Origin: Minisyncoccota bacterium
GTDB lineage: Bacteria > Patescibacteriota > Minisyncoccia > Phycocordibacterales > PALSA-1337
Reading direction: 5' to 3'
Length of the DNA stretch: 59,823 nucleotides
NCBI GenBank assembly: GCA_041665325.1
Contig: JBAYJB010000001.1
Span: forward strand, 1-59,823
Shown here: one piece after another, positions 1 to 59,823 of the stretch
Position numbering within the stretch: position 1 is the first letter of the stretch
Layout of the letters: each line of letters opens with the position of its first letter
Position numbers and translations under genes: made by a program
Notes under the pieces: model-generated
Told to the model about the DNA's origin: nothing
Databases searched by the model: none
Seen by the model: the letters and a program-made list of their open reading frames with translations, nothing else

Positions 1-219
1 ACCCTCGGCTCTACCGGCGCAGATGTCAAAGCCCTGCAAGTATTCCTCAACACGAAGGGCTTTACCGTAGCTCAGATCGGTCCGGGTTCCAAGGGGCAGG
101 AGACCAGCTTCTTCGGCCCCGCTACTATGAGAGCCCTCGCGCAGTTCCAGGCCACACGGGGCATCTTCCCGGCTCAAGGATATTTCGGGCCGAAGACGAG
201 GGCGGCTGTCGGAAAGTAG
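1..219 (+). CDS. 3' end of a peptidoglycan-binding-domain protein (5' end lies outside the window)
   Basis: Frame 1 is open from base 1 to TAG at 217-219. The translation GADVKALQVFLNTKGF...FGPATMRALAQFQATRGI...GYFGPKTRAAV fits the PG_binding_1 repeat pattern. Confidence 0.6.
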   Translation, partial: TLGSTGADVKALQVFLNTKGFTVAQIGPGSKGQETSFFGPATMRALAQFQATRGIFPAQGYFGPKTRAAVGK

Positions 220-255
220 TGCTATTGGCATTTTTCACTAGGATTTTAATGTTTC

Positions 256-332
256 TTCATCATTCCTTGAACTTTTCTTCATGGGAATTTGAATCTTTTT
301 TGAAGGAGATTTGAACCTCTGCCTGATATGCT
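256..332 (+). promoter_or_regulatory. Phased 11-bp hexamer array, copy A, facing pilB, plus a -10-like hexamer
   Basis: Hexamers TTCATC 256, TTGAAC 267, TTCATG 278, TTGAAT 289, TTGAAG 300, TTGAAC 311, spaced exactly 11 bp. Then N10, TATGCT 327-332, N6, ATG 339. This is the reverse complement of the arrays at 29139 and 36024. Confidence 0.55.
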
Positions 333-338
333 CTCGGC

Positions 339-1472
339 ATGAGTGAAATAAGGAAGAGAAAACAAGCGATCTTTCCGAGCAACCCGGCTTCCGCGGTGGA
401 GGCGGTCGATGGGGTGCTCGGGTATGCGGCGGGATTGCAGGCCTCAGATGTCCATATCGATCCGCGGAGACAGGATATCCTCGTGCGCCATCGAGTCGAC
501 GGAGAACTAGAGCTCGCCGGGACGCTTCCCAGGCATATCCATGAGGAGGTCGTGGCACGTCTCAAGATCCTTTCCGGAGCTCGTACCGATATCCACACTG
601 TACCGCAAGACGGCCGATGGCGCGCAGTTCTCGGAGATCAGACTTACAATATCCGTATTTCATTCATGCCGACATACCAGGGCGAGAATGCCGTGGTCCG
701 CTTCCTACCCGCCGAAGTGGCCGGGCAAGATTCTTTCGCGGCTCTCGGGTTCACGCCTGACCATGTGGTCAGCTTGAGCAACTCGCTAGCCAAGCCCAAC
801 GGCCTCATCCTGGTCACGGGACCGACCGGTTCGGGCAAGACGACCACTCTACGCATCTGCCTCGGCCTCAAGTCGGCTCAACCGCTGTCGGTCATGACCC
901 TTGAGGATCCAGTAGAATACGAAGTCCCGGGCGTGAGGCACGTCCATATCCGGGCCAGTCACGGCGTGTCGTTCGCCTCCGGCCTGCGCGCGGCTCTGCG
1001 TCAGGACCCCGATGTCATCATGGTCGGCGAGATCCGCGACCTCGAGACGGCCCGGACGGCCATGCATACGGCGATGACGGGACATCTGGTTCTCTCGACC
1101 TTGCATACGCGTTCGGCTCTCGAGACCATCTTACGGCTGTCGGATATGGGCATCGAGCGATACCTGATCGCCGCGACCCTGCGTCTCATCGTCAGTCAGC
1201 GTTTGGTCAGGACCGTCTGTCGCGATTGTGGCGGCGCCGGGGACGATTGTGCGGCCTGTCGGGGCTCGGGATTCCACGGCCGTTCAGTCATCGCCGAGAT
1301 CCTGTCTCTCGATGACGAGCTTAGAGATGCTATTTCGAGAGGCGATTCGCTATCAGCTGTCACCATCCTCGCCAGATCAAAGGGTTTTCGGACCATGGAG
1401 GAAGACGCGAGCGAGAAGGTCGACTGGGGAGTGACCACGAACGAAGAGATCGGGAAGGCTCTCTGCCCATAA
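339..1472 (+). CDS. pilB: Type IV pilus / type II secretion assembly ATPase (GspE/PilB family, short form)
   Basis: Walker A GPTGSGKTT, EDPVEY, Walker B DPDVIMVGEIRD, His box TGHLVLSTLHT, C-terminal Cys cluster CRDCGG..CAACRGSG. Confidence 0.9.
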   Translation: MSEIRKRKQAIFPSNPASAVEAVDGVLGYAAGLQASDVHIDPRRQDILVRHRVDGELELAGTLPRHIHEEVVARLKILSGARTDIHTVPQDGRWRAVLGDQTYNIRISFMPTYQGENAVVRFLPAEVAGQDSFAALGFTPDHVVSLSNSLAKPNGLILVTGPTGSGKTTTLRICLGLKSAQPLSVMTLEDPVEYEVPGVRHVHIRASHGVSFASGLRAALRQDPDVIMVGEIRDLETARTAMHTAMTGHLVLSTLHTRSALETILRLSDMGIERYLIAATLRLIVSQRLVRTVCRDCGGAGDDCAACRGSGFHGRSVIAEILSLDDELRDAISRGDSLSAVTILARSKGFRTMEEDASEKVDWGVTTNEEIGKALCP

Positions 1473-1476
1473 GCTC

Positions 1477-2520
1477 ATGTCGCTCAGATCTCATTGGAAC
1501 CGCAGGAGCAAGCTTATCTTCATGGAACAGCTGGAGATGTATGTCTCTTCCGGTCTACCCATCGTGAAGGCGCTGTCCGTGATCGGCGAGAGGATGCCGC
1601 GCAGGCAGAGAGAGCCGCTCGAGAGAGCGGGGAAGGCGATCGAGTCAGGCCAGCTCCTCTCGGCCTCTTTGTTGCGGGAGATCAAGCTTCCGCCAGCGAT
1701 CGTCGGCCTGATTGCTTCCGGAGAATCATCCGGTAATCTGGCCGAAACTCTTCGTTCCGGGCACGCGCTGCTCGCGCGCGAAGATGAGCTCTTCAAGAAG
1801 TGCTCCGGAGCTATGGTCTACCCGCTCGTCATTGGCCTGGCAACGGCCGCGCTCACTATCGGCCTGGTCAGGGGCATCATGCCGCAGATCATCCCTCTCC
1901 TTTCGAGCCTCCACAGCGATCTTCCGATCATGACTAGGATAGTCTTGGGTGCTTCAAGCGCCCTCACGGCCTACGGCCTCTATGGGGCAGTCGGATCTTT
2001 GCTTGCGGGCATCGTGTTCGCCGGCGCATACAGGAAGATCTTGTCTCTGCGAGGATTCGTCCACCTATGCGCCGCGAGAATTCCGGTCGTCGGCGGAGTT
2101 CTGACCGATTACCATCTAGCGCTCTTCTTCCAGTCTCTGGGAGCCTCTGTCGAGTCCGGGATACCGTTAGATGCCGCCTTCGACCGGACGGCTGCCACGA
2201 TCAGCCTCTTACCGCTGCGCCGCAAGCTCGGAGCTCTGACTCCGGCCATCGGACGCGGCGAAGCTGTGAGCCGGCTGTGCGCCCGGGTCATGCCGCCGTA
2301 TGTGACCGCGCTCATCGCCGCGGGCGAAGCTTCCGGCAATCTTGGCGGGGTCTTCTTGCGGGTGGCGGGGCTCATCGATCGTGAGCTCGACCACCTCCTG
2401 AAGCGCCTGACCGCTCTGATCGAGCCGCTCATGATGATCGGGATGGGGATGATCGTCGGCTCGATCGCTCTATCCATCATGATGCCGATATATGATATCT
2501 CGAAAGCTATCCAGAGATAG
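1477..2520 (+). CDS. pilC: Type IV pilus platform protein (GspF/PilC family)
   Basis: 347 aa polytopic membrane protein with two T2SSF-like repeats (GESSGNL / GEASGNL), immediately downstream of pilB. Confidence 0.88.
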   Translation: MSLRSHWNRRSKLIFMEQLEMYVSSGLPIVKALSVIGERMPRRQREPLERAGKAIESGQLLSASLLREIKLPPAIVGLIASGESSGNLAETLRSGHALLAREDELFKKCSGAMVYPLVIGLATAALTIGLVRGIMPQIIPLLSSLHSDLPIMTRIVLGASSALTAYGLYGAVGSLLAGIVFAGAYRKILSLRGFVHLCAARIPVVGGVLTDYHLALFFQSLGASVESGIPLDAAFDRTAATISLLPLRRKLGALTPAIGRGEAVSRLCARVMPPYVTALIAAGEASGNLGGVFLRVAGLIDRELDHLLKRLTALIEPLMMIGMGMIVGSIALSIMMPIYDISKAIQR

Positions 2521-2530
2521 CCGGTCCGGC

Positions 2531-3952
2531 ATGATCGCAGTCGACGCTCTCCTGGCCTTAGTCCTTGCGGCCGTATTCGTGTCTGGCATCACGGCGGCGA
2601 CGCTCGAAGCCAGGCAGATGTTCGACCGGGCACGAGATCGATCGGCGCTGATCGCAGCGTATGCGGAGCATCGGGCTGATTTCGACGGGCTCCTGCCGTA
2701 TGAGACTCGGTCGAAGCATTACTTGATCGGCTCTACCACTGAAGCGATCACCATCGAAGCTAGGACGACATGGTACGGCAATGACCGGATCGAAACACAT
2801 GTGAGCGCCGCCTATCGTGGTCGGTCTGTTACATTCCGCACAGTCAAGAATTACCCGTTCCAGGATATAAGCGAGTCTGCTGGTACGCCGCTCTGCACAG
2901 TAGATATGTCGGATGATCAGACAGTGAGTCCCTCCATCGCTATCATTCCCGTCGCATTGCCGATAGACCCGCTATTGCCTCTCATCGACATTGAAGTCAG
3001 GAATGGTATCGCTTATATCTCGATCGATTCGACTGTTGCATCAGATCCGGATTTCATCGTCGTCGATATCAAGGATCCAAAACAGCCAAATCTGCTGTCA
3101 TCGGTAAACACCGGGCCGGGATTGACAGCCTTCGCCCTCGCCGGGAAATATGTGTTTGCGGCGGCTGCGAGCACTGCGGCCCAACTGCATGTGATCCGCC
3201 TAGATAGTCTCACATCTACGGTTTTAGCCAAGAAGTATAAATTACCATTGCCCGAGGCCAGTACTACGCCACCCACAGGCAGTACGATATTCTACGACAA
3301 GGGCAAGATCTATCTCGGCACCGGAAAATGGGATGGGGAAGAGCTGTCGATCCTAGATGTTTCGAATCCGGAAGGGCCGATCATGGTCGACGGGTTCGAG
3401 ACGGGCAGCAAGGTCAATGATGTCATCGTACGCGCTGGCATCGCATATTTGGCTGCATCTGACTCGAGCCAACTACGTTCCATAGACATAAGAGATGCTG
3501 GTTACCCGTTGCTCCTAGAAACATTTAGCCCATCTGGTTCAGATAGACAAGAAGGGAAGGTGTTGGTTTATTTCGAGGATGGTCTGCATCTTGGACGAAC
3601 ATCGGGTGGATTCAACATCAAGGCCGATCACGAATTGTTCCGGTTCCCGAGCTCCTCATCCACACCGAGCGCATATGAGCCAAATCGGCCGCCCGATATC
3701 GCGCAATCCGAAAATTCGCGCGATATTCCTGGTGGAGTATACGGCATCATTGCCAGCCGTTCGCATGTCTATGTAGCGACACGGAATATTGATCGCGAAT
3801 TAACTATCCTTAGCGTATCACTATCGTCTACTACGGCCTCGTACTATCCGTTACCAGTCGCTCCACAAGCGATGACCTGTGACTTAGACCACCTGTATAT
3901 TCTCGCCAAAACAGCGCCTGTCATATATGAAGTCGATCTCAAAAAACAATAA
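2531..3952 (+). CDS. Membrane-anchored beta-propeller-like protein with LVIVD-type repeats
   Basis: The ORF track starts at 2492. ATG 2531 lies after the pilC stop. It has an N-terminal hydrophobic helix and recurring motifs: FIVVDIKDPKQPNLL, LSILDVSNPEGPIMV, LRSIDIRDAGYPLLL. Confidence 0.55.
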   Translation: MIAVDALLALVLAAVFVSGITAATLEARQMFDRARDRSALIAAYAEHRADFDGLLPYETRSKHYLIGSTTEAITIEARTTWYGNDRIETHVSAAYRGRSVTFRTVKNYPFQDISESAGTPLCTVDMSDDQTVSPSIAIIPVALPIDPLLPLIDIEVRNGIAYISIDSTVASDPDFIVVDIKDPKQPNLLSSVNTGPGLTAFALAGKYVFAAAASTAAQLHVIRLDSLTSTVLAKKYKLPLPEASTTPPTGSTIFYDKGKIYLGTGKWDGEELSILDVSNPEGPIMVDGFETGSKVNDVIVRAGIAYLAASDSSQLRSIDIRDAGYPLLLETFSPSGSDRQEGKVLVYFEDGLHLGRTSGGFNIKADHELFRFPSSSSTPSAYEPNRPPDIAQSENSRDIPGGVYGIIASRSHVYVATRNIDRELTILSVSLSSTTASYYPLPVAPQAMTCDLDHLYILAKTAPVIYEVDLKKQ

Positions 3953-4100
3953 TACCGAGATAGGATTCACCCTGATCGAAATGCTCATATATATCGCTCT
4001 TTTGTCATGCCTCATGAGCGCCTTCGTGCCATATGCCTATACCATCCATGAACAAGACCTCCGCTTGCTCGACGAGATCTATGCCGCGGGAGCTTCCTGA
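3927..4100 (+). CDS. Very small prepilin-type protein (57 aa), absent from the ORF track
   Basis: ATG 3927 to TGA 4098-4100. Translation MKSISKNNNTEIGFTLIEMLIYIALLSCLMSAF... carries the class III signal motif G/FTLIE followed by a hydrophobic helix. It overlaps both neighbouring genes. Confidence 0.6.
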   Translation: MKSISKNNNTEIGFTLIEMLIYIALLSCLMSAFVPYAYTIHEQDLRLLDEIYAAGAS

Positions 4101-4341
4101 ACGGGGGTTCATCGCCGTCGTCGCCATCCTGCTCATCTCCGGCGGTATCGCGGCCCTGTCACTGTCGGTCCTTGGGGCAGCCGTCTCATATTCTGATTCT
4201 GTCTATCGTAGAGAGATGCGCCTACAAGCCAGTCTCGATGATCTGGCCTGTGAAGACACGGCGAAGCTCATAAGAGCCAAGGATGCGTTCGCCTCTGGTA
4301 TTGTCCATCTCGATGAATTCGATTGCGATATCGCCTTATAA
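4081..4341 (+). CDS. Pseudopilin-like small protein (no Glu at +5)
   Basis: Internal ATG 4081 of ORF 4033..4341 gives MPRELPERGFIAVVAILLISGGIAAL, a prepilin-like G/F junction plus hydrophobic helix. It sits in the pilin cluster. Confidence 0.5.
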   Translation: MPRELPERGFIAVVAILLISGGIAALSLSVLGAAVSYSDSVYRREMRLQASLDDLACEDTAKLIRAKDAFASGIVHLDEFDCDIAL

Positions 4342-4363
4342 ATCAAAAACTCATCAAATCATC

Positions 4364-4840
4364 ATGCAAAAATTCCATCTCTGCAAAAAAGGGTTCACTC
4401 TCATCGAGGTCCTGGTCGTCATCGGCATCATCGCGGTGTTGGCTTCGATCGTCCTAGTGGCCGTCAATCCGGCCAGACAGTTCAAACTAGCCCGGGATTC
4501 GCAACGGACCGCTAATGTTAACACCCTGCTGAATGCTATCCATCAGAACATCTCGGAGCACCACGGCTCGTTCGTGTGTGGCGGTTCGATCCGTAATATG
4601 CCCCAGACAGCCATGACCGTGAAGTATGGGGCAGGGTTTCCATCCTATGAAGGAGACATCGCTTCGTGTTTGATCCCCGATTATATATCGACGATGCCGT
4701 TCGATCCCTCGAAGATTGGAGCTCATTATGCGGGCTTGGCCGATTATGATACCGGTTACGAGATCTTCCAAGATGCGAACGGCCGCATCACAGCCAGTTC
4801 GAGCGGGGAATTAACGCCTTCGATATCTGTGACGCGTTGA
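4364..4840 (+). CDS. Type IV pilin (prepilin-type N-terminal cleavage/methylation domain)
   Basis: ATG 4364 gives MQKFHLCKKGFTLIEVLVVIGIIAVLASIVLVAV, the canonical G/FTLIE motif. Confidence 0.85.
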   Translation: MQKFHLCKKGFTLIEVLVVIGIIAVLASIVLVAVNPARQFKLARDSQRTANVNTLLNAIHQNISEHHGSFVCGGSIRNMPQTAMTVKYGAGFPSYEGDIASCLIPDYISTMPFDPSKIGAHYAGLADYDTGYEIFQDANGRITASSSGELTPSISVTR

Positions 4841-4861
4841 GTGTGGTAGAGTTGATGGGTC

Positions 4862-5824
4862 ATGTCTATCTCAAAGTATGTTGGCCTGATAGTCATATAC
4901 TGCCTGATCTTCTGGTCTGCGGTGGCTGTCATGAAAGCGGTTCGTCCGCCATCCGGCCCCGTCCAAACCGCGAGCGTCGCGATGCAGGACGAAGCAGTCC
5001 CACCGGCTGTGGCTATCGATGAGTCGTTCTTCCAGCCAGTCGTGCCGGTTGTGGAGCAGACTATGCCCGAAAAACCCATGAAGCTCCTTGCTGATCAAGT
5101 TGCCGCCGAGGCCTATATCGTGGGGGATATCAGCTCGGGGCGTATCTACCTAGAAAAATCCGCCGACACAGTATTCCCGTTTGCCTCCATGACCAAGCTA
5201 GTTACGGCCATCACGGCTACCAATATGCACAAGCCGGATGACCTTATAGAGGTATCCCAAAAGGACATAGAAGTCTCCTCTGATACCGCTGGACTTATCG
5301 CCGGCGAGAAGTTCACCGTGAATGAGCTTCTGTATCCCTTATTACTCGAATCATCGAACGTGGCCGCCGAAGCTCTGGCTTCAGCGCCCGACCGCCGCCA
5401 TTTCCTGGAGCTTATGTCGAGCTATGGCTGGGAGATCGGCATGCCGAAGTCATTCTTTGAAGATCCTACCGGGTTGAGCCACTACAATGGCGGGACTGCC
5501 AGGGGGTTTTTCGCTATGGCCCGCTATCTGTATTCTGATCGGCAGGATATCCTCTCGATCACTCGCACGCCGCACATATTCATCGCCACTACCACGGATC
5601 ACGGAAGCCACGACCTGACCAATATCCACCCGTTCGTGAATGACCAGAGATTCCTGGGCGGCAAGACCGGACATACGCCCATGGCGCTTGATACGATGCT
5701 GACCATCATGAAGCTCGGCGGCCGACCGATCGCCATCATCGTCCTGCGTTCGCCATACGAAAGGGCGCGCGATACCCGCCTTTTGATTGACAAGGTCAGC
5801 GCACTGCTGACAGATGCTCATTGA
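4862..5824 (+). CDS. D-alanyl-D-alanine carboxypeptidase (serine peptidase S11 / PBP5-like)
   Basis: N-terminal anchor. SxxK (ASMTK), SxN (ESSNV) and KTG (GGKTGHT) motifs appear in the correct order. Confidence 0.85.
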   Translation: MSISKYVGLIVIYCLIFWSAVAVMKAVRPPSGPVQTASVAMQDEAVPPAVAIDESFFQPVVPVVEQTMPEKPMKLLADQVAAEAYIVGDISSGRIYLEKSADTVFPFASMTKLVTAITATNMHKPDDLIEVSQKDIEVSSDTAGLIAGEKFTVNELLYPLLLESSNVAAEALASAPDRRHFLELMSSYGWEIGMPKSFFEDPTGLSHYNGGTARGFFAMARYLYSDRQDILSITRTPHIFIATTTDHGSHDLTNIHPFVNDQRFLGGKTGHTPMALDTMLTIMKLGGRPIAIIVLRSPYERARDTRLLIDKVSALLTDAH

Positions 5825-6579
5825 GCGCTGATCCAGCCCTTGATAAGTGCCTTGGTTTCTTCGGGTCCGCTTACCTGGATGCAGTCGACGCCGGTAGTTT
5901 TGGCCGCGTAATCATTGCCCCCCAGCATCAATTTATCCCCCACAAACAGCATCTTATCAATCGGAATATGCAGGTACTGTTCCAGCTTGTGGATACCATA
6001 GGCCTTGTTGATGCCGCGCCTGGTCACATCGACTGAGTTTTCGCCGCCGACGCGCGAATCAAATCCGGGCAGCAGTTTTCCTAAGATAGCAACGATTTTT
6101 TCACGTTTCTCACGCGTCGGGTCCCAAACTTTCTTTATTTCTAGCGGAGCCTTTTGGCCATTGGCGGAAAATGTGATTTGCGATCCACGATCCTCTATGG
6201 TTGGTCCGTATGTTTTCTCGGGAACCTTGAAATCTACAGTCTTGAGGGTCTGATCTAGAGCCGCAAGGATCTTCCTCTTGTCTTTTTGTGAAAGGTCCTC
6301 GGCATATTCTTCATGCCAATCTCCTCTCCAAAGCATCATCCGCGCACCTGAGGTCGGTAAAATGACCAGGTTGCTGAAGCTCTTTGCTGTTCCCGGCAAA
6401 ATATTTATGAAATCAAGTTGAAACTGATAAAAAGTTCCGCCAGAAATCACCGCGACTCTCTTTTGTTCCAAGAGACGACTAATCAATTCCCCCATATCCG
6501 GTTCCATGCGTGATTTACTCGGCGTCAGTGTCCCGTCGAGATCGAAGACGAAGAGCTCTTTTTTATGGAAATCGATCAT
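5818..6579 (-). CDS. HAD-IIB family phosphatase/phosphomutase (phosphomannomutase-like)
   Basis: ATG 6579 gives MIDFHKKELFVFDLDGTLT (DxDGT motif) and a C-terminal FVGDK..GGNDY. The ORF-track extension to 6702 overlaps the GH130 gene. Confidence 0.7.
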   Translation of the reverse strand: MIDFHKKELFVFDLDGTLTPSKSRMEPDMGELISRLLEQKRVAVISGGTFYQFQLDFINILPGTAKSFSNLVILPTSGARMMLWRGDWHEEYAEDLSQKDKRKILAALDQTLKTVDFKVPEKTYGPTIEDRGSQITFSANGQKAPLEIKKVWDPTREKREKIVAILGKLLPGFDSRVGGENSVDVTRRGINKAYGIHKLEQYLHIPIDKMLFVGDKLMLGGNDYAAKTTGVDCIQVSGPEETKALIKGWISAQ

Positions 6580-6587
6580 ATGCGATA

Positions 6588-8492
6588 TTAGACCTCGAGC
6601 ATCTTGAGTAGGCGTGAGAGTTTGATGGTGGCTACGCCGATGACGCGGTCGCCGGCGCCATAGTAGATGTAGACGGTCCCGCCGCGCAGGGTCGTACCAC
6701 AAGGGAAGACCACATTGGGCACCACGCCCTTGTGCTCGTATTCCTCCTGGGGCTCGAACAGAGGAATAGCCGTGCGGGCCCGCACGATCGTCGGGTCCTC
6801 GAGGTCAAGCAAGACGGCGCCGACGCGGTAGGTCGTGCTCCACGAGACGCCGTGGTAGAGGAGGAGCCAGCCAGCCTTGGTCTTGATCGGCGGCGTCGAG
6901 ATGCCGACCTTGCCGCCGTCCCACATGCCGCGGCGCGGAGCGATGATCTCGATACACTGGTTGACCCGCTCTTTGGTGAAGTCGAGCGTTTTCACGAAGT
7001 CGGCGCAGACGCTCTCGCCGACACGGTGGAAGACCATATAAGCCCCCTTGATCTTCTCCGGCAGGATAGCGGCGTCCTTGTCCGGTACGCCTGCAGGCGT
7101 GATCGCTTCCGGCATAGACCAGGCGCTCCATTTCTTCTTGAGGAAATCCTTGACGGTGATCGAACTCACGGCGACGCGGGGTGTAGATCCATCGTAGCCG
7201 GTGTAGGTCATATATAACATATCATCGATCTCTACGATCCGAGGATCCTCACAGCCGTAATTGTTCTTGGCTCCGTCGCCCCGTATCTCGAAGCTTGCTC
7301 GCGGGAAATAGACGGGTTTGTCCGGTCGTTCGTCGATCGAGAATCCGTCGCTGGATTGAGCATAGCCGATCGTGGACACGTTGCCGTCAGCCACGGCGCG
7401 ATAGAGGATGTGTGTCTTGCCGCCGAGCTCGATAGCGGCCGGATTGATCGTGCCACCAGCTTCCCAGAGTACTCCGGGCCGGGGTGAGATGATCGGATTG
7501 CCCGGGAAACGGGTAGCGTACTTGAGTTCGACTGAAGTGATGCTATTCAGAAGATTATCGAGCGGGATAGTCGCCACAGCTACATATGTATCGGTAGCCC
7601 CATAATATATCTCCAGACGTCCGCCGCGGATGAGCGCGCCGGAAGGGAAGATGGTGTGGGAGACATGCCCGACCTCCTCATAGAAGGCTTCCGGGACCAT
7701 GAATGGCCCCTTGGTTCGGCCGATGATCTGCCGGGGGTTTTTGAGGTCCAAAAGCAGGACCTCGACGCCGAAGACTTGTTCCCTCCGTCCATAGCGTTGG
7801 ATATGGGCATATACGACGAGCCAGCCCTTTTCGGTCTTGATCGGTGCCGCACCAAGTTCGAGATGGTCGTCAGGCAGGCGTCGTACTGAGAGCTTGTGAG
7901 CATCGACATTCTTCTGCCACTCTGCCCAATATTCCTGCGACCACATGTCTTCCGGACGGTCGAATTCGGCATAGCAGATGTCGGAAGGTTTACGATCGGT
8001 GTTGATGGTGAGCAGGGCCGCGTACTTGCCGCCGATCTTCTCGGGGAACATGCCCATGGCCTTGGCATTGAAAGGGGTGACGAGATGCTTCTCGTCGACG
8101 GTCTTGAGGTCTTTGGACAAGGCTACGGCCACTTTGATGTTGTCAGCGCCGAACGGATACCCGCCCAGAGCGGTGTAGAAGATATAGTAGGTGCCGCCCA
8201 TTTTGGTCACCCGAGGATCTTCGCATCCATAGAGATCGAATTCCCGATCAGGCCGTACCAAAGGGCGTCGGTTGTCATAATGGACGCCGTCAGTAGAAGT
8301 GGCGGCGGCGATGACTGAAGTGCTGGCGTGGGATTCCTTGAGGAGGTCGGGCTCGGACTGCGCGCGATAGATCATGTGGATCTTCTTACCATCGATGACC
8401 GGACAGCCGTTGAAGGCAGCGGCCGCCTCGAACGGATGATCCTCGACAGGTGAGAGGATGGGATTGTTTTCTGAACGGGTGACAGTGAACAT
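6588..8492 (-). CDS. Tandem two-domain glycoside hydrolase family 130 protein (mannoside phosphorylase/hydrolase family)
   Basis: Two GH130/DUF377-like halves, each with NPI(L/I)SP...FN..., GCEDPR(V/I) and YYGA(G/T)D motifs, about residues 1-320 and 321-634. Confidence 0.8.
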   Translation of the reverse strand: MFTVTRSENNPILSPVEDHPFEAAAAFNGCPVIDGKKIHMIYRAQSEPDLLKESHASTSVIAAATSTDGVHYDNRRPLVRPDREFDLYGCEDPRVTKMGGTYYIFYTALGGYPFGADNIKVAVALSKDLKTVDEKHLVTPFNAKAMGMFPEKIGGKYAALLTINTDRKPSDICYAEFDRPEDMWSQEYWAEWQKNVDAHKLSVRRLPDDHLELGAAPIKTEKGWLVVYAHIQRYGRREQVFGVEVLLLDLKNPRQIIGRTKGPFMVPEAFYEEVGHVSHTIFPSGALIRGGRLEIYYGATDTYVAVATIPLDNLLNSITSVELKYATRFPGNPIISPRPGVLWEAGGTINPAAIELGGKTHILYRAVADGNVSTIGYAQSSDGFSIDERPDKPVYFPRASFEIRGDGAKNNYGCEDPRIVEIDDMLYMTYTGYDGSTPRVAVSSITVKDFLKKKWSAWSMPEAITPAGVPDKDAAILPEKIKGAYMVFHRVGESVCADFVKTLDFTKERVNQCIEIIAPRRGMWDGGKVGISTPPIKTKAGWLLLYHGVSWSTTYRVGAVLLDLEDPTIVRARTAIPLFEPQEEYEHKGVVPNVVFPCGTTLRGGTVYIYYGAGDRVIGVATIKLSRLLKMLEV

Positions 8493-8555
8493 GATGCGGT
8501 TATTTTAGCATGAATGTGGAGCGGCCGAGGAACATAGAATGGTTCAGAGACGTCA

Positions 8556-20135: not shown

Positions 20136-20164
20136 AAAAAAGCGGCCTTCTTGCCGCTTTTTTG
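20136..20164. terminator. Bidirectional rho-independent terminator between gyrB and a convergent pilin gene
   Basis: AAAAAAGCGGC-CTTCTT-GCCGCTTTTTT: a GC stem flanked by an A-run and a T-run. Confidence 0.6.
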
Positions 20165-20186
20165 TTCATGTTGGTTAGCGCTCAAA

Positions 20187-20885
20187 TTAATGACACTTGC
20201 CGTCGGTGACATCTTTGGTCGTGTAAGAGTCGGGAAATGTTCCAGTATAGCCGGGAATCCAGCCGTCGTTGGTCTTGATGCTATTGCCGGATGAGTCAAG
20301 ACAGAAATACCCAGACATTTCATTTGGAGCAAGGTGCGTCGGCAGCGCGTTCGCATAAGCGACCTCTATCGGTGAGAAATATGTCAGTTTGAGAGGTATC
20401 TTGGATGAATATATGGCATAGCTCTTGACCGGACCGCAGGCAGGGGATACATAGATTGTCAGGCCGTTTATATCATACCCCCCGTCATTGATCATTGTTA
20501 AATATGCCGGGCTTCCCGGGGTACAGCCGTCCGTGCCAAAGGAGTATGTGCCTCCACCATAAGCTCCGCCGTTCTGGGCTAGAATGTCATTGATGGTGCT
20601 TGTGATCTTCGGGTTGGTGAAGCTGTTAGTAGCGACGACCGACGTAAAACCCATTGAGCCGGCATCTGACGCGTAAGCAAAATCAGTGTACGAATTTCCA
20701 TTCCAACCTTGTTCAAATAGATTGCGGAGTTGACCGACTGATTCGATCATCCGTGCATTCTTAGCCTGGTTGCGCGCGGCGCTCATCGAAGCGATGATGA
20801 GAGATGAGAGCACACTGACGATCGACATCACTACCAAGAGCTCTATCAGGGTGAATCCTCGTGATTTGTGGTATTTCATGACCAT
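20187..20885 (-). CDS. Type IV pilin-like protein
   Basis: MVMKYHKSRGFTLIELLVVMSIVSVLSSLI: prepilin motif G/FTLIE. Confidence 0.8.
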   Translation of the reverse strand: MVMKYHKSRGFTLIELLVVMSIVSVLSSLIIASMSAARNQAKNARMIESVGQLRNLFEQGWNGNSYTDFAYASDAGSMGFTSVVATNSFTNPKITSTINDILAQNGGAYGGGTYSFGTDGCTPGSPAYLTMINDGGYDINGLTIYVSPACGPVKSYAIYSSKIPLKLTYFSPIEVAYANALPTHLAPNEMSGYFCLDSSGNSIKTNDGWIPGYTGTFPDSYTTKDVTDGKCH

Positions 20886-20928
20886 GCTTGTGTTAAATAT
20901 ATAAAATTTGCCTTGCCGGATAATTGTA

Positions 20929-21444
20929 TCACACCGTCTTGACCTTGAGCTTGGATTGGCGTCTCTTGTCCAGCCGAGGCAACTTCAGGATGAGCAGGCC
21001 GTGCTTCTCTACCGCTTCGGCCTCATCGACGTCGATCTCCTCCGGCAGGGAGACAGTACGGGAGAATGATCCCCAATACAGCTCGCGGACAAGATAATCA
21101 TCGCTATCAGAGACCCTCTCCTCCTCGCGCTTGCCGCGGATAGTGACGCTCTCGCGGGTGATCGAGACATCGAGATCCTCCGGACGCACGCCGGCGATCA
21201 TACTCTTGACCACCACCATATCAGGCGTCTGGTATACGTCGACGGTGAGCTCGGCATCCCTCTCTGATTCTTCGTCGATCCAGTTCGAGTCGGCGCCGTC
21301 AGTGGGCTTCTTCGCGCCACGCGCGGCCGGGGCCTTTTCGCCATTCATCGGACGATGCATGGGCACTGGCTCAGTCTCGACCCCTTCATCCATGCGCACC
21401 GCTCCGGTCAAACGCTCGAAGAAAGATCTTTTTTCTTTGCTCAT
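20929..21444 (-). CDS. Small heat-shock protein (Hsp20/alpha-crystallin family)
   Basis: Alpha-crystallin domain: DVYQTPDMVVVKSMIAGVRPEDLDVSI...GSFSRTVSLPEEID...GLLILKLPR. Confidence 0.9.
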   Translation of the reverse strand: MSKEKRSFFERLTGAVRMDEGVETEPVPMHRPMNGEKAPAARGAKKPTDGADSNWIDEESERDAELTVDVYQTPDMVVVKSMIAGVRPEDLDVSITRESVTIRGKREEERVSDSDDYLVRELYWGSFSRTVSLPEEIDVDEAEAVEKHGLLILKLPRLDKRRQSKLKVKTV

Positions 21445-21521
21445 ATTTTTGTATACGCGGGCTGATTAATGGATTGTAATTATAGCTAGTAGCCATCGAG
21501 ACTGCAACCGTCGCTGACGGC

Positions 21522-22214
21522 TCACGGCGCGGGATTTTGCCGGACGACCTTGACCTCCTCGAAGAGCACGATGAGGACGACGACCGCTCCCCAGATCCAA
21601 CCGAAGGTCCGAAGGGTATCCATCGAGTCGGCGTTCGAGATGGCTAGGTTGAAGAAGATGTGGAGGGAGAGAGCCGCTCCGAGCCCGACGAACCATCCTG
21701 CGAACTTGGCTAGCTTCCCACGGTAGAAGGATAGCCCCATACCGAAGCCGATCAAGGCCGAGCTGACCACGTGGACGAGGGTGGCGCCGATGAAGCGCAT
21801 ATTGCCCGTGACGAGGCTTCCGACGATATTGCCGCCGGAGAGCGGCCCCAGGATGAAGAGGGCATTTTCGAGCGCCGCGAAGCCGAGAGCGGCCGTGATG
21901 AAGTAGATCATGGCATCGATCGGCTGGTCATAGGAGCGGGTGCGCAGGGCCACGATGGCGACGACGATGAACTTGAGGACCTCCTCGGTGATCGCCCAGA
22001 AGATATAGCGGTGAGAAGGGTCGCTGGTGATGCCGGCGATCATCTGTTCGATCGGGATGGAGGCGATCACGGCGATCATCCCGCCGATGAAACAAGCCGC
22101 CAGGAGGGAACGCGGCTCGGGTTGCTCGTGGTCTTCGCGTGTCCAGAAGAATAGCCAGATGAGAGAGGGGATGATGCCGGCGGCGAGGGCATAGACGAAG
22201 TTCAGATTGAACAT
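21522..22214 (-). CDS. PrsW-family intramembrane protease
   Basis: ATG 22214 gives MFNLNFVYALAAGIIPSLIWLFFW. Polytopic, with ITEEVLKF (EExxK) and an AALENALF / HVVSSAL pattern. TATAAT lies 6 nt upstream of this ATG. Confidence 0.75.
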   Translation of the reverse strand: MFNLNFVYALAAGIIPSLIWLFFWTREDHEQPEPRSLLAACFIGGMIAVIASIPIEQMIAGITSDPSHRYIFWAITEEVLKFIVVAIVALRTRSYDQPIDAMIYFITAALGFAALENALFILGPLSGGNIVGSLVTGNMRFIGATLVHVVSSALIGFGMGLSFYRGKLAKFAGWFVGLGAALSLHIFFNLAISNADSMDTLRTFGWIWGAVVVLIVLFEEVKVVRQNPAP

Positions 22215-22271
22215 GGGGCTATTATAGCAACAAGCGAGGGCGTGAGACAGCTTGTGTGCTATCATCACTTC

Positions 22272-23960
22272 ATGAAAAGGGGCCGTGAAATAGATCCGGA
22301 TGAGATCCTCCTCGACGCGAGCAATATCCAGCGATTTGATACCGACCAGTTCGAGGGTCGGCTCGAGCGGCCGATCTCGCGCGGCATGCTCTACACGACC
22401 GTGGGGTTCTTCATGGTCGTGGCGGCCGTCTTCATCATCCAGGCCCTGAACCTCTCGGTCGTCCACGGCGACGAATATCGGATCAAGAGCCAGAACAACC
22501 TCTTGCGCCCTGTGCCAATCTTCGCCAGCCGTGGGGCGATCTTCGACCGCAATGGCGTGTCGCTTGTTTGGAATGCGCCTACAGCTGACATCGGGACCAC
22601 CACGATCGGCGGCTTCCTCGAAGATACCGTGCCGCGCAGGGAATACGCCACGACCACCGGCCTGGCCCATACGCTCGGCTATGTTCAGTATCCGACCAAG
22701 GACAAGAACGGCTTCTACTATCGCGACGACTTCGAGGGTGTCGATGGCGCGGAGAAATATTTCAATGAACGGCTGACCGGTCAGAACGGTTCGCGCCTGG
22801 TCGAAGTCGACGCGCGCGGCAAGGTCATCTCCGAGAGCGTGGTGAGGCCGCCTTTGTCCGGCGCGACCATCACCCTGTCTATCGATAGTCGTGTGCAGTC
22901 CGCTCTCTATCGGAGCATCGGGGATATCGCCAGCCAATACGGCTTCACCGGCGGTGCCGGAGTGATCATGGATGTGACGACCGGAGAGCTCTTGGCTCTG
23001 ACCAGTTATCCGGAGTACAAGCCGCAGGTGATGTCCGACAAGACTGATGTGGCGGCCGTCAGGGCGGAGCTCGCCAACAAGGATCTGCTCTTTTTGGACC
23101 GCGCAGTCGATGGGTTATATACTCCGGGCTCGGTCGTCAAACCGTATGTGGCCATGGGCGTCCTGAACGAAGGCATCATCGACCCGTCTACTGTCATTGT
23201 CACTACCGGGTCGATCTCCGTACCCAATCCGTATGATCCTACAGTCATGAATATCTTCCGGGACTGGAAGAATCACGGCGCGCTCGACTTGCGCCACGCC
23301 ATCTCCGTATCATCGGACGCGTATTTCTATATCGTGGGCGGAGGATATAAGGATCAGAAGGGTCTCGGTATCACCAATATCAACAAATATTTCACCATGT
23401 TCGGCCTGGGCCAGCCGATCCCGAGCTCCTTCACGACCGGACCGCGCGGGGTGCTCTCAACTCCGGAATGGAAGCTCGCTACCTTCAAGGAAGGATGGTA
23501 TCTCGGCAATACCTATCACTCGGTCATCGGTCAATATGGCACTCAAGTCACGCCGGTGCAGATCGTCCGCGCCATGGCGACCATGGCCAACGAAGGGACT
23601 CTGCTCATCCCGACGGTCCTCGTGGGCGACGGTCCTCATGTGGAACGGACGCTCGATCTGCCCAAGAAGTATTTCGATGTCGTCCATGAAGGGATGCGGC
23701 TCGGCGTCAAGGAGGGGACGAGCGGAGCTCTCAACAGTCCATATGTCGAAGTGGCCGCCAAGTCCGGCACCGCCGAACTCGGCGTCTCCAAGGCCAACGT
23801 CAACTCGCTGATCACCGGCTTCTGGCCGTACAAGAGCCCACGCTATGCCTTCGTGGTCATCATGGAGCATGGCTCGGTCCACAACCTGATCGGCGCCGCC
23901 GCGGTCATGAAGGAACAGCTGCAGTGGATGGGGGAGAATACGCCGGAGTATTTTAAGTAA
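22272..23960 (+). CDS. mrdA: Penicillin-binding protein 2-type transpeptidase
   Basis: SxxK (GSVVKP), SxD (SVSSDAY) and K(S/T)G (AKSGTAE), with an N-terminal anchor. ATG 22272 is preceded by TATCAT-N6. The track start at 22242 is GTG. Confidence 0.85.
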   Translation: MKRGREIDPDEILLDASNIQRFDTDQFEGRLERPISRGMLYTTVGFFMVVAAVFIIQALNLSVVHGDEYRIKSQNNLLRPVPIFASRGAIFDRNGVSLVWNAPTADIGTTTIGGFLEDTVPRREYATTTGLAHTLGYVQYPTKDKNGFYYRDDFEGVDGAEKYFNERLTGQNGSRLVEVDARGKVISESVVRPPLSGATITLSIDSRVQSALYRSIGDIASQYGFTGGAGVIMDVTTGELLALTSYPEYKPQVMSDKTDVAAVRAELANKDLLFLDRAVDGLYTPGSVVKPYVAMGVLNEGIIDPSTVIVTTGSISVPNPYDPTVMNIFRDWKNHGALDLRHAISVSSDAYFYIVGGGYKDQKGLGITNINKYFTMFGLGQPIPSSFTTGPRGVLSTPEWKLATFKEGWYLGNTYHSVIGQYGTQVTPVQIVRAMATMANEGTLLIPTVLVGDGPHVERTLDLPKKYFDVVHEGMRLGVKEGTSGALNSPYVEVAAKSGTAELGVSKANVNSLITGFWPYKSPRYAFVVIMEHGSVHNLIGAAAVMKEQLQWMGENTPEYFK

Positions 23961-24093
23961 GTGAGACAGTAATAGGGTTCAGAGACACGGATATTTAGCT
24001 TTGCACGATCCTGCTGGATCGCCTGCTGAGAAATTCCTCGTGCTCGCGCCAGTCGCGCTCGCAAGTTCTCTTCACCCTATTACTGCCTCACTT
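23959..24093. repeat. ~135-nt element bounded by 17-24 bp imperfect terminal inverted repeats (MITE-like or long hairpin)
   Basis: GTGAGACAGTAATAGGG (23961-23977) versus the reverse complement of CCCTATTACTGCCTCAC (24075-24091): 16/17 match, extendable with 2 more mismatches. The interior carries a 27-nt motif also present in murF. Confidence 0.5.
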
Positions 24094-24169
24094 CTTCTGT
24101 AAATACGGTGATAACACTGGGGAGAAGCTGGGGATTGCCACATACAGCGGGGGATGTTTATATTAGTCT

Positions 24170-25297
24170 ATGAAAAAATCAATCATTTGGGTTGTGGGCA
24201 TCGTAATCGTGGTCATACTGATTATTGTTGCTTCTAACAAGAAGCCTACCGAGACCGGGCCGATCAGGATTGGATTCATCGGAGCACTTTCAGGTAATAC
24301 TGCCATATACGGTGAATCTGTCAGGAATGGTGTACAGATTGCGGTCGAAGAAATAAATAATGACAACGGAATTAATGGTAGACAGATCCAACTGATACAG
24401 GAGGATGTCGCTTGTTCAGATGGCAAGGTTGCCGCTTCTGCCGCACAGAAGCTTATATCCATAGATAAGGTGAACATCATCATTGGTTTTCCTTGCAGCG
24501 GGGAAGTCCTAGCTGTGGCACCAATCTCCGAGGCAACAAAAACGATAATATTTGCGCAGGGTTCCAGTCCAGCCATAACTGATGCAGGACAATATATCTT
24601 CCGTACCTGGCCAAGCGATGTCTTTGCGGGTAAGACGATGGCATCAAGAGTTTTTGCTGATGGGTTCAGGAAGGCGGCTGTAATAACCGAGAACACTGAA
24701 TACGCGACCTCTATTCGAGATGTCTTTGCCAAGGAGTACTCTACTATAGGTGGCGTTGTCTCTGCCTCGGAAACATTCAAGTCAGATGTAAAAGATTTTC
24801 GATCTATTATAGCCAAGGTGAAGCAGTCAAACCTGGACACCCTCCTCATCAATGCTCAAGCAGGAGGCAATGCTGCAGCGATAGCGAAGCAGGCTAGAGA
24901 ACTAGGGATTAAAACACAATTCTACGGGTACTTCTTTACGGGACCAGATTTCGTGAAGACCGGTCCAGCCGTAGAGGGGACACTTCTGTTGGATGTGCCA
25001 ACCCTAAATCCAAACAATCCCACCTCGGCCGCATTCCTTGCCAAATATGAAGCGAAATATAATCAAAAACCTAGTTATCCATTCTACTCCGGTGGTGGTT
25101 ATGACCAGATGATGCTGTTGGCGCAATCGATCAAAGAAGTTGGGATGGATACCGATAAGATAAGGGAGAGGCTAGAACAAGTCTCAGACTATGATGGTGT
25201 GATAGGTAAGTTCAGCTTTGACAAACAAGGTGATGTGGTTGGTGTCGACCTTAGTTGGGGCAAGATTATAAATGGTGAGTTTGAACCAATAAAATAA
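24170..25297 (+). CDS. ABC transporter substrate-binding protein, LivK/Peripla_BP_6 type, membrane-anchored (SBP1)
   Basis: MKKSIIWVVGIVIVVILIIVA anchor without a lipobox Cys, then GPIRIGFIGALSGNTAIYGESVRNGVQIAVEEIN. Confidence 0.85.
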   Translation: MKKSIIWVVGIVIVVILIIVASNKKPTETGPIRIGFIGALSGNTAIYGESVRNGVQIAVEEINNDNGINGRQIQLIQEDVACSDGKVAASAAQKLISIDKVNIIIGFPCSGEVLAVAPISEATKTIIFAQGSSPAITDAGQYIFRTWPSDVFAGKTMASRVFADGFRKAAVITENTEYATSIRDVFAKEYSTIGGVVSASETFKSDVKDFRSIIAKVKQSNLDTLLINAQAGGNAAAIAKQARELGIKTQFYGYFFTGPDFVKTGPAVEGTLLLDVPTLNPNNPTSAAFLAKYEAKYNQKPSYPFYSGGGYDQMMLLAQSIKEVGMDTDKIRERLEQVSDYDGVIGKFSFDKQGDVVGVDLSWGKIINGEFEPIK

Positions 25298-26418
25298 TGA
25301 AGAAATCAATTTGGTGGATCGTGGGAATAGTCGTCGTTATTCTAATAATCGTAGCAGTTTCGAACAAGAGGCCATCAGAGACCGGTCCGATCAAGATTGG
25401 ATTCATCGGGCCACTGTCTGGCGATGCCGCAGGAGTTGGAGAGCCGGTCGCCAATGGGGTTAGACTTGCGGAAAAGGAGATAAATGATGCTGGTGGTATC
25501 AAGGGTAGGAAGATCCAGGTGTTCTATGGAGACGGCAAGTGCGACGGGCCGACAGCAGTCTCTGTCGCTCAAAAGATGATTAGTATGGATGGGGTGCATT
25601 TCATCATTGGCGGGATTTGCAGCGGAGAAGTGCTGGCGGCGGCGCCAATCTTGGAGGCCGCAAAAGTCCTATCCATCTCTCCCGGCGCGACGAGCCCCAA
25701 TGTATCCAATGCCGGAGATTATGTCTTCAGAAATGCTCCCAATGATGCCGATCGCGGCGTTTCGTTGGCTGATTATGCAGCCGAACATTTTACGAGGATA
25801 GCGGCTATCTCTGAACAGACTGACTACTCACAGTCTTTGAAGAAGAGCTTTGTTGACCAACTGAACGTCAAAGGGATCCAGTTAGTCGCCGATGAGACTT
25901 ACAATTCTGAATCAACAGATTTCCGTTCAATACTCCTCAAGCTCAAGACAGCCAAGCCAGATGTGATCTTCCTCAACCCCCAATCTCCAGCCAATCTCAT
26001 CAGGCTTGCCCAACAGGCTCGCACTACAGGTATCACTGCGCAGTTTATCGCTTCTGAATTCATAGATGCCCAGGTGATGGCCGCCGGCGCGGCTGTGCAG
26101 GGTATGATCGTCAGTGTTGCCCCCGGCTTGTCTGCTGAAGGCAGGGGAGGGGAGCTCCTCACTGCTTACAAGGCGATGTTCGGTAAAGACGCCGATTATC
26201 CTTATTATGTCGGTGCGGCTTACGACAACCTCCACATCTTTGCGGATGGCATAGCCAAATATGGTGAGGATACGACTCTGATCAAGGATTATCTGTATGC
26301 TCTGGAGGATTACCCCGGAACGATAGGGACCTATTCCTTCGATGATGATGGTAATGTCGTGGGAGTCGGCTTCGTCTTCCAGAAGATCGTCGATGGCAAG
26401 GCAGTGCCAATCGAGTAG
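25297..26418 (+). CDS. LivK-type substrate-binding protein (SBP2)
   Basis: Anchor MKKSIWWIVGIVVVILIIV, then GPIKIGFIGPLSGDAAGVGEPVANGVRLAEKEIN. Its start overlaps the SBP1 stop (TAATGA). Confidence 0.85.
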   Translation: MKKSIWWIVGIVVVILIIVAVSNKRPSETGPIKIGFIGPLSGDAAGVGEPVANGVRLAEKEINDAGGIKGRKIQVFYGDGKCDGPTAVSVAQKMISMDGVHFIIGGICSGEVLAAAPILEAAKVLSISPGATSPNVSNAGDYVFRNAPNDADRGVSLADYAAEHFTRIAAISEQTDYSQSLKKSFVDQLNVKGIQLVADETYNSESTDFRSILLKLKTAKPDVIFLNPQSPANLIRLAQQARTTGITAQFIASEFIDAQVMAAGAAVQGMIVSVAPGLSAEGRGGELLTAYKAMFGKDADYPYYVGAAYDNLHIFADGIAKYGEDTTLIKDYLYALEDYPGTIGTYSFDDDGNVVGVGFVFQKIVDGKAVPIE

Positions 26419-26442
26419 ATGTCTATCAAGTAATCAACCGTC

Positions 26443-27552
26443 ATGCAAAATAAGACTCAGTGGACCATCGCGGCACTCATCATCATAGCTCTGGTCATCG
26501 TGTGGGGGTATAAAGCAAGCAATTCTCCGGACTCTATGGAACAGGAGATAGTTAAGATCGGCGTCATCGCACCACTCACTGGTAATGTGGCCTTCTTGGG
26601 AGAAGGGATAAGGAATGCTGCTCTCATGGCTGCGCAGGAATTGGCTGCCAGGCCGGACGGTCGTTTGAGATACGAGGTCATCGTCGAAGATGACTCATTC
26701 GACGTTAAGAAGACTGCTAGCGCAGCAAACAAGCTCATCAATATCGATCATGTCTCGGCCATAGTGACGATAGCCTCCTCGGCTGGAAATGTCGTCAATC
26801 CGATAGCTGAACAGGCCAAGGTTGTCCATTTCGGCATAGCATCAGATCCGAATGTTGCGAAGGGTGATTACAATTTCATCCATTGGACGCCACCATATGA
26901 GGAGACGAAGGTCTTTGTCCCGGAACTTGTGAAGAGAGGATATAGCAAGGTGGCGATCTTCGGAGCGAAGATCCAGGGTGTCACAGCTGTTATCGATTCT
27001 TTTAAGAAGGATATCGGTAGTACTAACGTCAAGGTTGTCAGTGAGCAGATATTTGACTTCGGGACTACGGATTTCCGCACGCTCATCGCGAAGGCCAAGG
27101 CTGCCAACCCCGATATCTATATGTTAGAGGCTTTCAGTCCTGAGATGGAGATCCTCGTCAAGCAGATGAGGGATGCCGGCATCACGACACCGATCACCTC
27201 TATCGAATCATTTGAACAGAGCGATCATCCGGAAGTATACGAAGGCCTCTGGTATGTCAATGCCGCAGATGCGACTGGTACCTTCAATGATTCCTATACT
27301 GGGTTATACGATAAGTCACCATCTCTTGGAGCGGGTAATGCTTATGACGTCATCCATCTCATTGCGATAGCCGCGGAGAAGGCCAGCTCCGGTTCACCAC
27401 TCTCATCGCAAGGACTCATCAGGGAGTTGCACACGATCAAGGACGTGCAAGGGGCTCTGGGCAACTTGAGTATAGATTCCGACGGATTCGTGGCTTCCAA
27501 AGCCGTTGTGCGCATGATCAAGGACGGCAAGCCGGTGACGATCAACCCATAA
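26443..27552 (+). CDS. LivK-type substrate-binding protein (SBP3)
   Basis: Anchor, then IVKIGVIAPLTGNVAFLGEGIRNAALMAAQE. Confidence 0.85.
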   Translation: MQNKTQWTIAALIIIALVIVWGYKASNSPDSMEQEIVKIGVIAPLTGNVAFLGEGIRNAALMAAQELAARPDGRLRYEVIVEDDSFDVKKTASAANKLINIDHVSAIVTIASSAGNVVNPIAEQAKVVHFGIASDPNVAKGDYNFIHWTPPYEETKVFVPELVKRGYSKVAIFGAKIQGVTAVIDSFKKDIGSTNVKVVSEQIFDFGTTDFRTLIAKAKAANPDIYMLEAFSPEMEILVKQMRDAGITTPITSIESFEQSDHPEVYEGLWYVNAADATGTFNDSYTGLYDKSPSLGAGNAYDVIHLIAIAAEKASSGSPLSSQGLIRELHTIKDVQGALGNLSIDSDGFVASKAVVRMIKDGKPVTINP

Positions 27553-27655
27553 GCTCAGCATCTGTACAACTCTACATTTCTGTAGTAGTGTCAAATCAGA
27601 GAACGCCATACCGGCGCGCTCATAGAAATTTCTAACAACAAGGAGGGTATCGCCC

Positions 27656-28576
27656 ATGAAAGATACATTCTACGGTGATACCCGGTCCCATCGGATCGGC
27701 TTTGCCGCTATCGTCATGGCCTGCCTTGCCGGCACGGTCACGACTGCTATGGCCGCCAAGGGCGGCGTCTTGGGGGACCAGCTCGTTCCCGAGGAGATGC
27801 TTTTCGTGAGGAGCGCCTGTGTAGCTGCCGCGGCATATGCTATCGCTCTCGGCAAAGTCTATCCGGTCAACTGGAAGATATTTTGGGCCGGCCTCTTGCT
27901 GGGCCTCTCGAGTATCTGCTTCTTCCGAGCACTCCAGGCCTGGAGGGTCAATCCGGTGGTGGTCATGCTCACGCTCGTGCCGGCGGTCAATATCGCTATC
28001 TCGTTTCTCGACGGCCACAAGCCTTCCAAGACCGTGATCCTGTCGGCCGCCTGTCTCATCCTCGGCTGCGCGATATCCGTCGCGCCGTCGAACGGTAGCT
28101 TCAGCCTGTCGGGACTCGCATGGTCCATCGCCTGTATCTTGACGAGCGCCTGGGGCTTCGACCTCTGGGGCAAGTGCCCGGAGTCGACTACCGTCTCGGA
28201 GAAATGCTTCTGGTATGGAGTCTCCGCGACTATACTCGCCGGCATTTCCGTCTATAGCCTCGGGCTACCACTTAGCCCCATCAAGTTCGCCGCCATCCCG
28301 GCCGTGACCCTGTTACTGTTCTGTGGGATGTCGGTGCTCTATATGTATGCGAGCATCATACCCTTCGACAAGCTAGGTAAGATGGATACGGCCAGAGCCA
28401 GCACGCTCCTCTATAGCTCGACCCCGATATCAATCCTCGGGGCCTGGCTCATCAACCATGAAGAGATGGCTCTCTGGCGCTTACCGGGTGTAGCGCTCGC
28501 AACTTTGGGAGCCATCTGGCTTACCAAGGAGACTCTCGGCAAGAATTTCACCCATCTCGCCGTCAAAGCCACTTGA
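27656..28576 (+). CDS. DMT/EamA-family permease
   Basis: 306 aa, about 10 predicted TM helices, two-repeat organisation. Canonical SD AAGGAGG lies 9 nt upstream of the ATG. Confidence 0.7.
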   Translation: MKDTFYGDTRSHRIGFAAIVMACLAGTVTTAMAAKGGVLGDQLVPEEMLFVRSACVAAAAYAIALGKVYPVNWKIFWAGLLLGLSSICFFRALQAWRVNPVVVMLTLVPAVNIAISFLDGHKPSKTVILSAACLILGCAISVAPSNGSFSLSGLAWSIACILTSAWGFDLWGKCPESTTVSEKCFWYGVSATILAGISVYSLGLPLSPIKFAAIPAVTLLLFCGMSVLYMYASIIPFDKLGKMDTARASTLLYSSTPISILGAWLINHEEMALWRLPGVALATLGAIWLTKETLGKNFTHLAVKAT

Positions 28577-28581
28577 GATCG

Positions 28582-28612
28582 AACCGCTGCCTAGCCTTGG
28601 GGGCGGTTTTTT
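28582..28612 (+). terminator. Putative terminator after the DMT gene
   Basis: AACCGC...GCGGTT stem with a large loop, followed by TTTTTT. Confidence 0.4.
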
Positions 28613-28633
28613 ATTTCCAAAACAAAAATCCTC

Positions 28634-28663
28634 TTGACATCCAAAGTTTGGAAGGAGTAGAAT
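28634..28663 (+). promoter_or_regulatory. Near-consensus sigma70-type promoter for a candidate small RNA (RNA1)
   Basis: TTGACA 28634-28639, 18-nt spacer, TAGAAT 28658-28663. Confidence 0.5.
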
Positions 28664-28669
28664 TGTCCT

Positions 28670-28771
28670 ATACCCGTGGGGTAACACCCCGGCTCGGTTA
28701 AGTCAGAGCGCAAGCTCTTAATACTGACAGCGGGTATACCAAAAGAGCTCTCTTTTTGTGAGGGCTTTTTT
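28670..28771 (+). ncRNA. Candidate structured small RNA (RNA1), convergent on the 113-aa gene
   Basis: Closing helix ATACCCG 28670-76 / CGGGTAT 28731-37, followed by ACCA. Internal hairpins GGGG-TAACA-CCCC and AGAGC-GCAA-GCTCT (GNRA loop). Terminator AGCTCTC-TTTTTGT-GAGGGCT plus a T-run at 28746-28771. It ends 2 nt before the convergent stop codon. Confidence 0.4.
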
Positions 28772-28773
28772 GT

Positions 28774-29115
28774 TTACTGGACGCTCCAGAAAAGTAAATA
28801 TTTTTGTAAGTCTTTCAAAATAACAGTGATGTTTATTCCTTTAACTTTTGCACTGACAGCGTAAAACAAATCGCCATTTCTGTTTCGTTGCATCATAGAT
28901 CCAATTTCCAAAACTGTTGGGGCATGAGTGATAAGATGCAGTCTTCGTAATTGATCGGATTTATTTCTGGGGTTCCCGTAACCATTGTAGGTCAGATGAC
29001 GAAATCCGGATGCGTCAAAGACCACATCAGCATTGACGCATTCATAGAATCTCGAACCGAGTTTAAAATACCAATCCCTTCTTTTCTTCAAGAGAAACTC
29101 GTAATTATCTTGCAT
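28774..29115 (-). CDS. Hypothetical 113-aa protein (unknown family; toxin-like genomic context)
   Basis: AT-rich ORF. ATG 29115 is preceded by TATGGT-N6. The track start 29121 is TTG. I recognise no family. Confidence 0.5.
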   Translation of the reverse strand: MQDNYEFLLKKRRDWYFKLGSRFYECVNADVVFDASGFRHLTYNGYGNPRNKSDQLRRLHLITHAPTVLEIGSMMQRNRNGDLFYAVSAKVKGINITVILKDLQKYLLFWSVQ

Positions 29116-29138
29116 TCTCAAACCATAACAGGGGAGGG

Positions 29139-29199
29139 TTCAAGAAACATTCAAGAAAAGTTCAAATATTCATGAATATTTGTTCAAGTTTCCATGAAG
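29139..29199. promoter_or_regulatory. Phased 11-bp hexamer array, copy B, between the 113-aa gene and livH
   Basis: TTCAAG 29139, TTCAAG 29150, TTCAAA 29161, ATGAAT 29172, TTCAAG 29183, ATGAAG 29194. Includes the perfect 18-bp palindrome AAATATTCATGAATATTT. Confidence 0.55.
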
Positions 29200-29253
29200 G
29201 GCGCTGCCCTTGCCCGCGCGGCAGGGAAATGGCTATACTAGAGCCACTCATCC

Positions 29254-30120
29254 ATGGACATCGTCCCCCAACTCATCGTCAACTCGATCATCGCCGGGGC
29301 GATCTACACGCTGGTGGCCCTCGGCTTCAACTTCATCTACGGCACGGTCAAATTCTTCGACCTCGGCTACGGCGCGCTCACGGCCGTCGGCGGCTACGGC
29401 GTATTCTGGCTCTATAAGATGCTCGGCGTACCTATATATATCGCGATCCCGGCCGGCGTGCTCATGTCCGGCCTGATCGGCTTCCTCATATACCGCCTGG
29501 TCTATGCGCCGCTTCGGGCCCGCAAATCCTCCGGCATGGTGCTCCTGGTCGGCTCGCTCGGCGCATTCACGGCCCTCCAAGCCGTCGTGGCCATCCTCTT
29601 CACCAGCCAATTCCAAACCCTCTCGCGCTCGGCCGGCGCGGAGTCGGTCTACTCCATAGGTGGCGGCGTGATCACCCACATCCAGCTCGTGATGCTGGCT
29701 TCGGGCCTCATCATCATGGCCGGCATGGCGCTCCTCCTCAAGTACACGATGTTCGGCAGGGCAGTCAAGGCAGTCGGCGACGATGAGGAAGTCTCCAAGA
29801 TTGTCGGCATCAATACGCCCAAGGTCATCGGCTGGGTCTTCTTCATCGGTTCGTGCATTGCCGGTTTGGCCGGCATCCTCGTCGGCTTCGACACCGGCAT
29901 CGAACCGACCATGGGCCTGTCGCTCCTTCTGAAGGGCGTGATCGCCTCGATCATCGGCGGCATCGGCAACATCTACGGCGGCGTCCTCGGCGCATTCTTA
30001 CTCGGCTTCATCGAGAATTTCGGCATCTGGAAGATCTCCGGTGAATGGAAAGACGCCATCGCTTTCGGCGTTTTGATTCTGTTCTTGTTGTTCAGGCCGC
30101 AGGGGATATTGAAGAGGTGA
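29254..30120 (+). CDS. livH: Branched-chain amino acid ABC transporter permease (LivH type)
   Basis: MDIVPQLIVNSIIAGAIYTLVALGFNFIYG is the typical LivH N-terminus. 288 aa, polytopic. Confidence 0.9.
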   Translation: MDIVPQLIVNSIIAGAIYTLVALGFNFIYGTVKFFDLGYGALTAVGGYGVFWLYKMLGVPIYIAIPAGVLMSGLIGFLIYRLVYAPLRARKSSGMVLLVGSLGAFTALQAVVAILFTSQFQTLSRSAGAESVYSIGGGVITHIQLVMLASGLIIMAGMALLLKYTMFGRAVKAVGDDEEVSKIVGINTPKVIGWVFFIGSCIAGLAGILVGFDTGIEPTMGLSLLLKGVIASIIGGIGNIYGGVLGAFLLGFIENFGIWKISGEWKDAIAFGVLILFLLFRPQGILKR

Positions 30121-30159
30121 TGTGGTAGGATTTTATTTACTATAAATTAAACTATTAAC

Positions 30160-31254
30160 ATGAATAAAAAAGCTGTTTGGGGAATAGTTGCCGTAGTTAT
30201 CATAGTACTCATTGCTTTAACAATCTCGAATGTTTCAAATAAGAAGCCTTTTGAAGTAATTACTGGAAAGCCTATAGTTATCGGAGCCCCGCTATCTCTC
30301 TCCGGTGCCGCGGTGCAGGATGGGGAGAGTATCAAGAATGGCCTTGAGATGGCAAAAGCCGATCTCGCCAAGAAGGGGGTGAATGTCGATATCATCTATC
30401 AGGACGACCAGACAGATGGCAAGGGCACAGTGAGTGCCATCCGTGCTCTCGCCGCGAAGGGGGCGCAAGCTCTCATCGGTCCGACATGGAGCTTCCTGGC
30501 TGATGCCGGCGTCCCAGTCGCTGATCAGCTCGGCCTCGTAACAGTCATGCCTGCTAATACTTCGGAGTATGTCGGTGCCAAGAGCCCATATGCCTTCTTT
30601 ACCACAATCAAGGTCCATCAGCTCGTGCCGGCGCTAGCTCAATGGTTGAAGGATAATGACAAGAAGAGCATCGCCATCGTCTCCAATCAGGGCTCGTGGT
30701 ATTCGACGGTTGAGAAAGCGGTGAGAGAGGCTGCTGCTTCGGTTGGTGCGAGTATAGTATTCACTGATACCCTTGTCTTTGGGCAAGAAGCATCGACTCT
30801 GCCTACGGTCCTGACAAAGATGAAGGCGTCAAAGGCCGACGTCCTCTTCATGGAAGTGGATAGCGACGATGGAGTGGCCGTGATGTTCAAGAAGATACGT
30901 GAGTTGGGTATGACTCAGGACATCATGTCGATCTCGACGAGTCTTGGCAGAGTACTCCGAGCCAACCCCGATGGATTCAATTTTAGCAACAAAGTCTACG
31001 TCCTTGCTCCAAAGACGTCGGAGGCATTCACGAGTAAATACGAGAGCGTTTATGGCCAGAAGCCGTCTGCCTATGCTGACACCGCGTATGATTCACTCAT
31101 GCTCCTCGTCGATGCCATCGAGAACAAGGGTTCGTTGCCGCTCGCTGATTATCTGAGGACAAAGACCAACTACAAAGGCCTCTCCCATGAATACAAGTTC
31201 GACTCGAATGGCGACATCGTAGGTGGGGAGTGGGTTGTAGATATGGTTAAGTAA
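30160..31254 (+). CDS. LivK-type substrate-binding protein (SBP4)
   Basis: Anchor MNKKAVWGIVAVVIIVLIAL, then KPIVIGAPLSLSGAAVQDGESIKNGLEMA. Confidence 0.85.
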   Translation: MNKKAVWGIVAVVIIVLIALTISNVSNKKPFEVITGKPIVIGAPLSLSGAAVQDGESIKNGLEMAKADLAKKGVNVDIIYQDDQTDGKGTVSAIRALAAKGAQALIGPTWSFLADAGVPVADQLGLVTVMPANTSEYVGAKSPYAFFTTIKVHQLVPALAQWLKDNDKKSIAIVSNQGSWYSTVEKAVREAAASVGASIVFTDTLVFGQEASTLPTVLTKMKASKADVLFMEVDSDDGVAVMFKKIRELGMTQDIMSISTSLGRVLRANPDGFNFSNKVYVLAPKTSEAFTSKYESVYGQKPSAYADTAYDSLMLLVDAIENKGSLPLADYLRTKTNYKGLSHEYKFDSNGDIVGGEWVVDMVK

Positions 31255-31259
31255 TCAGT

Positions 31260-32348
31260 ATGAATAAGAACAAGACCATCTGGATAATAGTGGGAATAGT
31301 AGTGATAGTGTTGATTGTTATCTTCGCTACCCGATCGAAACAGGGCATATTGCCTGCAAGCACGCCGTTTAAGATCGGAATAGTTTTACCACTATCTGGT
31401 CCAGCTGCCGCACTCGGGGAAGCTTCGAAAAACTCTGTAAACTTGGCGTTATCCAAACTTTCCCCAAGTGAACAAGCTAAGATTGTGCTCATCTATGGAG
31501 ATGACCAGCTTGATCCCAAGCAGACGGTATTAGTCACACAGAAACTTATCGATGTAGATAAGGTAGATGCACTCGTGACCTATAGCTCGCCTTCATCAGT
31601 GGCCGCTTCCTATATTGCAGAGAAGAACTCCGTACCGATGATTGGACTCGGCAATTCTACGGATATCAATTCTGGCAAGCAGTGGGTCATCAGATACATG
31701 CTGGGTCCAGAAGCTCAGGCAGCTGCGATCGAGAATCTGCTCCTCAAGGGTAAATATCATAAAGTCGCCATGGTATGGAATCAATCAGATGGTCCCAAAT
31801 CCGTGCACGATGCCCTTGCAAAGATGTTGCCGGAAAGGGGATACACCATTGTTGCAGACGAATCAGTAGCGAAGGGCGAGAATGATTTCAAGACCTCAAT
31901 AACCAAGATCAGGTCTGCCAAACCCGATGTGGTTGTTGTCTACATCTCTCCTCAAACAGGAGTGTTTGCCAAACAGGCCAAAGATCTTTCTCTCAATGCT
32001 CCCTTGGTCGGCGGGCCGACCTTCGAGATCGTGGACCAGATCAAAGCAGCCGCGGGTGGCATGGACGATCAATTGTTTGCTAGCAATGACAATGTCTCAT
32101 TTATAAACAATTATTATGCCAAGTATGCTTCATATCCGACGATCGCCGGAGATTATATATATGATGCCATCACTCAGTTGGCCACTGTTGCGAATCAGCC
32201 GGATGTCTCTAGAGAGAGCATCATGAAGTATTTGAAAAATAGCTTTTCTGGGGTAGCAGGGAATTATATCTACAATGGAGACGGTTCATTCGATGTGGTT
32301 CAAGTCGTCAAGAAATGGGACGGTCAGGAATTTGTAGTTATTAAGTGA
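31260..32348 (+). CDS. LivK-type substrate-binding protein (SBP5)
   Basis: Anchor MNKNKTIWIIVGIVVIVLIVIF, then FKIGIVLPLSGPAAALGEASKNS. Confidence 0.85.
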   Translation: MNKNKTIWIIVGIVVIVLIVIFATRSKQGILPASTPFKIGIVLPLSGPAAALGEASKNSVNLALSKLSPSEQAKIVLIYGDDQLDPKQTVLVTQKLIDVDKVDALVTYSSPSSVAASYIAEKNSVPMIGLGNSTDINSGKQWVIRYMLGPEAQAAAIENLLLKGKYHKVAMVWNQSDGPKSVHDALAKMLPERGYTIVADESVAKGENDFKTSITKIRSAKPDVVVVYISPQTGVFAKQAKDLSLNAPLVGGPTFEIVDQIKAAAGGMDDQLFASNDNVSFINNYYAKYASYPTIAGDYIYDAITQLATVANQPDVSRESIMKYLKNSFSGVAGNYIYNGDGSFDVVQVVKKWDGQEFVVIK

Positions 32349-32362
32349 ATTAACCAATTATC

Positions 32363-33463
32363 ATGAATAAGAAAGCAGTTTGGTCAATCGTCGCAGTCAT
32401 CATAATCATACTTATTATTGCTGGCGTTAGAAACAGCAATCAGTCTGCCGATGATGGTCAGATCAAGATCGGCGTGATGTTCATGCTTACGGGAGATGGT
32501 GCGGCTTGGGGCGAGAATGCCAAGAAGGGGGCAGACATCGCTTTCGAGGAATATAATGCCGCCCACCCGGACAAGCCAGTCGCTGTCATTTACGGTGATA
32601 CCAAGACTGACGCCAAAGAAGCCGTCTCTGTATTCAACAAGCTGACTTCTTTGGACAAGGTCGACTTCATCGTTGGCCCATTGTTCCAACATGAGTTAGC
32701 AGCTATCGATCCGCTCATCCAGAAGAAGGGTCTTCCTGTCATCGCACCTGGGTACTTCTCTCGAGAAAACAGGACCAATCTAAAGAACCCTCTTCTTATG
32801 TGGTTGGATGCCATGATCGAGACTGATCGCATCGCTGATTATGTGATCAAACAAGGATTCAAGACTGTGTCGATCATCAATTCTGCCGATGGCTGGGAAA
32901 GCTCGGTTGGCGCCGAGTTTGAGAAGAAGATGAAGGAAGCTGGTGTGAAGGTGCTTGCGCATGAGACAGTGCAGATCGACGCTTCGGATGTGAGACTGCC
33001 AGTCACCAAGATCTTGGCGGGCAAACCCGAAGCAGTCTTCGTCGCAACGTATATGCAGTATGTGAATGCTACAAAGGCGATCGGCGAACAGCAGTACAAG
33101 GGCAAGCTCTTCAGCATCGAAATCGACGAATATCTAGCGGGGGAGACAAAGAACTTCGTATCCGAGATGTTGGCTATCAATCCGGACCGTTATCAGTCTG
33201 GTTTCAGCGAAAAGTTCGAAAAGAGATATGGGACCAAGCCCGGCATGCCTTCAGGCCATGCGTATGACGCGGTCAGTTTGCTGCTCTCCTCTATAGCCAA
33301 GGATAGCGACCCCAAGAGTGTGTTGGAAGATTTCAGGACTAGGACTTCATACGAAGGAGTCTCTGGTCTAGTAGAGTTTACGGCTGATGGCAGGACGCTC
33401 TTCCCCACGGCGCTATACCAGATCAAGGGAGGAGTATTGAATAGGGTAACTGCGTTGGAATAA
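32363..33463 (+). CDS. LivK-type substrate-binding protein (SBP6)
   Basis: Anchor MNKKAVWSIVAVIIIILIIA, then QIKIGVMFMLTGDGAAWGENAKKGADIAFEE. Confidence 0.85.
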   Translation: MNKKAVWSIVAVIIIILIIAGVRNSNQSADDGQIKIGVMFMLTGDGAAWGENAKKGADIAFEEYNAAHPDKPVAVIYGDTKTDAKEAVSVFNKLTSLDKVDFIVGPLFQHELAAIDPLIQKKGLPVIAPGYFSRENRTNLKNPLLMWLDAMIETDRIADYVIKQGFKTVSIINSADGWESSVGAEFEKKMKEAGVKVLAHETVQIDASDVRLPVTKILAGKPEAVFVATYMQYVNATKAIGEQQYKGKLFSIEIDEYLAGETKNFVSEMLAINPDRYQSGFSEKFEKRYGTKPGMPSGHAYDAVSLLLSSIAKDSDPKSVLEDFRTRTSYEGVSGLVEFTADGRTLFPTALYQIKGGVLNRVTALE

Positions 33464-33471
33464 TCAATAAC

Positions 33472-34578
33472 ATGAACAAAAAAATCATCTGGACCATATT
33501 AGTAGTAATCATCATAGTAGTGATCATCGCCCTATTCGGGCGCAGCAAACCTGTTGAGGGCACAATCAGGGTCGCTGCCGCCATTCCTCTGACAGGCAAC
33601 TACGCCTCCATAGGCGAGAAGATCAAGAACGGTCTCGAGGCGGCTCGGGCCGACATCGAAGCTAAGGACGGAACAAAAGTCGAGATAGTCTACGAAGATG
33701 CTTGCTTGCCGAAAGAGATCACCTCGGCCGTCCAGAAGCTCATCAACATCGATAAGATCACGATCATCAACCAGTTCTGCGCCGTCGGTATAGTTCCTGC
33801 CCTGGTCATCACAGAGCCGGCAAAAGTGATCTCCGTCGAAATAGCAGCGAACGTCGATGATCTTCTGGGCAAGCAATACTTCTTCTCTCCGAACTTTGCC
33901 GTCCGTGACAATGCCAAAACTATTGCGGAGTTCGCGGTCAACGACCTCAAAGCCAAGAAGGCCGCTTTCATCTATTACAATACCCAATTCGGCAAAGACT
34001 ATACGAAGTACACTAGCGCCAGGTTCAAAGAACTGGGCGGGACTGTCGTCGCCGATGAGATGACCAATCTCGATGTGATGGACTTCAAGACAAATCTAGC
34101 CAAGATCAAAGTCGGCAACCCAGACGTCATCTTCGTGACGCAACTGACTGGCGCCTTAGCAACTATCATCAAGCAGGCGAGGGATCAGGGCCTGGATATC
34201 CCTATAGTGGGCAATTACCAGAACGAAGACCCGACGGTTTTGAGTGCGGCTGGCCCTGCTGCGGAGGGCTTCATCATCTCCTCGGCTGATCCGGCGATCC
34301 TAAGCGCGAACTATTCGGCCTTTAGAGAGTCGTTTGAAGAAGTCTACAAGGTACAGCCAGATGTCTTCGCCTCGAATGCCTATGATGCCTTGCACATCGA
34401 GGTAGCGGCGATGAAGAAGTGCGGTAATGATACCGATTGCATCCGCTCAGAGATTCACAAGATCAAGGATTACAAAGGAGTGAGCGGCACTATCACGATC
34501 AATGCCGATGGTGTGGCCGTCAAACCGACGGTATTCAAGGTGGTGAAGGATGGGAAGTTTGTGTTGTATAATCAGTAA
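33472..34578 (+). CDS. LivK-type substrate-binding protein (SBP7)
   Basis: Anchor MNKKIIWTILVVIIIVVIIAL, then TIRVAAAIPLTGNYASIGEKIKNGLEAA. Confidence 0.85.
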   Translation: MNKKIIWTILVVIIIVVIIALFGRSKPVEGTIRVAAAIPLTGNYASIGEKIKNGLEAARADIEAKDGTKVEIVYEDACLPKEITSAVQKLINIDKITIINQFCAVGIVPALVITEPAKVISVEIAANVDDLLGKQYFFSPNFAVRDNAKTIAEFAVNDLKAKKAAFIYYNTQFGKDYTKYTSARFKELGGTVVADEMTNLDVMDFKTNLAKIKVGNPDVIFVTQLTGALATIIKQARDQGLDIPIVGNYQNEDPTVLSAAGPAAEGFIISSADPAILSANYSAFRESFEEVYKVQPDVFASNAYDALHIEVAAMKKCGNDTDCIRSEIHKIKDYKGVSGTITINADGVAVKPTVFKVVKDGKFVLYNQ

Positions 34579-35446
34579 CTTGGAATACCTCATCCACATC
34601 GCCATATTGATCGCCATCTACGGCATCCTCGGGTTGTCGCTCAATCTCGTGGTCGGCTATACCGGCCTCCTATCGGTGACGCAGGCGGCTTTCTACGGCA
34701 TGGGCGCGTACACGAGCGCCATCCTCATCACTTCGATGGGCATGAATTTCTTCTGGTCGCTCCTCCTCGGCATGCTCGTGACCGGCGTCTGTAGCCTGGC
34801 GATCGGCTTCGTGCTCTCCAAGTTCCGGGAAGACTACTACGCGCTGGGCTCATTTGGCTTCAACATCATCGTCTACAGCATCTTCCTCAACTGGCAGTCG
34901 CTCACCCGCGGCCCTCTCGGCATCCCTGGCATCTCTCGGCCGTCCCTGTTCGGCTTCACATTCTCGGAGAATCTCTGGTTCCTGATCCTCTCGGTCGTGA
35001 TCTTGGCTGTCATCTTCCTTGTCTGCCAATACATCACCAACTCTTCATTCGGCCGCGTCCTCAAGGCCATCCGCGAAGATGAGGAAGCCATCGCCGTTTT
35101 TGGCTATCGCACGCTCTGGTACAAGCTGGCCATATTCGTGATCGGCGCCATGATCGCTTCGGTAGCCGGCTCGCTTTTTGCATCGTACATCACCTTCATC
35201 GACCCATCGTCGTTCGCGCTCATGGAGTCCATCTTCATCCTGGCTATCATCATCTTGGGCGGCCTGGCCAACAACCGCGGCTCGATCATCGGGGCGGTCT
35301 GCCTCATCCTCCTGCCTGAGATCCTGCGCTTCGTGGGCTTCCCGGACGACGTGGCCGCCCAGATGCGCCAGGTCACTTACGGCGTGATCCTGATCCTCTT
35401 GATGCTCTACCGGCCGCAGGGCTTGGTGGGGGAGTATAAGCTGTAG
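34550..35446 (+). CDS. livM: Branched-chain amino acid ABC transporter permease (LivM type)
   Basis: GLSLNLVVGYTGLLSVTQAAFYGMGAY is typical of LivM. ATG 34550 overlaps SBP7 by 29 nt. An alternative TTG at 34580 follows the SBP7 stop. Confidence 0.88.
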   Translation: MGSLCCIISNLEYLIHIAILIAIYGILGLSLNLVVGYTGLLSVTQAAFYGMGAYTSAILITSMGMNFFWSLLLGMLVTGVCSLAIGFVLSKFREDYYALGSFGFNIIVYSIFLNWQSLTRGPLGIPGISRPSLFGFTFSENLWFLILSVVILAVIFLVCQYITNSSFGRVLKAIREDEEAIAVFGYRTLWYKLAIFVIGAMIASVAGSLFASYITFIDPSSFALMESIFILAIIILGGLANNRGSIIGAVCLILLPEILRFVGFPDDVAAQMRQVTYGVILILLMLYRPQGLVGEYKL

Positions 35447-35452
35447 TGGAGG

Positions 35453-35480
35453 TTGACAAGGCTTTCTGGTTTGATAATAT
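35453..35480 (+). promoter_or_regulatory. Near-consensus promoter with extended -10 for a candidate small RNA (RNA2)
   Basis: TTGACA 35453-58, 16-nt spacer, TGATAATAT with TAATAT at 35475-80. Confidence 0.5.
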
Positions 35481-35486
35481 GATGGG

Positions 35487-35580
35487 CACCCTGGCCTTCG
35501 GGCTCCGAGGTACCCTTCTTAAGATAAATCTTTTGGATAGAGGGAAGCCGTGAACCCCGCAGAGATGCGGGGTTTGAAAT
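35487..35580 (+). ncRNA. Candidate small RNA (RNA2), convergent on MazF-like gene 1
   Basis: Hairpin GGGCACC..GGCC-TTCG-GGCT..GGTACCC and terminator AACCCCGCA-GAGA-TGCGGGGTT plus TTGAAATTT at 35553-35580. It ends at the toxin stop codon (35581). It shares the 15-mer GGCCTTCGGGCTCCG with RNA3. Confidence 0.4.
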
Positions 35581-36000
35581 TTAATCGGACAAGTTTACAT
35601 TTTGTAGGAGCATGAAGGCCAGCATCATTAGGGTCTTCCAGAATTCCATCTCTTTTACTTGGCCTATCTTTCTTAGTAGGCGTTTGCTACTGATAGTTCT
35701 GATCTGCGATGGCACTATGTGTGATTCCGTTCCCGTGCTTTTGGTCGTTATGCCTCGGTTCCTGTCGCTGATCTTGCTCGTGAGAGGCACTATCCAGAGG
35801 CGGTCGTTACTTATCTTCTTGATGATAAGAACAGGTCTTTCGAAGAGATCATTTTTCCCGTCCTGTTCGGAGCCTATATTGACGCCCAAGGCGCACCACC
35901 AGACCTCTCTTTCGTGGAAGAAGTCCTCGAAATTGGTCTTATTGATCTGTTCGGCATAAGCCGCCCATTTCTTGAAATCTTTGATGTATTCCTTGTCCAT
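35581..36000 (-). CDS. PemK/MazF-fold toxin-like protein with no adjacent antitoxin ORF (T1)
   Basis: REVWWCALGVNIGSEQDGKNDLFERPVLIIK aligns with MazF GDLIWVDFDPTKGSEQAGHRPAVVLS; also IVPLTSK and SQIRTISSKRL. TAGAGT-N6-ATG lies upstream. Confidence 0.75.
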   Translation of the reverse strand: MDKEYIKDFKKWAAYAEQINKTNFEDFFHEREVWWCALGVNIGSEQDGKNDLFERPVLIIKKISNDRLWIVPLTSKISDRNRGITTKSTGTESHIVPSQIRTISSKRLLRKIGQVKEMEFWKTLMMLAFMLLQNVNLSD

Positions 36001-36023
36001 CGTGCTACTCTAACAAATGGGTG

Positions 36024-36084
36024 TTCAAATAATCTTCAAAAAAGGTTCAAATTTTAATGAAGAAAGGTTCAAATCCTTATGAAT
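36024..36084. promoter_or_regulatory. Phased 11-bp hexamer array, copy C, between MazF-like gene 1 and SBP8
   Basis: TTCAAA 36024, 36035 and 36046; ATGAAG 36057; TTCAAA 36068; ATGAAT 36079. Same order and spacing as copy B. Confidence 0.55.
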
Positions 36085-36128
36085 TTTTATGGTTTGCTAA
36101 ATTTCAGCAATTTTTATATGCTTTGGGC

Positions 36129-37268
36129 ATGAATAAAAAATACATCTGGGGCATCGTGATCCTGGTAGTAATCATCATCATTCTTGGCCTCATCGTCTGG
36201 GGCGTAAGGTCGTCTGGGACGGAGAGATTGAATCTAAATGAACCAGTAAAAATAGGCGGGTTGTTCAATCTAACTGGTTATGGTGGTTTTGCCGGAGAGG
36301 CTTCTAGAGACGGATTTATCATGGCGATTGAAGACGCAGACTTACCGGAGGGTATGATCGAGACTGTCATAGAAGATGGTCAATCTGACCTCAAGGCCGT
36401 TGTTTCTGGAGCGACCAAGATGACAGAGATAGACAAGGTCATCGCGGTTATTGGTCCTGAGTGGACAGAGTTTGGCGAGGTTGCCGCTCCGATCGCTGTC
36501 AGGAATAAGATTCCGTTTATCTCACCATGGATCGTTGCGGAAATACCGTTTGTCAAACCACCATACTTCTGGTCAGCTAGCCCAAGTTATCGTTCTGAAC
36601 ATGCCGCCTTAGCCGCATATCTCGCAAAGAAAGGGTTAAATAGAATTTCCGTAGTGTACTCGAAGAATGCTTGGTCATTTGCAGATTTAGAGATGTTTAA
36701 GGAAGAGGCGGCGAAGTACTCTACGTTGACTTTCATATCCGAGCAGGGATTGGATCAAACTACGCGTGATTTCCGTACGGTTATCGCTAAGATTAAGTCA
36801 GACAAACCAGATGAAGTGTATGTAGCGATAGCGGAAGATGATGCTTATGGCGCATTTCTGTCTCAGGCTCGTCAGGGCGGTATTATCGTCCCTATAAGCA
36901 CATTCTCTTCCCGTGCTACCTCGGAGGTGATAAAAGATCGTTATCCTCAAGCTCTTCCCGGACAGCTGTTCGCTGATTCTGCTCCGGCAGAACGTTCCAC
37001 AGAATTTGCTGATAAATATGAGAAGAGGTTTGGGAAGAAGGTGGGGGCCCCAAGTGCTGCTGCGACATATGACATGTTGACGGTCATACTCAACGCTGTG
37101 CGATCGGGGGCACGAACTTCTCCAGAAGTGATCTCTTATATGCAGAAGATGTCTGCGTTTGAGGGGTATTCCGGCCAGATTCATTTTGATGAACAGGGAC
37201 ATCTTCCGTTGCGTAAGGCGGTTGTACGACTGGTCAATACTGATGGCATAGCAGAGGAAGTGAAATAA
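36129..37268 (+). CDS. LivK-type substrate-binding protein (SBP8)
   Basis: ATG 36129 gives the MNKKYIWGIVILVVIIIILGLIVWG anchor, then PVKIGGLFNLTGYGGFAGEASRDG. TATGCT-N6-ATG lies upstream. Confidence 0.85.
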   Translation: MNKKYIWGIVILVVIIIILGLIVWGVRSSGTERLNLNEPVKIGGLFNLTGYGGFAGEASRDGFIMAIEDADLPEGMIETVIEDGQSDLKAVVSGATKMTEIDKVIAVIGPEWTEFGEVAAPIAVRNKIPFISPWIVAEIPFVKPPYFWSASPSYRSEHAALAAYLAKKGLNRISVVYSKNAWSFADLEMFKEEAAKYSTLTFISEQGLDQTTRDFRTVIAKIKSDKPDEVYVAIAEDDAYGAFLSQARQGGIIVPISTFSSRATSEVIKDRYPQALPGQLFADSAPAERSTEFADKYEKRFGKKVGAPSAAATYDMLTVILNAVRSGARTSPEVISYMQKMSAFEGYSGQIHFDEQGHLPLRKAVVRLVNTDGIAEEVK

Positions 37269-37335
37269 CAAGATTATACCCATGATCAAAAACCTCTCTG
37301 GAAGGGAATGAGTGGTTTGCAAGTCGGAACGGTAG

Positions 37336-38142
37336 TTACTTCTTCGAATTCTCCCACAGATTATCAAACAGGAGTTTCATAGTCTCTGCGAACTCTTTGC
37401 TGTGCACGGTGAAGGCGATCTTTTCCGCGCCGCCGGAGGCAAACAGGCACTTGTTGCCGTAGAGCCAGAAGTTCATCTTCCATTTGGCGTTCTTGGGTAG
37501 ATAGCGGACCGACACAAGGTTGTCCTTGGCGTCATTCTTGAGCCACTCATGCTTCTTGTCACCCTGGATCTTGCGGTCCTCGTGCTTCTCGATAGCGTAG
37601 ATGAAGACGTCGTACTTGAAGCGTTGCGTGCCGTGCCACTTGAAGAAATCCTCGTCGATCGAGATCATGTCGCGTGTGGCCCAGAGCATGTGGGTCTCGG
37701 TGATGCCGCGCTCCCACATCATGTCCCTGAATGCCTGCTTGATCCCGAGCGTGCCGGCATAGAACTTGACCTTGGGGCGGGCGACTGAGTCCACCTTGTT
37801 GTGTCCCTTCACGAATGAGATCAAGGACGCTTGAGCGTTCTTGAGTTCCGTGAGCTTCTTCTCGTGTGCGCGGGTAAGCTGGTCAAGATCAGAGACTCCA
37901 AATGTCTTACCGCGTCCGTCATTGTATTCGTTGATCAGGCTCTCGGCCAAGAGGGGAGTGACCCCGTCGTATATGGTGGATTTGGGCATATTGAGCCGCG
38001 AAGAAAGCTCGGCCACGGATGAAGTGCCATGGTTGATGATATCGAGAAGGATCTTCTTGGATGGGGCCGCCAGGCCGAAGATATCCAGAAAATGCCCCTG
38101 TTCCCCGTTGTTTTCTCTAGCATTCGCTTTTCGCCGAATCAT
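37336..38142 (-). CDS. TrmB-like winged-helix transcriptional regulator (paralog 1)
   Basis: N-terminal HTH: KKILLDIINHGTSSVAELSSRLNMPKSTIYDGVTPL. About 270 aa. ATG 38142 is preceded by TATCTT-N6. The track start 38148 is TTG. Confidence 0.6.
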   Translation of the reverse strand: MIRRKANARENNGEQGHFLDIFGLAAPSKKILLDIINHGTSSVAELSSRLNMPKSTIYDGVTPLLAESLINEYNDGRGKTFGVSDLDQLTRAHEKKLTELKNAQASLISFVKGHNKVDSVARPKVKFYAGTLGIKQAFRDMMWERGITETHMLWATRDMISIDEDFFKWHGTQRFKYDVFIYAIEKHEDRKIQGDKKHEWLKNDAKDNLVSVRYLPKNAKWKMNFWLYGNKCLFASGGAEKIAFTVHSKEFAETMKLLFDNLWENSKK

Positions 38143-38169
38143 GGACAAAAGATAGCACCGAGGTAAGAT

Positions 38170-38198
38170 ATTGGCAAGTTGTTGAATTATATGCCAAT
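38170..38198. promoter_or_regulatory. Inverted repeat (candidate operator) in the TrmB-like / SBP9 divergent intergenic region
   Basis: ATTGGCA 38170-76, N15, TGCCAAT 38192-98. A -10-like TACACT at 38204-09 lies 6 nt before ATG 38216. Confidence 0.4.
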
Positions 38199-38215
38199 TA
38201 AGCTACACTAATACT

Positions 38216-47262: not shown

Positions 47263-48720
47263 ATGGCCTCTCTCGACGAAATCAAAGAAGCCAGACTGAA
47301 TAAACTGGCGTTATTGAAGAAGGCCGGCATGTCGGCTTATCCGGCTAAGATCCCGCGCGACCACTGCCTACTCGATGCGCGCAAAGGTTTCGTCGAATAC
47401 GAGAAGTCGCAAAAAGTAGCCAACCTCGCCGGTCGTATCATGGCCATCCGCGGCCAGGGTGCCATCCTCTTCGTCGTGCTCGATGACGGCAAGGCCACAT
47501 TCCAAGCGGTAGTGAAGAAGGATGTTTTAGATCCAGATTTGTTCAAGTTATTTTCAGAAGCCGTAGACATCGGCGATATCATCTCGGTCTCCGGCACCAT
47601 GTTCAAGACGCAGAAAGGGGAGGAGAGCATCCTCGTCACTTCATGGACCATGGCCGCCAAGTCGCTCCTGCCCTTGCCCGAGAAGTGGCACGGCCTCGTC
47701 GATCCGGACGAGAAACTGCGCAAGCGCTACCTCGACTTCATCATGACGCCAGAGCTCCGCGACCTCTTCAAGAAGAAGGCCAAGTTCTGGGATGCCGCGA
47801 GGAAGATGCTCAAAGAAGATGGATTCCTAGAAGTAGAGACGCCCACTCTAGAGCTGACCACCGGCGGCGCCGAGGCTCGTCCTTTCGTCACACATCACAA
47901 TGATTTTGATATCGACCTGTATCTGCGCATCTCCGTCGGGGAGCTCTGGCAGAAGCGGCTCCTCGCCGGCGGCTTCCCGAGAGTCTTCGAGATCGGCCGT
48001 TTGTACCGCAACGAGGGATCGAGCCCGGAGCACGCACAGGAATTCACGAACCTAGAATTCTACGGTTCCTACATGACTTTTGACGGCGGTATCGAATTTA
48101 CCGAGAAGCTGATCAAGGAGATGGCGCAACAAGCATTTGGCACGCTTGTCTTCGACCTGCGGGGCACTCAAGTGGACCTCTCGAAGGAGTGGCCGCGCAT
48201 CGACTATGTGGAAACCGTGGAGAAGATGACTGGCGTGAATGTCCTCAAGGCCTCGGAAAAGGAAATGACCAATAAGCTCAAGGATCTGAAAGTCGATTTT
48301 GACGGCAACAACAGGGAACGTCTGACAGACACGCTTTGGAAACATTGCCGCAAGCAGATCGTCGGTCCGTCATGGCTCATCAATCATCCCAAGATCGTCT
48401 CACCCCTGTCCAAGATCAATCCGAACAATCCCGAGACGACTCTGCGCGTGCAGCTCATCCTCGGCGGTGGGGAGATGACCAATGGCTTCTCCGAGCTCAA
48501 TGACCCGATCGACCAGCGCGAGCGTTTCGACGAGCAAAGCAAGCTGATCAAAGCCGGCGACAAGGAAGCCATGATGCCGGACGAAGAATTTGTAGAGATG
48601 CTCGAGCACGCTATGCCTCCGGCCTTCGGTTTCGGCATGGGCGAGCGCCTCTTCGCCACCCTCTCCGGCAAGCCGCTCCGCGAGACGCAACTATTCCCGT
48701 TGATGAGGCCGAAGAAATAG
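47263..48720 (+). CDS. lysS: Lysine--tRNA ligase (class II)
   Basis: OB-fold N-terminal domain. FLEVETPTL, motif 2 RVFEIGRLYRNEG, motif 3 GFGMGERL. Confidence 0.93.
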   Translation: MASLDEIKEARLNKLALLKKAGMSAYPAKIPRDHCLLDARKGFVEYEKSQKVANLAGRIMAIRGQGAILFVVLDDGKATFQAVVKKDVLDPDLFKLFSEAVDIGDIISVSGTMFKTQKGEESILVTSWTMAAKSLLPLPEKWHGLVDPDEKLRKRYLDFIMTPELRDLFKKKAKFWDAARKMLKEDGFLEVETPTLELTTGGAEARPFVTHHNDFDIDLYLRISVGELWQKRLLAGGFPRVFEIGRLYRNEGSSPEHAQEFTNLEFYGSYMTFDGGIEFTEKLIKEMAQQAFGTLVFDLRGTQVDLSKEWPRIDYVETVEKMTGVNVLKASEKEMTNKLKDLKVDFDGNNRERLTDTLWKHCRKQIVGPSWLINHPKIVSPLSKINPNNPETTLRVQLILGGGEMTNGFSELNDPIDQRERFDEQSKLIKAGDKEAMMPDEEFVEMLEHAMPPAFGFGMGERLFATLSGKPLRETQLFPLMRPKK

Positions 48721-48745
48721 ACAAGCTTGTTGTTCTGCTGCTTAA

Positions 48746-48766
48746 GCCCTATTCAGGGCCTTTTTC
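48746..48766 (+). terminator. Weak putative terminator after lysS
   Basis: GCCCT-ATTC-AGGGC followed by CTTTTTCTT. Confidence 0.4.
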
Positions 48767-48813
48767 TTATCCCCAAGTTATCCACCGCTCTAATCCGTGC
48801 CTAAACCAAAAAA

Positions 48814-48849
48814 GTGGAGTAAAATACCCATCAAGTGGGAAGAAGTGGT
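48814..48849 (+). promoter_or_regulatory. Candidate MraZ operator: three GTGG(A/G/T) direct repeats upstream of mraZ
   Basis: GTGGA 48814, GTGGG 48835, GTGGT 48845, spaced 21 and 10 nt, about 30-60 nt upstream of ATG 48878. Confidence 0.4.
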
Positions 48850-48877
48850 ATAACAACTTCCTGCTCATATTATCAAC

Positions 48878-49318
48878 ATGCTCATCGGGCAATTCAATCA
48901 CACTATCGACGACAAGAATCGCCTCTCGCTTCCCGCCAAATTCCGCAAGGAAATGGGGAAGAAAGTGGTGATTACCCCCGGACTCGATTCCTGCCTCTTC
49001 ATCTTCACGATGAACGAATGGTCCAGGATCTCCGGGCACTTGTCCGTGAAAGAAAGTTCGATGCTCAAAAGTGACAACCGAGCCTTCAACCGCTACCTAT
49101 TCGGGGGAGCGGTCGAAGTCGAGGTTGACGCGGTCGGCCGGATGCTCCTCCCGGAGCTCTTGCGTGAGCGCGCCAAGCTGGGTACGAAAGTTTCATTCAT
49201 CGGCGTCCGCGATCGCGTGGAGCTGTGGGATGAGACGGCTTGGCAGGCTTACGCAAAGGACGTCGAGGGGAAAGCCGGCACGCTCGCTGACAAATTGAGC
49301 CAGGAGGGCATGCTCTAA
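48878..49318 (+). CDS. mraZ: Transcriptional regulator MraZ
   Basis: Two SpoVT/AbrB-like halves: DDKNRLSLPAKFR and VDAVGRMLLPELLR. First gene of the dcw block. Confidence 0.92.
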   Translation: MLIGQFNHTIDDKNRLSLPAKFRKEMGKKVVITPGLDSCLFIFTMNEWSRISGHLSVKESSMLKSDNRAFNRYLFGGAVEVEVDAVGRMLLPELLRERAKLGTKVSFIGVRDRVELWDETAWQAYAKDVEGKAGTLADKLSQEGML

Positions 49319-49320
49319 AT

Positions 49321-50250
49321 ATGCAAAGCGTACATATACCAGTTCTTTTACACGAAGTAGTCGAATATCTCACGAAGCCGTTCCTGGGTTCGCCTGCCTG
49401 CCGGCAGGCAGGCGCTGTCGCTCCTTGGTACCTTGATGGCACCCTAGGCGGCGGCGGGCACACCCGTGCGATCGCGTCGGCCCTCTCGAGGAATGTCAGC
49501 ATCATCGCTCTCGACCGCGACCCCTTGGCCGTCAAACGCGCTGAAGAGAACCTGCGCGGCGAAGCCAAGAGGTTGATCATCGAGAATGACGACTTCCGTA
49601 ACCTCGACAAGTGCCTCGCCAAGCACGGCATCCAGGCGGTGGACATGATCCTCCTAGATCTAGGCATCTCTTCCGATGAATTGGAAACGTCGGGCAGGGG
49701 ATTCTCATTCCAGAAGGATGAGCCCCTCCACATGACTATGGGCGATCCTGCCAAGCACCCATTCACGGCCAAGACCATCGTCAACGAGTGGCAGGAAGAG
49801 GACATCGCCAATGTCATATATGCCTACGGAGAGGAAGGCTTCTCGCGAAGGATCGCCAAGGCCATCGTAGCCGCGCGCGAAAAGAAGTCCATCGAGACGT
49901 CGGCCGAGCTCGCGGAGATCGTCAAGATGTCAGTGCCGGCATTCTATAGGAGAGGTAAGACACATCCGGCGACCAAGACATTCCAGGCCCTGCGCATCGC
50001 GGTCAATGATGAGCTCAAGGCGCTAGAGGAAGGATTGAGCAGAAGCATCGAGCATCTCAATCCGGGAGGCCGCCTCGCAGTCATCTCGTTCCATAGTCTC
50101 GAAGACCGCATAGTCAAGAATTTCTTCAAGGAACTGGATAAGAAAAAAGGGAAGATCCTCACCAAGAAGCCGATCAAACCTAGCGCGCAGGAAATCGCGG
50201 AAAATCCAAGGTCTAGAAGCGCGAAGTTGAGGGTTTTTGAGAAGAAATAG
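49321..50250 (+). CDS. rsmH: 16S rRNA (cytosine1402-N4)-methyltransferase RsmH
   Basis: HIPVLL, DGTLGGGGH, DLGISS, FHSLEDRIVK. It contains an in-frame 22-bp palindrome encoding SPACRQAGAV. Confidence 0.92.
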   Translation: MQSVHIPVLLHEVVEYLTKPFLGSPACRQAGAVAPWYLDGTLGGGGHTRAIASALSRNVSIIALDRDPLAVKRAEENLRGEAKRLIIENDDFRNLDKCLAKHGIQAVDMILLDLGISSDELETSGRGFSFQKDEPLHMTMGDPAKHPFTAKTIVNEWQEEDIANVIYAYGEEGFSRRIAKAIVAAREKKSIETSAELAEIVKMSVPAFYRRGKTHPATKTFQALRIAVNDELKALEEGLSRSIEHLNPGGRLAVISFHSLEDRIVKNFFKELDKKKGKILTKKPIKPSAQEIAENPRSRSAKLRVFEKK

Positions 50251-50274
50251 CCCAAGCATCAAACAACATTTAAA

Positions 50275-50619
50275 ATGAAACAAGTCCTGACACAAACATA
50301 CGATCTCGCCCAGGAATATCGGGCCCGCATCACGCTGACGCTCATTTCGGCTTGCGTGGTCGCTGTGCTTTTCTATGCATTGAACATCTACAACATCATT
50401 TCCCAGGCCGTCGCTCTGGAGCAGGTCAAAGGCCAGATCACGGCCGTGACAAGCTCGATCAATACCCTGGAGGCCGATTATTTGAAGCTTTCCGGTAACA
50501 TCACCCCTGATTCGCTGGCCGGCCGCGGCTTGGCCGAAGGCAAGGTCAGCCTCTATATCCAACGCGCAGTTGCCACCGCTTCCTTGGTCAGTTTGGCGCA
50601 AGCGGGACATGAACTCTAA
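50275..50619 (+). CDS. FtsL-like small membrane protein
   Basis: 114 aa with a single TM helix and a coiled-coil-like region, positioned between rsmH and ftsI. Confidence 0.5.
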   Translation: MKQVLTQTYDLAQEYRARITLTLISACVVAVLFYALNIYNIISQAVALEQVKGQITAVTSSINTLEADYLKLSGNITPDSLAGRGLAEGKVSLYIQRAVATASLVSLAQAGHEL

Positions 50620-52327
50620 GCAACGGTTCCGAACTAGGATCGTACTCGCCTGCATCCTCATGGGAGCGGGAGTTTTGGCCGCTTCGAGCTATTCGACGGC
50701 CATCATTCACGGCGATGCTTATGCCGCCAAGGCCGACGCTCAATACGCCAAACCTTCCGGCAATCTTTTTGACCGGGGCACTATATATTTCTCCGACAAG
50801 GACGGCCGGCAGACTCCCGCCGCTACCAAGAAGAGCGGCTTCCTGATCTATATCAACCCCAAGCTCATCACTGACCCTCTGCCGGTGTACCAGGCCTTGT
50901 CGAATTATGTGAAGATTGATCAGGCCACATTCCTGGCCAAGGCCAAGAAGGCGAATGATCCATACGAGGAGCTCGTGCATGATGTCGATCAGGCCGCGGC
51001 CGATGCCGTGAGGGGGCTACGTATCAATGGGCTTGCGGCCTCCCCAGAGAATAAGCGTTCATATCCCGGCGGTAGTCTGGCCGCGCATGAACTAGGTCTG
51101 ACCGGTGAGAGCGCTACATCCACGGCGGTGTCCGGTCGTTATGGCCTGGAGCGGGCCTACGACGCGGTTCTACGCCGCAGTGCACCTCCTGGAGCGGTCA
51201 ATGCCTTCGCTCAACTATTTGCCGACATCGAGTCATCTGTCTTGGGCGGCGGTGATCCGCATGCCGGCGATATCGTCACCACCATCGAACCTAAGGTAGA
51301 AGCATATCTCGATAGCGCTCTCGTCAAGATTCGCACCACCTGGCATTCCGACGAGATCGGCGGCATCATCATGGATCCACATACCGGAGAGATCGTAGCT
51401 ATGTCCTCTTTGCCGACCTTTGACCCGAATGATACCGCTGCCGTCAAGGATGTCTCGGTCTTCTCCAACTCGCTCGTCGAACATGCTTATGAGATGGGTT
51501 CGATCATGAAGCCTCTGACCATGGCGGTAGCGCTCGATAGCGGCCGATTCAAGCCAACCTCGACCTATGACGATACAGGCTGTATGACTCTGGATACCAA
51601 GAAGATATGTAACTTCGACGGCAAGGCCCGCGGCATCGTCCCTATGCAACAGATCTTGTCACAATCGCTGAATATCGGGGCGGTGACCCTCGGCCTCAAG
51701 GTCGGCGCGGCCGACTTCACGAGATATTTCGAGAGCTTCGGCGTGACCGCCAAGACCGGCATCGACTTGCCGAACGAAGCCACGCCACTCACCAAGAATC
51801 TGAAGAGCGGCCGCGATATTGCCATCGCCACGGCTTCCTACGGCCAAGGCATCTCCGTATCTCCGGTCGGCATGATCCGCGCTCTGGCAGTCCTAGCCAA
51901 CGGGGGGTATGTCATCACTCCGCACTTGGTCAAGGAGATCAACTACACTGATGGCTCGACCAAGGAGATCAAGACCGACCGTGGGTCCCCGGTCTTCAAG
52001 GCAGAGACGCTCGATGACGTCAAAGATATGCTCGTGACTGTGGTCGACAAGGCTCTAGCCAATGGGTCCATCAAACGGGAGCACTATACCGTGGCGGCTA
52101 AGACGGGTACCGCCGAAGTGCCAGATCCGGTCAATGGCGGCTACTATAGCGACCGGTATCTGCACTCATTCTTCGGCTTCTTCCCGGCCTACAATCCGCG
52201 CTTCATCGTGTTCCTCTATCAGATCAACCCCAAAGGTGCTCAATACGCCTCGGAGACGCTGGTCAAGCCGTTCGACGATATCACGACCTTCCTTCTGAAT
52301 TACTACAATATTCCGCCGGACCGTTGA
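50609..52327 (+). CDS. ftsI: Penicillin-binding protein, FtsI/PBP3-type transpeptidase
   Basis: ATG 50609. SxxK (GSIMKP), SxN (SQSLN), KTG (AKTGTAE). dcw context. Confidence 0.85.
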   Translation: MNSKQRFRTRIVLACILMGAGVLAASSYSTAIIHGDAYAAKADAQYAKPSGNLFDRGTIYFSDKDGRQTPAATKKSGFLIYINPKLITDPLPVYQALSNYVKIDQATFLAKAKKANDPYEELVHDVDQAAADAVRGLRINGLAASPENKRSYPGGSLAAHELGLTGESATSTAVSGRYGLERAYDAVLRRSAPPGAVNAFAQLFADIESSVLGGGDPHAGDIVTTIEPKVEAYLDSALVKIRTTWHSDEIGGIIMDPHTGEIVAMSSLPTFDPNDTAAVKDVSVFSNSLVEHAYEMGSIMKPLTMAVALDSGRFKPTSTYDDTGCMTLDTKKICNFDGKARGIVPMQQILSQSLNIGAVTLGLKVGAADFTRYFESFGVTAKTGIDLPNEATPLTKNLKSGRDIAIATASYGQGISVSPVGMIRALAVLANGGYVITPHLVKEINYTDGSTKEIKTDRGSPVFKAETLDDVKDMLVTVVDKALANGSIKREHYTVAAKTGTAEVPDPVNGGYYSDRYLHSFFGFFPAYNPRFIVFLYQINPKGAQYASETLVKPFDDITTFLLNYYNIPPDR

Positions 52328-52355
52328 TTGTGTTAGAGTTCTCATAACAACCCAC

Positions 52356-53672
52356 ATGCTAGCGATCAAGAAACTCCTCATCGGGATCCTCACGCTGGAA
52401 TCACGTTTGATCATCAGGAAATACAAGCCATTCATCGTGGCGGTCACCGGCAGCGTCGGCAAGACTTCGACTAAAGATGCTATATATGATGTGTTATCGG
52501 AACATTTTGTCCGCAGGAGCGAGAAGAGCATGAATAGCGAAATCGGTCTGCCGCTCACGATCATCGGGGTTCCCAACGCCTGGCGCAACCTGTCCGGTTG
52601 GTTCCGGAACATCGCCGCCGGCTTGCGCCTCATCATCGCCAAGAATGAATATCCGGATTGTCTGATCCTCGAGATCGGCGCGGACCACCCGGGCGATATC
52701 AGGAAGGTCACGAAGTGGCTCAAGCCGGACATCGCGGTCATCACGCGGATCAGCCGCACACCTGTGCATGTGGAGTTCTTCAAGGATCCGGAACAAGTGT
52801 TCGAGGAGAAGGCGGCTCTGGCGGAAGCGGTCAAGGACGGAGGCACACTGGTGTTGTTCGCTGATGACGAGAAGGCGCTCGGCATCGCCGACCGCGTGAA
52901 AGGCCGCGATATTTCAGTGATTTCATTTGGCCTCGGTGAAAAGGCCGCCGTGAGAGGATCGAATACCAAAACTGTCTATGAAGGTCCAGCTTTGCATGAT
53001 CCTGCTGGATCGCCGACGGGAATGTCTTTCGACCTGCAGATCGATGGCTCAAATGTTCCCGTAACAGTCAGGGGGATAGTGGGGAATTCATATATCTATT
53101 CATTGCTAGCGGCCGCGGCCGTAGGGAAGGTGAGAGGCATATCGGCCGGATCCATCAGCCGGTCGTTGTCTGCTTATCAAGCGCCAAGAGGCCGCCTCAA
53201 CCTGCTCCCGGGTATCAACGACTCGACCATCATCGATGATACCTATAATTCTTCACCGGACGCGGCTGTGGCGTCTTTGGCTGCGCTCAAAAGCATCGAA
53301 ACAGCCGGCGCCAAGATCGCCGTGATGGGGGATATGATGGAATTGGGCAAATACTCGGCCGAAGAGCACCGCAATATCGGCCGGGAAGCGGCGGATACTG
53401 TGAGCCAGCTGGTCACTGTGGGCCCGAGATCGAGGATGACGGCATCAGAGGCGGTGGCGAGCGGTTTGCTGGCGGAGAGCGTGCATGTCTATGATTCCGC
53501 GTCCGAGGCGGCAGCATATGTCGCGTCCGTCGCCAAGGCCGGAGACATCATCCTGGTCAAGGGCTCGCAATCCATGCGCATGGAGAGGGTAGTGGCCGCG
53601 CTCTTGCAGGAGCCCCAAAAAGCGGCTACACTCCTCGTACGGCAGGAAAAGGAGTGGTTAGCGAAAGTATAG
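52356..53672 (+). CDS. murF: UDP-N-acetylmuramoyl-tripeptide--D-alanyl-D-alanine ligase
   Basis: Mur ligase P-loop VTGSVGKTSTKD, a DDTYNSSPD-type motif, dcw context. Confidence 0.88.
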   Translation: MLAIKKLLIGILTLESRLIIRKYKPFIVAVTGSVGKTSTKDAIYDVLSEHFVRRSEKSMNSEIGLPLTIIGVPNAWRNLSGWFRNIAAGLRLIIAKNEYPDCLILEIGADHPGDIRKVTKWLKPDIAVITRISRTPVHVEFFKDPEQVFEEKAALAEAVKDGGTLVLFADDEKALGIADRVKGRDISVISFGLGEKAAVRGSNTKTVYEGPALHDPAGSPTGMSFDLQIDGSNVPVTVRGIVGNSYIYSLLAAAAVGKVRGISAGSISRSLSAYQAPRGRLNLLPGINDSTIIDDTYNSSPDAAVASLAALKSIETAGAKIAVMGDMMELGKYSAEEHRNIGREAADTVSQLVTVGPRSRMTASEAVASGLLAESVHVYDSASEAAAYVASVAKAGDIILVKGSQSMRMERVVAALLQEPQKAATLLVRQEKEWLAKV

Positions 53673-53692
53673 TTTTGCGCGCGCATTCATTC

Positions 53693-53764
53693 GGCCCTAT
53701 CGTCTAATGGTTAGGACACGGCCTTCTCAAGGCTGGAATCGGGGTTCGACTCCCCGTAGGGTCA
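53693..53764 (+). tRNA. tRNA-Glu (CUC)
   Basis: GGCCCTA TC GTCT AATGGTTA GGAC A CGGCC TTCTCAA GGCTG GAAT CGGGG TTCGACT CCCCG TAGGGTC A. Confidence 0.88.
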
Positions 53765-53850
53765 CAGATTTCATAGCTATATTTTGCAGAATGTTTTGGG
53801 ACTGTTCAGATCTTTCAATTTAATATATACTTCCAATAATCATTAAATAT

Positions 53851-54255
53851 ATGCCTAGCGAAAGTATACAGGAACCAATACCACAGCCTGAGAACTGGAT
53901 TGTTGAAGCATCACAACGGGAAACTGATTTAAAGATAGATAAATTAACTAGTTCAGATTCAGAGCTGGTAGGAGCGGCTTATGAAAGAGCTGGTAACTAC
54001 AAAAAGGCTGCGGAATTCTATCTCATGTACGGAGGCGGAGAAAGCGCAATTAGAATTTTTGACGAGCAAGCATTTAGTCCAGTAGACATAACTGAAGTCA
54101 AAAGAAACGCCGCAGATAGACTCGATTCATTTGCTCAAGGGATTGAAGAGGCTCCGAGACCTACGCCGCCCCTTAATTATCCTCTTCCTGATTACAGCAG
54201 TCTTGCTAAAGACTATCGGAAGTTTGCGGGAGAATTAAGGAATCAAGTTGTATAA
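53851..54255 (+). CDS. Hypothetical protein (AT-rich islet)
   Basis: 134-aa ORF with no recognisable family. It lies between tRNA-Glu and a repeat of its 3' end. Confidence 0.4.
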   Translation: MPSESIQEPIPQPENWIVEASQRETDLKIDKLTSSDSELVGAAYERAGNYKKAAEFYLMYGGGESAIRIFDEQAFSPVDITEVKRNAADRLDSFAQGIEEAPRPTPPLNYPLPDYSSLAKDYRKFAGELRNQVV

Positions 54256-54432
54256 GATTAGTCTCTTAAGAAACAATGGATGATTTACTCTTAGTTTTAA
54301 CCCTATTAGGGGATGACTTCTGACAGACACCGATGAGTAGAATGCTCATAAAATGGCCTATTTGTAAGGTTTGAAATTATGGAATTAAGCCTCACAAAGA
54401 ATTCGACTATGGGTTTTGAATCCTGTATTGTT

Positions 54433-54449
54433 AGGGTCACAGTTTTCTT
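54433..54449 (+). repeat. Direct repeat of the tRNA-Glu(CUC) 3' end (att-like), copy 2
   Basis: AGGGTCACAGTTTTCTT is identical to 55803-55819. Its first 10 nt match 53758-53767, the tRNA 3' end plus CAG. Confidence 0.6.
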
Positions 54450-54476
54450 TAAGCTAGTTTGATATAATATAACCAC

Positions 54477-55088
54477 ATGCAAGCAATATCTGAAACTATG
54501 GGGTTTTATGCGCTCGTATTCTTCCTCCTCTTGTTTTTCTGGATGGTTTTCTCTATTCCATCTTTCGTAAGAAGCGCTCGGCTCTATGCACTGTCCAAGA
54601 AGGCCGGGCTCAATTATAGTAGGGTCGGTCCGTCGAAAAATCCGATCTGGAATTTGAATTTTTTCGCCCCTCTGACAAAGAACCTCATATCAGGCGAATA
54701 TCAGGGTCGCAGTATATCTATCAAAGATATGACCCGGATATCGGGAGGACTCCCACGCTTCCAACGGGCATATCGCCTTACGGAAATCAACGGAAAGGTT
54801 TACGGCAGGCTCTCTGTGTCTGTGATTCGCGGATTCATTTATTCAAACGAAAGCTTAGAAACTCATAAATTTAGTAACTTCGGGAAAATCAGTTTCGGGA
54901 TGTACTATATAGGAACTCTGGCAGCTGGATTCATTGTGTATGCGATCATCCAATTCTACGAGGCGCACATCATTTATAAGGCGCTGCTGTCGATAGCGGT
55001 TTTAGTCTTTTTTATTACAGCTGGCCATTTTCTAGCAAAGCATAATCGATATATCAAACTGGAAAAGAATGAGATGGAGGTCGATTAA
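54477..55088 (+). CDS. Hypothetical membrane protein
   Basis: 203-aa ORF with an N-terminal TM helix and two C-terminal TM helices. TGATATAAT extended -10 lies 8 nt upstream. Confidence 0.45.
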   Translation: MQAISETMGFYALVFFLLLFFWMVFSIPSFVRSARLYALSKKAGLNYSRVGPSKNPIWNLNFFAPLTKNLISGEYQGRSISIKDMTRISGGLPRFQRAYRLTEINGKVYGRLSVSVIRGFIYSNESLETHKFSNFGKISFGMYYIGTLAAGFIVYAIIQFYEAHIIYKALLSIAVLVFFITAGHFLAKHNRYIKLEKNEMEVD

Positions 55089-55106
55089 AGACTTTGCTTT
55101 ATAAAA

Positions 55107-55721
55107 ATGAATAAAAAAGTTATCATATTCGATTTCGACGGCGTAATCGTGGATACATTCTCCTTCTGCTTCAAGATCGTTGATTCCCGTGAGTACATAA
55201 CGGAAGCAGACTACAGACGAAGGTTTGATGGGAATGTCTTTAATGCTGAGCGAAAATACAAGAAGCCGAATACTACTCTAGAAGATTTCGATCGTCAGTA
55301 CGCACCGGAGCTTATGAAATGTGAGCCGATCAAGGGAATGAGAGAAGCTATACAGAAGTTTGCAGAGAAATATACTCTTGTCATCATCTCATCTAGCACT
55401 ACATCTTCAATCGATAACTTTCTAAAAGCTGGTGGTCTAAAAGAATGTTTTAGCGAGGTCTTGGGTTGCGATGTAGACAAGAGCAAGGTAAACAAGATCC
55501 GAAGGGTTTTGAAGGACTACAAGATCGAACCGACTGATGCGGTCTTTATCACGGATACATTGGGCGACATCAAAGAAGGCGATCATTGTGGCATCAAATC
55601 AATCGCTGTTACATGGGGCTATAGCCCTGTGGATGCTCTTCAAAAGGGTAATCCGTATGCAATCGTTAATGATGTGGCAGAACTAAGGCAGAAGGTCGCT
55701 GGATTCTTCTCTGGGAACTAA
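55107..55721 (+). CDS. HAD-family hydrolase (phosphoglycolate phosphatase-like subfamily)
   Basis: VIIFDFDGVIVDT (DxDG motif I), SSS motif II, FITDTLGD motif IV. Confidence 0.75.
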   Translation: MNKKVIIFDFDGVIVDTFSFCFKIVDSREYITEADYRRRFDGNVFNAERKYKKPNTTLEDFDRQYAPELMKCEPIKGMREAIQKFAEKYTLVIISSSTTSSIDNFLKAGGLKECFSEVLGCDVDKSKVNKIRRVLKDYKIEPTDAVFITDTLGDIKEGDHCGIKSIAVTWGYSPVDALQKGNPYAIVNDVAELRQKVAGFFSGN

Positions 55722-55802
55722 GGCTTGTTTGGCTGCACTGTGCTGTAAAATCCATGCCATTCCTGCATTTCCTTGATTAATTGATTCCAATCTCCACTAA
55801 CG

Positions 55803-55819
55803 AGGGTCACAGTTTTCTT
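55803..55819 (+). repeat. Direct repeat of the tRNA-Glu(CUC) 3' end (att-like), copy 3
   Basis: AGGGTCACAGTTTTCTT, identical to 54433-54449. Confidence 0.6.
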
Positions 55820-55833
55820 GTCTTGGGCATGTT

Positions 55834-56499
55834 ATGATTTGTGATGTGTTACATGATAAAAGAGGGTTCACCCTCATAGAACTTCTTGTCGTCGTCTCCA
55901 TCATTAGCACCTTGGCTAGCGTAGTTTTTGCTTCCCTTGGTGCTGCCCGAGACAGGGGCAAAGAAGGCGCAGTTAAGGCTAACCTCCGAAGCATGATGGA
56001 TCAGGCGGAACTATCCTACAGTAGTGTTATCCCCAACAACTATTCCACTGTCTGTGCCGGAGTAGCCAAGATGATGACCGCCATTACCAATATCGGCGGT
56101 ACGGCTGCTTGTTATAGCCAATATTTGGCTGGTCTTGATGAGAATGCTAGATGGGGAGTCTCTGCTAAGCTTAATTCCAATACAACAAAAAATTATTCCG
56201 TAGATTCATTCGGGATTGTAACTTGGGATGCTACAGATGCGTCAGGAGTGCAGGTCACTTGGACTGCTGCCAAGATCGCTTGTGCGAACTCCGGAGGCCG
56301 TTTACCCACATTTGAACAGTTGAAAACTCTGTATACGATATACGGCTCTAATCCTACTCCCGGTTTTGTGGGCAACGGTTATCATTCTGCTAATCTTTTA
56401 CCATGGAACCCTAGTTATGCTTACGGTATTGATATGGCAAGCGGTGGCACAGTTGCCTATAGCATAGCCTCGACTTACCATGTTCGTTGCGTCCGTTAA
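55834..56499 (+). CDS. Type IV pilin-like protein with a DUF1566-like C-terminal domain
   Basis: HDKRGFTLIELLVVVSIISTLASVVFA prepilin motif. C-terminal WTAAKIACANSGGRLPTFEQLKTL resembles the DUF1566 (Lcl C-terminal) signature. Confidence 0.75.
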   Translation: MICDVLHDKRGFTLIELLVVVSIISTLASVVFASLGAARDRGKEGAVKANLRSMMDQAELSYSSVIPNNYSTVCAGVAKMMTAITNIGGTAACYSQYLAGLDENARWGVSAKLNSNTTKNYSVDSFGIVTWDATDASGVQVTWTAAKIACANSGGRLPTFEQLKTLYTIYGSNPTPGFVGNGYHSANLLPWNPSYAYGIDMASGGTVAYSIASTYHVRCVR

Positions 56500-56556
56500 C
56501 CCCATCATATTTTAGGCTCATCAGGTCGTAGGCGTCTTCGCGCGTCTTCTCGCAAG

Positions 56557-56587
56557 GCGCTCAACCTTCGGGTGGGGCGCTTTTTTA
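56557..56587 (+). terminator. Rho-independent terminator after the pilin gene
   Basis: GCGCTCAACC-TTCG-GGTGGGGCGC (9 of 10 positions pair, including one G-U wobble; UUCG loop) followed by TTTTTT. Confidence 0.7.
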
Positions 56588-56705
56588 TACCCAGAGCCAT
56601 ATTCCAGGCCATTCTGGTCATGCCCCTTGCATATTACCTATTCCTGTGCTATCCTTGATTGCATAGAAAGCGTAGTCGAATTTCTTCAAAATTAAATCTA
56701 AAACC

Positions 56706-56903
56706 ATGACAGGAAAAATCAAGACTCTTACGGACAAAGGATTTGGTTTCATTGCTCGCGAAGGCGAGACAAAGGACCTCTTCTTCCACTCCAACGATCT
56801 CTCCGGCGTTTCATTCAATGAATTGCAGGTAGGGGACACTGTGAATTTCGAGGTTGTCGACGGCCAGAAGGGCCCGAGCGCCAAGAATGTGACCCGCGTA
56901 TAA
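56706..56903 (+). CDS. Cold-shock protein (CspA family)
   Basis: 65 aa with KGFGFI (RNP1) and a DLFFH (RNP2-like) motif. Confidence 0.92.
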   Translation: MTGKIKTLTDKGFGFIAREGETKDLFFHSNDLSGVSFNELQVGDTVNFEVVDGQKGPSAKNVTRV

Positions 56904-56929
56904 CTTACGCCGGTTGACACAAGAAAAAG

Positions 56930-56959
56930 CACCCAAGCCGCAAGGCTCGGGTGTTTTTT
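56930..56959 (+). terminator. Rho-independent terminator after csp
   Basis: CACCCAAGCC-GCAA-GGCTCGGGTG followed by TTTTTT. Confidence 0.7.
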
Positions 56960-56982
56960 CTTTGGCAGGGAAGTGACCGTTA

Positions 56983-57435
56983 TTATTTTGCGTCTGTGGC
57001 GATGGGGGTGCCGTGGCGGTATTTGTGATAGACATGGAGCAAGGAATATCTGCCCGAGCCGAGGACATAGAGGCCGAGGAGTGCGATGAGCAGGACGAAT
57101 TCGTATTCATGCCCCCAGAAGAGCCCTGTGCTCTTGCCGGGAACCCCGAAGACCGCGACAGCCATGACGGTCATAAGTGCGATGGTGGAGGGCTTCATAA
57201 AGAGGCCTAGGATGAGGAGGGCGCCGCCGACGAGTTCTACCCATCCGACTAGATACGCCTGGAAGGGGGACAAGCCGAGTGAGCCGAAGAATTTGATCAC
57301 CGGGGCGATATCGGCGAGCTTGTCGTAGCCGTGGATGAGGAAGGTCAGGCCGATCATGACGCGCAGGATGAGGGCGCCGCCGGAAGACTGGTGCTGGTGA
57401 TAGTTGTGGACGATGACCTCTTTGAACTTTTTCAT
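56983..57435 (-). CDS. DoxX-family membrane protein
   Basis: ALILRVMIGLTFLIHGYDKL and VELVGGALLILGLF are typical of DoxX. Confidence 0.8.
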   Translation of the reverse strand: MKKFKEVIVHNYHQHQSSGGALILRVMIGLTFLIHGYDKLADIAPVIKFFGSLGLSPFQAYLVGWVELVGGALLILGLFMKPSTIALMTVMAVAVFGVPGKSTGLFWGHEYEFVLLIALLGLYVLGSGRYSLLHVYHKYRHGTPIATDAK

Positions 57436-57492
57436 TTAGATTTGATTTATTAAAATAATACTGACTGCCGCTGTATTATAACACTATTTCGG

Positions 57493-57565
57493 TGCGCGGT
57501 GCAGGATTCGAACCTGCGACCCTCCCCACGTCAAGGGGATGCTCTACCAACTGAGCTAACCGCGC
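57493..57565 (-). tRNA. tRNA-Val (GAC)
   Basis: Reverse complement: GCGCGGT TA GCTC AGTTGGTA GAGC A TCCCC TTGACGT GGGGA GGGTC GCAGG TTCGAAT CCTGC ACCGCGC A. Confidence 0.9.
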
Positions 57566-57644
57566 GAATGGCTGGCGAAAGTAAACTATAGCAGAAATAG
57601 GGGAAAAATCTATATGGATGAATCGTTTTGAGGAAGGGAGGCCT

Positions 57645-58160
57645 TCAATGCTCAAGAACTCTTTTAACAAAAGCTGTCTTGCCTTGAATGTAATCGTGGC
57701 GATTGTTTTTAAATTTCTTCATAAGCATGTTCTTCAAATCTGAATATTCTCTTGCCAAGGAGGGTTCAGATCGTAGCTTATCTCTAAACGCTATCTGGTC
57801 TTTCCAAAAGGGACTTCCTACTCGGTGCATGGCATGGATCTGGTGGGTCCTCTTGGTCTTATCGTTATTCCATTTTACGAAAAACAAACGGATGTCTTTG
57901 AATGGATCTTTCTCCCACCATTCATAATCGACGCCTTCCAGTCTTTTGACCATTTCTTTTTGGTCGATCTCATCCATGAATCCAATCATAATATCAATCA
58001 CTGGTTTAGCATCAATGCCAGGAATAGCAGTACTCCCGATATGTTCGATGGCTATTTGGTGATCGTTAAAAAGTTCTCTTAACTTTTCCGCCTCCTCTTC
58101 AAACATTTGAGTCCAATGTTGGTCGTAAGATACTATTTCTATTGGATCATCCTCTTTCAT
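57645..58160 (-). CDS. GrpB-family protein
   Basis: EIVSYDQHW...FEEEAEKLRELF...IEHIGSTAIPGIDAKPVIDIMIG is the GrpB/UPF0157 signature. Confidence 0.8.
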   Translation of the reverse strand: MKEDDPIEIVSYDQHWTQMFEEEAEKLRELFNDHQIAIEHIGSTAIPGIDAKPVIDIMIGFMDEIDQKEMVKRLEGVDYEWWEKDPFKDIRLFFVKWNNDKTKRTHQIHAMHRVGSPFWKDQIAFRDKLRSEPSLAREYSDLKNMLMKKFKNNRHDYIQGKTAFVKRVLEH

Positions 58161-58187
58161 TTTTTGTAATAAGCAAATTGGAACTAG

Positions 58188-58259
58188 TAGCCCTACGGGG
58201 AATCGAACCCCGATTAGCGGATTGAAAACCCGCTGTCCTAACCGTTAGACGATAGGGCC
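58188..58259 (-). tRNA. tRNA-Glu (UUC)
   Basis: Reverse complement: GGCCCTA TC GTCT AACGGTTA GGAC A GCGGG TTTTCAA TCCGC TAAT CGGGG TTCGATT CCCCG TAGGGCT A. Confidence 0.88.
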
Positions 58260-58353
58260 GCGAATAGGCGGTCAAACAACGATATCACTTTTTTGTAAAA
58301 TCGGCAAAAAATGGTAAGGTATTGCTTATCCGGCTACTGCTGTAGTCGGATAT

Positions 58354-58440
58354 GGAGAGGTGGCAGAGTGGTCTAATGCACCACTTTCGAAAAGTGGCGG
58401 AGGCGCAAGCTTCCCGGGAGTTCGAATCTCCCCCTCTCCG
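58354..58440 (+). tRNA. tRNA-Ser (CGA)
   Basis: GGAGAGG TG GCA GAGTGGTCTAA TGC A CCACT TTCGAAA AGTGG, a long variable arm, GGGAG TTCGAAT CTCCC CCTCTCC G. Confidence 0.9.
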
Positions 58441-58468
58441 CAAAGAACCGTGAGAATGACAGAATAGT

Positions 58469-59125
58469 TTATTTATTCGCAATTTGTGACCGAAAGCTCT
58501 TTCCAACCACCACCCCAATAACCGTGCCGATGATGGCGCCGGCCACGAACTCGGAGAGCCAGTGGATGCTGGTGGAGACGCCCAGACCGATATAGAAGGC
58601 GTATAGGAGTGCTGTGTACCGCAAGGCCTTATTCTTGGGATACAGCATGACGAGCGCTACGGACATGGCGAAGGCGATGGTGGTATGGGACGATGGCCAG
58701 CCCCAGAAGACATCATTCTTCATGAATCCGAATTGGAAGCCCTGGCTCACATCTACGAGCTCACCGAAGGGCGGCGGCACGCGGTTGGTCAGCAGTTTGT
58801 AGGTGGCCGAGATGAGTCCGCCGATCACGCCAGCTTGGCCGATGGCCCACCCGGACATGACGGCCCGGGTATTCCGGAATATCCAGCCAAAGGTGATGAT
58901 CAGGAGAGGGACGATGGCCGGCAATAATGCTCCCAAGACGATGGCGGGGAAGAGGATGGTGTCTAGCCAGGCGTGGTAGGTGGCGACGAAGTACCACCAG
59001 TCTAGACCAGATAGCACCAAGACGGCTGTGATGGCGATGGCGGCCAGATGGTAGAGGATGTTGCGTCCGCGGAAGGCCTCGATGATGTTCTGCGGCAAGG
59101 TCAGGAAGAACGCTTTCATGTGCAT
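58469..59125 (-). CDS. PAP2-family membrane phosphatase
   Basis: Polytopic, with WPSSHTT and SIHWLSEFVAGAIIG matching PAP2 motifs C2 and C3. Confidence 0.75.
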   Translation of the reverse strand: MHMKAFFLTLPQNIIEAFRGRNILYHLAAIAITAVLVLSGLDWWYFVATYHAWLDTILFPAIVLGALLPAIVPLLIITFGWIFRNTRAVMSGWAIGQAGVIGGLISATYKLLTNRVPPPFGELVDVSQGFQFGFMKNDVFWGWPSSHTTIAFAMSVALVMLYPKNKALRYTALLYAFYIGLGVSTSIHWLSEFVAGAIIGTVIGVVVGKSFRSQIANK

Positions 59126-59204
59126 ATAATATTAACATACCGAAGATTCTGTTATACTCCTTCCCGAGAAGATATCTGCCCGACCTGCCACCGCACTATA
59201 GAGT

Positions 59205-59732
59205 ATGAAAAATCGAAAGAGATATGCGCTCATTTTGAGCGTCGTTTGTTTGTGTATTCTTGGCTACTACGCTTATTTGACGGATTTTTGGTCAAATAAT
59301 GACGTACGCATAGAGGAAGGGATCGAGTATCTAGTCGCTTATGTCGTAGATGGCGATACATTCAAGGCCAAGATCGGACGCAAGACGATCACCGTGCGCA
59401 TGCTTGGGATCAATACGCCTGAAACTGTCGATCCTAGGAAGCCGGCCGAGTGCTACGGCCATGAAGCATCAGAAGAGACCAGATCGTTGCTCGTGGGCCA
59501 TACTGTGCGTTTGAAGGCCAATCCGAACAGGGAAAAGAAGGATAGATATGGCCGATATCTCTTGTATGTTTACCAAGGGGACTTATTCGTGAATAAATAT
59601 CTGGTACAAGATGGTTTCGCGCGTGAATATACCTACGGCAAGGCATACTCGTTCCAGGATGAGTTCAAAAAGGTAGAGGGGGAGGCGAGGGCTGAGAAAA
59701 AAGGGCTCTGGGCAGTGTGCCCGGTTATTTAG
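59205..59732 (+). CDS. Thermonuclease (SNase-like) family protein with an N-terminal anchor
   Basis: VVDGDTFKA..ITVRMLGINTPE, RYGRYLLYVY, AEKKGLW are staphylococcal nuclease fold motifs. Confidence 0.85.
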   Translation: MKNRKRYALILSVVCLCILGYYAYLTDFWSNNDVRIEEGIEYLVAYVVDGDTFKAKIGRKTITVRMLGINTPETVDPRKPAECYGHEASEETRSLLVGHTVRLKANPNREKKDRYGRYLLYVYQGDLFVNKYLVQDGFAREYTYGKAYSFQDEFKKVEGEARAEKKGLWAVCPVI

Positions 59733-59823
59733 CCTTCAAATAGAGGTAGATGTCCTCAAGCGCCTTGACGCCATCGCCGGCGGCGATGTTGTTCTGGTGG
59801 AAGAGGCCATCAGTGCAGTCGCC
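59725..59823 (-). CDS. 3' end of an unidentified minus-strand gene (truncated by the window edge)
   Basis: The reverse strand is open for 32 codons from the edge (GDCTDGLFHQNNIAAGDGVKALEDIYLYLKAK) to TAA at 59725-59727. Too short to identify. Confidence 0.3.
   Translation of the reverse strand, partial: GDCTDGLFHQNNIAAGDGVKALEDIYLYLKAK

Follow-up and report, generated by a model that had tools for sequence, protein, structure and literature searches.

A phased array of 11-bp-spaced half-sites at predicted leaderless promoters: a candidate response-regulator module for pilus, DNA-uptake and recombination genes in Patescibacteria

A promoter module built of phased hexamers stands at the head of the type IV pilus operon of a Minisyncoccota bacterium. 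Judged from its sequence and from the genes around it, the module is probably a Pho-box-like activator array for P0121, a response regulator of the OmpR/PhoB family, and would control genes for pili, DNA uptake and recombination. [quoted passage not shown] Searches of the open-access literature in PubMed Central and bioRxiv gave no account of the motif, nor of a CPR pilus or competence regulon, its regulator or its promoter code. The module offers a testable definition of a regulon, made up of a motif of 61 bp, a promoter geometry that does not vary and a candidate regulator that can be named. With the motif in hand one could search metagenome-assembled genomes (MAGs), read metatranscriptomes and build inducible promoters for those few CPR bacteria that can be cultivated, and the uncharacterised members of the regulon (LPD3-like proteins, an LCAT-like hydrolase and a small RNA) become candidates for functions in an acquisition lifestyle.

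The window is the whole stretch of DNA that was analysed, 59,823 nucleotides in length. It lies within a metagenomic contig of 154,757 bp (ENA ERZ27249449 k141_377210), whose proteins are labelled Paceibacterota or Patescibacteria. The architecture of the array, its conservation and its register to the -10 element are read directly from the DNA. Upstream of pilB the six hexamers have exactly the sequences and starting positions given in the first-pass annotation (Table 1), which also reported reverse-complement arrays at two other sites; both arrays are there, although the coordinates given for them (29139-29199 and 36024-36084) were each 1 nt too high. All three copies are 61 bp long and have a super-period of 22 bp, with TTCATn-N5-TTGAAC-N5 occurring twice, followed by TTGAAn-N5-TTGAAC. 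The pilB array covers the stretch from ∼-83 to -23, counted from the predicted start, the equivalent of three 22-bp dimer-type sites, and two degenerate distal hexamers, at 234 and 245, lengthen it to eight positions, the full-length form in relatives. Allowing at most one mismatch, TTGAA-N6-TTGAA-N6-TTGAA has three matches in the window against 0.00 expected (100 shuffles), and a search of the 59.8 kb for further phased arrays of at least three hexamers finds none (shuffle mean 0.04). Across the four known copies in this genome, hexamer positions 1-5 have 100% pairwise identity and position 6 has 50%; the spacers have 53% and the N10 segment 43%. Invariant hexamers with drifting spacers are the pattern expected of an array that binds a protein.

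The promoter behind each array is equally constrained. The pattern TTGAAC-N10-TAnnnT-N6-ATG, said earlier to be identical in geometry at the three copies, is returned by a search of the window at these three sites alone (0.13 expected), and the three -10-like hexamers are those originally listed. Three features had escaped notice: a TGn that makes the -10 an extended one at all three sites, the distal hexamers at 234 and 245, and the 22-bp super-period. A sigma-70-type -35 at 16-18 bp from the -10 is found at none of the three sites. It is present at ordinary promoters of the window, such as TTGCCC-18-TATACT (at 29210) and TTGAAT-16-TACACT (ahead of 38216). Leaderless transcription appears to be general in this organism, and leaderless mRNAs seem common because many gene starts in the window lie exactly 6 nt past a TAnnnT, with no room for a Shine-Dalgarno sequence (examples in Table 1).

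Table 1. Positions of module copies, promoter elements, genes and RNA features; coordinates refer to the window unless a contig or locus is named
Feature	Coordinates	Strand	Details
Six-hexamer array, pilB site	256-316	+	TTCATC, TTGAAC, TTCATG, TTGAAT, TTGAAG, TTGAAC
Hexamer starts, pilB site	256, 267, 278, 289, 300, 311	+	Exact 11-bp phase
Two degenerate in-phase distal hexamers	234-255	+	TTCACT 234-239, TTTAAT 245-250
Second six-hexamer array	29138-29198	-	TTCATG, TTGAAC, TTCATG, TTGAAC, TTGAAT, TTGAAC
Third six-hexamer array	36023-36083	-	TTCATA, TTGAAC, TTCATT, TTGAAC, TTGAAG, TTGAAC
Extended -10, TGa-TATGCT	324-332; hexamer 327-332	+	10 bp past last TTGAAC
Extended -10, TGt-TATGGT	29122-29130	-	Then N6, ATG at 29115
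Extended -10, TGt-TAGAGT	36007-36015	-	Then N6, ATG at 36000
pilB ATG	339-341	+	6 nt past -10; predicted start of leaderless mRNA
Other gene starts 6 nt past TAnnnT (examples)	12209-12223; 13570-13584 (-); 13612-13626; 36117-36131; 38204-38218; 39925-39939; 42772-42786; 54465-54479
Type IV pilus operon	339-4840	+	Module at its head
pilB-like ATPase gene	339-1472	+	T2SSE
pilC-like gene	1477-2520	+	T2SSF
Gene for 486-aa protein	2492-3952	+	In pilus operon
N_methyl pilin-like gene	4283-4840	+	In pilus operon
Gene for 113-aa LPD3-family small protein	28774-29115	-	PF18798 match on homologue L014
Gene for 139-aa MazF/PemK-like protein	35581-36000	-	PF02452, E 4.8e-12; module upstream
Two TrmB-like genes	37336-38142; 40671-41492	-	In solute-binding cluster
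Putative MraZ boxes	48814, 48835, 48845		GTGGAG, GTGGGA, GTGGTA; 21-bp and 10-bp spacing
Split-comEC module copies	L040 1629-1667, 4096-4134; L030 4189, 6198		One per gene
tRNA-like sequence	L073 ∼16345-16418	-
tRNA-like sequence	L028, core 7272-7310	-	Downstream of module copy (core position given)
Regulator gene P0121	Window's contig 114253-114951 = L076 10001-10699		Exact sequence match
Fourth six-hexamer module	Starts 35 nt past regulator stop codon		Then N10-TATGAT-N6
Predicted ∼175-nt non-coding transcript	L076 10818-10995		Also L016, L022, L042, L079

Apart from the genes listed, the pilus operon contains small prepilin-like genes. The other two arrays each precede a small gene, and both of these had been described as toxin-like. 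A match to a toxin family (MazF/PemK) is found for the 139-aa protein only; the 113-aa protein belongs to the LPD3 family, and three further genomes have a homologue of it placed behind the module. Both small genes sit, in opposite orientation, within a very large cluster (window ∼24170-46724) of at least 12 paralogous genes for Peripla_BP_6-type solute-binding proteins (SBPs), which also has permease and ATPase genes of the branched-chain amino acid type. The two TrmB-like proteins encoded in this cluster had been put forward as candidate regulators and are not favoured, since one has a weak TrmB match below the Pfam cutoff and the other has none; both lie within the solute-binding-protein locus, without a link to the modules. 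In a relative (L073), the pilus operon is likewise followed by an SBP/TrmB locus of similar make-up. Elsewhere in the window, GTGG(A/G/T) repeats at 48814-48850, upstream of mraZ (48878-49318), resemble MraZ boxes ahead of the mraZ-rsmH-ftsL-ftsI cluster.

For a view of the module beyond this genome, a genome set with a single representative of each species was scanned, along with metagenome contigs from JGI, with TTCAT-N6-TTGAA-N6-TTGAA-N6-TTGAAC, a 21-base core that holds no promoter element, and pieces of 2-20 kb of other genomes were inspected. The matches listed are mainly CPR loci, and the smaller remainder are simple tandem repeats of 11 bp from unrelated taxa; in viral contigs the matches listed are unrelated tandem repeats or iterons. 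Among the matches listed, there are at least 10 copies in a Taylorbacteria MAG, at least five in a CPR MAG labelled Saccharibacteria and at least ∼8 in one metagenome, and the module occurs with the same geometry in at least six related genomes. The 11-bp phase is exact in the three window copies and in 31 related ones. The first-pass annotation would have been refuted by a module that proved to be a dispersed repeat unrelated to gene starts, and the register to the promoter speaks otherwise: a TAnnnT, with a background frequency of 0.0098 per position, stands at exactly N10 in 28 of the 31 unique CPR copies listed and at N9 in two more, and the remaining copy has CATACT at N10. A TGn precedes the -10 in 21 of 30-31 CPR copies listed, and an ATG, GTG or TTG lies exactly 6 nt past it in 13 of 31.

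Array length varies from four to eight hexamers across relatives, in sizes of 4, 6 or 8 positions, and the four proximal hexamers are the most conserved. The half-sites are paired, with a 22-bp super-period in both half-site identity and spacer type, and in several genomes the spacers are AAAAT and TTTTT by turns, in helical phase. Among module-bearing genomes PilB is 67-76% identical, and four pilB upstream regions align free of gaps, so that all hexamers fall in register, as do the -10 and the start codon. With increasing distance the array changes its form. In L073 (62% PilB identity) the arrays are made up entirely of TTGAAC, keep the 22-bp spacer alternation and are placed upstream of pilB, of a pilin gene and of a tRNA-like sequence; in L072 (64%) the array is decayed yet phased, and the T-tracts persist while the hexamers decay; in L074 (60%) no clear 11-bp array is present. 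Judged from these comparisons, the behaviour of the module is that of an evolving transcription-factor regulon and not of a random dispersed repeat, because it recurs with the same geometry upstream of orthologous genes.

The genes behind the module are observed directly and form a consistent set. The first gene is that of the pilB operon in four genomes, comEC (Pfam Competence and DUF4131) in four, a gene for a ComEC C-terminal-like MBL protein in two and comM (Mg-chelatase-like) in two. An rpsF-ssb-rpsR-recA cluster follows the module in three genomes, with a leader of ∼200 nt between them, and dnaG does so in one. An LCAT-like secreted protein of ∼950 aa is encoded behind the module in four genomes, as are LPD3-family small proteins (the window's 113-aa ORF among them), and a small coiled-coil protein in two. 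The pilus, the ComEC channel and the recombination-mediator genes thus have one cis-element in common, as in a competence regulon; dprA, comFC and comEA are absent from the loci sampled.

Several of these loci have details of their own. Split comEC occurs as an N-terminal channel gene and a separate gene for a 304-aa MBL-like protein (weak NCBIfam MBL match only), each with its own module copy. Behind the dnaG module (L010 868-1003) comes a leader of ∼110 nt that matches nothing in Rfam and may be a regulatory RNA. In the leaders of the LCAT-like genes (L009, L018, L039 and L054) the predicted transcript opens with a perfect palindrome, GCGCATTA-N4-6-TAATGCGC, which could be a stabilising 5' hairpin or a second operator. 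In two genomes, tRNA-like sequences of ∼72 nt lie directly behind module promoters, with an acceptor-like stem, a GGTTCGAnnCC T-arm and a poor D-arm; they give no call with ARAGORN or with the tRNA model of Rfam. Module copies with no downstream ORF have no relevant matches in Rfam or ARAGORN.

A regulator of the OmpR/PhoB type was only hypothesised in the first-pass annotation; its gene is now found on the same contig, ∼27 kb beyond the left end of the window and beside a fourth copy of the module. When E. coli PhoB is compared by tblastn with all fetched sequence, matches occur at three CPR loci (L042, L022 and L016), each immediately upstream of a module copy. The candidate regulator is a protein of 232 aa with Response_reg and Trans_reg_C domains; it keeps the acceptor Asp, its recognition helix SNTVEAHIRNLRKKL is conserved, and its closest solved relative is Thermotoga DrrD. 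It passes none of the NCBIfam equivalog cutoffs and is not an orthologue of PhoB, as the NCBIfam PhoB models score below cutoff (TIGR02154, 166.7 bits against 296.2; the other, 111 against 471). The regulator gene is preceded by a conventional -35/-10 promoter of its own. Its adjacency to a module is observed in six of the six genomes examined, a number that may reflect one ancestral arrangement kept by synteny and not six independent observations. The search covered ∼90 kb of this genome, which may encode other regulators elsewhere. That pilB and the two small genes are co-regulated, within a larger conserved regulon, is plausible because the same module and geometry, the fixed -10 register and an OmpR/PhoB-type regulator beside the fourth copy all point the same way. 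Genomes with arrays of other hexamers (TTTATC, TTGAGG) nevertheless have the identical recognition helix, so that specificity must be loose or another factor involved.

In the window's clade, the fourth module stands ahead of a predicted structured non-coding transcript of ∼175 nt, which has a conserved 5' hairpin GGTTATGWGTCGAMATAACC, a terminator-like end and a predicted minimum free energy (MFE) of -73.8 kcal/mol (z = -4.15), has no Rfam match and faces a convergent PD-(D/E)XK gene. Two more distant genomes (L078 and L080) have regulators that are 66% and 62% identical, and in both a histidine kinase gene follows a variant-hexamer module and the same 5' hairpin. Because these distant relatives have an equivalent module and hairpin in front of a kinase gene, the ancestral layout was probably regulator gene, module, leader and kinase gene, which looks like positive autoregulation of a two-component system. 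No histidine kinase gene follows the module in the window's clade, so the regulator would be an orphan there. A broader proposal, which we put forward tentatively and hold to be slightly short of an even chance, is that one OmpR-family two-component regulator runs an 'acquisition' regulon (pili, ComEC, ComM, SSB/RecA, the lipase-like hydrolase and LPD3/MazF-like proteins) through an unusually long Pho-box-like array of 4-8 half-sites and leaderless promoters, the cognate kinase having been lost from the locus in the window's clade and the module-driven leader kept as a structured small RNA. If this proposal is true, it may be the earliest put forward for a cis-regulatory code, and for a regulator, of CPR pili and competence.

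Regulator binding, the direction of regulation, the start sites and the signal are deduced, and the mechanism is accordingly phrased as a proposal. Dimers of the phosphorylated regulator would bind head-to-tail along a single helix face, each taking a pair of half-sites 11 bp apart, with a half-site core of TTGAA/TTCAT, or loosely TTnA. Three dimers would fit the arrays of the window and two to four those of relatives. The promoter-proximal pair, at ∼-39 to -23, would end exactly 10 bp before the extended -10 and replace the missing -35; the dimer bound there would contact RNA polymerase of the sigma-70 type, recruiting or stabilising it as PhoB does at Pho boxes. Transcription would then start at or beside the A of the ATG and give a leaderless mRNA. 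The regulon is proposed to comprise the type IV pilus operon, comEC, comM, rpsF-ssb-rpsR-recA, dnaG and the genes for the LCAT-like hydrolase and LPD3-like proteins, together with the two-component system's own kinase gene or leader and, in this genome, the MazF-like gene. It would be conserved in a clade of CPR Paceibacterota and serve pilus-mediated attachment, DNA uptake and recombination.

The extended -10 might allow transcription independent of an activator, and the same protein could then repress. In an ArcA-style arrangement the same response regulator would use the same array to coat -83 to -23 of extended -10 promoters. The TGn in 21 of 30-31 copies could give the basal transcription that this calls for, and ArcA, of the same family, mainly represses through 2-5 direct repeats with 11-bp spacing (PMC3798270). 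We nevertheless regard repression as unlikely, since 30 of 31 copies end exactly N10 (rarely N9) from the -10, at the position of a -35 where there is no -35, and contact with RNA polymerase would call for so strict a register, which is also the geometry published for PhoB as an activator, whereas repressors need none. A marginally smaller chance is given to another binder altogether, be it LexA of the alphaproteobacterial type, a LytTR-type regulator (period of ∼22 bp) or a lineage-specific competence factor. The 22-bp super-period of the array would suit such a protein, recA and ssb are among the targets, and TTGAAC-N5-TTGAAC holds GAAC-N7-GAAC, the reverse complement of GTTC-N7-GTTC (PMC8565304, PMC9578287). 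Yet tblastn finds no LexA (E. coli and B. subtilis queries; window and CPR loci), no ComK-like and no AgrA-like (LytTR) gene in the fetched CPR DNA, which is of limited extent; the ∼30 targets include no lexA, uvrA or dinB and are not SOS-like; SOS boxes are single dimer sites and not arrays of 4-8 half-sites in register with a -10; and the OmpR-family regulator is the only transcription factor found beside a module.

The remaining alternatives dispense with a dedicated regulator. The array could be an upstream element, protein-independent or dependent on the alpha-CTD, in which phased A/T tracts and curvature make a strong constitutive promoter. The helix-phased alternation of AAAAT and TTTTT spacers in several genomes is in its favour, as is the survival of T-tracts beyond the hexamers in L072. 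It is nonetheless improbable: the spacers of the window's genome are 53% conserved and not consistently A/T (GGAAT, GAGAT, ATTCC), hexamer positions 1-5 are invariant with the G or C at position 3 included, and the targets are functionally coherent and not simply highly expressed genes. Least probable, with only a very small chance of being right, is a mobile or propagating repeat that carries a promoter, of the MITE-like or 'mobile promoter' kind. The copies in the Taylorbacteria MAG, nearly identical over ∼88 bp with the spacers included, could be taken for such a repeat, but length varies from 4 to 8 hexamers, terminal inverted repeats and similarity beyond the array are absent, only the hexamers are conserved in the window's genome, and the copies keep a fixed register with the -10 and the gene or RNA start and lie upstream of orthologous genes even though PilB is ∼70% identical. 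Two other ideas were rejected. An alternative sigma factor fails because hexamer-to-(-10) spacings of 10 or 21 bp fit no known sigma and the TAnnnT -10 is the ordinary one, in use across the genome; reading the array as a CRP-like inverted repeat (TTCA-N8-TGAA) fails because the arrays of more distant relatives consist of direct TTGAAC repeats alone.

With the Pho-box-like activator array as the preferred reading, the mechanism is of a known kind, that of the Pho box or of ArcA-type response-regulator arrays. It is not the Pho regulon, because the regulator is no PhoB equivalog, the half-site differs and no pst/pho targets are seen. The PhoB Pho box consists of tandem direct repeats with an 11-bp period that end 10 bp upstream of a TAN3T -10, and the Pho-box-type likeness noticed at the outset is borne out, as 11-bp repeats, 10 bp to a TAnnnT -10 and the lack of a -35 equal this published geometry (PMC1906773). 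A/T-rich linkers and a proximal pair that substitutes for the -35 are further common points (PMC1906773), and in both systems several boxes per promoter are possible and the two-component system regulates, or in the present case would regulate, part of itself. The module differs from PhoB sites in its half-site (TTGAA/TTCAT, against CTGTCAT in the Pho box), in having six to eight half-sites as the norm, in its predicted leaderless promoters with TGn, in a regulator that is not the PhoB equivalog and in its targets, which are pilus, DNA-uptake and recombination genes; among the ∼30 first genes, drawn from the sampled part of each genome, there is no pst, phoA or other phosphate-acquisition gene.

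ArcA binds 2-5 direct repeats with a centre-to-centre spacing of 11 or 22 bp, leaving footprints of 30-60 bp (PMC3798270). It shares with the candidate regulator its membership of the OmpR/PhoB family and the variable number of direct repeats. ArcA sites are mostly repressive and variably placed, whereas the module has a fixed register to the -10 and lacks a -35. The alphaproteobacterial LexA box, GTTC-N7-GTTC (PMC8565304, PMC9578287), has the core tetranucleotide and spacing of the module on the other strand, and recA and ssb are targets in both. LexA occupies a single dimer site and governs a DNA-repair regulon that includes lexA, in contrast with the arrays of 4-8 sites seen here, and in the part of the genomes covered the module targets overlap the SOS set in recA and ssb only.

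Competence in Firmicutes and Gammaproteobacteria is governed by elements such as the ComK K-boxes, the ComX cin-box, the ComE repeats and Sxy/CRP-S. Those regulons, like the one proposed here, place a single cis-element before the genes for a type IV pilus or pseudopilus and before comEC, comM, ssb and recA, and differ from it in the cis-element and in the presumed family of the regulator. Within the CPR, natural competence has recently been shown experimentally in Saccharibacteria (PMC10633639).

Follow-up and report, generated by a model that had tools for sequence, protein, structure and literature searches.

This locus raises the question of what restrains a MazF-type toxin whose gene has no MazE-type antitoxin gene beside it. 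The window, meaning the whole 59,823-nucleotide stretch of DNA that was analysed, carries two genes of this toxin family, each met by a convergent small RNA (sRNA) gene on the opposite strand. The initial annotation described one of these pairs, module 2, and proposed that its RNA is an antisense or 3'-overlapping antitoxin; every computationally testable part of that proposal stands, while the antitoxin function and its type I or type III mode are what we infer. The most likely explanation is a two-gene toxin-antitoxin module in which a structured sRNA replaces the MazE-type protein.

The module 2 toxin matches the Pfam family PF02452 (PemK_toxin; E 4.8e-12, 46.5 bits, cut-off 23.1). Its AlphaFold (AF2) model has a pLDDT of 83.8 and a pTM of 0.79, and the top 50 Foldseek matches to this model are all MazF structures with a probability of 1.00. 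The best matches are MazF-mt1, S. aureus MazF, and B. subtilis MazF, with TM-scores of 0.6-0.8 against solved MazF structures and target-normalised values up to 0.81. In a profile alignment with S. aureus MazF, its catalytic Arg and Thr correspond to R55 and T74 of the module 2 toxin; among homologues R55 is invariant and T74 is kept in at least 90% of sequences. With the predicted fold and the retained Arg/Thr pair, the toxin looks active. It also contains an extra N-terminal helix (residues 9-20), with conserved K7, F9, and W12. The search found 563 homologues, for the most part in Patescibacteria, and their database name is 'type II toxin-antitoxin system PemK/MazF family toxin'; no NCBIfam or PADLOC model matches the module 2 toxin.

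A type II system has an adjoining, usually upstream, co-transcribed gene for a protein antitoxin, and module 2 lacks one. Upstream of the toxin, positions 36001-36131 are intergenic and are followed by a divergent binding-protein gene, while its 3' side faces the end of livM. The neighbours in the window are divergent liv genes, and no antitoxin ORF lies next to the toxin. Across 75 related loci, no conserved small ORF occurs within 350 nt upstream of the toxin. Both observations of the initial annotation, a MazF/PemK-fold ORF and a missing MazE-type antitoxin ORF, are therefore borne out, the first by the Pfam match, the AF2 model, and the Foldseek search, and the second by the window neighbours and the related loci.

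The strand opposite the module 2 toxin carries a compact sRNA gene (Table 1). Its promoter begins 7 nt past the livM stop codon (35444-35446) and is among the three best promoter-like sites in the 30-42 kb interval; the TTGACA-N16 element that had been reported here is present as described, with 10/12 consensus matches plus the TG extension. The terminator consists of a GC hairpin (35555-35572, CCCCGC/GCGGGG) with a GAA/UUU extension, followed by UUUGAAAUUU up to position 35582. The toxin stop codon (35581-35583) overlaps the U-tail, which agrees with the earlier description of a UUCG hairpin and a terminator that meets the stop codon within about 95 nt.

A covariance model of the RNA family, R1, was built without the module 2 sequence in its seed and matches positions 35486-35585 (24.1 bits, E 3e-6), with a 54-nt insertion that corresponds to helix X. 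The initial annotation did not recognise this as an atypical long form of a far more widespread short RNA. The long form is rarer, with five relatives found, and helix X is supported by RNAalifold on the six long-variant sequences. The stem sequence of the 41-nt helix X is invariant among loci whose toxins are just 40-51% identical, and its inner hairpin shows a compensatory change between the window and the relatives L488 and L521.

Table 1. Coordinates of the two toxin-sRNA modules and their parts in the window
Feature	Position	Strand	Description
sRNA promoter, module 2	35453..35480	+	TTGACA 35453-35458, 16-nt spacer, TG-extended TAATAT 35475-35480
Predicted sRNA, module 2 (long variant)	35487..35582	+	About 95 nt; ends approximate at 5'
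Hairpin 1, module 2 sRNA	35493..35504	+	GGCCUUCGGGCU; GGCC-UUCG-GGCU, closing G.U pair
Linker, module 2 sRNA	35505..35508	+	CCGA, near-invariant (family consensus YCCGA)
Helix X, long variant only	35509..35549	+	GGU.CCCUU...GAGGG..GCC around a small variable hairpin
Inner hairpin of helix X	35523-35532	+	AGAU-AA-AUCU
sRNA terminator, module 2	35552..35582	+	GAA-CCCCGC-AGAGAU-GCGGGG-UUU, then GAAAUUU
Toxin gene, module 2	35581..36000	-	139-aa PemK/MazF-fold endoribonuclease, predicted from sequence and model
sRNA promoter, second module	39346..39373	+	TTGACA-N16-TATACT
sRNA, second module (short canonical form)	39380..39428	+	GGCC-UUCG-GGCU, UCCGC linker, CUCCGCC-AUUUC-GGCGGAG, UUUU
Toxin gene, second module	39367..39810	-	Pfam PF02452, E 1.7e-11, 44.7 bits

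The second module contains the short, canonical RNA. Its promoter matches the consensus at 11/12 positions and is the best site in the 30-42 kb interval, R1 matches at 39377-39434 (29.9 bits), and the fold z-score of the sRNA is -4.1. The toxin is 35% identical to that of module 2 (BLASTP E 3e-28). Its frame crosses the antisense of the entire sRNA before reaching its stop, and its C-terminal tail, ...SAEMAESAEPEGLIPKV, is the translation of that antisense; the sRNA/toxin overlaps of the two modules are 5 and 68 nt. The 15-mer GGCCTTCGGGCTCCG has exactly two copies in the window, each following a consensus promoter and running head-on towards a PemK paralogue. A partial copy with three mismatches in the toxin 3' coding region (35606-35620) is at chance level. 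Both window sRNAs share their direction with the liv genes.

A homologous RNA gene of about 50 nt lies antisense to and directly downstream of the toxin at about 74 of 80 related loci (~93%), mostly in Patescibacteria. The RNA gene comprises a consensus promoter, hairpin 1, the YCCGA linker, and a hairpin 2 that is the terminator with its U-tail. Hairpin 1 (at least 3 bp) forms in 75/80 members from 40 distinct sequences and has a UUCG loop in 35/80, and the linker reads UCCGA in 50/80 and CCCGA in 12/80. Hairpin 2 is closed by a conserved G-C pair followed by G; it is 91% paired, and 10/10 of its pairs show compensatory change, with changes on both sides. The covariation score of helix 2 is 0.421 versus 0.141 in shuffles (0/500 reach 0.421) and at most 0.097 when the partners are slid. 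The stems drift freely, whereas the linker and the closing pair are fixed. The covariation search that the initial annotation had proposed thus shows both hairpins covarying across homologous loci.

The promoter is kept at 10/12 matches or better in 56/71 loci versus 0.16% of control windows, and its -10 box ends 3-7 nt ahead of the start of the RNA model. The structure belongs to the RNA strand and not to the toxin strand, as judged from the UUCG and GNRA loops and the G.U pairs (37 G.U versus 18 A.C cells). The sRNA is not coding, because the changes in hairpin length are not multiples of three and the ORF ends vary. A mini-ORF beginning AUG-GCU-UCG was considered and rejected on the same length variation and on a frame that overruns the terminator. 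A linker or hairpin likeness to rRNA, RNase P, or the sarcin-ricin loop, compared by eye only, came down to the variable hairpin 1 or to at most 5 nt and was likewise set aside. The neighbours of the sRNA in related loci include contexts as unrelated as rpoC, ftsZ, and dnaG. The sRNA gene is confirmed as real and strongly conserved, beyond chance.

The 18-mer TGGCTTCGGCCTCCGAGA has 120 genomic matches, of which about 85 appear to be genuine copies, and at least 68 of these have a convergent PemK gene. When genomes were scanned for the 15-mer GGCCTTCGGGCTCCG on its own, most matches were chance occurrences in GC-rich genomes, and protein-anchored loci were used instead. About ten sRNA copies have no intact toxin alongside, some of them with intact promoters. 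At least one of these, L293, adjoins a decayed toxin. Most seeming exceptions to the convergent order are neighbouring modules: another module lies next to the relics or orphans L293 and L264, and L197 has a degenerate copy after rpoC. L308 appears as a truncated match, and the one locus with an sRNA only upstream of its toxin, L131, is ambiguous because of its position at the end of a contig. Flanking repeats and integrase genes were not seen. In viral contigs, a 16-mer gave 120 matches, one with a terminator-like tail and zero with a PemK neighbour, which gives no evidence of phage carriage. Rfam 15 cmscan returned no relevant match up to E 10 for both window modules and canonical relatives, and the matches at gathering score were tRNAs only.

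The position of the RNA relative to the toxin is nearly constant. The toxin stop codon lies 1-6 nt inside the sRNA tail in 44/71 loci, the toxin ORF continues into the sRNA antisense in 26/71, and a gap separates the two in 1/71, such that the convergent sRNA overlaps the stop codon or the ORF end in 70/71. In the annotation of some homologues the protein carries a tail of the form ETPP...G(I)SEPEG. Such tails are an annotation artefact in which gene callers extend toxin ORFs through the sRNA antisense. The toxin strand has no U-run after the hairpin, and read-through on that strand is therefore likely. The sRNA has no complementarity to the toxin ribosome-binding or start region (mean z -0.3). 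Pairing in trans with the toxin start region was rejected, as complementary k-mers are not enriched and the duplex energies equal those of shuffles.

Relatives of the toxin occur on plasmids of Campylobacterota. The C. jejuni 81-176 pVir toxin CJJ81176_pVir0047 (30634-31038) is 29.6% identical over 81% (E 1e-5) and shares the N-terminal F-D-x-W-N helix with the window toxin. pVir encodes CJpv3, a 77-nt sRNA (31119 to 31043) for which Dugar et al. 2013 (PMC3656092, Table S12) give dRNA-seq and Northern blot evidence. CJpv3 is promoter-driven, has several hairpins, is convergent to pVir0047, and ends 5 nt from its stop codon. The likeness to the window module lies in a homologous toxin and a promoter-driven hairpin sRNA on the opposite strand at the stop codon; the host differs, as pVir is conjugative and comes from a proteobacterium-like lineage, and the window module sits on a Patescibacteria-type chromosome. 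CJpv3 is not detectably homologous in sequence to the window sRNAs, and R1 finds no match among the Campylobacterota plasmid RNAs, in which YCCGA is absent. The homologues on Nitratiruptor, C. jejuni, and H. suis plasmids maintain the same convergent, stop-abutting geometry with different RNA sequences. Geometry is the universal feature of the wider superfamily, and antisense action or a shared terminator fits it at least as well as protein binding does.

An RNA antitoxin of pVir, CjrA, is reported to have been shown experimentally and is classed by its authors as antisense type I (Shen et al. 2016, Mol Microbiol 101:909). CJpv3/pVir0047 is possibly the cjrA/cjpT type I system of that study; if CjrA is CJpv3, the type I-like alternative considered below is favoured. 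Another candidate for CjrA is CJpv2, which is antisense to a 35-aa ORF. A 120-aa ORF, pVir0046, lies 232 nt upstream of the pVir toxin. It has no antitoxin-type Pfam domain, and no counterpart of it lies upstream of the homologues in Nitratiruptor and H. suis.

The sRNA is probably the cognate antitoxin of the MazF-like toxin; it would be made constitutively and in excess and would keep the toxin harmless. Direct neutralisation, in which the sRNA binds the toxin protein in a type III-like manner, is the main mode that we prefer, if slightly short of probable. In such a mechanism, a rigid two-helix scaffold would hold out the invariant linker as a decoy that the toxin dimer binds but does not cleave. 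The logic would be type III-like, yet with a single non-repeated RNA unit. The sRNA would be fully complementary to any 3' UTR of the toxin mRNA, and an antisense (type I-like) layer may add to its effect. If the module were lost or transcription stopped, the short-lived sRNA would decay and the RNase would be freed. A sequence-specific partner is favoured over plain antisense because the linker and closing pair are fixed while the stems drift, because helix X is invariant beside toxins of such low identity, and because the sRNA lacks complementarity to the toxin start region. Stable tetraloops are poor starting sites for loop-loop antisense pairing. A more far-reaching proposal, which we put forward tentatively and regard as rather unlikely, is that one rigid, non-repeated decoy RNA binds genuine MazF directly in both Patescibacteria and Campylobacterota plasmids, in an architecture so far unclassified, and that the linker and helix base mimic the conserved cellular RNA target of the toxin. 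A direct decoy, if real, would link type II MazEF to type III systems in evolution, and hundreds of MazF genes annotated as 'orphan' would be accounted for.

Pairing of the sRNA with the 3' end of the toxin mRNA, at and past the stop codon, is a possible but doubtful alternative. Such type I-like control would proceed through RNase III cleavage or 3' decay, possibly with a non-stop mRNA, and through head-on transcription interference, and it presupposes that nothing terminates the toxin mRNA ahead of the sRNA gene, into which it would read. The convergent overlap described above, the toxin strand without a U-run past the hairpin, and the geometry shared by the three plasmid groups despite different RNA sequences all fit this reading, as does pVir CjrA, which is described as an antisense type I antitoxin. 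However, cis complementarity is automatic at such a locus and leaves the invariant YCCGA, the closing pair, and the 41-nt helix X unexplained. With UUCG and GNRA loops capping its helices, the sRNA has only about 11 nucleotides unpaired and offers no YUNR-type kissing loop, the translation start region has no complementarity, and the toxin is a 140-aa soluble RNase and no small membrane peptide.

It is improbable that the sRNA is an accessory that tunes the toxin or insulates it, with the true antitoxin being a protein encoded elsewhere or by a non-adjacent upstream gene. Because both window sRNAs run with the liv genes, their terminators would stop operon read-through into toxin antisense, and pVir0046 might, with the toxin, be the type II pair reported on pVir. 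An insulator, however, could do without a consensus promoter of its own and without an invariant linker, and the 75 loci without a conserved upstream ORF, the missing antitoxin-type domain in pVir0046, and the lack of such an upstream gene in Nitratiruptor and H. suis all argue against a protein partner. We also consider it quite improbable that the sRNA merely travels in the same mobile cassette with a function unrelated to the toxin, whether as a host regulator, a recombination or integration site, or a toxin substrate or guide. The orphan copies with intact promoters would suit this idea, and an RNA more conserved than the toxin fits a conserved host target; yet most genuine copies adjoin PemK, nearly all toxins have the sRNA, neither flanking repeats nor integrase genes are seen, and an orphan beside a decayed toxin (L293) is what is expected if the antitoxin outlives the toxin. 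That a chance promoter precedes a livM terminator, or that the conserved sequence simply encodes the C-terminal end of longer toxin ORFs, is scarcely credible. The terminator does come after livM and some homologues carry the annotated ETPP...SEPEG tails, but the same promoter, hairpins, and terminator recur in dozens of unrelated contexts, the promoter is retained far beyond controls, the helices covary, and the ORFs end at many points with hairpin length changes that are not multiples of three. The initial annotation had named a hairpin acting as a mere livM terminator as the outcome that would undo its proposal; this is excluded, as the sRNA gene follows the toxin in dozens of contexts.

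An RNA antitoxin would alter the reading of many genomes. Hundreds of PemK/MazF genes of the candidate phyla radiation (CPR) are annotated as type II without an antitoxin, and their partner would be an unannotated RNA gene of about 50 nt. This would change the count of toxin-antitoxin content, and with it probably of phage defence or element maintenance, in a large, CRISPR-poor bacterial branch. The RNA, with its promoter, two covarying helices, and invariant linker, constitutes a new family absent from Rfam, and a textbook MazF toxin makes it a clean test case for RNA in place of MazE. Cultivable relatives are available in the Nitratiruptor plasmids and in C. jejuni pVir, whose CJpv3 has been seen on a Northern blot.

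Among known systems, type II MazEF/PemIK shares with the window modules the toxin fold, the catalytic Arg/Thr, and the Pfam family, but the modules have no mazE/pemI and the window toxin has an additional conserved N-terminal helix region of about 30 residues. In type I systems with convergent 3' overlap, E. faecalis par has Fst and RNAII sharing a bidirectional terminator, and B. subtilis has txpA/RatA and bsrG/SR4. As here, a strong antitoxin promoter drives a convergent RNA that overlaps the toxin at its 3' end or terminator. The usual type I toxin is hydrophobic and shorter than 60 aa, whereas the window toxin is a 139-aa soluble MazF-fold protein; the enzyme toxins of SymE/SymR and RalR/RalA show that a type I toxin can be something other than a membrane peptide. 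Also unlike type I antitoxins, the sRNA keeps its sequence over phylum-level distances, its helices are rigid and capped, and it lacks complementarity to the ribosome-binding region. Rfam includes a pemK RNA motif, which Weinberg et al. are said to have described in 2017 as tandem hairpins upstream of pemK. Both RNAs are tied to pemK genes, but the window sRNA is a separate transcript, downstream and antisense, and the Rfam pemK motif gave no cmscan match up to E 10 on the window modules and canonical relatives.

Type III systems (ToxIN, CptIN, TenpIN, AbiQ/antiQ) contain an endoribonuclease toxin that is neutralised by a neighbouring structured RNA, with no protein antitoxin, and in both cases the RNA is more constrained than simple antisense. 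Their toxins reportedly have a Kid/MazF-like fold, as Blower et al. are said to have found in 2011 and 2012; the toxin here is a true PF02452 MazF and not a member of the ToxN, CptN, or TenpN family. The type III antitoxin consists of tandem direct repeats upstream on the same strand, with a terminator between repeats and toxin, and is cut by the toxin into units. The window sRNA instead is a single non-repeated unit, downstream on the opposite strand, with its own promoter. TRF detected no repeat array in 35200-36000, and the only repeats are 22-nt units at 36023-36083.

The toxin of module 2, a predicted toxin gene met by a convergent small RNA, bears out its initial annotation as a MazF-like ORF. 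A profile of its relatives matches the PDB structures of MazF from S. aureus and B. subtilis (E about 1e-6), the profile alignment places the catalytic Arg and Thr of MazF at R55 and T74, and solved MazF structures superpose on its AlphaFold model (pLDDT 83.8). The modelled protein carries an additional N-terminal helix, at residues 9-20, which is missing from canonical MazF. The reported absence of a MazE-type antitoxin also holds: neither inspected flank contains a MazE-like ORF, the 5' side being 131 nt of intergenic DNA followed by a divergent binding-protein gene and the 3' side the end of livM. No conserved small ORF lies upstream of the toxin in 75 loci, and no NCBIfam or PADLOC model covers it.

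The near-consensus promoter, the UUCG hairpin, and the terminator at the toxin stop, all previously noted on the opposite strand, are present at module 2, and a second module lies in the same window. The two toxins are the only PemK ORFs in the whole window. In the second module, the promoter is followed by a 15-mer, GGCCTTCGGGCTCCG, identical to the module 2 copy, and then by a hairpin and UUUU. A TCGACA-N17-AATAAT site (10/12 matches) at 39860-39888(-), about 50 nt 5' of the second toxin's ATG (39808-39810), is a plausible promoter for that toxin and overlaps the divergent start region of an ABC ATPase gene at 39937.

Coordinates of toxin and small RNA features in the two modules
Feature	Position	Strand	Details
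Toxin gene, module 2	35581..36000	-	139 aa; Pfam PemK_toxin PF02452, E 4.8e-12
Small RNA promoter, module 2	35453-35480	+	TTGACA 35453-35458; 16-nt spacer; TG-extended TAATAT 35475-35480
GGCC-UUCG-GGCU hairpin, module 2 RNA	35493-35504	+	
Helix X, module 2 RNA	35509-35549	+	additional helix between linker and terminator
GC-rich hairpin, module 2 RNA	35552-35575	+	
U-rich tail, module 2 RNA	ends 35582	+	overlaps toxin stop codon 35581-35583
Second toxin, PemK paralogue	39367-39810	-	35% identical to module 2 toxin
Small RNA promoter, second module	39346-39373		TTGACA-N16-TATACT; top promoter-like site in 12 kb

Homologues of the toxin protein number 563, mainly from Patescibacteria. Among 80 toxin loci compared from species-representative genomes, about 74 carry the same RNA element on the opposite strand, directly 3' of the toxin gene, in the order promoter, short leader (often ACAAAU), hairpin 1, YCCGA linker, hairpin 2 (GC-rich and G-C-closed), G, and U-run. 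R1, a covariance model seeded with 57 of these elements and excluding the module 2 RNA, recovers both RNAs of the window, that of module 2 at 24.1 bits (E 3e-6). A promoter with at least 10/12 consensus positions is present in 56/71 loci, compared with 0.16% of control windows, and its -10 box ends 3-7 nt upstream of the model start. A further R1 match at 51023-51063 is weak (11.2 bits, E 0.21) and most likely due to chance: it falls inside a long ORF, and neither a promoter nor a toxin is close by. Rfam 15, including its pemK motif, holds no family matching the small RNA.

Covariation, the check proposed in the initial annotation, is found in hairpin 2, which is 91% paired with two-sided changes at 10/10 pairs; its score of 0.421 compares with 0.141 when shuffled (0/500 as high) and at most 0.097 for slid partners. 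Hairpin 1 is present in 75/80 RNAs in 40 sequence versions. Hairpin 1 loops are UUCG or UUAG, hairpin 2 loops are GNRA, and G.U cells exceed A.C cells by 37 to 18; the structured strand is therefore that of the small RNA and not the toxin mRNA. Hairpin lengths change by amounts that are not multiples of three and ORFs end at many points, which marks the element as non-coding. Five relatives share the long form of the module 2 RNA, in which the core layout (CCGA, a G-C-closed helix, then G) and the terminator are separate elements; a single helix serves as both in the short form. Long-form RNAs covary in hairpin 1 and in a small inner hairpin, and their helix X stems keep the same sequence throughout, against adjoining toxins just 40-51% identical. 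Of 120 genomic matches to an 18-mer of the RNA, about 85 appear to be true copies, and a PemK gene opposes at least 68 of these; about ten are orphans, at least one of which (at L293) adjoins a visibly decayed toxin. Viral contigs show no sign of the module. A chance arrangement is rejected by the second module and by conservation in related loci.

In 44/71 loci the stop codon of the toxin gene is located 1-6 nt within the RNA 3' tail; the ORF continues into the RNA antisense in 26/71, and a gap separates them in 1/71. Some homologues bear unusual C-terminal tails, ETPP...G(I)SEPEG, which arise when the hairpin and 15-mer are translated in antisense and which gave the first hint of nucleotide-level conservation. 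These tails are an annotation artefact of gene callers extending toxin ORFs across the RNA antisense, as at 39367-39430 in the window and in homologues P0006, P0010, P0026, P0048, P0055, P0061, and P0071.

Distant relatives occur on plasmids, where tblastn detects related toxins of Nitratiruptor (38.7% identity, E 2e-16), C. jejuni pVir (29.6%, E 1e-5), and Helicobacter suis, all sharing the N-terminal F-D-x-W-N helix. Each is faced on the opposite strand by a promoter-driven multi-hairpin RNA gene ending a few nt from the stop codon; an R1 search of these RNAs gives no match. On pVir, CJpv3 (minus strand, 31119 to 31043, 77 nt) was detected by Northern blot (Dugar et al. 2013, PMC3656092) next to the PemK gene at 30634-31038, and so provides direct evidence of expression for an equivalent RNA. 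Two papers citing Shen et al. 2016 describe a pVir type I system with CjrA as antisense RNA antitoxin, which may be CJpv3 or CJpv2. The Northern-detected CJpv2 (NC_008770, about 25268-25700) is antisense to unannotated small ORFs, one of 35 aa and two hydrophobic ones of 41 and 58 aa, within a 476-nt intergenic gap; this pVir locus is a candidate toxin-antitoxin pair of the classical type I kind.

Sequence comparison establishes a conserved, promoter-driven, structured small RNA genetically locked to a MazF-type toxin that lacks a protein antitoxin and is predicted to be catalytically intact. The RNA-antitoxin reading of the initial annotation is supported, and the small RNA is probably the antitoxin. 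Its tentatively favoured mode is type III-like, in which the RNA would bind the toxin directly: the linker and closing pair are kept although the stems vary, helix X does not change even where the neighbouring toxins have diverged, antisense pairing is poorly initiated by capped rigid helices, and cis-antisense complementarity requires no sequence conservation. A type I-like antisense mechanism through the 3' overlap is the main rival and is somewhat less likely; it is supported by the convergent geometry at the stop codon, which is universal and retained where the RNA sequence differs, by the lack of a terminator on the toxin strand, and by the labelling of CjrA as type I. The RNA has no complementarity to the toxin translation start region, and module 2 has no tandem-repeat antitoxin array. 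Direct binding and 3'-overlap antisense could also act together.

The finding is real and, relative to known systems, is a new variant of RNA-antitoxin module: a genuine MazF toxin with one non-repeated convergent structured RNA, common among Patescibacteria and unannotated. Its novelty is tempered by the probable, experimentally studied cousin on pVir.

Several loci depart from the common arrangement. L293 carries tandem modules: at 3900-4046, a toxin remnant with an internal deletion beside a canonical small RNA that is intact and retains its promoter, and at 4279-4740, an intact toxin with a divergent RNA variant lacking the YCCGA linker and U-run. L197 has, besides its normal downstream copy, a degenerate RNA at 2395-2449 (33 bits, hairpin 1 mutated) between the rpoC end and the toxin start. 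L131, on a contig shared with L245, has a strong copy at 36-102, upstream and divergent only, with none downstream and TTGAC promoters back-to-back; it possibly derives from a lost upstream toxin, which is ambiguous because the contig begins there.

Both window modules (35400-36200 and 39300-39950) lie between genes of a single cluster for a liv-type ABC transporter, with the small RNA along the operon and the toxin opposed to it. GC is 0.40-0.47 at both modules and 0.56-0.59 in flanking genes, a drop that suggests acquired cassettes. Boxes of (G)GTTCAAAT occur at an exact spacing of 22 nt: three (36022-36083) in the interval that separates the start of the module 2 toxin from the divergent binding-protein gene, and two more upstream of the ORF at 339 (287-317, minus strand); the motif is also present at about 29138-29167. 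With at most one mismatch, 25 matches occur across the window where 13 are expected (0/100 shuffles as many). The boxes probably form an operator through which a host regulator acts on the transporter genes, and do not belong to the toxin module.
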